64,000 nucleotides of DNA from contig OX597816.1 in the NCBI GenBank assembly GCA_951406725.2, positions 1,612,001 through 1,676,000 on the forward strand. The letters run 5' to 3'. Position 1 is the stretch's first letter; the number at the start of each line of letters is the position of its first letter. Made by a program: the position numbers and the translations under genes. The stretch is from Octopus vulgaris (taxonomy: Eukaryota). Positions 1 through 64,000 of the stretch are shown here, piece by piece. The notes below the pieces were generated by a model that was not told where the DNA came from, searched no databases, and saw only the letters and a list, made by a program, of their open reading frames with translations.

Positions 1-314
1 CCAACCACTTTACAGAGATTACAAGGTGCATTTCACCTGGTACCATCATCATCATCATAAGCAAAGTCACCAACTCACAAAACCGGACCCCGACCCCTCA
101 AATGATGGTCAAGGAATTGAGGGAGGTGGCCAAATGCCAATATATTTAATGTAGTCATATAATCAATTACACCCCACCCCATGGCCAGACATGTTTGGAC
201 AGAATATTGGGAATGAATGACACTGCTTGCATGACAGGGACATTCATTTACATCTACCATGTGATGTCAAGACAAGGAGACAGACAGACACACACATGTG
301 TGTGTATGTATGCA

Positions 315-350
<36 letters not shown>

Positions 351-351
<1 letters not shown>

Positions 352-455
352 TTTATTTTAAGCAGCAGAAAATTCAACAAAATCTGTTACTCTGAGTTTC
401 TCGTTGGCGTTCAGAGTAACAGATTTTGTTGAATTTTCTGCTGCTTAAAATAAAG
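351..455. repeat. Perfect 45-bp-arm hairpin, part of the repeat family also found at 20092-20260
   Basis: ctttattttaagcagcagaaaattcaacaaaatctgttactctga, a 15-nt loop, then the exact reverse complement. Confidence 0.92.
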
Positions 456-526
456 CATATTACTCTACCACTGGTATTTGAGTACTCTTTTTTCCACCTT
501 GTTTCACATTTATGTGTTTACTCCGG

Positions 527-560
<34 letters not shown>

Positions 561-1194
561 TATATTCTTTTATTTGTTTCAGTCATTTGACTGCGGCCAT
601 GCTAGAGCACCACCTTTAGTCAAACAAATCAATCTCAAGACTTGTTCTTTGTAAGCCTAGTACTTATTCTATCAGATCTCTTTTGCTGAACTGCTAAGTT
701 ATGGGGACATAAACACACCAACATCAGTTGTCAAGCGATATGTTTGTATATATGACATATATATATACGATGGGCTTCTTTCAGTTTCTGTCTACCGAAT
801 CCACTCACAAACCTTTGGTTGGCCCGAGGCTATATAGTAGAAGACACTTACCCAAGGTGCTACACAGTGGAACTGAACCAGGTATGCAAGCTACTTACCA
901 CAAAGCCACTCCTGCACACATATATATATATGTGTGTGTTTGTATATATGACATTCTTTTAGTTTCTCACAAGGTTTTGGCCAGCTATAGCAGAAGACAC
1001 TTGCCCAAGGTGCCATGCAATGGGATTGAACCCACGGTTGGGAAACAGACTTCTTAACCACACATCCAAACCTGTGCTGCCTTTTGTCCGTGAAGGCCGA
1101 GATGCTTCTGAGGGTCTCTACATACAGCTTTTACTATTTACAATTTGAAAAACAAAATAAAAAAAAGCAACAAGAAAACAGACAAAATATATCA

Positions 1195-1359
<165 letters not shown>

Positions 1360-1945
1360 TCAACAAAAGAAATCGGTTCAGGTATTAGAATACCAAATGA
1401 AACAAATAACTGAAGCAGGAGGATTTTAGTTTCATATTTAACAATAATTTCATCTAAATTAGATTCTCCCAACTAAAATCAACACTGAATAATAAAAGAT
1501 GTGAGTTTAAAAACTAGTTTGGGTCTATTAAGAGTAATACAAACAAGAGCACCAAGAGAGTGCAAACCTCCGCCAAGGCAACACCAACATCCTCTCAACG
1601 ATTAGCCAGAGATGACTTTTAAAATGAGAATAGATGAAATAAACTCGACCGGTTTCACAAAAGGGAATACTAAAAATTAGGTAAAAAAACTGGATTGATC
1701 CCAAAATCTAATCAGTTTGTGTCAGTCACAAGGCAAAACATCCCTGAAAGTTTCATCCAAATCCATCCAGCGGTTCTTGAGATATCTTGACCATGGACAA
1801 ACAAATACGACTGAAAACAATACCTCCACCTTTGCTAAAGTGGAGGCAATAATGATTTCCAGTTGCGGCAGAGGGTCAACGGTTTTTGAGGAAAGCCGAT
1901 TACATCAACCCCAATGATCAACTGGCATTTGCTAAATGATATATA

Positions 1946-4586
1946 TAAGACAACTGGAGGTCTCTAAGGGACACCTTGCTGAGAGCCACTGACCAGATCT
2001 GTGGTTGGTGCAAAGTCCCCTCAAGACCCAAAATAACATGGTGGTGGAACAATATTGTTGACAGGGCTATTAGACAAAAGAAACAGGCTTGGAAGGACTG
2101 GAAGAACGGTGGTAGCAGGGAATTATATCAGACTGCCAGAAGGGAAGCTAGGAGACAGGTGTATTTAGCCAGAGGGGAAGCAAATAAGAAAAAATTTGCC
2201 AATGTTCTGTGCCGTGAGGACCAAAGACTTGAGGTATTTCTTGTTGCAAGACAGTGTGTGAGAGAGAATCATGATGTTGTAGGAGAGAAATGTGTCCGCA
2301 TGGATGATGGTTCTCTTGCACTAAATGAGGATGCAAAGAGAGAGGTTTGGAGACACCATTATGAAAGGTTGCTGAATAAAGAAAATGAATGGGATAAAGA
2401 GAGTCTGCCGAATGTCGACCCAACAGAGGGACCAGCTATCCGAGTTGATAGTTCCGTGGTAGCTAAGGCAATTAGAAGCATGAAGACAGGGAAAGCCCCA
2501 GGCCCATCAGGAATTACTGCAGAGATGCTCAAAATATCTGGCAGTGTCGGCTATAACCTAGTCACCCGTATAGTCAACCAGGTGATACACGAAGGAGTCA
2601 TACCCAATGACTGGTGTAGCAGCATACTAGTCAACTGCTACAAAGGTAAAGGTGATGCCCTAGATACAAATAATTACAGAGGTATCAAGCTGTTGGATCA
2701 GGTAATGAAGGTTACGGAGAGGGTCATAGCCCAACTAATTAGAGAGAGAGAGTTAGTTTAGATGAGATGCAGTTTGGGTTCGTGCCAGGGAAAAGCACCA
2801 CTGATGCTATATTCCTGGTAAGACAGCTGCAGGAGAAATACCTAGCCAAAGATAAGCCCCTGTACCTGGCTTTTGTTGACATGGCAAAAGCCTTCGACAG
2901 GGTCCCCCGATCCCTTATCTGGTGGTCAATGAGGAAACTAGGGATAGATGAATGGTTAGTGAGAGCTGAGCAAGCCATGTACAGGGACACTGCTAGTAAG
3001 GTGAGGGTTGGCAACGAGTACAGTGAAGAATTCCGGGTAGAGGTTGGGGTTCACAAAGGTTCAGTCCTCAGTCCCCTCCTATTTATTATAGTCCTCCAGG
3101 CAATAACAGAGGAATTCAAGAAAGGATACCCCTGGGAGCTCCTCTATGCTGGTGACCTTGCTCTAATTGCTGAGTCACTATCAGAACTGGAGGAGAAGTT
3201 TCAAGTGTGGAAGCAAGGATTAGAATCGAAGGGCCTTAGAGTCAACCTAGCCAAAACCAAAGTCCTAATAAGTAGGAAGGTAGACAAATCACAAACGCCT
3301 TCAGGTAGATGGCCTTGCTCGATCTGTAGAAAAGGCGTAGGTAGAAACTCTATAAGATGCACCAAGTGTAAGCTATGGACACATAAGAGGTGCAGCAATG
3401 TCAAGGGAAGGCTAACTAGGAAGATAGTTTTTGTATGTGGCAGATGCTCAGGAGCAATAAACACTGAAAATGTGCAGAGACCAACGTCTACCATGTTCCA
3501 GGGAGAAAAACTAGAAGTAGTTGATAGCTTCCGCTACCTAGGTGACCAAGTCAGCAGCGGGGGCGGGTGTGCTGAAAGTGTAACTGCTAGAGTAAGAATA
3601 GCCTGAGCAAAGTTTAGAGAGCTCTTACCCCTGCTGGTGACAAAAGGCCTCTCACGCAGAGTAAAAGGCAGACTGTATGATGCATGTGTACGAACAGCCA
3701 TGCTACATGTTAGTGAAACATGGGCCGTGACTGCTGAGGATATGTGTAAGCTCGTAAGAAATGAAGCCAGTATGCTCCGATGGATGTGTAATGTCAGTGT
3801 TCATACTCGACAGAGAGTAAGTACCTTGAGAGAAAAGTTGGACCTAAGAAGCATTAGTTGTGGTGTGCAAGAGAGACGTTTGCGCTGGTATGGTCATGTG
3901 ACGAGAATGGGTGAAGATAGTTGTGTGAAAAAGTGCCACACCCTAGCAGTGGAGGGAACCTGTGGAAGAGGTAGACCCAGGAAAACCTGGGACGAGGTGG
4001 TGAAGAACAACCTTCGAATTTTAGGTCTCACCAAAGAAATGACTAGAGACCGAGACCTATGGAAGTATGCTGTGCGTGGGAAGACCCGGCAGGACAAGTG
4101 AGACTACAACCCATGGCCTCTATCTGGGATGTAGCCAGTCGACTTATGCATACCTTTCCTTCTTGGGACACAAAACTCCACTTGTGAAGACCTGTTGAGG
4201 CAAGTGGAAATCAGAACCAAAATCGAAGTCGATCAACATCAATGAAAATTGCAGCTGTGATACCAGTGCCGATGGCACGTAAGCGAACCATCCAATCGTG
4301 GCCGTTGCCAGCGCCGCCCCGACTGGCCTCCGTGCCGGTGGCACGTAAAAAGCACCATCCGACCGTGGCCGTTTGCCAGCCCTGTCTAGCACCTGTGCCA
4401 GTGGCACGTAAAAAGCACCCACTACACTCACGGGTGGTTGGCGTTAGGAAGGGCATCCAGCTGTAGAAACATTGCCAGATCAGACTAGGCCTGGTGCAGC
4501 CTTCTGGCTTCCCAGACCCCAGTTGGACCGTCCAACCCATGCTAGCATGGAAAGCGGACGTTAAACAATGATGATGATGATGATGA
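1946..4586 (+). mobile_element. 5'-truncated RTE-clade LINE with PHD-containing RT, inactivated (copy 1, muskelin intron 5)
   Basis: ORF pieces 1976-2761, 2767-3606 and 3637-4101 carry RT motifs (KAPGPSG, NYRGIKLL, QFGF, KAFDRV, YAGD). There is a frameshift in the (GA)n near 2745 and a TGA at 3604. The element ends in a (GAT)n tail. Confidence 0.93.
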
Positions 4587-4836
4587 TATATATATATTTG
4601 CCATGTTGGACTACTGAACGCAACACATTTTTTTTCATTCTCTCTTTCTCTATTTCCTCTCATTCGTTTCTGTCGAAGAGTGTAGGCTCGAAGCATTAAA
4701 GGACTTAACCATTTTTCCCAAGTGTCAAACTAATACACTTACTTGTTTATACACATGTCTTTGTCTTTTGTTTTTCTGAAAATTTCAAACCCATGCTAGC
4801 ATGGAAAGCGGACGCTTAATGATGATGATGATGATG

Positions 4837-4873
<37 letters not shown>

Positions 4874-4965
4874 GGGACAGTTTACGAAAAAAAACAAAAG
4901 ATGAAGACAGGTGGTGTACAAAACAAACAGATGTATTAGTATAATGCTCAGGAATAGAAAAAGTC

Positions 4966-4997
<32 letters not shown>

Positions 4998-5687
4998 CAT
5001 ACATACACACACACATACACACGACAGGCTGTTTTCAGTTTCCATCTACCAAATCTACTCACAATGTTATGGTAAAGCTGAGGCTATAGGAGACACTTGC
5101 CCTGCCCAAGGTGCCATGCAGTGGGATTGAACTTGAAACCATGTGGTTTGGGACACAAACTTCTTAATCATATCTCTCATCATCATCATCATCATCATTT
5201 AACATCTGTCTTCCATGCTGTCATGGGTTGGATGGTTTGACAGGAGCTGACAAGTCGGCAACAAAGGCTACTTTGGTCTGCTTTGGTGGAGTCTCTACAG
5301 CTTAGTGTCCTTCCTAATGTCAACCAACCACTTCACGGAGTGGCACTGGGCGCTTTTTAGATGGTACCAGCCCAGGTGATTTTTATGTGGCACCAGCATC
5401 AGTGGGGTCACCAAGTAGCTCACAAAACAAAGACCTCTCAGCTGAGAGAAGTAGAACTGAGGTGACTGGAGTATGGCAGAGGGACGACAGAGTTGTTTTA
5501 TTATAGAGGAGATACTTGCTTACCCCAGGAGGACAAGGAAGGTAGGAGAGAGAGAGAGGGAATATACCCACAGGGAACAGTGAGGGGAATATAAGTAGTA
5601 GAGGGGACAGAGGGGGGATCTGCTTTAGTGTGGTTTTTAGGGCTGAATGCCCTGTTTCACTAAATGATACAACACGAACGAAAATCA

Positions 5688-5858
<171 letters not shown>

Positions 5859-6317
5859 TTAGGAAGGAAATTAAAGAAATATATCATTAAAATAATATAT
5901 TTTATATTCTTGTCTTTGGCCATACTGGGGCACTGCCTTGAAGAGTTTAACAAACTGAGCTCAGGATTTATTTTTTAAGTCTGATAATTATTGCATCGGT
6001 CACTTTTATTAAACTGCAAAATTACAGGGATGTAAACAAACCAACACTGGATGTCAAGTGGTGGTGGGGACACACATACAAGCTTCCACACAGTTTCCAT
6101 GGACAAAATCCATTGACAAGGCATTGGTCGAGCCAAGTCTATAGTAGAAGGCACTTTCCCAAGGTACCTCCCTGTGGGGGCGGGACCAATACAATCCTTG
6201 AGAACGGATACTTTCAAGAATGGTTTTATTTCTTATGAAGAATGACTTCTATTTGCCCTTTCAGACAACACTAAAATGACCATTATGGTTTCTGAGAATA
6301 GAAGTGAGAAGACTTAC

Positions 6318-6406
6318 CAATTTTGAGATATCTTACAGGGAAGTGATTATCATCTATTTCATTCAAAGGATAAAACGTCTCAGGTACATGATCATTCTTC
6401 AAACCA
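6318..6406 (-). CDS. MKLN1: Muskelin exon 4 (GLKNDHVPETFYPLNEIDDNHFPVRYLKI)
   Basis: Acceptor ctttgcag, donor G|gtaagt, 89 nt, phase 2 to 1. GLKND and FP-RY-KI motifs present. Confidence 0.93.
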
Positions 6407-6509
6407 CTGCAAAGACAAGAACAATCTTTAAACGGAAACGGCAGCTGGAAGGGATTTGTGTTATAAAATAGGAACTGCTTGAAGACTAAGATATTTCCTT
6501 TTATCAGAG

Positions 6510-6549
<40 letters not shown>

Positions 6550-7602
6550 AAAAGAGAAAGTGAGAAGAGAGAGAGGGGGAGAGGGAGGAAGAAGAAGTGA
6601 GAGAGAGAGAGAGAGAGAGTTAAAGTAGAAACTGGAAATGTTGGAGGTTATTGCATAATAAAGATGAAGAAAAGGTTTTGGAGGATTTTCTTTTAAATAA
6701 AAAACTGCAAGTTGTTGTTTAGACCCAGGTTAGCATTGATTGAGTACAACTTTGATCAAAAGCATTCCATCAATGACCATCATGTCTTTCTCTCAAGCAC
6801 AGTACATCTGAAAGTAGACTATCTAAAGTGTTGTCCATTTTCCAAGACAATAGGGTATAATTTGAAGGAGATTTAGCTGTTGTTTCCAGTGGACCAAATG
6901 ACTTGACAGAGGCTCCCTTATCATTTGTAAATAATTGTGAATGAAGGGAAGTCGAAAGAGAGGTGGACTGAGCTGGTCGTCATCATTGTCCTTTAACTGA
7001 TGCTGGCATCAGTTGGATGGTTTGACAGGATCCAATGGGTCCAAGGACTGCATTGGGCACCAGTGCCCCTCCCTTGGCATGGATTCCATACATGGGTACC
7101 ACCCCCGACACCAAGCAGTGTACTGGGTGGATTTCTTGGTGCCCCAGCACTACAAGTGAGGTCTCCATGCAGCTTGCAAGTTCACAAACTGCAGAGAGAG
7201 GCAGACATATGCCAGGAGATGAGGAGGTTGCCAGAGCAGCAGAAGAGATTTCTTGCTGTTGAGGAGCAACATGATGACTTGGAATTTAGGAGAGACAGAC
7301 AGACAGACAGACACAGAGAGAAGGATTGAGTGGATGAGAACAGTGAAAGAGACAAAATGAAGAAATGGAACAAGTAGTGAAAACTGTAAAAAAAAACAAC
7401 AACAAAAAAACAAGTGAATAGTATATTTCTAAATGCATTGACAGAAGAGAAAAGATAGAAATATCCTGAGGTCAATGATGTGCACTTAAGCCCCTTAGAC
7501 CATCATTAATGGCTTTATTATCACTAAAATACTGGCCTTGAAGACATAGCTATGTTGTTTGATGCACTTATTTAGCAAAGGATCAAAAAAAGGACACAGT
7601 CA

Positions 7603-7848
<246 letters not shown>

Positions 7849-9346
7849 TTAATTTTATGATTAATTATGAGGCAATTATTATTATTAAAAGGATTTACCC
7901 GAGGCTGTCTCAGCACTTTTCAGAAATACCAACTTAAGACCATCAATACTAAAAGCAAAATAATTACTTCTTTTTTGGAACATGGATCTCGAAGTACATG
8001 AAGCTATAAACAATAGCGAGTAAGGACTGGGTTGAAAACCCTTTTTTCATATCCCAAACGGTTTTGGATTTATTTAGAGAACAGAATTATTTCATGTCCT
8101 CTCAAAAGTTTAAAAATTCATCTGACAGCTAGAAAATATTTACACTTTAATGCATAAATATTTTCTAAAATCTATTATTATTTAAAATACAATATTTTGT
8201 ATGATTGAGTAAATGGTAATTGATATTAAAATGATTTTCTGAGTTGCATCACCACTTTAAAGAGAATACCAACCTCAAACCATCTTTAATTAGGAGACGA
8301 CAAGGGACCAAGACTTCTGGAGATTTGCTGGGCTCGAGAAGACACCCTAAGCAAAATCAAGGCCATCCATACATACAGGAATGTCCTTTATGGTCATGCC
8401 CCATCCTCTCTGGCAAAACTCACTCCCAACCCATCACCCCCACTGCAAGCCTCTCTACTTCCTCTCCTCCCCCCTCATACTCTTGTGGAACATCTCCTCT
8501 ATCCCTTCTGTACAACTTGTATCCCACCTCCACTGTAGAGCCCCCCCCTTCCCTGTCCTACTGGGGTGGCCAAGAATCTCTTCTCTAGTATCAGTTATCT
8601 CTGTCTCTCTATCTTACTCTAACGTCTTGCGCCTGACACATGGCCACTTCTCTTGGTTCCATCTCTCTCAGACACGACATCCTTGTCTTGCAAGCTACTT
8701 GGTGACCCAGTCGGTGTTGGCACCACGTAAAAAGCACCCAGTCCACTCTGTAAAGTGGTTGGCATCAGGAAGGGCATCCAGCTGTAGAAACTGTGCCAAA
8801 ACAGACAATTGGTGCAGGGGCAGCTCCTGTCAGGCCATCCATGCCAGCAAGGAGAACAGATGTTGAATGATGATGAGACCAAAGTTTATGTAAAAATCTA
8901 TAGTTCCATTGGTTCTTCTTAAATTAGGAATTTATATCAAGAGACCCCTTGCCCCAACTGGCTTCCGTGCCGGTGGCACGTAAAAAGGATCATCGGAATG
9001 TGGCTGATGCCAGCACTGCCTTGACTAGCTCCCGTGCCAGTGGCACATAAAAAGCACCATCCAATCATAGTCAATGCCAGCCCCCTCTGGCACGTAAAAA
9101 GCACCATTGGCATTAGGAAGGGTATCTAGCTGTAGAAACATTGCCAGATCAAACTGGTGCAGTCACCTGGCTCTCCAGTCCCCAGTGCAACCGTCCAACC
9201 CATGCCAGCATGGAAAACAGACTTTAAACGATGATGATGATGATGATAAAATGGAAGTTGAAAATTTCACTAAGATTATTGGTCCTTTATGAAAATTACA
9301 ACTCTGGCAATCTCTTCTGACCAAAATCTAATTTGAAGAACTTTAA

Positions 9347-9563
9347 CCCTTCAGCGTTTAAACTGGCCAAATCCAACCCAGATATTCTCCTTGTTTTATG
9401 CTCAAACCAGCCAAATCGGGTTCCTCATATCTACTCTACAATGTCATTCTAAACAAAAACCACCTCATCAAAATCTCAAAGCTACAAGACAATCCAGGAT
9501 TAATTTAAAACGATGTCAATGGATAAGTCTTACATCTAAGAGATAAATCTGAACACTAAAGGG
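9347..9563. mobile_element. piggyBac-type MITE
   Basis: TTAA|CCCTTCAGCGTT ... AACACTAAAGGG|TTAA: TTAA TSD and CCC..GGG termini. Confidence 0.75.
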
Positions 9564-9806
9564 TTAAAATATGAGAATCAAATACTTTTTAAAATTTCAA
9601 TGATTTAAAAGTAAAACTTTGAAAATAAATCTGGCATCAATTAGGAAATTTAATCCACAAAATTACTTTTACAATTAAATTTAGGAAGACATAAAGATTA
9701 AAAAGACATTTAAATAAAAAAAAAATGAGATGTAAAGAAAAGAAAAAGGGAGATAAAAATGTAACAAATTATTACTTCAACAAATATAAAAAAAACAAAG
9801 ACCAAC

Positions 9807-9876
9807 CTGTGGTGAATTGTTAGAATCAGATGACCACCTTGACGATTGCTCTTGTGGACGGTCATGGTAAATGTTT
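9807..9876 (-). CDS. MKLN1: Muskelin exon 2 (NIYHDRPQEQSSRWSSDSNNSPQ)
   Basis: Acceptor tttctacag, donor CAG|gttggt, 70 nt, phase 2 to 0. Matches the muskelin QSSRWSSESNYPPQ segment. Confidence 0.93.
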
Positions 9877-10228
9877 CTGTAGAAATAAAAAGCAATAATG
9901 TATATAAGTGTGTTATTTCTCTTCGGTATAGCAATACTAATAACCAGTTGTTAGAAATCGCTGGACATATGCTTTAGAATAATGCATTAGGTGAGTGAAG
10001 AGCAAAATATTAATTAATAAATGGAAAGGGAACAGGAGTTACATGATCAACTTAATTACCTTACAGCTGTTTCTGCTATAAAAAGCAGTGCACTCAGAGC
10101 TAGGTGCTTGTACAATATCTAATAGCTTCCTCAGAGCCCAGTACATTGCTTCTGAAGTTAATTATGTAATTCTTGTTCCATTGTCATTCATGAATTAATA
10201 ACATGCAAAAAGATGCATATATATATAT

Positions 10229-12263
10229 AGAGAGGTATCAAGCTGTTGGACCAGGTGATGAAGGTTACGGAGAGGGTCATAGCCCAACTAATTAGAGAGA
10301 GAGTTAGTTTAGATGAGATGCAGTTTGGGTTTGTGCCAGGGAAAAGTACTACTGATGCTATATTCCTGGTAAGGCAGCTGCAGGAGAAATACCTAGCCAA
10401 AGATAAGCCCCTGTACCTGGCTTTTGTTGACATGGAGAAAGCCTTCGACAGGGTCCCCCGATCCCTTATCTGGTGGGCAATGAGGAAACTAGGGATAGAT
10501 GAATGGTTAGTGAGAGCTGTGCGGGCCATGTACAGGGATGCCGCTAGTAGGGTGAGGGTTGGAAATGTGTACAGTGAAGAATTCCGGGTAGAGGTAGGAG
10601 TCCACCAAGGCTCAGTACTCAGCCCCCTCCTATTTATCATAGTCCTCCAGGCAATAACGGAGGAATTCAAGACAGGATGCCCTTGGGAGCTCCTCTATGC
10701 TGATGACCTTGCTCTAATTGCTGAGTCGCTATCAGAACTGGAGGAGAAGTTTCAGGTGTGGAAACAAGGATTAGAATCGAAGGGCCTCAGAGTCAATCTA
10801 GCTAAAACCAAAGTCGTAATCAGTAGGAAGGTAGACAAATCACAAACACCTTCAGGTAGATGGCCCTGCTCGATCTGTAGAAAAGGTGTAGGTAGAAACT
10901 CTATAAGATGCACCAAGTGTAAGCTATGGACACATAAGAGATGCAGCAATGTCAAAGGAAGGCTAACTAGGAAGATGGTTTTTGTATGTGGCAGATGCTC
11001 AGGAACAATAAACACTGAAAATGCTCTGAGACCAACTTCCGTCACTTTCCAGGGAGAAAAACTAGAAGTAGTTGATAGTTTCCGTTACCTAGGTGACCAG
11101 GTCAGCAGCGGGGGCGGGTGTGCTGAAAGTGTAACTGCTAGAGTAAGAATAGCTTGGGCAAAGTTCAGAGAGCTCTTACCTCTGCTGGTGACAAAAGGCC
11201 TCTCGCACAGAGTGAAAGGCAGACTGTATGATGCGTGTGTACGAACAGCCATGCTACATGGCAGTGAAACATGGGCCGTGACTGCTGAGGATATGCGTAA
11301 GCTCGCTAGAAATGAAGCCAGTATGCTCCGATGGATGTGTAATGTCGGTACTCACACTCGGCAGAGTGTAAGTACCTTGAGAGAAAAGCTGGACCTAAGA
11401 AGCATCAGTTGTGGTGTGCAAGAGAGACGTTTGCGCTGGTATGGTCATGTGGCGAGAATGGATGAAGATAGTTGTGTGAAAAAGTGCCACACCCTAGCGG
11501 TTGAGGGAACCTGTGGAAGAGGCAGACCCAGGAAAACCTGGGACGAGGTGGTGAAGCACGACCTTCGAACTTTAGGTCTCACTGAGGAAATGACTAGAGA
11601 CCGAGACCTCTGGAAGTGTGCTGTGCGCGAGAAGACCCGGCAGGACAAGTGAGTCCATAACCCGTGGCCTTCTACATGGGATGGAGCCAGCCTACGTATG
11701 CATACCTTCCCTTCTTGGGACACAAAACTCTACTTGTGAAGACGTGATGAGGCAAGTGAGGATCAGAATCGAAATCGATCAATGGAAATTGCGGATGTGC
11801 TACCAGTGCCGGTGGCATGTCAAAACTCTGCTTGTGAAGACCCGTTGAGGCAAGTGACGATCAGAATCGAAATCGATCAATGGAAATCGATCAATGGAAA
11901 TTGCAGATGTGTTACCAGTGCCGGTGGCATGTAAGAGAACTTTCCGTTTCGCGACCGTTGCCAGCACCGCCCCGTTTCGTGTCCGTTGCCAGCCTCGCCT
12001 GGCCCTCGTGCCGGTGGCACATAAAAAGCACCATCCATTCGTGGCCGTTTGCCAGCTCTGTCTGGCACCAGTGCGGGTGGCACGTAAAAAGCACCCACTA
12101 CACTCACGGAGTGGTTGGCGTTAGGAAGGACATCCAGCCGTAGAAACACTGCCAGATTTGACTGGGCCTGATGAAGCCTTCTGGCTTCACAGACCCCAGT
12201 AGAACCGTCCAACCCATGCTAGCATGGAAAACGGACGCCAAACGATGATGATGATGATGATGA
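10229..12263 (+). mobile_element. 5'-truncated RTE-clade LINE with PHD-containing RT (copy 2, muskelin intron 1), uninterrupted 468-aa ORF remnant
   Basis: ORF 10246-11652 has QGSVLSP, YADD, FRYLG, RRLRWYGHV and RGRPRKTW. The 3' UTR has a duplicated block and a (GAT)n tail. Confidence 0.95.
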
Positions 12264-13590
12264 TATATATGCATCAAAATCAAATTCGATGACTGGCATC
12301 TGTGCTAGCGGGGTGCAAAGAGCACCGTACGAGTGTGATCGTTGACAGAGCAGCTAACCGGCATATAAAAGGCACCATTCAAGCGTGATCGTTACAAGTG
12401 TCGCCTTACTGGCAAATGAGCCTCGTGCTAGTAGGGTGCTAAGAGCACCATCGGAGCGTGATTGTTGCCAGAGCGGCTACCAGGCTTCCGTGCCGGTGGC
12501 ACGTAAAAGCCAGCATTCGATTGTGATCGTTACCAGCATCGCCTTACTGGCATCTGTGCCGGTGGCATGAGTAAAAAGATTCGAGCGAGGTCGTTGCCAG
12601 TACCACCTGACTGCTGCTCCCCCCCCCCCACCGTGCCGGTGGCACATAAAAGTACCAACTACACTCTCAGAGTGGTTGGCATTAGGAAGGGCATCCAGCT
12701 GTAGAAACTCTGCCAGATCAGATTGGAGCCTGGTGCAGCCATCTGGTTCGCCAGCCCTCAGTAAAATCGTCGAATCCATGCTAGCATGGAAAGCGGGCAT
12801 ATGATGATGATGATATATATATATATATATATATTAAAACAAAATCAAACACACATACACAGGGTATGTGTGTTGTTAGTTCATGGGTCGGTTGCACATG
12901 TGTGCTTGGTTTTGTCTATATACTTTGAGCTGCTTCTAATTCATATTTGAATATATATATATATAAAAATATATATATATATATATAAAATGTATATAAT
13001 TCATAGGTGAGAATCAGATCTTCTTTGTATAGAATACACCTAGTAGTGTTCAAGAGATTTAAACTTGAGCAGGTATAGAAGTAAATGTAGCGATAAGCCA
13101 TTTAGACAGATCAATATACAAAGTATATTAAATACGTGAAATACAAAAAAATAGAAGATATATATATGTTTAAATACAAAAACCGTCCGATTAACACAGA
13201 ACACAAATAATGTAGATGATTAAAGGGATTGGAGAAAAGTATTACAGATTCAACAGCTGTTTCTGGGGGCTCAGGGGTCCACAATAATGTTTGTAGATTG
13301 ATCCCTGAGAGCTACATGCTTCTGTGGAGTGCTCAGCCACTTGCATCTTAATTTCACGAGCAGGCTGTTTTGCTGATCAGATCAACTGGGGCCCTCATCA
13401 TCATAACCAATGCAATGCCAGTTTATATCAAGAGAACCAATAGATTCTTTTGGGCTCTCTTTACAGACGAGTTCTTTCTTTCTTTCTTTCTCTTATTCAA
13501 TTGTAACACTAAGGTCAATTAGAATTACATCAGGCATTTATCAATAGAAAATATTTACATGTCTTCAATACATTCACTGTCATTGTCAGC

Positions 13591-13626
<36 letters not shown>

Positions 13627-16600
13627 ATATACATATGTGTGTGGGGGGGGGGCAGGCACCAAAATCAATAGAGTAATCCCTCTTGTGAATTCATTTATCT
13701 TTCTCTACAAACACCTCCTAAAGAGTCGTTTCCTGCCTTTTAACATTCCAATCCAAACAAATAAAATTATCAATATAATTTACTGGGTGAATCGAAATGC
13801 CACTAACATCTGTTTTCGTCTTTACTACACTTAATCACACCAAGAACACACCATCATCATCATCATCATCATGTTAATGTCTATTTTTTTCTATACTTGC
13901 ACGGGTCAGAGTTTTTGAGGCAGATTCTCTCCAGCCAGATGCCTGCCCTTCCTGTTGCCAAGCAAGAGAATGCTTCTCCTTGGCTGCAAACAATGTTACT
14001 GCTTGCATGATGCTGATGCTCACAACCATTGCACAATCTCAAGACGCAGGCATGAACATAATCACCATTTCCTATGGGCATGGGGTCAGAATGGAAGTTT
14101 TCGAGGCAGATTCTCCATGGCTGGATGGCCTTCACCAACCCCCACCTGTTTCCGCATAGTCAGATGTTTTTCACTGAAGACTGGAAATGAATAATCTTGC
14201 TTGTTTGATGAAAATGCTCATTCACAACCATCATGTGTTGTCTATACAAAGGTACACAAACAGAACTTCTGAAAGAAAATATTAAGTCCTCATTATACCC
14301 CTGGGTGTCTCAGACAAGTGCAGAGTTCAGATTTAATGTGAAAACCCACTTCTCATAGATCTCATACAAAACCTCAAAATTGTACCAAAAACAACCATTA
14401 AAATCATTTTTACAGCAAAGTCACATTGAAAATATTTTCAGTCATCTTTTTCAGTAGATGTACAGCTTGGCAATTGTAAAATTATCTTTCTGTGATGAAA
14501 TTAGAAGAAAAAGGCAATTCTATAATGGCTACCTCTGATGAGTGCTGGGTTACATAATCAAACTGTTAGCTAACACTCCACTTGAACCCCTAGTGCAGAA
14601 CCAAATGGTAAGATCGGTTATAATGGATATATAATACTGTACGGCGCAGCCTTCCAGTGTGCCAGCCCAGTCAAAACGTCCAACCCATGCCAGCATGGAC
14701 AACGGACGTTAAATGATGATGATGATATATAAAATTCATCATCACCACCGTTTAACGTCAATTTTCCAGGTGTGGTCATGGTAAGAAGCTTGCTTCCCAA
14801 CCACATGGTTCCGGCTTCAGCTGTGTCTTCTACTATAGTCTCGGACCAACCAAAGCCTTGTGAATGGATTTCGTAAGCAGAAACTGAAAGAAGCCTGTCG
14901 CGTATATATGTCCACTACACCGCTGGTGTTGGTTTGTTTATGTTCCCGTAACTTAGAGGTTCGGCAAAAGAGAAAGTACCAGGCTCTAAAATAAAAACGG
15001 AGTCGATTTGTTCGACTAAAATCCTTCAAGGCGGTGCCCCAGCATGGCCACAGTCTGATGACCGAAACGAGTGAAAGGTGTGTTGAACTTTCAATTCTGA
15101 TAAAAATGACGCATGAGATTATATAAGCAATATCTATCGAAGCGGTAATTACAAAACCAGTTTTGTGTTACAAGGGTCAGTGACAGGTAAACGAAAACTG
15201 GCGTTCGTTGAAAGAGTTAAGCGACATCCCCTGCCGTGATGCAGGCCTTGAAATCCTATTCAAATACGCGAAGAAACTTTTATTCTTCCTGGCTAATCTT
15301 CAGTTTTTTTTTTAAATGCAAAAAGAATTAGATTAAAACAACAAATTACGAGTAAAACAAACTTAGAAAATCAATTATTCTTATTATTTTGTAGAATCGG
15401 GAACGCGTCGGACAAAATATTTAGCGGCATTTCTTCTGATTTCAGACCCGCCGAGGTGGGGGGGAGGGGTCAACATTTTGCCTTTCAACCCTCGGTAGTG
15501 GGGGGGGGGTCGATAAAATAGAGAACCATTTAAGTACTTTGGTCGACTAACACCCTTTCCTTAAACTTGCTGGCTTTGCGCCAAAATCTGAAACCACCAC
15601 CCCTCATCCTTCGCCCTTGTGGCAAATAAATGAAATCGTTATTATTGTTGTTGTTGTGTTGGAATTCCACCCATAATTGTTATTTATACATCAAGTATTA
15701 TTTACAGAGAAACTTATACCCCCGAAAACACGAACCGATCAAACGAGACAGAGTTTGGTAAATGTTAGTTTGTTGATAATAAACCGTAAGAAAATATCAG
15801 GTTTAAAAGCTTAGAATTAGATTCAATCGAATCTTCAAAGAAATTCTACAAGAATTTAGCGAAGTTGGTGAAAAGGAGTTGAAGACGTCCGATTACTTTA
15901 AATTGTAGCGTTTAAGTTTTCATATATACATACACACACATATATATATATATACATACATATGTATACATATATATATATTACACAACGTTAAGAAATT
16001 GTGAAAAGGTAAAATATAGAAAAACATTAAAAACAAATAATAAAAGAAATAATGTTTTGAGATGGTTTAGTTGTAAATATGCGGGAAGACCATGTAAGGA
16101 TGAGGAATTCAGAGAATATTGGAGAGGATTTCTTTAAATGTTATTCCAGTTAAATAAGGAAAAAGAGGATTAAAGATTAATTAATCCCGGATTAAAGCAG
16201 ATCTAAGGAAAGAATTTTATTTATGAGAGAGAGAGGGGAAAAAAAAGAAAGAAACGGTAAGGAAAAGTGAGAGAATGGAGAGAATCAGTTGAGAGTTTTT
16301 CAAAAATCTTCCAAGGTAAATAAACAGAGAAGAATTTTGGTGAACGACGACGACGCATGGAACAAGAAGAAGAAGATTCTTGAACGAAGGACATTGGAAG
16401 CTTAGCAAAGGCAAAGGCAAGTTCACTAAAAGTATTTGGAAATTATTAGGATTAATGTAAAGTGTGGAAAGTTGCTAATTAATAAACTTTAATTAATTTA
16501 GCGCGATTATTTTGGGTGGAATTGCGGCTGAGGAGAGAGAAAAGAGTTGGGAATAAGTGTTTGGTGGTAGGACATGGCTACGCTTTACGGCTTCTAGCAA

Positions 16601-16685
16601 CAAAGAACGAAGATGGATGAAGATGCGAATGGCATAGAAATATATTTAAAGCCTGCTGTATGATTAAGAAATTCCTTCTACTCAC

Positions 16686-16759
16686 TCGGGGACGTAGTTT
16701 GAGGAGTAACTCGACCATCGATATACAGTGTATTTCAAAACGTGGCTTTCACCCGCCAT
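16686..16759 (-). CDS. MKLN1: Muskelin coding exon 1 (MAGESHVLKYTVYRWSSYSSNYVPE), phase 2
   Basis: Manual translation matches the muskelin N-terminus (WSSFSSTYLPE-like). ATG lies in CAAGATGGCG context and the donor is GA|gtgagt. Confidence 0.9.
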
Positions 16760-16763
16760 CTTG
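16753..16763 (-). promoter_or_regulatory. YY1/TISU-like element CAAGATGGCGG spanning the muskelin start codon
   Basis: Minus strand reads CCAAGATGGCGGG, close to the SAASATGGCGGC consensus. Confidence 0.5.
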
Positions 16764-19624
16764 GCATAGTCCGTCACTCCGACACAAACCTCTCCTCATA
16801 GGTTATTTATTCGCATCAAGGGAAAAATAATTACAAATCTTTTAACAAACTTCTCTCTACTTTAAAAATATCTTTATATATTAAAATAGTCTTCGTTATA
16901 ATTTTAGACACTGTTTTATATTCTTTCAGGAACGTATATTTTTTTTTTAAACAAAGGTCAAGTTAGGCAGGAAGTGACTTCTCCTTCCATTGGCAGACGA
17001 CATTTTATGTACCAAGACAGAAAGATAAATAAAATGGAATAAATTTTGTGTTTAAGGGTTTTAGCATATTATATAAAACAAGAAGAAATCGAGTCATATT
17101 TTCATTGATAGGTTTTCGTTACTTTTCTCCAGGGAAATATTGTTTTGCTTCAGAAAAGTCGCAAATGAGATTAATAAAGTTATGAGAAAGTTATTTAACT
17201 TGAACTGTCTTAGATTTAGCTTATTTTTCTTTTGCTCATTTTAAGATATCAATTTCATAGGGAACAGTCTCCTATTACACACACGATTATCTAACAAACA
17301 CAAGAATGTAAATAGCTCAAGCTTAATAAAGACATTCACAGACAGGCAACTACATCAGAGGGGGGGGGGATATTGGTATTGTTCCGTTCAAAACAGCCTA
17401 CTTGTCAAATCCGATCAGATGGGATCATATGATCGTTCGTGAATTTCCGTAAAATTTATCTTATTTCTATACTCCTCTTTGGAAGGTGATATTTGCTTTG
17501 AAGTGAAAGATGGACGTGTGTGGGTGTGAGAGAGAGAGAGAGAGAGCGAGCAAGTGAAGGTGTGTTGTCGTGTATCTTTTTGCCTGTATGTGTAAGGGAC
17601 ACTCTCTTTCATGCACACGCACACATACATGCATACAAAAAAAGATGTATGTATGTGTATATGAAAAATAATGCGTGCATGTGTGAGTGTGAGGGACAGT
17701 GAGTGCCATTTACACATACATACACAACACACACCTTCACTCATTCTCTCTCTCTATCTCTCTCTCTCTTTCACACACACTCATACACACATGCATACAC
17801 ACACACATACCAAAAAAGATGTATGCATAAAAAGGAGAGAGGGCAGTTGCATGCAGATGGGACGAGGACGGTCGCATAAAGAAGCGTTGACCATTTAAAG
17901 TGGAGGGAAGTTGTTGGAGGGGGAGACCAAGGAAGACGACATAGGACAAAGTAAAGGAGATGAGAGAGGAGGACGGAGATACGTGGTGCTTTGCTATATT
18001 TGAGAAGACCTGCCCACCACAACAGAATGGAGATCCTAAAACCAAGGTGCCATGTGAATAACATTGGGGTGGGTGCTGGTGCCATATCAGAAGAATTGGT
18101 GATGGTGCCACATAAACAGCACCCAGAACACTCTGGAGGGGTTGGCATTAGGAAGGGCTTCTAGCCATAGAAACCATGCCAATATAGACAATGAAACCTG
18201 GTGTGGCTCCTAGCCTTGTCAAGTCATTCAGTCCATGGCAGCATGGAATAACACATTAAATGATGATGATGATGAGGATGATGATGATGATGAAGAAGTC
18301 ACTTCAGCTACGTTTTATAACAAAACTAAACTGGCACCCAAATGTGTGGAACCTAGTTTGCTCCTCTCCCCAGAATTCCAGGCTTTGAGCCTATAATAGA
18401 AAGGGTTCTATGTTTTATGTCTGGTATTTCACATACACAAAGTTGCAGGCATAGCTTTGTGGTAAAGCAGTTTATTTCATAATCGTACGGATCTAAGTTC
18501 CATCTCACTGCATTGCACTTTGAACAAGAATCTTCTGTTGTGAATTTCGGTGGAAGAATTGCTTAGGAGTGAAACTGATACGTGGAAATTGTATGAAAGC
18601 CTGTTATATCATCATCATCATCATCGTTTAACGTCCGTTTTCCATGCTAGCATGGGTTGGACGGTTCGACTGGGGTCTGGGAAGCCAGGAGGCTGCACCA
18701 GGCTCCAGTCTGATCTGGCAGAATTTCTACAGCTGGATGCCCTTCCTAACACCAACCACTCCGAGAATGTAGTGGGTATTTTTTACGTGCTACTGGCACA
18801 GGAGCAGAGGAGGCTGGCAATGGCCACGATCGGTTAGTGCTTTTTACGTGCCACCAGCACTGAAGCCAGTCAAGGTGGCACTGGCCATGTTCAGATGGTA
18901 CTTTTTATGTGCCACAGGCATGGGTATCACAACTACAATTTCCATTTGATTTTTGTTTTGATGTTGATGTACTTGACTCAATAGGTCTCCTCAAGCACAG
19001 CAGGGCACCCTACAATCCAAGGTAAGCACAGCAGGTCGTCCTATGATCCAAGGTACTTTTCAATGGGCCGGGGCTTATTATGCAAAACTGGTGTATGATA
19101 CAACCGTGAACTCACTTTATTTGTCGGGTCTTCGTAGTCACAGCATACCTCCAGAGGTCTCGGTCTTTCGTCATTGCCTCTGTGAGGCCTAACGTTCGAA
19201 GGTCATATATATCTATATCTATCTACATGTATATATATATCAATTTATCCTGACTGACCACTAGCCAGCACACTTTCCCTCTCTTCATTTTTTTATTTTT
19301 CTCTCTCCCCGCTTTGCTTTTTTTTTCCTGTCTTCCTGTTTTTGATTTGACCTTACAAATACATTCCCAACTTTTAAATCACTTCAAATAAACCCTAGAT
19401 TCAATAACACCACTTACGAACTCTATGCTTGGAATGACTAATTTTAAATACTATTGGAACTTACTCACAAGGTATAGGAAACTTATATGTATACCATTCT
19501 GCCTAAATAATGGAACTGCAGATACAATATCCCTGCATATCTCACATCTATTTTCATTCCTCCACTTCACTCTCTATTTCATATCTTCTCTAGAATAACT
19601 ATTGCTTAACCATTTTCTCACACC

Positions 19625-19672
19625 GTCTCTGATGAAGGGATATATAAAATATCCTGAAAACAGTTGTAAGAC
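19625..19672 (+). ncRNA. Putative minimal hammerhead motif
   Basis: GTCT-CTGATGA-ag-GGATAT-ataaa-ATATCC-t-GAAAAC-AGTT-GTA-AGAC. Confidence 0.55.
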
Positions 19673-19729
19673 CTTCTCTTTATAAATGTTCTGAAATCTT
19701 TCACAGCCTTGGATTTTGATCTCATTCTC

Positions 19730-19781
<52 letters not shown>

Positions 19782-20061
19782 ATTAGGGCTTAGTAAAATA
19801 AATTACTTTGCCACATACTGAACTTAGTAGAAATAGCAGCCAGAAAATTTTTTCTTAGCATCTCTACTACTTAAAGAAAATTTCTCTCAGATAATGCTTA
19901 CTCTGAGTTTCCCGTTGCCGTTCATCGGACAGTTTTTGCTAGAATAGAACCGATATATATATATTCTTTTATTCTTTTACTTGTTTCAGTCATTTGACTA
20001 TCAGCGAACTTGGTGAACACTTGGTGAAATTGATTAATTAATTAATTTTACCCTCAATTGT

Positions 20062-20094
<33 letters not shown>

Positions 20095-20196
20095 GGAGTA
20101 AACACATAAATGTGAAACAAGGTGGAAAAAAGAGTACTCAAATACCAGTGGTAGAGTAATATGCTTTATTTAAAGCAGCAGAAAATTCAACAAAAC

Positions 20197-20234
20197 CTGT
20201 TACTCTGAGTTTCACGTTGCCGTTCATCGGACAG
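20197..20234 (-). ncRNA. Putative variant hammerhead motif (CCGAUGA core)
   Basis: Minus strand reads CTGT-CCGATGA-ACG-gcaa-CGT-GAAACT-cag-AGTA-ACAG, so all three stems can form. Confidence 0.5.
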
Positions 20235-20849
20235 TTTTTGCTAGAATAGAATCGATATATATATATTCTTTTATGTATACAACGGGTTTCTTTCAGTTTC
20301 CATCTACCAAATCTACTCACAATCTTTGGTCTGCCTGAGACTATAAGTAGAAGACACTTGCCCATGGTGCCACGCAATGAGACTGAACCTGGAACCATGA
20401 GGTTGTGAAGCAAGCTTCTTACTAGCCAGCCATGCTTCTATGTGTGTGCGTATGTAATATTGTGATTTTGTTTAGGCAGAGTGATACAGATAATCTCCTG
20501 CCAGGTCTCCATCTAGAAAGGGTTCAGAAGGGCCATGAGATGGCAGAACCTTCAGCTTATTGGACGAAAGGCTTAAAAGCATCTCATGCGTCTTTACATT
20601 CTGAGTTCAAATTCTGCTAAGGTCAACCTTGTCTTTCATTCTTTTGGGGTAGATGAAATAAGTACCAGTGAACTCAGGGGTTGATGTAATCGTGGGGCCT
20701 CCTCCCCCGAAAGTGCTGGCCTTGTGCCAGGATTTGAAATCAATGTACATTTGCTTTATTTCTGTCTCTTTTGGCAAGAAATCTTCAAATAAATTGAATA
20801 AAGACATCCATACAACCCTTTCACTGCCTCATCATATTGTCACAACTTG

Positions 20850-21400
20850 GAATGGTTTGGGGCAAGTCTAAGACCCTCGTTAACACTATGGACAAGGGTT
20901 TCATCCCAGATGCAGCACAGTTGCTCATCCATAACGTTGACCCTCCAATTCCTGGCCAAAGTTTGGCCTTAAACTGCCAGTATGGTGTTCTCAGTCTCTT
21001 TTTTTAGTTTTTCTTTTCTTCAGCCAGTCCCACCCCTGTTTTCCAGCAACTTCTGTTGGGGCCACATGGAATTGATTGTGTGTCCCTTGTTCCATGATGC
21101 TTCTCCAGATCCTTTTTATACTTCTTGCCTTGTTTTCCCCTTTCCCTCTGCTTTCCATACTTTCTCATTCCTAACTGACATTAGCAAGGTTTCCTTACTT
21201 TGGAATTGGTATCTCAGTAAGCTCCTGAGTTTCATACGTATGCAGTCTTCCACACTTCTCAGCCCCCCCTCCTCCATTTGCTCTCTTCGTGTTTAGGAAA
21301 TCCGTGTCTGCACATGGATGATGGACTCCATCAATTGTTAGAAGAGGTCCAGTTAGAATTTCCTTCATGTTGAGTAGCCAATTCCACTCAAAAGGTCCCT
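20850..21400 (-). mobile_element. Degenerate internal fragment of an R4/Dong-like element
   Basis: Manual translation near 21215-21365 gives RKIL...GVHHPCADTDFLNTKRANGGGGLRSVEDC, resembling the HP-AD-DRLY-R-GGRGL-SVEDC motif. Confidence 0.55.
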
Positions 21401-21769
21401 GAATAAGAATTATTTAAGGATGATAAATGAAACTCCCATGTCATGTTTCCAGGGGTGAATTAATCGAACCTCAAAAAATCCTTCTCAACACATGGCTATG
21501 ATGCTCCCCCACTACTTCTGCTCATGATCAGAGATGCACATATCGTCAGCCACTAAGGGACATGCTCAACTGATTAAGGTCAAACAACTGACAAGCAAAT
21601 CTCTGGTATTGAGCAGAATATTTGCTGTAGCCCTTCTTTTATACCAAGACAAAACAATGTACATGATAACACTTCCAGTCAGTTAAGATCAGACGCCATG
21701 AGAGCCACTGTCTGGTACTGCATCAGGGGATGGCCACTGCCTGGTACTGTATCAGGGTGTGTGTATGTA

Positions 21770-22530
21770 TGTCATTATTCAATTTATTTCAAGATTTCTT
21801 GCCAATAGAGAAAGCGCCTGTTTCTAGTCGAGATCTAAGTTGCCTTCATTGGAATTTCAACATCAACAACAGGGTATTTTTGTATGTATGTATGTGCAGG
21901 TTTGCATGTTTTATATATGTATTCTCGTGCATGTAGTTACATATCAGAACATGCTCATACGTATTTAATTGATAAATTTCTGGAAAGTTTTACAGACTTT
22001 TACAGTTCCAGTGATAGATTGGATTTGTAGTCTTCAAATTAGCTTTCTCCTTTCTGGTTTTGAGAAGCCTAATTTCTCAAGATTGGTATTTAGGCAGTGT
22101 GTTACATATCCCATGGCCCCAATAATTACAGGTATAAACCTGAACTTGTAATCTGGATAGAGTAACTGCAGATTTCTCAATAGTTCAGCATAGGTGTTCT
22201 CTTTTTCATTGATCTTCATCTTCATGTTAACATCCGCTGGGCTGCTAATTTCCACAACTGTACACAGTTTCTCTTCTCTATCCCAAATCCTAATATCAGG
22301 TCTGTTGTGCTTACATTTTATTGAGGTTTTCACTGGTACATTCCACCAGTATACTTTTTTCTTATGAGTGGCTATGTCTTCTACCATATTCTGGGTTCTT
22401 ATTTCTTTGTCCTTCGGATTATCCTTCCGACGGATTTCATTATAGAGTGTCCTACCTACAACATCATGTCTCATCAGTAGATAATATTGTGATGACATTT
22501 TCGGACAACTGCTTATGGTATGGGTGATTA
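21770..22530 (-). mobile_element. 3' fragment of an R4/Dong-like non-LTR retrotransposon (restriction-like endonuclease domain + 3' UTR)
   Basis: C-terminal part of ORF 22034..23389 reads HTISSC...RHDVV...HNRPDI...VEIS...KENTY...IPVIIGAMG, typical of the RLE domain. Confidence 0.82.
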
Positions 22531-22544
22531 TGTATGTGTGTGTG

Positions 22545-23337
22545 TACATACATACATACATACATACATACATACATGCATACACACATACATACATGCA
22601 TACATACATGCATACACACACACATACATACATACATACATGCATACATACATACATACATACATGCATGCACACATACATACATGCATAGATACATGCA
22701 TACACACATACATACATACATACATACATACATGCATACATACATACATACATACATGCATGCATACATACATACATACATACATACATACATACATACA
22801 TACATGCAAACTTACATGCATACACACATACATACATACATACATACATACATACATGCATACACACATACATACATACATACATACATGCATACATACA
22901 TACATACATACATGCATACACACATACACACATACATACATACACACATACACACATACATACATACATACATACATACATACATACATGCATGCATACA
23001 TACATACATACATACATACATACATACATACATACATACACACATACATACATACATACATACATACATACATACATACATGCATACACACATACACACA
23101 TACATACACACATACACACATACATACATACATACATACATACATACATACATACATACATACATACATACATACATACATACATACATACATACATGCA
23201 TACATACATACATACACACATACATACATACATACATACATACATACATACATGCATACAACACATACACACATACATACATACACACATACACACATAC
23301 ATACATACATACATACATGCATACACACATACATACT
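22545..23337. repeat. Long compound (TACA)n microsatellite, about 790 bp
   Basis: Directly visible, with TGCA and CACA variant units. Confidence 0.98.
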
Positions 23338-23774
23338 TGCATGTTACACTACAAATAATCACGATATCTGTGTCTACAAATATCTGCAAAGCCTTCTTGA
23401 TATTTAAAGGATGTCAAATAAAACATACGTATGTGTACATACATATATATATATATATATATATTTATGTATTCATGAGCCCATGTGTGTGTCCGTGTGT
23501 CTATATAGGTAAAAAAAAAATTGCAGCAGCCAGAAAATAAATATGATTTTCAATCAATATGTATTTTTCAAATTGGATGAATACGTACAAAAGGAATTCA
23601 TAATTTGACCAAATTGTTGGTTGTGTGAGAGATACTGATGAGATCTTTCATTTTGTTATCATAATAAATAGATAATTATTATTTTCTTTTAATTTGATGG
23701 TAAAAATTAAAACGTTATAACGTGTTGCCTCCCGTAGCCTGATTATCTCCCTTGCGCCGTTAGCCGACCTGATG

Positions 23775-24995
23775 CCCGTGGGTAGGTCGAAAAGTTCCTC
23801 GGTTGACGATGAGGGAGTGATGGCAGAGCTGTGGAATTTTGTAGGCATTAATTCTTATCAATGACACTATTGTTTCTTTCCTGGTAGACTGACACCTGAC
23901 TGTTCAAAGAGGGCTTCCATAGTAACTAATAGCGAATTCTCTTCGGTGTTATCAAGTACCTACAGAAAAAGGGTTTAGCCTCCCCACCACCCAAGGACAG
24001 TGATGCTGACACGATTGCTACATTAGGAGATGATGTTCCAGCTTTATCAAAAGTGCAAAAAGGGTCAGCTGAATCGAGGAGGGGAAGGGAGATTCTTGAA
24101 GATGACCCAAGGTCTGGACGTCCTGCAACTACCACCACCGAGGAAAACATTGATTGTGTAAACCCCATGGTGATGGATGACAGGCGATTGGCTCTAAATC
24201 AAATAGCCAATGCTATTAGCATTTGCCGTGAGAGATTTGAGAATATTCTGCATAAAGGACTTGGCATGACCAAGGTTTCTATTCGGTAGGTGCCACGTCT
24301 TCTGACACCTGATCAAAAGCGAACCCAGTCTGACCACATCACGACGAAATCTGACATTGTTTGAAGCAGATCCAGATGGTTTCCTTTAATATTTCCTAAC
24401 ACAGGATTAGTGTTGGGTTAATCTCTTTGAGCCAGAGACAAAGAAACAATCTATGCCGCGGAAACACCGCTCTTCACCTGCGCAGAAGGTGATGGCTTTA
24501 ATGTTTTGGTATGCAAAAGGCAATTGTGTTTATTGACTATCTTTAAAAGGGCCACACCACTAATGGACAGTACTATGCCAGTTTTGTTGAGGCAGTTACG
24601 AAAGGCTATCCAGACCAAATGCTGCGGAAAACTGCCGAAAGGGTTTTGTTTCATAAGGTCACTGCTCCAGCACAGTGGTTTCTGTGCGTGACAGTAGCTT
24701 TGAACTGGTTGATCAGCCTCCTTATTCTCCTGATTTGGCCCCATCTGGCTACCATCTCTTCACCAACATGAACAACACTTGGCTGGGAATCACTATCGCT
24801 GTGCTGACGACGCCATATCTGCTGTTGATGACGTTTTAACAGACAGGACGAAAGCTGGTTCACTAATGCGATGCAATCACTACAACACAGATGCAAAGAA
24901 GTGTGTGAACCGCAATGTTGAAAAATAAACCCCATTTGGTCTCATTCCATAAGAGTATCTTGGTCATCCTATGAACTTTTCTGTCGACCCTCGTA
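23775..24995 (+). mobile_element. Degenerate mariner transposon
   Basis: DDPRSGRP, KVS-R*VPRLLT (WVPRLL) and PYSPDLAP motifs. Right TIR ...gaacttttctgtcgaccctcg|TA, with a degenerate left TIR gtcgaaaagttc near 23786. Confidence 0.88.
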
Positions 24996-25566
24996 CTGAA
25001 TTTTCGCTGCCCAAAGAAAAATTCCAGCCATGTTGTCTTCATTATTAACATTGCGACTATCATTAGAGAAAGAGATTAATTTCTTCATTAGAGAAAGAGA
25101 TTGTCATGCAAGGTTTAACTACTGAAACCTTTGACGTGTGGCCAGTAAAGTTAGCTCCCTTCATTTGTAAGCATTATCTATTATTTTTTTTATGGCCGAA
25201 AAGACGTGCCTCACTTTTAACAGCACGTATTTAGGGAAAAAAAAGTTTTAAGCTTGTGAAAGTTTATGGGAAAATCAACTTCGTTGGATGAATTTTTTGG
25301 AAAAAAAGTGCGTTATAAAAACGCCATCAATTAGGGCGTGCGCACGCACACACAATACATATAGTGTGCGTGTGGGAAGATTTTGCTGTGGCATTACGAT
25401 ACTAAAAACCTGTTGTTAGAATTTTATATAGGAATAAGCTTCAGAATAAAGGATTGGGTGAATGTAGAGAGTGAAATTAAATATATGTCAAGGGAACAGG
25501 AATTACTTAAATTCAGCTGTTTGTAAAATAAGATGCAGTGAACTCATGATTATCGTTTTTTTAAGA

Positions 25567-25647
25567 AGCTCTGAGGAAGCTATAAGGTGATGCACAAGCA
25601 CTCAGCTCCGAATGCACTGTCTTTTAGAGCAGAAACAGCTGTAAGCT
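25567..25647 (+). ncRNA. Putative type I hammerhead ribozyme motif with extended stem II (related copy 10058-10138, minus strand)
   Basis: AGCT-CTGAGGA-[long stem II]-GAAAC-AGCT-GTA-AGCT: stem I pairs, the core is intact, stem III is palindromic and the triplet is GUA. Confidence 0.6.
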
Positions 25648-26229
25648 AATGAAGTTTACCACATAATTCATGTTCCCTTGTCATTTATTTTAATTTATAT
25701 ATACTGTATATATGCATGTATAGAACAAATAGCGGGGGATTATCAATCCGGGCAAAATACTTCATAAGCTCTCAGGTGGCACACCTGGCTAACAATATTT
25801 GGATTAGTGAAGAACTCCAGGTAATCTTTTGGTAAGGTCCAAGGTTATGGTTCATCCCAATTCTGTATTTAACTCCAAGGATGGGCTCCAGACAAACTGG
25901 AGACAAGTTAAAAATAATGGTCATTACATATTATTCTTTTATTGGAACAAACTTGGCTTACAGCTGTTTCCAGTAGTCGTTACATGTTCATCACTGATAG
26001 GTTCACTCAATCAATCGAGGAAAATTGAAGAACCTAAGAAAATTAATGCCACTTTCATGAGAGCCATTTCTGGTTGTTACAATCAGAGAACTGAAGGAAT
26101 GGCAATTGTATGGGGAAGGTGGGAGGAGAAGATGGAAAGATGCAAGTAGAATAGAGAATAGAGGAAGATGGGTTACAAAGGGGGTGGCAGTAAGGGGATG
26201 GTATAAGAGTCACTTAACAGAATCAGGGG

Positions 26230-27045
26230 GCATTGTATTGCCAAATTTGGAAGAGAGACAATCATAATACATTTTTGTTGAATATTCCCTGATTCATATT
26301 TTGTAATTTTGGAAATATTGGGAGGAATTGTAGACAACAACTTAAGCTGGGTCGTTCATATAAACAACAAAGTTGACATGGCTCACAGAATGTGTTCCTG
26401 GGTTCTCAGAACTTTCTAGTCAAGAGACATCCGCACCATCATCCTTCTCTTCTCCACTTTTGCTCAACCCAACCTAGAATAGTTGTGTGCTGTGGTCTCC
26501 CCCACAAGAAAGAAAGCATCCTGAAAGTTGAAGCACCTCAAAGGACAATTGCAAAAAAGATAGATGGCATGACTTGAGGCCTTGACTTTTGACGTTGACT
26601 AGAAAAGCTCAAGCTTTATTCCCTTCAATGCCACCATGAGCCCTATGTCATCTGCACGATGTGGAAAATGATGTTAGCATCACCTTTAAGATACACCCAA
26701 GACTTGGGCCCCGTGCTATCTGCCCACAACAAAAATCATACTCGCATCACATATCAACAATATAGCACAAGTATTTCACCTCGTTTAGCCCTGCTCTCTT
26801 TAAAATTACACCAAAATACATTAAAGGAGAGACAGACCCCATAAAGTTCAAGAAGTCTTTGGACAAATTCCTTCAAAAAATCCTGAATAAACCTCCTACA
26901 CCTGGATATGTCTCCGTAAACAATAACTCTCTACTTGAGTAGGCCATGTTTTCCAATTCCTGATTTGAATGACTTTGCCAGGTGGTGCTATTAAGTGAGA
27001 CATGGCCTCGGCCAAGACTGGCCGAAACCTATGAAAGTATCAAAG
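26230..27045 (+). mobile_element. Degenerate CR1-like LINE 3' fragment
   Basis: Remnant KFKKSLDKFLQKILNKPPTPGYVSVNNNSLL near 26840-26935, ending in gtatcaaa-type short repeats. Confidence 0.55.
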
Positions 27046-28651
27046 TACACACACACACACACATACATATGATGGCTTAAAAGACCCATGGACATACTAG
27101 ACACATTCCAATTTCAGGTCATATCCAGGGGGAAAAAAAAGAATGGTTTTTAGTGCATTAAAACTTATGGGAGGTTGAATTTTGCATGTGGGACTCTGGG
27201 GTGATACTTTGAGACATTTTGGAGAGGACGACGTGTCTTAGATGCTGCCAAATGTGGTATTTTCTCCGCACTTTTACTCTTTTTTCCTTAAGTCTGAGTA
27301 GACAGAAAGAAATAAGGGTATTAAAAGTGAGAAATAATGAGAGTAGGACAAACAGATATGTGAACATTGATGCATGTGTGTCAAGGTTAACTTAGTATTC
27401 TTTTTGCCACACACACACAGCTATAGATATATATATGTGTGTGTGTGTGTATACTGAGCAACAGTTTTGTGAAAATGTTGCTGCTTTAATAAAAGTACAT
27501 TACTCTACCTTTGGTATTCAAGCACAATTTTTCTCCACCTTGTTTTGTATTTATGTGCTTGCCTCTGTGTGTGTGTGTGCGCATGCGTGTCTGTGTGTGT
27601 ATACATACACACTAGCCTAATATTTGTTTAGAGTTATAGAAAATTATATTTAGTGCTCAATTATCTTGAAAAATGTGTTCCCCATAATTTTATTGGCGGC
27701 GGATTTGGTTAATAAGGAAGATAAATGGTAATTTACAATATTTTTTTTTTTATTCTGAAATTTTAAAACATGGAGTTTTGTTGAACTTTCTCCCTGAATT
27801 CTGCCAGGAACTTCTAATTTGCACCGTTCTACAAAGATTAAAGACACAATTGAACTTTTTTAAATGTTGGCAGTTTATACTACAAAGTCCACCCCTATTG
27901 ACCCCTAAGTTAAACATACTGACCTCAACTTCATTATTAGTCACTGAAACCTGGGCTCAGTTTTTTTCTCTGCAAAGTTGTTTGTAGCATGACCTGCTGC
28001 AACTTGTTTTACAAAGACCTCTTTGATTGTCATGGAGGTCGTCTAATAATCTATGTTTACTCAAGCATTTTAGTAATTCCTAATGACAACTGAAACCAGT
28101 GGCAACAACAGATATTTTGCTGTGACATTCATATAAGCATGTCAACACTTCAACTTGGGGTCATTTTTTGTTCCTCCAACTTCTGTCAAGATACACAGTT
28201 TTTTCGTCAACCTCAGAGCTTCAAGCAGGAAAACATTACTTGCCATTGTTGTTATCATCATCATCGTCATGAACAGCATCATCATCTAACGTCCTTGTTC
28301 CATGCTAATATGGGCAATTTAACAAGAAATGAGGGGTCTGAAGACTGCATTGTGTTTTAAATTCTGTTTTGGCATGGTTTCTATAGCTGGATCACCTTCC
28401 TAATTCCAGCTACTTTATTAAATGCACTGGGTGCTATTTTCATGGCACCAGCACTAGTGAGGTTGCCATGCAGCTTGCAAGACTAAGGTCCCTTCAATTG
28501 AGTGACTACAATAGAGAGGGAGGAGACTTTTTGCAATAGTAAGAATGGTTAAAGTGTGAGAGCAATAGGCTTGAACACAAAAGGTTTTCTATTCTAGATG
28601 AGCTACAGTCATGCAAGTGACTTGGGTGGAAGTGGAAAGAGATAAGAAATG

Positions 28652-28856
28652 CAGTCATCCCTCACCATATCGCGGTTCACCTATTGCTCACTCAGTACAT
28701 CGTGGATTTTTCTGGCTAATATATGTAAATTTATATCGCGGACTCCTCAGTATATCCAGATTTCTGTGGTCGATAGATATTTATATTTTTTTATATTTTA
28801 ATTATTTCTTTGGGAGGTTTTGAAATGTAACACTTGCAATAGTCAAGGAATTACTG
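28652..28856. mobile_element. pogo/Tigger-like MITE
   Basis: Imperfect TIRs CAGTCATCCCTC ... CAAGGAATTACTG|TA. Confidence 0.6.
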
Positions 28857-29399
28857 TAGTGGTGATTGTCAGGGTGGACCCTCACGATTCAGAGTGAGTA
28901 GAAGTGAGAGGGGACAGGAGAACAAGAAGTGTGGGTGGGTAGAGCTTGCATGAGTGTGTGAGACAGTGAAAGGTGATTAGAGGTAGAAATGGGTGAGAGG
29001 GTTAAGATTATAAAGAACAGGTGTTAAGGCATAATAAGTAGGGAGGGTGGGGGAGAGTAGATGACAAGGGTGGAAATGGGATGAGGTTGAGGAGTAGGTG
29101 CAGTGAATGGTGGATAAGAGACAGGGAAGGAGTATAACCAATGATGCATGAATTGGGTCGGTGGAGGAGAGTAGGTGATGACTGACCTTGCAGTAAAAGG
29201 AAGGATTGAAGAGCTGCAGAATAGTAATGAAAGTAGAGAGATGAAGTGTGGTAGGAGGTGATGAAGATTAATGTGGGTGAAGAGGACAGTGTAAAGAATG
29301 AAGGAATGATAGCAAGTGAAGTGATTCCAGGGGATAAGAAATGGTAAGAAGAGAAAGAAGTGGGAAAGCTTCCACTTACCACAAGGGGAATGAAACTGG

Positions 29400-30960
29400 G
29401 TCCAAGTTGTCACCCCACTCCTACCACGACCACCACAAGACATAGCAATGCTTTAGATCTGCTGATTACCACAAATTCTGAAACTGTTATCAGCATCTCT
29501 ACTGCGAACCTTTAGATGACTTCAATCCTTCTACGTTCATTGCCAGGCAAAAAGAAAAATTACCATCATCCAACTCCAAAGTGCTTGCCCTGACTGGAGC
29601 ATTGAGTCACAGCAGCCAAACTGACTTTTATTTGACAAATCCCAAGACATCAATACTAACCTTTTGCACACCTGCAATTCAATCTATGTTGCATTCAAAG
29701 ACATCAGCTAAATCACAAATGGCAGCTCATGAGAGATTCTCTCTTTCTCAACTTTGCCAAAGTCTTTTACTCTGTGCCACACACTGACTTTCTGCAATGG
29801 GTTTCAGGATATTAATCTTTATTAAAGGTTGAAGTCTTTCGTTTTCAGGCAAACAGAGGTGGTCAAGCTCCCAAGAGTACTTGACGAGATGACAGCTGGA
29901 GTCCCATAGCGGTGTGTCGTTGGATCCCTGTTGTTTGCTGAATAAATAAACAAAATAAAGTCAACTCGAAGCATGTTACTGAGTAAAATGCACAGATGAC
30001 CTTGAGCTGTACCTTGATATAAAAGAGCAGAAGGTAGCGAGCTGGCAGAAACGTTAGCACGCTGGGCGAAATGCTTAGCGGTATTTCGTCTGCCGTTATG
30101 TTCTGAGTTCAAATTCCGCCGAGGTTGACTTTGCCTTTCATCCTTTCGGGGTTGATAAATTAAGTACTGGGGTCGATCTAATCCTCCCCAAAAGTTTTGA
30201 GCCTTGTGCCTAGAGTAGAAAAGGATATAAAAGAGCAGGTTTGTCCGCTATAGATCTTCCCAGCAATCTCCTGGACATAATGCAGCAATGGATGACTGAC
30301 TGGCAACTCAAGCTGGCTATTGTGGCAGCAAGCATTTTGGGAGGAAAACCCCAGAATTTACCAACTCAATCCACAGCACCAATCTTAAGTGGTCTGCAGA
30401 TGAACATGACTTCAGAATTACTGTCAACAATGATCTGTTTTGGATAAACCACATATCTAAAAGAGTGAAAAAGGTTGAAGAGATCTTAGCATCACTCAAT
30501 AAGACTTTTCTCATTCACTCACTCACAGTTGTTTATTTAAAGCTTTATATGGCTTGGCTTTAGTACATCCACACTTATAGTTTACATCTCGATCAGCTGG
30601 AAGCTGTCCAGAGATGTGCAACCAATATTTCCTGCCAGTCTTTGACCATATCTTTGACTGTCTTGCTGCTCTGGTCATCGACACTCTAAAGCTTCCACGT
30701 CTACCAACCACCATGACAGGAGCCCACGAAATTATCCACGAAATCTACTCTTTTACTTGTTTCAGTCATTTGACTGCGGCCATGCTGGAGCACCGTCTTT
30801 AGTCGAACAAATTGACCCCAGGACTTACCATTCCAACAGCATCTTTGGTCACCTTTTTCATTTCAAAGTGTCAAACACTCAACAACATGCTTCTAGAATT
30901 AAGAAACAAACAAAAAAAAACTGTGCAGCGTCCATGATTTTCAGAATCACTTTCACACTC
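29400..30960 (+). mobile_element. Highly decayed CR1/L2-like LINE remnant, interrupted by SINEs
   Basis: Remnants DIMQQWMTDWQLKLA and LFKALYGLALVHPHL. Boundaries are uncertain. Confidence 0.4.
30031..30223 (+). mobile_element. tRNA-derived SINE with a Deu/Nin-like central domain and a 15-bp TSD
   Basis: Head AAGGTAGCGAGCTGGCAGAA...GAGTTCAAATTCC and core GCCTTTCATCCTTTCGGGGTTGATAAATTAAGTAC. TSD gatataaaagagcag at 30016-30030 and 30224-30238. Relatives near 20545, 41700 and 42563. Confidence 0.82.
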
Positions 30961-31034
30961 TTAGTTGTCAAAGCTGCCCACCACAACAGAACTGAAATCC
31001 TAAAACCAAGGCGCCACGTAAAAAGTATTGCTAT

Positions 31035-31196
31035 AGGTGTAGGAGTGGCTGTGTGGTAAGTAGCTTGCTTACGAACCACATGGTTTCGGGTTCAGTCCCA
31101 CTGCGTGGCACATTGGGCAAGTGTCTTCTACTATAGCCACGGTCCGACCAAAGCTTTATGAGTGGATTTGGTAGACGGAAACTGAAAGAAGCCCAT

Positions 31197-31234
<38 letters not shown>

Positions 31235-32027
31235 GAAGTTTCGCATGTCGTAGATCAGATTTCCGTCGATTTCCGTAAAAAACTTTTATTTTTTTACATA
31301 AGTAATGAGAGCGAAAGAGACTAAGAGGAAGCGATTTTACGACGAGAAGGTTTCACTTTGAAGTCGGCCTGTGTGTGTTTGATGGGGTGTGGGAGACAGA
31401 CAGTATGTTGTGTAAGTGAAGTGCTTCTGTTAGTGTGTGCGAAGAGACAGAGAGAGTAATGTGTGAAAGAGAGAGATAACTGATTTTTTACTCGGTGTAT
31501 GTGTATATGTATGTATGCATGTATGTGTGTGTGTGTGTATGTATCTATGTATGTGTGTGTGTGTGTATGTATGTATGTATGGCCGATTCATCGTAATTTT
31601 TTACTCGGTGTATGTGTATATGTATGTCTGCATGTATGTGTGTGTGTGTATGTATCTATGTGTGTGTGTGTGTGTGTAAGTATGTGTGTGTGTATGTATG
31701 TATGTGTGTGTGTGTATGTATCTATGTATGTGTGTGTGTGTATGTATGTATGGCCGATTCATAGTAATTTTTTACTCGGTGTATGTGTATATGTATGTCT
31801 GTCTCTTCACACACACTAACAGAAGCACTTCACTTACACAACATACTGTCTGTCTCCCACACCCCATCAAACACACACAGGCCGACTTCAAAGTGAAACC
31901 TTCTCGTCGTAAAATCGCTTCCTCTTAGTCTCTTTCGCTCTCATTACTTATGTAAAAAAATAAAAGTTTTTTACGGAAATCGACGGAAATCTGTGCTACT
32001 ACAACCGAAACTATGCCATATATATAC

Positions 32028-32060
<33 letters not shown>

Positions 32061-32280
32061 CATGTACGTATGTTTCTGTGTCTGTGTTTGTCCCCCCAAC
32101 ATCGCTTGACAACCAATGCTGATGTGTTTACGTCCCCGTAACTTAGCGGTTCGGCAAAGGGACCGATAGAATAAGTACTAGGCTTACAAAGAATAAGTCC
32201 TGGGGTCGATTTGCTCGACTAAATTCGGTGCTCCAGCATGGCCACTGTCAAATGACTGAAACAAGTAAAAGAGTAAAGAG
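31035..32280 (+). mobile_element. tRNA-derived SINE with internal microsatellite, split by the foldback element
   Basis: A/B-box head GGAGTGGCTGTGTGGTAAG...GGTTCAGTCCC and core GGGCAAGTGTCTTCTACTATAGCC. The 3' half resumes near 32070 and ends GACTGAAACAAGTAAAAGAG. Confidence 0.8.
31231..32018. mobile_element. Foldback/MITE with about 200-bp near-perfect TIRs, inserted in (TA)n
   Basis: About 31255-31450 is the reverse complement of about 31798-31993. The interior is (TGTA/TG)n, and TA runs flank both sides. Confidence 0.88.
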
Positions 32281-32307
32281 TTTGATAAAATAATTGTTGA
32301 TTGCGAG

Positions 32308-32343
<36 letters not shown>

Positions 32344-32731
32344 TGAAAACAAGGAGGAGAGCGAGAGAAATAGAAATGGGAGATAAGTACACAAAGAGAG
32401 AGGTGGAGGAAGGGGGTGAGAGATAGGCGTTAGGCAGAGACAGGGAGATGCTGACGGAGGGACAAAGAGAAAGAATAAGTCGGAGTGAGTGAGTGAGTGA
32501 GAGAGAGAAAGGGGAAAGTGTGCGAAAAGATTAAGCGAAGAGAGGAAGAATTGAGAAAATTCAATCAAGTTTGTGTTTATGGCAAGAATCATGAAGAATC
32601 GGAATTAGTGTTTCTCTCCCCCAAAAACTGTTGTATTTATTTATTTGTGAGAGAATCAGGAAAGAAATTAGCTTCGATTGTTATTCTTTTATGTAATTAG
32701 TGACTTTTCCAGCTGGAAATACCTTTTGATC

Positions 32732-32782
32732 ATGTCTCGGATGTTTCGGAACTCTTTGCCTTTATTTTCCTCTCTAAAACAG
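32732..32782 (+). CDS. CPT2: CPT2 putative first coding exon (MSRMFRNSLPLFSSLKQ), mitochondrial presequence
   Basis: ATG followed by an Arg/Ser/Leu-rich peptide with no acidic residues. Strong donor CAG|gtgagt, and phase 0 fits the exon at 40754. Confidence 0.7.
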
Positions 32783-34499
32783 GTGAGTCTTAATTAATCA
32801 TTGCTTTTAATTGAACCACGCAATAATCACTGTTGTTATTATTGTTTATTAACGAAACAGTTGTCTTTAAAAATCCTTTTTTTACTTTATTCCTCCTCAA
32901 AATCGCGATTCGTTCTCAGACAATCGAGATAACTTTATATTATTATATAAAAAAAAAATTACGGAAATTAAAATTTTAAATCAGAGAACTTATTAATTCT
33001 TTTCAAAACATTACCTGTAAATTACCTTTTGATTTCGATATTAATCAACATAGCGATGTTAGACATACATCGAAGTCCGTGTTTACTGACACATAGCATT
33101 GTAGGCTAATTAGGTCTTAATTAAACTCCTTAATTTGGGAAAATGAACGGACTAAATATTTGTAATTAGCTTCTAACGTCACGTTGTTTTCATAGACGTA
33201 ATAATGATAAATTACGGAGATGTACTTGCATAGCAAGTGACCTGATCTCAGATCGTGTTCCTGAAGCAAAAACAATTGCAACGTGGATGTTGTTTATAAG
33301 CCATCTAAAACCGTTAGATTCATTCACTTCAACATTTAAATTTAATTTGCTAAAATATTTTCGTCGCTTTGAGACCGCGACCTGTTCACTGACAAAATCC
33401 TGTGCTAAATAAATTTGGGTAAACTTATTGAACTTGTCCATAACCAACAACATAACGGAAGCAATCTCATAGAAACGAACTGCTACAGTCTTCACGCAAT
33501 TTACAAATAAATCATTTAACATTAGCGATTGCTAAAGATTAATTAAACCGAATTAATAGTTTTATCGCATATTTTGTAGGCGTAGAACAGAGCACAACTT
33601 GGGAATTTTTGTGGATGTTGACATCTGTCTATGGCATTATTATCATTTTACTTTCTGTAAGGAGTGTCAATGACTTTTGTCGGACAGTTTAACGAAAAAT
33701 AAAAGGCGAAAACCTCGAAGCCACCGTCGCCTCCACCTCCATGCAAAACATCGACATAGAAGTGTAGTTATAGTTTTATATTCGGGAGATAAGATGAAGT
33801 GGTTTATCAGAGACCTTTGTTGTGTTATTGATAACAAAAATAAATGTTCCAGTTTTTAACATTTGTTTGACGAGGTTACCATTAACTGGGTCATGTTATT
33901 TATTGTGTTACACTGTATGTATGAATGTATTTTGTATTAATGGGAGGGTCAAGAAAACATATTTGTTTTCTGAAATTTATTAATAGGATTACGCGGTTTG
34001 TATTCTTCACACTAATCCACCCATCCCGTCGTTAGGGGCCTCGCGTCTACTGACCAGAGGCGAGTCCAGAGTCACTTGCCACGCCTCGAGTCCTAGGACC
34101 CGGTTTCTATGGTGTATTAGTGATTGAAATCACAATGTTCCCCGCGAACAGAACAATGGTCCGTTGCAGTGTTACTCATCGACAGCTGAGCCGAAACCAC
34201 GACCTTGCGTTAGAGTGCAACACCCGAAACAATTGCATGGTACGTGTGAAGAAGGCCATGAGCACAACACGGCAAGGGTGAGGTTTATGTGAATTATCTT
34301 CTCTTGAATTGGTTATCTCCCTTCCTTCAGCTGACTTTGTTCAAAGTCCAATGAATGAACGATTCAATCACAGCACGCCAATTAATCAACGCTTATATCC
34401 ACTCACCCCATTCTCCAGATTCTACGACAGAGAGTGCAAATTAGGAGTTTTAAACCTAACTCGTTACGTTTCTGGAATGTGTAGGGCGATATAGCGTGA

Positions 34500-37290
34500 T
34501 TGACTCGCACCTATTACTGCCTTGGTAGTCCATCGATCTCCGATGAACGCGTGGTCTGTGGTCTCAGCAGTCAACGGTGGGAACGCATGTGATATCTTTA
34601 TCCAGTGAACCATCTGCAGAGACAGTGCTGCCTGGACACCTGAAGCTTTCGACACAGCTCGACCCCTTCAATGGTGATGGCTGGCTTAGGTTTTCTTGTA
34701 TTCGGAGCTGCCTGGAGCAGGACCTCCATCGAAAAGTTTGGATGCCTTGGCGAAGCGATTGACGATGGTCTGGATGTGGTTTTCCTTGTGAGCCATGAGG
34801 GCACAGGCGTCCGCGAAGAGGGCTTCGAAGATGAGTCTTTCCTTGGTCTTCGCTTTAGCAGAGCGGCCATCGGTTCGATACTTGATGTACACGCCCAGGT
34901 TAAAGAACAAGTTGAACACTGGGGCGAGGACACAGCCGTTTGACCCCATTTGAGCTGTATAAGGAGTTCGTGTGGTCCCCGTTAGAAAGGACCTGTCCTT
35001 TCATGTTGTGCAAGAATTTGATCAGGGTCGGCAACCCAGCTTGCTGAGGATGATCCATAAGGCTTCCCGGTTGACTGTCAAACGCTTTGGTCAGGTCAAC
35101 GAACACAGGACCATCTGCTCCTCAATGCAATTCTCCTGAACTTGTCGCTCAGCAAAAACTATATTTTATGGTGTTGCGTCCAGAGCGGAAACCACACTGG
35201 GCCTCGGACAGGTTACTCCCGGAGATATTGGCGATGAGTCTGTTGAGGAGGATGCGGGCGAGGATCTTGCCTGCTATGGAGAGGGGGGGGGAGATCCCTA
35301 TGTAGATGCCGCAGTTTGTCCTGGCTCCTTTGATTTTGTATAGAGCGACTATGGTGGTGTCTCGCAGATCTGTTTGGATCTCTTCTTGGTCCCAGGTAGG
35401 CAAGAGGATGTCCTGGAAGGTGCTGAAGGCTGTGGATCCAAGTGACTGGAACAGTCCAGCAGGTATTCCATTCCTTTCTGGTGCTTTGCCGCAGGTCATT
35501 TGTTTGTTTGATGGCGGTCTGTACCTCTTCTTCGCTAGGTGGGAGGTCCAGACCCGTTGATGGCTTTGATGGCGTTAAACAGCTGATTGGAGTTCTTTGT
35601 GTCGGTATAGAACCACATTGGGCCTCGGAAAGGTTGCTCCCGGAGATGTTGGCGATGAATCTGTTGAGGAGGATGCAGCCGAGGATCTTGCACTGTCAGT
35701 TTTCTTTTCCCACCAAGCATCTGGCCTGGTGCGGAGTTCGCGCCTTGCATTCCTTGAACCTATCACGTCGTGAGACATAGACGAGGTGGTTCTGTCAGTT
35801 GATATAGTAACTCACTTCACTTTCAGCAGGGCTTGGATGACTTCATTGTTTTCGTCAAATCAGTCTTGATGATGCCTCCTCTTGGGGCCAAGGACTGCTT
35901 TGACTGTCTCAGTGACCGCTTCTTTGAACTGGTTCCATTGCTCCTCTGGTCTTCCAGTAAGCAGGCCTGCTGCATCGAGTCTTTCATCAAGGCTGTTCTG
36001 GAAGTCCCACTAGTATTGAGTAGACTTGACTGTTGCCATGTCGAAGGCTTGCTTGATGATATTAAGGTGGTGGCGGACTATGTGAATGCCGAGCTTGGTT
36101 CGAACAAGGCGATGGTGCGTCCAGCAGTCTGCGCCGCGCATTGCTCTGGTGGTAAGGACGTCACTGATCTCTCGCGGACGGATGGTGATGAGATGCCATT
36201 GTCTGGTTGCACCCATGTGTTCTTGTATTTATCAGCCTGCCTAAAGACTGTGTCTGCGATGAGCAGTTCATGTTCTTCACACTTGCTGAGCAGGACAAGC
36301 CCGTTGCTGTTCGTTTTGCCCACTCCGTGCTTCCCGATCGCCCCTCGGCCCTCGTTGCTGTCACTGCCAATTCTGGTGTTGAAATCATCCAGCAAAATAA
36401 GCTTGTCAGTGGTGGTGGGCGTGGTGTGTAGAACTGCCCCTTGACTTCCTCCGTGGATGTCATAGTGGGGGTGTAGGCGCTGATGATAATAATGAACCGC
36501 TTGTTGCACATGGGGAGGCGGATCCTCATCAGCCTTTCATTGACGCCAGTCGGGAGATCAGAGATCTGTTTGAGGAGTTTGGTCCCGATGGCGTGTCCAA
36601 TCCAGTGGATGCAGTCTTCGTTCTGGATCTTTCCTTTCCAGAAAAAATTGTATCTGTTAGATTCGGTCACCGATCCCTCTTCGACCAATCTGATTCGCTC
36701 AAAGCGGCAATGTCAATGTTATACCTTGAGAATTCGCTGTCCTTTTCTGGGGTCTTGAGAATTTGTCACGATCTTGAAGAGTACGTACGTTCCACGTCCT
36801 AATGACGAGTTTCTTTCTCATTTGGAATCGACTGCAAATGGGTAAGTCTAACACCTGCAGTAAACTGGTCAGACGGTGTCGAGCAAGCTTTCTTTAGGCC
36901 ACCTTTTCTAGGCCCCTCCCTTATTGGGGTGAGCAGCGCATTCCTAAAAAGGTTGCTCAGTTGCCTGAGATGCCGCCGGAGTCCTTCGCTGCCCCGAGTT
37001 CGAAAAACAACCACCAAAGTCCCAGGCCGCCAACATACAGGTTCCCAATCGCTACCTCTACCTGCCACTTTCGCCATTTATTCTTCACCGCATGACTAGG
37101 ATACACAGAGCCCTGTGCGAGAGGTTGATTAAAGTGGAAGAGTTGATTCACGTGGACAATCACACTCTCTCGGCAGAAGAGACCCTGATCCAGTGGCACG
37201 GAGAACCGTTACGTCTGGGGACCTCCCTGCTGCAGTGGATGACCAGAACATCCCTATGCCATGAACGTGTAAAGGGAACTGGTTGCTTCT
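34500..37290 (-). mobile_element. Degenerate RTE/BovB-like LINE (APE endonuclease + RT) in CPT2 intron 1
   Basis: Fragments FFWKGK...NERLMRIRLP...IISAYTPT, GKHGVGKTNSNGL, LSIAGKILARILLNRL, QCGFR, FVDLTKAFD, GCVLAPVFNLFF and LFADACAL. Many frameshifts and GC-rich relative to the flanks. Confidence 0.88.
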
Positions 37291-40200
37291 TTACACTTTT
37301 GGGGTGCAACTTGGGTGCAACACAATTTCCTTTCTTTTTGTTTCTAGAAACTACCAGTCAGGAACGAAACGCAAGTTTTAAAATATATACAATTCTTTAT
37401 TCTCTTAATCAACAATGAAACACGATGGTATACTGGTATCCACCTAGTTCAACACAGCAAGGCTGAATTCAAACGTTCGTAAGCTTCTTACAACAATTCA
37501 GCAGCAATAGAAGAGGTTAAATCCTAAGCCTCTGGGACAGGAGAATAGGCTGATCACACGTTTAAAAATACGTCTCAAGTCCCCGACGCTATTAAGGAAC
37601 GTGAATAGAATTTCTTCTTCAGTCTCTAGCGCATGTGCATGAGGGAACTTCCTTATGCCTTCCCAGAAGGTTCCAACTCCGCACATGCACACTGAAGAAG
37701 GACGTTCCGCACACGCACACTGAAGAATGACGTTGCGTGTGCGCACACTGGAATATGACGTCACTACAAGCGCTTCACAACGCCTGCTGGAACCGCCTTC
37801 GTAGCTGTTGGACCACTTTTGGTCTCATCCGTCGGCACCAGTCTCTACATGCTAAGGGTAAGCAATCCCTGATTTACACACCGAGGGTTCCACACCCGTC
37901 AGTTACCCTCACCTACTTTGGTTAGTCTGTCAAAGCTGTTGCCCGGAGTGTGGCCACTGTTGCATGCAAACAGTTACGAGGGGCCATAGATGAGGGTTGG
38001 GAGTCAAGTGGGGATCAAGGTGGATGGTCCAACCCTAAAAGGGTGCAACAATCTCCCCATCAAGTGCTACTCTCACCTGACTATCTCAGATAAAAAGAGA
38101 GTATGAAATATAAATATATATAAGACTCATCCATTTTCCTGCAATGACAACAGAGATTGAAAATTCGGCATCTGTAAAGTGACGATTAGAAGTACCGGGA
38201 TTTATTGAAGATTTGTGTTGGCCGTAGACAGTTTCTACTAATTTTTCTGTTTGCGTTGGCAGACACACACGAAAGAATGGTTTATTTGCTGGAGCAACAT
38301 TTCTTTGACTATTTCAGGGGCGATAACTCGATCATTATCGTTTAAAAGTGAAGCCCAAAATATTCAGCATTCTTGGTCCCCCCCCTCTCTCTCTCGTCCA
38401 ACTCAAAATCATTAAAATCTTTCTTTAGCCTATTCTTCTGGCATCACTTCTTGATTAGCCACCATATAATATAATGTAAATGTTTCGTAAGGGCTGAATG
38501 GAAATTAAGGTCGTGTTCTACCTTTCTCCAATTTCACAGCTGTTGTACTGACAGACTCTAATATCACCGAAAACGGGGTTTTTAGCATCACACTTTCACC
38601 GAAATGTCACCTGAAGTGTCACCACTTTTGATTCTCAACTCCTAAAAACCATTCCGTTTGCTCTGAACTCGTTTTGTTTTGCTTAATTTTGTTAATCCTT
38701 GTCCTGTCTCTAGATTTAGTCTTAATTAAAACTATCGTCTGTGATCGCCGCATTAATTTTGTTAACCCTTCTGGGCCGCAGTCCAATGACTGAAACAAGT
38801 AGAATGTAAAGGTATTATCTTATACCGTTTACTTGTTTCATTTACTGGACTGCGGCCATACTGGGGCACCACAGCAAAGGTTTCGGTCGAATAAATCGAC
38901 AGCAGTAGCTGCGTGGTATTTGCACTATCAGTGTTTTTGTCGAATTGCTAAGTTATAGTGACGTAAACAAACCAACGCTGGTTGTCAAGTGGTTCTAGGA
39001 CACAGATACACACTCGCGCGCGACAGGCTGCTCAGTTTTCGCCCATTCACAAGGCTTTTGTCAGCCATCGCTCCTACTATTCATATACAGAAGACACTTT
39101 CCCAAGGTGTTACGCTGTGGGATTGAACCTAGAGCGATGTGGTTGGGAGGCAAACTTCCCACCACACAGCCACGCTTCGTCATTGCCGTTTATTTTTACA
39201 GACTCGTGCATTATTACCCTGCTTCTCTGACGATATCTACAAAAACCATATTTGCAGGGGTCTCCGTGTCTGCTACAATATCAGACCCTAAAATTAATTA
39301 ATTGTAACCCTGATGAGTTAGCGCAATGTTTCCCAAAGTTATTTTGTTGTGGAACCCACGTCTACATTTTGCGGTCACCCATCACCAAAGCCCGAATTTT
39401 AATAAAACATTAAATAAAATAAAATTTTTTGTGGGGGAAAAATTATTCAACTTATTTTGAAATAGTGAATACTATTCTCTTTCCTTTAAAAATTTTCATT
39501 AAATTCCATTATTGGAACTCCGTCTTACCGAAATCCAGATTTTTTAAAAAAATGAAATGCAACATTCTCTGAGAAGCCCTGAAGAAAATATTGCAGGAAC
39601 TTGTTTTACGCTTTTGATTTTGAGTTGTCTCCCTTACCTTTGGTGATATTCAGCATTATTCAATAACGATCACCTCTCCTCGATAATCGATGCCATTCTC
39701 AGCATTCGTTGTTGATTTTTCTGTATAAGATGTCACTGTATTTCAAGTAACATTCTGAAAAATTCCCGTAAGCGAGGCAGACTGAGGCGTGTACAATTAA
39801 TTATGTGAACAGGCGAAAAAAATAACTTATTCAGAAAAGACTTCTGTGGGGGAAAAATTTCATTGAAATGGTGAAAGTGTGTGAAAGAAGGATTGGGTTT
39901 AAAAGTTTGTACTGGGCGAGGGAGGATAAGATGCAATAAGGATGACAAGAGGAGAAAGGGGGGGAAAAGGGGCTAATGTTTTTGGTAGGGTTGAGTGTAG
40001 GTGGTTTACAAGGAACTATTTTCATGGGATCAGAGGCTTTCATTGCAGTGAAATAGGAAACAGTATGTTTGTGGGCCAGAGGTCGTAATACCTTGGTGAG
40101 GGAGTTTGTGCTGGTGCAGTTAAGTGGCCTTCATTGAAATGCAGTCTTGTAGGTTTGATTGCATGGTTGCAGGAACTGTATTCCATTGTGAGTTTTAATT

Positions 40201-40753
40201 TTTGTGAAAAAATCAACAATTGATCAAAATTGAAGTATTTTCAGGCCCCACAGAGAATTGATGGTGATTTAGTTACATTATTTATCTGGAGTTACCAGGA
40301 AAAATGCTCTAAGATTGTGAAGCTTAACCATTGTTGTAATTTTGAGGGTTTTGACTGCTGGAAAGAACGATATACAAAATTGTATTTTAGAGATCATCAA
40401 AGACTGTGCCTCTGTGTTAATAGGACAAAATTGTCCTGTCTCCATTAGAGGACTCTGCGGTAGTAGTAGTGGCGGCAGTGGTGTTGTTGCATGGAACACA
40501 CCAAAGTTGCTGGAAAGCAGGTAAGCCAGGGCCTTGTCCACTCACTGCAATGTTGTAATCTAAGAGAAATCTTCTACGTTAAGAGATGCAAGACTGGACA
40601 AAAATGGTACAAGAATGAACTGACAACCATCTTGCCCCAACCTGTACAAAGACAGAAGTTTCAAATATTATACAATTAACAACTTATTTAATAAAAAAAT
40701 ATTGTCTTTTGATTTTTGATTTTATTTATTTTTCTGCATTTTTTTTCTTTCAG

Positions 40754-40797
40754 AGAAATTTAATATTCGCAACCCTACAAAGAGGAAGGGCTTCGAG
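40754..40797 (+). CDS. CPT2: CPT2 putative exon 2 (RNLIFATLQRGRAS), rest of presequence
   Basis: Long polypyrimidine tract with tttcag acceptor and donor AG|gtattt. Phase 0 to 2 bridges exon 1 to 44647 in frame. Confidence 0.7.
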
Positions 40798-41044
40798 GTA
40801 TTTCAAAATTATTTCTGTTTATTACTTTTTTTATTCTCTATTTTTGTTCTTCTTAATCTGTTTAAGAATTTCCCACTTTTTTTTTATTACCTTCTATCTG
40901 TATTGTTGTTTTGTGTAATATTTCTTGTTACTGTCATCATAATCATCGTTGTCATCATCTTCTTCTTGGATGGTAGACTGGAAGAATCAATAAAGTGTGG
41001 GACCAAGTGCCTTCTGCTGTTTTATCTGATCCTCATCAAATAAC

Positions 41045-41505
41045 ATTATTTACGATGGACGGACAGGTGTCCTCACCTTGTTGTTACATTTCAGCTGATT
41101 TACTCCAGCCTTCATCAGGTGTCCTGGTGGAATATTGGACCCAACCCTTTATTTGATTAATGGGGGTACACTGTTCTCATTCCTAAGGTATGTGGTTGAT
41201 GTTATTTTTCAAGTCCCTGCTTGGGATTGAACTTAGAATCCGAATGTAGTGGATAAGAGTGCGGCCTACTTACCCTCAGATTCTAAGTTCATTCCCAGGC
41301 AGAGACTTGAAAAATAATATCAACACAAAAATAACATCGACAACATACCTTAGGAATGAGAAGAGAGTACCCCATTAATCAAATAAAGGGTTGGGTTCGA
41401 AATTGCACCAGGACACCTGATGAAGGCTGGGGAGTAGATCAGCCGAAACGCTATGGTAACAACAAACAAGGTGAGGACACTTCTCTGTCCATTGTAAATA
41501 GTGTA
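41045..41505. repeat. About 460-bp imperfect inverted repeat with a tRNA-like centre and hammerhead cores in both arms
   Basis: About 41045-41240 is reverse-complementary to about 41280-41505. Confidence 0.85.
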
Positions 41506-41884
41506 CATAATTCCTCATCTCAAAAATATAGAATAATCTCATCAGATAAATATGAGTTCAAATTCACACCAAGATCAATTCTATTTTTCATCCAAGTTCT
41601 TTAAAACAGAGAACCAACCAAGTACTGGCATTGATAGTATTGACTTGCTCCTTCCCCTTAGAACTGCTGACCTTGGGCCCAAATCAGAAACCATTATTTA
41701 AAGGTGGTAGAAGCATTAATATCAGAAAAAAATGCTTTTCACTATTTTCATTCTGGCATTCTACATTCTGAGTTCAAATCTTGCTGGGACCAACTTTGCT
41801 TTTGTCCCTCCCAGGTTCATAAACTAAGGTACCAGTCTAGTACTAGGCTCTGTGATATAAACTAATTTCCTGGCTCAGAATTCT

Positions 41885-42070
41885 ACTCAAATCTCAAGAA
41901 TCTTTCTCAGGATTCTTGCAGAATATAACATGGTTCTTTTCTGCAGGTTGACAAGTTTCAATTCCAATCTCTTTCAGTTCTTTAGGCAGCGTTCTTGGTG
42001 TTGTGCCAAGTTCACCAATTCCTACAGGAATAAATGTTGTCTTGGTCTTTCACAATCTCCTCATCTCTCT
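41885..42070 (-). mobile_element. Short 3' coding fragment of a second R4/Dong-like family
   Basis: Manual translation gives AREMRRL*KTKTTFIPVGIGELGTTPRTL...IGIE, then after a frameshift LQKRTMLYSARILRKILEI*. Confidence 0.65.
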
Positions 42071-42071
42071 G

Positions 42072-42558
<487 letters not shown>

Positions 42559-44646
42559 TAATTAAGGCAGTGAGCTGGCAGAATGGTTAGCACGTTGGGC
42601 AAAATGCTTTGTGGTGTTTCATCTGCCTCTTTGTTCTGAGTTCAATTCTGCTGAGGTCAACTTTTCCTTTCATTCTTCGGGGTCGATAAATTAAGTACCA
42701 GTGAAACACTGGGGTTGATGTAATCAACGACTCCTCTCTCACAAATGCAGAAGTATGTTCTGAGACTATATTATGTGTAGAAAATTCTGGATGTTGAGCT
42801 GATGTGGTCACCAGTTGTCAGGGATGTCTTTGTCCAGCTTCTTCGACAGAGCTCCAGTCCTCTGTCCAATGAAGACCAAAATTGGACACTTGTTATTTGG
42901 AATGTGGTCAAGCATTCACAGTCCTCTACCAGTCTGGCAATGCAGTTAGTAACACGTGAGCCCTTTCATTCTTCAGAAGATTAATTGTAAAAACAAGCAA
43001 CAAAGGTTTTGGGGGGGGAAATTCTAGGTGTTGATAAAGGTTAATTGAACAGAGGAACTTCAACCTGGGAACACTGGTCAACTTCTAGATAATTCCTTGC
43101 TTTGTAGTATTACTAGAGTATTTTTACTGGTTCAGCTGGGCCCTTCTGAGACCCATGCAGAGTAACAAAACCATTCTGCATGTTCTTGTTTAGTTCCAAC
43201 AGTGTCCAAGCAATTCGGATTCATGAAGTTGTGACAAACAGCTGTGGTCAAGTGAAGGATAAATCTCCAGCTCTGTTGACCCAGACCTCAGCCAAATCCT
43301 CGTTAACACCTTTAATTTCTCTTGGATGGAAGCGGAAGCTACTGCCCCCCAATAAATTTCTTGAGAAATTGGTGATTATAGCCTGAATGAAGCTCTTGTA
43401 GGTTGAAGAACACAGCCAGGAGTGGACATTCGCCTTTTGATAGTAAAGGTACCCCAGGGCACTTGCGAGGTTCCTTCACCTTTCCCACCCCTATGTTGTT
43501 CTTCTCCTGTTAAGGTGTTTAATGTAATTTTCTTTTTATTTTGTTGTTTTACTTTCAGCCCTACTCACCTCCTCCTCTCCTCACACCATTTTCTTGTCTT
43601 GTTCTTGTAAGATCATCAAGCACTGCCACACTCCTCCCTCCCCTCCTCTTCATCATCATTAATTTTATGAAGAAGAAGAAGAAAAGAAAAGCAGTGAATG
43701 TAGCTTGAATATTTTTATTAGTTTTTCTGTGTTTGGGATAAAAATTCATCTGGGATCAACATTGATTTTCGTTACTTTTCAATCAATAAAATCCACCCTA
43801 GCATGACCTGGGTTTAATTCAATACATTATGCCCCCACCCCCAGCTTTGTGGTCTTGTGACAGTGAGATATCATCATCATCATCACCATGGAAATGCCTG
43901 GGGTGAGACATCAATGGTGGAGCATATATGAATGGCTTCCAGCATCGTCCATTTCTCTACTTGAACTCCCTCCAAGGGGTCGACCTTATCTTTCATCCTT
44001 TGAGGTTGGCAAATATATATCGAGATTCAGGTATGGCTGCTTCCTAACCAAATGTTCTTTTGTGTTCAGTCTCACGGCACAGTGCCATGGGCAAGTGTCC
44101 TCTGCTGCGGCTCCAGGCTGACCAAAGTCTTACAACTGGATTTGCTTGATGGAATCTGAAAGAAGTTCAGCTTGTCATATGTGTACACGGGTATCTGTGT
44201 TGTACATGTAAGCATATGTATGTGTGTCCTTGTGTGTGTTTAAGTATATGTGTGTGTGTGTGTGTGTGTGCATGTGTGTACCCTTGTTTTGACATCATGT
44301 GATGGTTGTAAACGAGCCTCACCATCACACAAGCAAGGTTGTTCATTTTCAGTCTTTTGTAGGAAACATTCCTGGTCATGGGGGAAATATTACCCCATTT
44401 AGAAACAGGGGTGGGTTGGCAACAGGAAGGGCATCCAGCTATAGAAAATCTGCCTCAGCAAATTCTGTCTGACCCATCCAAGCATGGAAAAATCAACACT
44501 AAAATGATGATGACAATGATGATGGTGATGATGATAAAGATGGCCCCTCTTAGATTCCCATCCCTGATCTGATGGAAGAAATCACTTTTGTTGTTGCTTT
44601 TCTTTTTTCTCTTTTCAAAACCATGTCTTTTATGCTTTTATTCCAG

Positions 44647-44834
44647 TTCAGAATTTCTGAAGAAAAGCAAAGTACCGACTTACCATTTTCAAAAGAGTCT
44701 CCCCAGACTTCCAATACCTAAACTAGAAGACACATGTAGAAATTATCTGCTGACCCAGAAGGCCTTACTCAACGAAACACAATATCAGTCAACGGAGAAA
44801 ATTGTCAAAGAATTTGAACAAAACGAAGGCAAAA
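44647..44834 (+). CDS. CPT2: CPT2 exon 3 (SEFLKKSKVPTYHFQKSLPRLPIPKLEDT...NEGK)
   Basis: Carnitine acyltransferase signature SLPRLPIPKLEDT. Acceptor ttccag, donor A|gttagt. Confidence 0.95.
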
Positions 44835-45119
44835 GTTAGTAAAACAGCTGTTATTTTCTTGTTTTATGAAATACAAAGACAAAAAGCAAAAAATGGCTGT
44901 CCCTTTATTTGTTGACCCATTTTGGGTGGGTGGGGGTTACATGGCTGTGTGGTTAACAAATTTATTCCCCAAGCATATGGTTTCTGGTTCAATCCCACTG
45001 TGTGGTGCCATAGTCTCAGGCCCATCAAAGCCTTGTCCATAATTTGCTAAACAGAAATTGAAAGAAGCCCATCATATATATATATAGTTCTATATTTAAG
45101 AGATGAGGAATTATGGACA

Positions 45120-45412
45120 TTATTTACATTTGTCGGATATTTGTCCTCATCTTGTTTGTTGTTAACACAACGTTTCGGCTGATATACCCTCCAGCCTTCA
45201 TCAGGTGTCTTGGGGAAATTTCGAACCTGGGTTCTCATTCCTAAGATATTTTTTGATGTTATTATTATTATTATTCATCGAAAAATACCTTAGGAATGAG
45301 AACCCAGGTTTGAAATTTCCCCAAGACACCTGATGAAGGCTGGAGGGTATATCAGCCAAAACGTTGTGTTAACAACAAACAAAATGAGAACAAATATCCG
45401 TCAAATGTGAAT
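45120..45412. repeat. Near-perfect inverted repeat of the same family
   Basis: About 45120-45260 is reverse-complementary to about 45276-45412, with a (TTA)n spacer. Confidence 0.9.
45164..45210 (-). ncRNA. Putative minimal hammerhead motif in the left arm of an inverted repeat
   Basis: Minus strand reads AGACAC-CTGATGA-a-GGCTG-gagggtatat-CAGCC-GAAAC-GTT-GTGTT. Confidence 0.55.
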
Positions 45413-45707
45413 ATCATCATCATCATTTAGCGTCCGTTTTCCATGCTAGCATGGGTTGGACGGTTCTACTGGGGTCTGTGAAGCCAGAAGGCTTCATCAG
45501 GCCCAGTCAAATCTGGCAGTGTTTCTACGGCTGGATGCCCTTCCTAACGCCAACCACTCCGTGAGTGTAGTGGGTGCTTTTTACGTGCCACCCGCACTGG
45601 TGCCAGACAGAGCTGGCAAACGGCCACGAACGGATGGTGCTTTTTATGTGCCACCGGCACGAGGGCCAGGCGAGGCTGGCAACGGACAAGGCTGGCAACG
45701 GACAAGG

Positions 45708-45741
<34 letters not shown>

Positions 45742-46366
45742 ATCATCATCATTGATTAACATCCGTTTTCCATGCTGGCATGGGTTGGACGATTTGACTG
45801 AGGTCTGGAGAGCCTGTAGTTGCAGCAGGCTCCAAAATGGTCTGGCAGAGTTTCTATAAATATATATCCCCCCCTCTCTCTCTTTCGGAGAGGCACAAGC
45901 ACCTACACGCACATATACACACACGGCAGTAACTCCCACCTACCGAATTCAATCACAAAGCTCCGGTCGGCTCGGGGCTATAGTGGAAGACACCTACCCA
46001 AAGTGCCACGCAGTGGGACTGAACCCGAAACCATATATTTATAGTTGCAGGAGTGGCTTCATGCTAAGAAGCTTGCTTCTCAACCACATAGCTCTGGGCT
46101 CAGTCCCACTGCGTGGCACCTTGGACAAGTATCTTCTACTACAGCCTCGGGCTGACCAAAGCCTTGTGAGTGGATCTAGTAGATGGAAACTGAAAGAAGC
46201 CCGTCGTACGTATGTGTGTGTGTGTGTGTGTGTGTGTTGACTTTGCCTTTTATCCTCTCAGGGTCCATAAAATATTTACTAGTTGAACACCGGGGTCGGT
46301 GTAATTGACTTACCCCCTTTCCCCAAATTGCTGGCCTTGTGCCAAAATTTGTACCCACTGTTGTTG

Positions 46367-46410
<44 letters not shown>

Positions 46411-47027
46411 ATATATATGCTGGACTGACTCCTGTGCAGGTGGCAAGTGAAGAAACACCATTTCGACCCTGTTCTTGAGGAGATCCATTGAGTCAAGTAC
46501 ACCGACATCAAAATCAATGGAAACTGCAGTTGTGATCCCTGAGCCAGTGGCACGTAAACAGCACCATCTGAAGGTGGCCGATGCCAGCGCCGCGTAGACT
46601 GGCTTCCGTGCCGGTGGCACGTAAAAAGCGCTATCCGAATCATGGCCGATGCCAGCGTCGCCTCGATTGGCTTCCGTGCTGGTGGCACGTAAAATGCACC
46701 AATCCGATCGTGGCCGTTGCCAGCCTCGCCTGGTACCTGTGCAGGTGGCACGTAAAAAGCACCCACTACACTCGCGGAGTGGTTGGCATTAGGAAAGGCA
46801 TCCAGCCGTAGAAACTCTGCCAGATCAGACTGGAGCCTGGTGCAGCCTTCTGGCTTTCCAGATCCCCGGTCGAACCATCCAACCCATGCTAGCATGGAGA
46901 ACGGACGTTAAACGATGATGAGGATGATGATGATATATATATATATATTTGAAACCACTGTTATTATTATTGTTTTTATTATTACATATATATATATACA
47001 TGTGTGTGTGGGTGTATATATTTTCAG

Positions 47028-47087
47028 CCCTTCATGATGAACTTGTTGCTCTGGATAAAGCGAACAAACATACCAGTTACATTTCGG
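47028..47087 (+). CDS. CPT2: CPT2 exon 4 ([19 protein letters not shown]), ends at a GC donor
   Basis: Matches CPT2 [20 protein letters not shown]. Acceptor ttttcag. Only G|gcaagt gives the phase required by the next exon. Confidence 0.92.
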
Positions 47088-48067
47088 GCAAGTATTTCTT
47101 TTTCATTCTTCATGGTATATTAATTTTGAAATCTCTGTCAAAACAGAACCTTTTACAAAGAGAATAACAGAATATGAAGATTACAGAATACTAGAATATT
47201 GGCCTATAATATTAGAGTCTCAGAATATGAAATTATTGGAATAACACAACATTTGATTATCAGAATAATAGTTTCATAATAACACAACGTAATTCTGTTG
47301 GACATTACATAATGTTTTGCTCATTGAAAGTTTAGAATTGGAATAAAATAAAATATGGGGTGAATTGAGAGTTTCTTTTATAATTAATTTCCAGACAGAA
47401 CTGGAGTGCTTCTTGTGAGGTCCTGGGCTGCTGGTTATCTTGGTTCAGGCATCGCTATAAAATAATAAGAGCTGGTACATGTGCTTGACTCCTCCAGCTA
47501 CACTTTACATTGTAAAGAGAGTAAGAGAGCGAGAGAGAGCTAACACATGAAGTGCAAAATGAGTGCACATATTAGGCTTGGTGGCAGGCAATGAATAACA
47601 ATGCTATGCACATGCGCAGTAAGAGAGAAAGAATCACAGAGACAGTGGAAGAGGAGGAAGTGACACAATGCAGCTCAAAAAAGAAAAAAACAGACTCTGC
47701 AATTGTTAATATTTAGTTTAATGAATATTTTCATAAGTGTGTCTGTGTGGTAAGTAGCTTGCTTACGAACCACATGGTTCTGGGTTCAGTCCCACTGTGT
47801 GGCACCTTGGGCAAGTGTCTTCTACCATAGCCTCGGACCGACCAAAGCTTTGTGAGTTGATTTGGTAGACAGAAACTGATAGTTGTGAGTGTCACAGTTT
47901 CCAGTCTTCAATGGAAACATGTCTGGTCAAAGGGAAATAGCTTAATTGTAATCAGGTGAAAATTGACAACAGAAGGGCAGCCAGCTGTAGAAAATCTGCC
48001 TCAATGAATTCCACCCCAACCCATGCAAGCATGGAAAAGTGGATGCTGAAAATGACAACAATGATGA

Positions 48068-48508
48068 TGCCGGTGGCACGTAAAAAGCACCATCCGTTCG
48101 TGGCCGTTGCCGGCGCTGCCCCAACTGGCCTCGTGCTGGTGGCACGTAAAAAGCACCATACATTCGTGGCTGTTGCCGGCGCTGCCCCGACTGGCCTCGT
48201 GCCGGTGGCACGTAAAAAGCACCATCCGTTCGTGGCCGTTGCCAGCGCCGCCCCGACTGGCCTCGTGCTGGTGGCACATAAAAAGCACCATCCGATCGTG
48301 GCCATTTGCCAGACTCGTCTGGCACGTAAAAAGCACCCACTACACTCATGGAGTGGTTGGCGTTAGGAAGGGCATCCAGCCGTAGAAACATTACCAGATC
48401 AGACTGGGCCTGGTGCAACCTTCTGGCTTCCCAGATCCCCGGTTGAACCGTCCAACCCATGCTAGCATGGAAAGCGGACGCTAAACGATGATGATGATGA
48501 TGATGATG
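48068..48508 (+). mobile_element. Isolated RTE 3'-UTR fragment with a 66-bp tandem hairpin array (similar fragments at 8700-9245, 12290-12812, 18608-19204, 45415-45705, 46500-46932, 49930-50290, 60230-60963, 61110-61390)
   Basis: GTGCCGGTGGCACGTAAAAAGCACC units at 48068, 48133, 48199 and 48265, a partial unit at 48321, then the LINE tail and (GAT)n. Confidence 0.88.
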
Positions 48509-48526
48509 TATGTCTGTCTGTCTGTC

Positions 48527-48586
<60 letters not shown>

Positions 48587-49324
48587 GCAGAAGGAAGCTA
48601 TTGTTAAGAAGTTAACGGCCTTAATTTTCTGATTCCCTCTTGAAAGTTGGAACCACAAACAGAATATAGCAACAATTACCAAATGGTAATTAAAAATAAA
48701 AAAAAAAAGTTAAATTTGATTAAATGAAAACTAATTTAAGAAAAATTTACAATCATTAAATTAAGTCCTTCAATATAAAGTTGTAATTTCATTAACAGCA
48801 TTTATTAGAAAATATAAATTTCTAGATTAAATTTACCAATATCCCATGCAAGCACGCATACGCAAGCACGCACACGTAAGCACGCATACGCAAGCACGCA
48901 CACGCAAGCACTCACACGCATAAACACATAGAACCACATTTATGTGGGTTTCAAAATATAAGCAGTTTTAAGATGGAGAAATAAGCTTAATCCAATCATA
49001 ATTTCCTCCATTTGCAAAGAAACAAAGCAGCAGATTAATAAAGTCAATTAAATCAACATTTAATTATTGTTTTGTACTTATTTTATTGAGTTTGTAATAA
49101 AGGGTTTAGTTGTGTAGTTACTAAGTGTATTTCACGGGGTTGTGGTCTCTGGTTCAGTCCCACTGTAAGGAACATGGCATTTACAGTTTGACCCTACCAG
49201 GGGCCTGAATTTGTGAGTAGGGTATTTCGGAGCAGCCAGGCAAGATGAAGTACCTTCTTCTGTAGCTTCAGGTACACGAATGCCCTGTGAAGATCGCGTG
49301 TGTGTGTGTGTGTGTGTGTGTGTT

Positions 49325-49368
<44 letters not shown>

Positions 49369-49657
49369 TTTGTTTTCTTGTGTTGACATTATGTGGTGGT
49401 TGTAAATGAGAATCACTGTCATACAAGCGGTGCTGTTCATTTGCCATCTTCTGTGAAAAACCTGTCAGGCCATGAGAAAATATTACCTTGCTTGGTGAGG
49501 GTTGGCAACAGGAAGAAAATCTGATCCATCCAAGCATGGAAGAGTGGACGTTAAAACGATGCTGCTGCTGATGATAGTGATTGTGTGTGTGTGTGTGTGT
49601 GTGTATGTGTGTGAGATGTTTTACTGTTGATATTGATTTTGTTATTGATTTGGACAG

Positions 49658-49761
49658 CTCCTTGGTTTGATATGTATTTGAAAGATCGACGTCCAGTTGT
49701 ACTGAATCACACCCCATTCACGACAGTCATTGATGACCCACGGCCGGAATACAACACCCAG
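49658..49761 (+). CDS. CPT2: CPT2 exon 5 (PWFDMYLKDRRPVVLNHTPF...PRPEYNTQ)
   Basis: PWFDMYL motif. Acceptor gacag, donor CAG|gtaaat, 104 nt. Confidence 0.94.
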
Positions 49762-50862
49762 GTAAATTTGAATGAAATATTTCATTAAATACCTAAAAAT
49801 TATTTCAAAAACCTAAACTGAAATCATAACAAAACAATGAAGATAGCCACAAATATTTATTGTTCCTTTATGTTTTTACAATAGAAAAGATAAACATTCC
49901 TTGACTGTTCACTTCTGATGATGGGCCATTCATCATCATCATCATCATCGTTTAGCGTCCGCTTTCCATGCTAGCATGGGTTGGACGATTTGACTGAGGG
50001 CTGGCGAACCAGATGGCTGCACCAGGCTCCAGTCTTGATCTGGCAGAGTTTCTACAGCTGGATGCCCTTCCTAACGCCAACCACTCCGAGAGTGTGGTGG
50101 GTGCTTTTTACATGCCACCGGCATGGGGGCCAGTCAGGCAGTATTGGCAATGATCTCGCTCGAATCTTTTTACACATGCCAACGGCACAGGTGACAGTAA
50201 GGCGACATTGGTAACGCTCATGCTCGAATGGTGCCCTTTTACATGCCACCGGCATGGAAGCCAGTTGGTTGCTCTGGCAACGATTATGCCCGAAATATAT
50301 GAAAAGGTGATGAAACTTCCTTTTTTCCCTTGTTAGAAAATCTCCATCCTTGTTATTTTACTTCTTTATCACAATGCTTCAAGCAGGCTCTTCATCAGAT
50401 AATCATTCTTATTTAGCAAGTTTTGCAATCCTTGCTAGCAAAAGGCTCGCTTCACTGTTGTTTTTTTTCAGTTCTTGACATGCAACATGTTCCACTGTTT
50501 GTCATTCAGGGAATTGGGGGATTATTCATTTGCTTGGAAACAAATGGAGGTTGGTGACAGGAAGGGCACCCCAGTCACACAAAACTTTGACCCATGGAAA
50601 AGCAGACATTAAACACAATGATGCTGCTGCTACCTATTGCATTCACATGTACTCTAGTGTACTCTGTCATGCAAATGTACTCGTTGTACTCTGCCATACA
50701 TAGTATTTACTTTACATTGCTATCCAGGATATCTAATACCCATTGTTTGAAAGATATTCCCGCATCGTGGCATGCAAAATATTCCTTTAACTCCTCATTG
50801 GTGTATTACAAAGTCAAAATGAACAGGATGTTAGCCACCACACAGGTTAAGACATAATAGAT

Positions 50863-51667
50863 TAGTGTTTCTTAAACTTTTTACTCTTGTGGAACCCTTG
50901 AAAAATATCCCATGTCTCAGACAACCTTCACATAAAAAGTATTCTGTATTCTTTTATTTATCTTCTTCTTTCCCTTCCATAAACTTCAATTTTCACAAAA
51001 GGATCATCCAAATCATTAAAATATCTGACCAAATCCCTATCAGTACCAAATCCCTATCAGTACCAAATCCCTATCAGTACCAAATCCCTATCGGTACCAA
51101 ATCCCTATCAGTACCAAATCCCTATCAGTACCAAATCCCTATCGGTACCAAATCCCTATCAGTACCAAATCCCTATCGGTACCAAATCCCTATCGGTACC
51201 AAATCCCTATCGGTACCAAATCCCTATCAGTACCAAATCCCTATCGGTACCAAATCCCTATCAGTACCAAATCCCTATCGGTACCAAATCCCTATCAGTA
51301 CCAAATCCCTATCAGTACCAAATCCCTATCAGCTGCCATAAAGAAAGTTTCAGAAATATTGTCTTAACTAAGACCTTGTTTTGACCAAATTCCTCTACAA
51401 AATCCCTATTAAAAAGTCAGTTTGCCTGTTTTTCTGTAGAGTCCCCTTACATATTCCAGAACTTCCCCATTTTAACAAATTTGTCAATTATGTAGAATAA
51501 GGAATCAGTGGCAAAATTTACTAAAGAATACATTTGCATATAATTAGCATATTTTATCCCTATACATTTGCATATAATTAACATATTTTATCCCTATATA
51601 TTGTGGAACCTTGAGAGAACACTTTCAGAACCTTTGAAATCTGTGGAATCCAGGCTGGGAAATATTG
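50863..51667. mobile_element. hAT-type non-autonomous element containing a minisatellite
   Basis: Termini TAGTGTTTCTTAAAC ... GCTGGGAAATATTG with 8-bp flanks taatagat / tgatagat. Confidence 0.65.
51028..51332. repeat. 17-bp minisatellite (accaaatccctatcRgt), about 18 copies
   Basis: Directly visible. It explains the 17-aa periodicity of ORF 50865..51341. Confidence 0.97.
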
Positions 51668-52135
51668 TGATAGATCAATGAAATTACTGTTTATTTTATC
51701 AGTTTTTGTTTTTTTAAACTGATTAGAGAGGAAAGGGCAGTGCCTCTGACCATTTTCTGAGTCTCTAAGACTCATGGGAGAAAGTTTTCTTGAGAATGAG
51801 ATCTAGGTATGGCCATGTGGTTGAGAAGTTTGCTTCCCAACCACATGGTTCTGGGTTCAGTCCCACTGCGTGTCACTTTGGACGAGTGTCTTCTACCATA
51901 GCCCGTGGCTAACCAAAGTCTTCGGAATAGATTTGGTAGACAAACTTCCTTCAGCTGGTGTTGGCGTGTTTATGTCCCCATAACTTTTGGGTTTGATTAA
52001 ATAAGTACCAGTCACGTACTGGTGTCAATATAACTGACTTGCCCCTCCCCTCAAAATTGTTGGTCTTTGTGCCAAAAATTACAAGAATTATTGTATTTGA
52101 TATATTTTATCACATTTTATTTTTTCCCTCCCCAG

Positions 52136-52269
52136 TTGATTCGTGCGACAAACATAATTTTTTCAAGTCTTCGTTTCATGAAATCTTTGGAGGAAGAAAC
52201 CCTGGAACCAGAAGTTTTCCATTTGAATCCGAAAAAGAGTGACACGGAGATGTTTCGAAAAGTTGTCAG
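52136..52269 (+). CDS. CPT2: CPT2 exon 6 (LIRATNIIFSSLRFMKSLEEETLEPEVFHLNPKKSDTEMFRKVV)
   Basis: LEPEVFHLNP-KSDT motif. Acceptor ccccag, donor AG|gtggga. Confidence 0.95.
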
Positions 52270-52628
52270 GTGGGACTTTCTTGTGAAATCTTCAAAAAAT
52301 ATAATAAATACCTTCCAACTCTAAGCCAGTGTGGTTAAGAAACTTGCTTTGTAACCAGGGGCAAGTGCCTCCTGCTATAACCTTGGGCCAACGAGGGCTT
52401 TGTGAGTGGATTTGGAAGATGGAAACTATATGGAAGACCATTGTGTGTGTATATGTATGCATGTGTGTGTGTGTGTGTGTGTGTGTGTCACACAGATGCT
52501 GTTCACCCAGTAGTAACAAAGTCTCTACCCACATCAACAAAATGTCGAGCAAGCATGGCAGAGTTTATGCAGTAAGATCCCTCATTCGAACAAATAAGGT
52601 TTGGTGTCTGGGAGGGGATCCAGTTGTT

Positions 52629-52629
<1 letters not shown>

Positions 52630-52660
<31 letters not shown>

Positions 52661-55290
52661 GTGATGTCTATTTTCTATGCTGGCATGGGTTGGATGGATT
52701 AACAGGAGGTGGCCACCTAGAGAGCTGCCTGAGATCCATTTTGTCTGTTTTGGCAGTTTCTGTGGCTGGATGCCCTTTCTAATGCCAACCACTTTATAGA
52801 ATGTACTGGCTGCTTTTTACATGGCACCAGCACCCACAAGCCTACAAAACTAGGGCCTCTCAGTTGAGAGAGGGACATAGAGAACATGGCTGTATGGCCA
52901 GCACTTTACTTAGCTTGATGTGTCTTCTCAAACACACCAGGCCACTGGAAGTTTGGTCCTTTGTTAATCCCCTCAGTGAAGCCCAGTATCTGAAGTTCCT
53001 TTCTCGTCGCTTCATCTCACGTCTTCCTGGGTCCATCCCCTTCCTCACATTCCCTCCACAATTACAGATCATCACCTCTTCATACAGCTCTCCTCATCCA
53101 TATGCATCACCTTAACCAAACAGGTGGAGTCTTCTCCCTTTTAACACAACATCTGATACCTCTTATACCCAGTTTATCTCTCAAATCACTTACACTCTGT
53201 CGTATATGCACATTGACATTACCCATCCAGTGGAGCATACTGGCTTCATTTCTTTCAAGCCTTTGCATGTCCCCAGCAATCACAGCCCATGTTTCACTGC
53301 CATAGCAGCATAGCTGTTCGTACACAGGCGTTGTACAATCTGCCTTTCACTCTGAGGGAGAGGCCCTTTGTTACTTTGTCCATTCTTATTCTAGCAGCTA
53401 CACTTTAGAACTACCTCCTCCACTGCTAACTTGGCTGCTTAAGTAATGGAAACTGTCCACTACTTGTAAGGGTCCCCTTGGACATTCGAGGGAGTCTATT
53501 TTCTGTCCATTCCTGGCCGTTTAATGTCCCTGCACATCTGCCAAATGTAAAGACAACTTTCTCTGTCAGTCTTCCAGTGATACCACTGCACCTCTTAGGT
53601 GGCCATAGCTTGCACTCGGTACAATTTATGGAATTTCTCCCAACACCTTTTCTACATATCGAACAGGGCCATCTCCCAGAAGGGATCAGTCATTTGTCTG
53701 TTTTCCTACTTCTTAGAACTTTTGTCTTTGCTAAATTAACTCTAAGGTCCTTTGATTTCAGACCTTGCTTTCACACCTGAAATTTCTTTGCTAGTTCTAG
53801 TAGTGATTCAGCAATAAGAACAAGGTCATCAGCATAGAGGAGCTCCCAAGGGCAGCCCAACTTAAATTTGACTATTATAGCTTGGAGGACTATGATAAAC
53901 AAGAAGGGGCTGAGAACCAATCCTTGGTGAATTCCAACCTGTACATTAAATTTCTTGTTATATTTATTGCTGACTTTCACCTTACTGACATGGCTTGTAC
54001 AACTCTCACCAACTACTCATCTATCCCTATCTTCCACATTGCCCTGCAAAGAAAGGAGTAAGGGACCCTGTCAAAGGCTTCTCCATGTCAACAAAAGCCC
54101 AAATACAGAGGTTTATTTTTGGCTAAATATTTCTCCTGCAGTTACCTAACCAGGAATAGAGCATCAATGCTGCTTCTCCCGGACACAAAACCAAACTGCA
54201 TCTCATCTCAGCTAACTCTCTTCCTAATTAATTGAGTGGTGACCCTTTCTGGAACTTTCATCATGTGGTCCAGCAATTTGATACCTCTGTAATTATTTCT
54301 GAGGCATCAATTTTACCTTTATGACAGTTCACTACAATTCTGCGATACCAGTCATCGAACATGACTCCCTCATGGACAGCCTGGTTAACTATGCGGGTGG
54401 CTAGACTATAACCCACTCCACCAGATATTTTAAGCTTCTCAGCAGTGATGGGCCAGGGGCTTTTCCTTAATTGTTTATTCTACTAAGCTACTACCAATCT
54501 GAATAACCAGTCCTTCTGTTAGGGCCATGTTGGCTAGGCTCCCCTTCTCCCATGCATTCTCTGTATTTAGCAACCTTTCGTTGTGGCACTTCCAAGCCTC
54601 CTTCTTTGCAGAATTACTAACCTCAAGGGAGCCATCATCCATGTGAACACACTTCTCTCCCACAACATCACAATTTTCCTTGACACATTATGTTGCAATC
54701 TGAAACATCTCAAGACCCTGGTCCTTACATTGCACAACATTAGCAAACTTCTTTTCTGCTTCTGCCCTGGCTGAGTATACCTGTCTCCTAGCCTTCCTTC
54801 TAGCTACCTGATATAATTCTCTTCCAGTCCTTCCAGTCCTGTTTCTTCACAGCCCTGTCTGCTACGTTGTTCCACCACCACATCACCCTAGCTCGAGTTG
54901 AGACTTTGCACCAGCCACAGCTTTGCTCTGTGGCACTCAGTAAGTTGTCTTGTAGGGACTTCCAGTTGCCCCCTATGTTGCATGTCTATAACTCCACCTT
55001 CTTGTTAAATGTTTCAATTAGGGTCTTTCTAAATCCCTCACTCTTCCCAGGGTCCTTAAGCTTCCAAATACCTCTTTTCCAGACTGGTCTGCTTCTTGGA
55101 TCCTTCTAGCCTCAAGTCTGAAGTCACTAAGGACTCACCTATGCTGGGGGGAGTGCATTCTTCATTTGTCAGCAACCCTGCATCTCACTTTCTGGTGAGA
55201 ATGTTGTCAATGTGGCGAGCATGGCCACCCGGTTGATAGCTTGTCAAGTGACTGGCTGCTTTCCTGAAGTTGGTGTTGTCAACCATTAGC
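52630..55290 (-). mobile_element. Older, degenerate copy of the same RTE LINE (CPT2 intron 6)
   Basis: Fragments GCPWELLYADDLVLIAESL, GEKCVHMDDGSL and YGSETWAV...RNEASML, with a (ATC)n tail near 52630-52660. Confidence 0.88.
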
Positions 55291-56672
55291 AGCACCAACT
55301 TCAATTATTACCGTCACTGCCGCTACCACCACCGCCGCCGCCGCCACCACCACCACCACCATGTATATGGTGGTGGTGGTGAATAAGCAACGACTATTCA
55401 CACTGTGGAGTAATGCGAGTTCTCAGTGAAGCAGCTTAGTCTCCACTCCCAGTGGCAACTATTTCGCTTCACATATTTTACATATCCTTTTTGAATAGTG
55501 TTTTCACTGTAGCAGCAGCAGCAGCAGTTTTACCAGTTGTGGTTGTTGTTAGGTGGCTTTTTTCAAGCCTGTTCTATGTAACCCATAAAAGCCCTCAATG
55601 ACTCAGCAGAGCCAAGAAACCCGTCCCCCCCTCCTCTTCCTCCTCCTCCTCCTCCTCCCCCTCCGCCGCCGTGTCACCTTCAACACAATGGACTTATTCA
55701 AACTCATACAAAACTCTGAATTAAACAGTCATGCTTCCAACAACCGAACGCTCACACCTAACCTGATCGTGTCAAAACCACATTACTCACTTCTAACATT
55801 TCTCTTTCTTTTTTAACTGGTTTCAGTCACACTGTGGCCATACTGGAGCACTGATTTCACAGTTTTACTTGATTTCATTAAGACTTGTACTTCTGTACTT
55901 TTCACTGGTGGTGTTGGTGACCAAAATCCCTCACATCCCAAGAGCTAAGTTCAGTAAAAAAAACAAACAAACAGTAAAGAACAATAAAAGTTGAAGAGTT
56001 TCCTTCTTTGTCTTTCGAAATGGTTTCCTCATTCGATGGTTGATGGGATCAAAGTAGATCGAATGAATTTCATTAGCTTTTAGTCATGGTTTTGGCTCAA
56101 AGTTTATTAATTTGCATCTCTTAATGCTAATTAATTATTACGAGCCATGAGTGCAGGTGGGCCTTTGTGGTTGGACAGTTGGCTTCCCACTCATATGGTC
56201 CTGGGTTCAATCCCACTCTGTGACACCTTGGGCATGTGTCTTCTGCTACATCTTCAGACCAAGCACAGTCTTGGGAGTGGATTTGGTAGACAGAAACTGA
56301 AAGAAGTCTATCATATATATAGATATATATATGTATATATATATGTATGTATATATGTATGTATGTGTGTGAGTAAGAGAGAGCATGTGTAGGCCTGTTT
56401 GTGTGTCTCCTTCTCATGATATCTTGTGATAGTTGTAAACGAGTGTCACTGTCATACAAGCAGGGTCGTTCATTTCCAATATTCTGCAGAAACATGTCTG
56501 GCCACGAAGAAATCAAGTGACAGTTGCTTATAGCAAGGGCATCTGGCCATAGGAATTCTACTTCAATAAGCTCTGTTCAGTCCATCCCAGCATGGAAAAG
56601 TGGACCCTTAAAAGGTTGACAATGGCTACTCTTACCATTATTATTTTGTTTTATAAAATTCCCAATTTAAAT

Positions 56673-56913
56673 CCGTGTTTCTCAACCCCCTTTCTTTCCT
56701 GTGGACCCCTTACTCTACTGGACCCTCATAACCATTCCATGTTTACAAAATCCTATTTTTATACTTAAATATTCTTAGAAATTGTATAAAAAGGATTTGT
56801 TTGAATATTTTGTGCGTTTTAGAAGTGGAACCAATTTAGTGCAGATAAACTTTAACAGCAAAATCTTACATGGAGCCCCTAAGGGCCACATGAACCTCAG
56901 TTGAGAAACAGTG
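56673..56913. mobile_element. hAT-type MITE
   Basis: CCGTGTTTCTCAAC ... GTTGAGAAACAGTG termini with degenerate 8-bp TSD atttaaat / gtttaaag. Confidence 0.65.
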
Positions 56914-57090
56914 GTTTAAAGTGTATTATCTTTTTAATCCTAATCCTCTCTATGGCATTTTACCTTTCTAAACCTTACTTGTTACTTTTAAGAACCCCCC
57001 CCCCCGAAATTGCTGTTTATATTTTTGAATATTTTCCATAAATGAAGCGAATTGCATCCAATTGATTCGTTTGTTTGTCTTTTTGGCCAG

Positions 57091-57195
57091 GTGGCTTCCA
57101 GAGGCTGTGTCATGGTATGGGGCTTTCATGTACAAAGCTTATCCTTTGGACATGAGTCAATACAAAAGACTGTTCAAGTCGACCAGAATTCCCAA
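57091..57195 (+). CDS. CPT2: CPT2 exon 7 (WLPEAVSWYGAFMYKAYPLDMSQYKRLFKSTRIP)
   Basis: SWYGA and AYPLDMSQY motifs. Acceptor ggccag, donor AA|gtaagt. Confidence 0.95.
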
Positions 57196-57448
57196 GTAAG
57201 TTCAGTGTCTGTGTGTCCTTCTCTGGGTGTGATTATGGGTGTGGAGGGGGTGGGGGACGGGCAAGTGTCCTGTGCTATGTCTCCAGGCCAATCGAAGCCA
57301 TGTGAATGAAAGAAACTCATCGTACACAAACACACACACACACGTCTGTGTGCAGGTATCCTACCAGAGATCTCAGTTGACCAAAGCCTTATGAGGGAAT
57401 TTGAGAGAAGATGGAAAGGAACTTCTCACACACTCTCATGTTTACACA

Positions 57449-57485
<37 letters not shown>

Positions 57486-58329
57486 ATGTGTTTGTGCACT
57501 ATGAAAGTTGTGAGGTACAAGCAGTATTGTTGTTGTTGTTGTTGTCACCAAACCATTCGCTCTCTTCATGTCTTCAATGGTGTGTGAAATCATGATAGAA
57601 AGTCCATTCAGCTATGAAATGAGGGGTGAAAAACTTTGTCAAGCTGTAATTAATCAGAGGGGCACACATCAGCGTTTCTGTTCTAATATAAGAACAACCT
57701 GTTGTTAGGGGCTCTGAAGGGCCGCTCAGTGTCTGTGGCTGATGACATACAACTATTCAAAGCTGCATGGGCCCTTGTACTCCAGATGGCCCAATGATGT
57801 CTTTTCACTCATGTTGTCTCGTCATCATTGTCATCATCATTTACTAACCATTTTCCATGCTGGCATGGGTTAGAGAGTTTAAGAAGAACTGGCAAGCCAG
57901 CAGATTGCCCAGGCTCCATTCATCTGTTTGGCAGGGTTTCTATGGCTGGATGCCCTTTCTAATGCCGACCACTTTACAGAATGTACCAAATGCTTTGTAT
58001 GTGGTGCTGGCACAGGTGTCTTTTAATGTGGCACCTACATGGATGCTTCTTATGTGGCACTGCCACAGGTACTTTTTAATGTAGCACTGGCACGGAGGCT
58101 TTATACATGGTGCCACCTCAAGTGCTTTTTATGTGACGCCAACACGCTTGCTTTTTACATTGTCTCAAAGGAGAATTTTTCTCTTGAGACAGTTTCTGCA
58201 GCATTTGTCTTTCCGTGTTTGAATGCACACAAATATAAAAATAATAATAATAATGAAATTATTGTATACAGTGCTCAGGTGCACCACAACTTGTCAGAAA
58301 GTGCGTATAAAATATATGCAGGAATGTAA

Positions 58330-59010
58330 AAATGTCTGGAAAGCGAACAATGTATGAGTCAGATAGATGCTTGTGTGTGTATGGAGGGGAGGAAATCAGG
58401 TGTAGTGTTAGCGAATCTCAGAAAGCATGGAAGTTTTGAAGGATGCAGTGCTCCGACAACTAACAACTGATGCCGGCAGTTTGTTCCATGCTTGTGTGTG
58501 TATGGAGGGGAGGAAATCAGGTGTAGTGTTAGCGAATCTCAGGAAGCATGGAAGTTCTGAAGGATGCAGTGCTCCGACAAATAACAACTGATGCTGGCAG
58601 TTTGTTCCATGCTTGTGTGTGTATGGAGGGGAGGAAATCAGGTGTAGTGTTAGCGATCTCAGGAAGCATGGAAGTTTTGAAGGATGCAGTGCTCCGACAA
58701 CTAACAACTGATGCCGGCAGTTTGTTACATGCTTGTGTGTGTATGGAGGGGAGAAAATCAGGTGTAGTGTTGGCGAATCTCAGGAAGCATGGAAGTTCTG
58801 AAGGATGCAGTGCTCCGACAAATAACAACTGATGCCGGCAGTTTGTTCCATGCTTCAGCAACTCTCAGTGTGAAAAAAATGTTTCCTAAAGTCATGGAAG
58901 GAGCTGTGCTGTTTTCTGACTTTGTAAATATGTCCACAGGTGTTAGATGAGTGGAGTTTGAGAAGCTGCTCAGAGTTATTGTTTGTAACATGGTTGATAA
59001 TTTTATGGGT
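58330..59010 (-). mobile_element. CR1/L2-like LINE 3' end with tandemly amplified terminus
   Basis: FFTLRVAEAWNKLPASVV...SFKTSML is the typical C-terminal motif of CR1/L2 ORF2. Confidence 0.75.
58367..58854. repeat. Tandem repeat, 4 x about 121 bp
   Basis: Unit atgcttgtgtgtgtatggagggg...gtttgttcc starts at 58367, 58488, 58609 and 58729. Confidence 0.95.
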
Positions 59011-59307
59011 GTCTGCCAAGTCATAAACATGACTGAACAAACCCAAAATAACACAAGCATTTTAATGATTTTATTGGTTTTTACTTTTATAAATGTTTAT
59101 ATAAAATATTTCATCCATCATCATTTGTCCAACAAAATGTGTTATATTAGATTATCAAGCCTGGATTAAATACTTAATCCCCTCTCAGACTTACCTTTGA
59201 TTCCTTATTCTAAGTGACTGGACGCAACCCCTTTTCAGCTTGTCCCCACCCCCACCCGCAATGTTTATTTATTCATTTATTTATTTCCATTTCTCATCTT
59301 TAAACAG

Positions 59308-59405
59308 GAAAAGTAGAGACGAACTCTATTCGAATCCCTCCAGTCGTCATTTACTCGTATTACACAAGGGTCACCTGTACTCGTTTGATGTCTTAAACTC
59401 AGATG
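59308..59405 (+). CDS. CPT2: CPT2 exon 8 (KSRDELYSNPSSRHLLVLHKGHLYSFDVLNSD)
   Basis: RDEL...RHLLVL-KG motif. Acceptor aaacag, donor G|gtgaga. Confidence 0.94.
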
Positions 59406-59529
59406 GTGAGACATTAATTAATTTTTTATATTCATTATATCATCATCCTCATCATTTAATGTCCATCTTCCATACTGGCATGGCTGGGCCAGAGCTGGTC
59501 AGCCAGAGGACTGCGTTAAGTTCTACTGT

Positions 59530-59918
59530 TATTCTTTTACTTGTTTCATTCATTTGACTGCGGCCATGCTGGAGCTCCGCCTTTAGTCGAACAAATCAAC
59601 CCCAGGACTTATTCTTTATAAGCCTTGGTCTCTTTTGTCAAACTGCTAAGTTATGGGGAAGTGAACGCACCAGCATCGGTTGTCAAGCGATGGTGGTGGG
59701 GGGGACAAACACAGACACACAAACATACACACACACATGCACACACACATATATATACGATGGGCTTCTTTTAGTTTCTGTCTACCAAATCCACTCACAA
59801 GGCTTTGGTCGGCCCAAGGCTATAGTAGAAGACATTTGCCCAAGGTGCCACCCAGTGGGACTGAACCCGGAACCATGTGGTTGGTAAGCAAGCTACTTAC
59901 CACACAGCCACTCCTGCA
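59530..59918 (-). mobile_element. Near full-length copy of the same tRNA-derived SINE (other copies at about 565-915, 5905-6190, 14765-15080, 38825-39175)
   Basis: Same head, core, internal CA/TA repeat and tail in reverse orientation. Confidence 0.8.
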
Positions 59919-60960
59919 CCTACGTCGTCTTTGGCTTAATTTTTATACCTGGAGGCCCTTTCCAATGCCAACCATTTTTCATGCTTTTTACGGGACACTA
60001 GCACCGGTATGGTCACCATGTATATACACCCACATGTACACATGCATACATGCTATCACAAGTGTCTGATGACCAGCGATGTGAAACGCTGAATAATAGT
60101 CTGCGATTTTTGATTTCAGTAAAACAATATTTTACTCTACCCTTGGCATAATAAATTTTTTAATCTTTTAGTCAAGACGGACAGGAAGGGGTCCTGATTC
60201 TTTTATGTGGTCACTGCCAAGACTTGTGGGTGGAATGAAGTTATGAAGAAGTGCCAATCTCTGATTGTGGAGGGAACCTGTGGAAGAGGTAGACCCAGGA
60301 AGACATGGGACCAGGTGGTGAGACATGATCTTTGAGCATTGGACCTTACAGAGGAGGCAGTGAGTGAGACCTTTAGTGATATGCTGTGCTCAAGAAGACC
60401 CATCACGCTAAGTGAAATCGTGGTTGTGGCTGGTGCCAGTGTCACATAACTGGTGCCTCTTTGAAGCGTTGGGCTTCACAAAGGCATTGAGGCTGATGCT
60501 GGTGTCGTGTACATGGCACCTGTGTCGGTGGCACGCAAAAAACGCTCATCAAGTGTTGGGCTTCACAGTGCAATGTGGCTGATGCCTGTGTTGTGTAACT
60601 GGCACCTGTGCCGCCAGCATGTAAAGAGCACCTTTCGGGTAGTGGGCCTCGTGGAGGCAATGAGAAACGACTGAGACCTTTGGTAATTTTGGCCATACTT
60701 GAGAAGGAAGATCCATCAAACCAGGTGAAATTGTAGTCATGGCAGATACTGGTGTCACACAACTGGCACCTGTGCTGGAGCCACGTTAAAGCACCTGTTA
60801 CATCCTTGGAGTGATTGGTATTATGAAGGGCATCCAGCCATAGAAACCATGCCAAATCAGACTGGAGTCTGTTGCAGCCCCTCAGCTTACCAGCCCTGGT
60901 CAAACCGTCCAACTCATGTCAGCATGGACAATGGATGTTAAATGATGATGATGATGATGA

Positions 60961-61000
<40 letters not shown>

Positions 61001-61389
61001 TTGGAAAAGGATGCGTGATGCATATATACATACATATATGTACATACCTACATATGTTTTCTCATTGTGTCTACGTTTTTTGATGTCCTGTACCCATATA
61101 TGCATGTATATCATCATCATCATCATCATCATCGTTTAACGTCCGCTTTCCATGCTAGCATGGGTTGGACGGTTCAACTGGGGTCTGGCAAGTCCGAAGG
61201 CTGCACCAGGCCAGTAAGATCTGGCAGTGTTTCTACAGCTGGATGCCCTTCCTAACGCCAACCACTCCGAGAGTGTGGTGGGTGATTTTATGTGCCACCG
61301 ACACAGGTGTCAGACGAGGCTGGCAGACGGTCACGCTCGGATGGTGTTTTTTTTATGTGCCACCGACACAGGTGCCAGACGAGGCTGGC

Positions 61390-61424
<35 letters not shown>

Positions 61425-61472
61425 GGTATGTACGTATATGTATGTATATATGCATATATTTATATATCATTT

Positions 61473-61514
<42 letters not shown>

Positions 61515-61530
61515 CATAGATATGACTATG

Positions 61531-61688
61531 GGTGCAGGAGTGGCTGTGTGGTTGAGAAGTTTGCTTCCCAACCACATTATTTGGGGTTCAGTCCCACAGT
61601 ATAGCATATTGAGCAAGTGTCTTCTACTATAGCGCCAAGCAAAGCCTTGTGAGTGGATTTGGTAGTTGGAAACTGAAAGAAGCTCATC

Positions 61689-61723
<35 letters not shown>

Positions 61724-61950
61724 TTTGTCTTGACAACATTGTAAATGAATGTTATCAATTTCCAAAATGCAAAAACATGTCAGACCATGGAGAAATATCA
61801 CCTTACTTGGAAACACTTGAGGGTTGGCTACAGGAAGGGCATCCAGCCCTAGAAAATCTGCCTCAGTAAACTCCATCTCCTCCATGCAAGCATGGGAAAG
61901 TGAACTTCAAAAGGATGATGATTATGATTATGAGGATGATGATGATGATG
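61531..61950 (+). mobile_element. tRNA-derived SINE variant ending in the RTE-LINE 3' tail (also at about 44030-44530, 49130-49570, 56150-56620)
   Basis: tRNA head + core + (TG)n, then GGTTGGC..AGGAAGGGCATCCAGC...CCATGCAAGCATGG...(GAT)n. Confidence 0.72.
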
Positions 61951-62046
61951 ATATACGTGCAATTGTTTTAATGTGTGCTTTTCCTTTTTTTCTTATATTT
62001 AAATGTGGTGACAGTGTGGATATAACACTTGAATTTGGTTTTCCAG

Positions 62047-62193
62047 GCAACATCAAACCAGCTGAGGAAATCCTGGCTCATCTAAAATACATCTGCAATA
62101 ATCCTCGCCCTGTTGCAGATTACCCGGTCGCTCAGATGACAACCGAGAACAGAGATGTTTGGGCTGATGTTCGACAGCATTTTATAGAAACAG
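62047..62193 (+). CDS. CPT2: CPT2 exon 9 (NIKPAEEILAHLKYI...TTENRDVWADVRQHFIET)
   Basis: AHLKYI and ENRD-WA motifs. Acceptor ttccag, donor G|gtaatg. Confidence 0.95.
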
Positions 62194-63183
62194 GTAATGG
62201 TACTCTTGTTGTTGGTGTTGTTGTTAATTAAATAATGGCTTTATAACACCAAAGATCCACTTCTCATTCTTATTTATTTCTCCAATTTCTTATCGTCTTT
62301 ATATATATATAGTGAGAATTTACAGACGAAGACAGGTGTGTAAACAACAAACAGGTGTATTAGTTTAACGCTCAGGAAGTAAGAAAGTCTTTAACGTTTC
62401 GAGCCTATGCTCTTCAACAGAAGGGAACACAGAAATAAGCAAAGAGAGAAAATTAAAAAAAGGTTTAGTGGCTAACGATCTATCATGGCAAACATTTATA
62501 TAATAAATGCAGAGTTGGGTTTGTGGTTAAGTGTGCTTCGCCACTCTGTGGTTCCTTGGATGTCTTCTTCTATCAACCCAAGTGAGACAGAATGTTGTGA
62601 GTGGATCTGGCAGATGGAAACTAAAAAAAATGCTGTTTATCATGTGTGTGTGTGTCTGTGTGTCCTCTGTGTATTTCAAGCTCCAAACAGTGATGTCGTT
62701 ATTTCTCCTGCTTTTGTTCTTTTAAAATATGGGAAATGAGACATCTCTTACCTGGAAGACAAGCACTGGTCTGTTTTAGGAAAGGCATTGGTTGTGAAGC
62801 AATGCCTCCCTAATAGTCCCCTAACCCATGCTAGCATAGAAAAACAGACATAAAAACCAAGTTGCATGTATTTTGGGTGTTTTGTCTTTTATTTCTTTAT
62901 CTCTATTCCAAATTACTCCAAATTAGCTGTAATCATTTGATTTCTGTGTTTAATTTCAGTCTTCATATTTGGGATTAATATTTATACCTGGAAAGGCATG
63001 ATTACCCTCTCATTGCATTCATTATCTCAACTTGAATTTTTCTTACGAGTTTTGTAGTCTCTGCTCTTCAGGTTACATAATCCACTGCATTCAGATATAT
63101 TCATCAACACACACACATGCACTAGAACAGATTAAACACCTTCATAATTGCACTCATATATTTATCAACACACACACACACAT

Positions 63184-63218
<35 letters not shown>

Positions 63219-63628
63219 CATATATACACAAACACACACTCATACATTCAGGGTGGACTTCTTTCTGTTTCTGTCTACCAAAGCCACTCACAAAGCTTTG
63301 GTTAATAGTAGATGACACTTGCTTAAGGTGCCACACAGTGGGACTGAACCTGGAACCATGTAGTTGGGAAGCAAGCCTCTTATCACAAAGACACTCCTGT
63401 TGTTATTTGGATTTGATTTTCACTTCCTCCCTCTTAAGATCTCAAAATCCATTCCAGTTGTTTCCAACTGATAAAGCATTCATTTACATTTACTCAACAA
63501 CTCAAGTGTTTTGTTTAGACATTGGTCCCCAAAATGAAAACATTCACATCCCCACCACCACCGCCACCACAAAAACCATCATCATCATCACCATCATCTT
63601 ATACATTATACATTATACATTATTCCAG

Positions 63629-63749
63629 GGAATGAAGAAATCCTGAGAGAAGTCGACGGAGCTTTGTTTGCTTTGTCATTGGACCATCATTCACCGTCAA
63701 CACCAGACGAAATACTGGAAGCTTATCTGCATGGAGATGGCTCTAACAG
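63629..63749 (+). CDS. CPT2: CPT2 exon 10 (NEEILREVDGALFALSLD...YLHGDGSNR); gene continues past the window end
   Basis: LHGDG-NR motif of carnitine acyltransferases. Acceptor ttccag, donor AG|gtgggt. Confidence 0.95.
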
Positions 63750-64000
63750 GTGGGTAAACATTTGTAGGTTTTTGTCTGTGACTCCTCTTGGTGGTTGCTT
63801 AAGATGGTGGGAATCTGATCGGGGTGGGGGGGTCATCTGAATCTGAAGATGGAAAATGTACAAAGGTTTTGATGCGATTCTTCTAAAATATAATGAAATA
63901 ATAAAAGGTATTACGTGTGTGGGATCATTCAGTGGAAGGGTTCTTGTAGCATTGGCATTTGCAGGAAAGAGAAGTCCTAAACATGTGCAAAGGATTTAGT

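Follow-up and report, generated by a model that had tools for sequence, protein, structure and literature searches.

A PHD finger within the reverse transcriptase of an abundant octopus RTE-type LINE whose young copies lie in CpG-poor DNA

Results

A zinc finger inside the polymerase

Analysis of a 64,000-nt stretch of Octopus vulgaris DNA (the window) confirmed a genuine C4HC3 PHD finger inside the reverse transcriptase (RT) of an RTE-type LINE. Young copies of this family were biased toward CpG-poor DNA, and this compartment bias was observed for the PHD family only, in comparison with two PHD-less RTE families. The finger (10867..10998, + strand), identified by Pfam, by profile match and by its pattern, runs in frame in the RT palm from C1 (10867-10869) to C8 (10996-10998), with a Trp two residues before the His (10927) and a Phe two residues before C7 (10981), exactly the spacing and aromatic landmarks that an earlier note on this DNA had claimed. 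It is flanked by GLRVNLAKTK (10783-10812) and the motif-7 hairpin of the RT in one stop-to-stop frame; the frame was continuous as noted earlier, but measured 473 aa, not 468 aa. The spacer between motifs 6 and 7 (10813..11082, +) comprises 90 aa, consisting of the PHD and two poorly conserved linkers, compared with 26 aa in PHD-less relatives.

The Pfam PHD profile matched the isolated segment with an E value of 3.7e-6 and 27.3 bits (cut-off 24), and scored 22.2 bits, below this cut-off, within the whole window ORF. AlphaFold2 modeled the finger with a pLDDT of 88-95 (90-95 in the core). A structure search with the PHD model returned TAF3 (Z 5.0, rmsd 3.7, 59 aligned) and Pygo (Z 4.8, rmsd 2.2, 49 aligned); the fold searches returned mostly PHDs, with modest Z values, and Foldseek with the same model gave no match at an E value of 0.001 or better. 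A chance cysteine pattern was rejected, since the C4HC3 pattern appeared in none of 20000 shuffles of the ORF.

Copies of the element in the window

The finger lies in a 5'-truncated copy, whose open frame (10231..11652, +) encodes the RT (YADD at 10696), the PHD and the thumb/wrist, and which shares 98.9% identity with a natural copy whose frame spans 1059 aa. Its 3' UTR of ~610 nt (11653..12264, +) ends in (GAT)7. An (AT)n tract occupies the 5' junction (10217..10229), and a short (AT)n tract is also present directly 3' of the tail. The flanks at 10213-10229 and 12262-12277 are mutual reverse complements, GATGC-(AT)n and (AT)n-GCATC, and the insertion target of this copy resembles a short palindrome with a TA tract in its middle.

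Two further copies were identified by alignment. Copy 1 (1948..4590, +; 92% amino acid identity) is interrupted by a frameshift and a stop, and all eight ligands of its PHD are intact at 3316-3447, as had been claimed. In the old decayed copy (52638..55286, -), the PHD remnant (about 53534-53665) was still recognizable as described earlier, but only six of the eight ligands were left, the His having been replaced by Pro and C7 by Phe. This copy lies antisense between two carnitine acyltransferase exons at 44708-44902 and 61953-62192 (+); a downstream exon best matched CPT2 (E 1e-19). The window also carries a decayed BovB-like RTE-type LINE (about 34600-36700, -), which lies in its most CpG-rich part (observed/expected ratio, o/e, 0.77-0.84); most of that part is sequence of this LINE itself.

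The last ~280 nt of the 3' UTR were also found as short elements elsewhere in the window (45413-45688, 46640-46935, 48229-48507, 61113-61390, 18608-18880 and others). These elements are abundant, have similar 5' start points and mark CpG-poor loci; they could be either a SINE sharing the LINE tail or products of truncation at a hairpin repeat. An Rfam search with the LINE 3' UTR gave a chance match only.

The octopus family and its full-length element

The closest named proteins were those of Octopus vulgaris (90%) and O. bimaculoides (83%). A first look at the size of the family gave 23804 candidates, and the 150 that were scored were all 99-100% identical over 107 aa. A sequencing-run search listed no RNA data set holding the element. 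The 1059-aa frame was present in seven of the 20 copies fetched for long frames, and contains an APE endonuclease, the RT, the PHD and the thumb (Pfam EEP and RVT_1); these seven copies also have in common a 3' UTR of ~610 nt and the (GAT)n tail. As judged from this frame, which is preceded by a 5' region of ~500 nt, the element shows the RTE-type trait of a single ORF with APE and RT. Short tandem repeats form the 3' tail of RTE-clade LINEs, and a pattern search detected a (GAT)n tail in 35 of 40 copies. The AlphaFold2 model of the full ORF (mean pLDDT 88.5) showed an intact L1-like ORF2 fold, with human L1 ORF2p as the best structural match (Z 27.8, rmsd 6.2, 625 aligned).

Several rearranged copies were seen. 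At one locus (L031, 1-1530), an inverted second family copy lies directly upstream of the full-length copy. Two old copies located 2 Mb apart (L056 and L058 on G000:C11), which are 92% alike over the element, share an in-frame deletion of about 207 nt that removed the PHD and the preceding strand; they may represent a small non-autonomous subfamily mobilized in trans. Other deletions in the PHD region were found in L057, L060 and L074.

Conservation and origin of the insert

With the RT-PHD region as the query, 157 of 281 candidates were matches, and the best 120 of them, at 45-55% identity, were analyzed. A one-off insertion in the flagged copy was rejected, because 119 of these 120 homologs, at ~50% identity, kept all eight ligands. 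We also carried out a search that was blind to the PHD, with the RT up to motif 6 as the query. Among the best 120 of 2553 matches, 91 showed 60-70% identity, and 89 of these fit the PHD profile, the other two being broken at that point; the remaining 29, at 43-44% identity, were Hemibagrus proteins with a 26-aa spacer and a PHD in 0/29. The PHD as a general feature of RTE elements was therefore rejected, since it was missing from the other RTE types sampled.

A quick IQ-TREE analysis of the RT up to motif 6 included 48 PHD rows (47 of the 118 eligible homologs and the octopus copy) and 14 PHD-less rows. In this midpoint-rooted tree with few outgroups, a single branch (SH-aLRT 96) separated the PHD rows from the PHD-less ones, with the Hemibagrus type adjoining them. 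A PHD-less RTE used as the query against representatives at 50% identity added three useful outgroups, the other matches being near-identical catfish copies. A single gain of the PHD in a LINE lineage is likely rather than proven. In the RT tree, which held RTE-type rows only, the family grouped among RTE-type sequences, including the RTE-2_OV family. One ENA protein of 1038 aa (P0094), whose RT loop holds two PHD fingers in tandem, was the earliest-branching PHD row and sits on a long branch.

Named hosts were few, namely two octopuses, the catfish Neoarius graeffei and records labelled as lucinid clam symbionts, the last of which are probably host DNA. The Atlas cluster automatically named PHD/RT was commonest in Mollusca. 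The Neoarius graeffei protein (P0004), annotated under a host gene name, is nested in the tree among relatives and shares about 54% identity with the octopus element; horizontal transfer of this element may have occurred. A Pfam PHD search of the genome and the Atlas identified no donor of the PHD.

Selection was judged by protein-column conservation. The non-ligand PHD columns were conserved at 0.47 compared with 0.51 for the endonuclease in the 120 homologs, and at 0.52 compared with 0.54 in 55 new matches of the PHD-blind search, while the linkers around the PHD scored 0.21-0.39 overall and 0.38-0.39 in the same 55 matches. This pattern of conservation indicates that the PHD finger is under purifying selection.

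The insertion site corresponds to loop 6a of R2

Residue 196 of the window ORF aligned to R2Bm 666, and the PHD insertion between motifs 6 and 7 coincides, to within a few residues, with the RT6a position of R2; this equivalence was drawn from local alignments ending just before the loop. According to excerpts from PMC10499050, the R2Bm loop that lies between motifs 6 and 7 (loop 6a, 672-677) recognizes bases in the upstream target motif, nicking is blocked when the loop is deleted, and the loop was reported as R2-specific. The vertebrate R2 loop 6a wedges into the upstream DNA, as stated in passages of PMC11601368. Because it aligns to the R2 loop 6a site, the PHD may occupy a loop turned toward the target DNA in related enzymes.

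What the finger could bind

The closest solved PHD was that of Pygopus (profile match E 1.2e-6), and the other best solved relatives were PHF23, TAF3 and PHF13, which like Pygopus are H3K4me readers. Portions of PMC2726290 describe the K4me cage of Pygo1 as walled by W366, Y341 and D352 on a base of V350 and A356, with E360 and I357 also required and H3K4me3 binding abolished by mutation of E360. In the sequence alignment, the hydrophobic cage equivalents were kept, with Y/W/F/H at the Y341 position in 114/120 homologs, V/T at V350 in 119/120, S/A at A356 in 120/120 and W/Y at W366 in 120/120; in the window, alignment to Pygopus placed these residues in or next to 10867..10998 (+), as W10861, V10888, S10900 and W10927. 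The Trp at H-2 was found in 116/120. In contrast, the acidic residues of Pygopus were lost, with D/E in only 2/120 at D352 and 5/120 at E360, and the equivalent of E349 was Gly in 120/120. A complex prediction of the PHD with two Zn and residues 1-35 of octopus H3 gave a score of 0.01, which was counted neither way.

These features bear on the view that the finger is a nucleic-acid clamp for target-primed reverse transcription (TPRT), gripping upstream DNA or template RNA, with the insertion bias arising from another part of the element. The position in the same loop as R2 6a would fit such a clamp, as would the mean net charge of +7.0 (119 homologs), the K/R residues at the two positions after the His (98/120 and 111/120), the missing acidic H3 contacts, and the near-universal retention of the PHD by the close RTs of the PHD-blind search. 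A basic plant PHD, that of VIN3, showed no H3 binding and weak DNA/RNA binding in the portions of PMC9640981 available. On the other hand, sister RTEs are abundant with a spacer of 26 aa and no PHD, a surface Trp and an aromatic residue at the cage positions are conserved, and the compartment bias was seen in the PHD family alone. We consider the clamp reading rather unlikely.

Readers of H3K36me3 bind methyl-lysine close to nucleosomal DNA. The combination of an aromatic pocket and a basic surface would suit methyl-lysine near nucleosomal DNA, or nucleic acid alone, better than the free N-terminus of H3. The earlier proposal of a chromatin-reading module grafted into the polymerase was thus upheld as to a conserved module of PHD fold, but not as to the reading of the H3 N-terminal tail, given the lost acidic residues and the basic domain.

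Young copies lie in CpG-poor DNA

To locate the copies, we measured CpG o/e, as a proxy for germline methylation, in about 3 kb of 3' flank with family sequence masked. Ratios below 0.6 were found in 34/40 flanks of young PHD-family copies compared with 14/40 random loci and 10/40 PHD-less RTEs (7/20 for the RTE-2_OV-type, that is BovB-type, family and 3/20 for a second family). The medians were 0.28 and 0.42 for the young PHD copies (20+20), and 0.80 for random loci (n=40), 0.76 for the BovB-type RTE (n=20) and 0.75 for the second RTE (n=20), the last being somewhat older (93-98%); the P values of the PHD copies against these three were 2e-7, 2e-4 and 4e-7, respectively. Among copies at least 98% identical to another, the value was 0.24 for the PHD family (n=16) and 0.76 for PHD-less copies (n=18). 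The contrast persisted at all three distances measured, the largest being 5 kb, and when 23 controls from the same contigs were used (P 3e-5). Six of the 40 young copies were exceptions, at CpG o/e of at least 0.6. Flanks of older copies were CpG-poor in 14/20 (median 0.44), a result of little weight since these copies had been chosen by similarity to a CpG-decayed copy.

The association was also seen when positions or genes were taken first. Among 40 random 5-kb loci, family sequence was present in 10/12 CpG-poor and 0/28 CpG-rich loci (P 8e-8), and nine of the ten loci with family sequence held 3'-end pieces. Five genes of the carnitine acyltransferase family were CpG-poor in 13/14 stretches, which are not independent, and carried family sequence in 12/14, whereas a sixth acyltransferase gene, 300 kb long and CpG-rich, carried it in 0/6 stretches; one exon pair of the CpG-rich C5 acyltransferase gene gave no identification. 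Old BovB-like fragments were found twice in 60 loci, both times in CpG-poor DNA.

Could this distribution have arisen after insertion, by selection or by methylation seeded at the family and at the short elements derived from its 3' end, with the PHD serving, for example, protein stability or evasion of host factors? Family sequence is dense in CpG-poor loci, so that cause and effect could be reversed, and the copies examined are all fixed. However, 21 of the 40 young flanks were free of family sequence over about 3 kb and yet CpG-poor (median 0.39), copies that are 98-100% identical would not have had the time to lose CpG over kilobases, and the equally young BovB-type family showed no shift. 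Selection, moreover, should make insertions in broadly expressed genes rarer, not commoner. A post-insertion origin of the pattern is accordingly distinctly unlikely.

TpG was raised beside the CpG depletion (1.28-1.32 compared with 1.14-1.23), and the two together are the expected trace of gene-body methylation. In O. bimaculoides, according to the available text of PMC9476566, methylated CpGs cluster on the bodies of broadly expressed genes and are near-absent from transposons. Taking the methylome from that species, the CpG-poor DNA around the copies likely represents germline-methylated gene bodies. Histone H3 gene flanks, taken as a rough stand-in for unmethylated promoters, had a CpG o/e of 1.09; since the flanks of the copies were CpG-poor, promoters do not appear to be the target.

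This result bears on whether the finger is a canonical H3K4me3 reader that directs insertion into promoters. The identity of its best solved relatives and the Trp at H-2 favor such a reader, but the flanks of the copies (0.28-0.52) contrast with those of the histone H3 genes, and the acidic contacts are missing; we regard this role as very improbable.

A purine-pyrimidine microsatellite followed 18 of the 35 tails (5/40 tails were missed by the pattern), compared with 7% of random positions. Insertions of the PHD family were often next to (TA)n tracts, and the 3' ends of the PHD-less families often adjoin similar tracts, which were uncounted.

Discussion

The suggestion in the earlier note that the module may steer integration gained a measured compartment bias relative to two PHD-less RTE families, while the PHD as its cause is deduced from a single family. 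The two PHD-less families used for comparison differ from it over the full length of the ORF; the PHD was thus not isolated as the cause, and the link between PHD and bias is a correlation of one family against two. On balance, we lean toward the view that the PHD is a built-in tether, with a putative ligand, that steers integration to methylated, transcribed gene-body chromatin and not to promoters. The tether may tentatively be thought to act through methyl-lysine plus DNA; DNA or methyl-CpG alone would be a doubtful basis, and a host elongation or chromatin protein a quite improbable one. The PHD-bearing loop would face the upstream target DNA, as R2 loop 6a does, the aromatic pocket would hold a methyl-lysine of gene-body nucleosomes (H3K36me3 or H3K4me1/2), and the basic face of the PHD would grip nucleosomal DNA. 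The ribonucleoprotein would be tethered to gene-body chromatin in this way, and the endonuclease would then nick the nearest TA tract. In the usual model, target choice by APE-type LINEs follows the preference of the endonuclease.

In its broadest form, which is speculative but a real possibility, this view describes an old animal LINE lineage with its own integration cofactor, in which a PHD at the 6a site would read H3K36me3 or methyl-CpG together with nucleosomal DNA and thereby direct TPRT into germline-active genes, the motif 6-7 loop serving non-LTR RTs in general as a place where targeting modules can dock.

A very abundant family that pairs an in-RT PHD with a measurable bias makes chromatin-guided TPRT directly testable. 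The finding also bears on the accumulation of repeats in octopus introns, and a loop of non-LTR RTs that can accommodate a folded domain is of interest for gene insertion tools built on retrotransposons. New here are the CpG-depleted flanks of the young copies, the first evidence of compartment-biased insertion. The PHD/RT architecture itself is visible in automatic annotation. The literature searched, mostly at abstract level, held no description of a PHD inside an RTE RT; Repbase and Dfam, which were outside this scope, may already note it. The PHD was unmentioned in the available parts of PMC13282606 and PMC10294476, and a term search of PMC10830420 found nothing.

Comparison with known systems

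The nearest RTE-clade LINEs sampled, that of Hemibagrus guttatus (P0138) and P0274, likewise have a single ORF with APE and RT and a short-repeat 3' tail, and form the sister group of the PHD lineage (SH-aLRT 99); they differ in the short spacer and the missing PHD. RTE-2_OV of Octopus vulgaris is similar in host genus, RTE type, single ORF and the mention of a zinc finger in the accessible sections of PMC9115989. Identity with RTE-2_OV was rejected, since the four published primers were exact in another family (L086) and had 6-7 mismatches in 20 here, and this RTE-2_OV-type family carries a C-terminal C2H2 finger, with neither a PHD nor a CpG bias. In genomic copies of the RTE-2_OV type (L141-L160), a short UTR was followed by a few ATT repeats, and the long microsatellite 3' UTR reported for the RTE-2_OV transcript is probably flanking DNA.

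Loop 6a of R2 (R2Bm 8GH6; R2Tg, R2Pm) is likewise an insert between RT motifs 6 and 7. It is short, however, whereas the octopus LINE, an element of the APE type, carries a folded zinc finger of 44 aa; the sequences showed no resemblance, and the two were probably gained independently. The Pygopus PHD (2VPB and others; portions of PMC2726290) resembles the LINE finger in the equivalents of Y341, V350, A356, I357, W366 and L382, while the LINE finger is without D352, E349 and E360, has shorter loops and shows a reversed charge.

In CR1/L2 LINEs, the PHD is found in ORF1 or at the N-terminus of ORF2, upstream of the endonuclease, as excerpts of PMC4120745 and PMC3708506 indicate, unlike that of the octopus LINE, which lies inside the RT. 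Seven of the nine LINE PHD subgroups listed in the excerpt of PMC4120745 best match the Pygopus entries 2vpb/3zpv, and there a targeting role was suggested, with function untested as of 2014.

A chromatin-binding module is associated with the landing site of a retroelement in several other cases. LTR elements have captured chromodomains (chromovirus) and an MBD (CopiaMBD), according to passages of PMC6673714. These systems, to which the octopus LINE is compared here together with LEDGF and the lentiviruses, carry the module on the integrase or obtain it from the host. LEDGF guides lentiviral integration. In the octopus LINE, by contrast, the module sits within a non-LTR polymerase.
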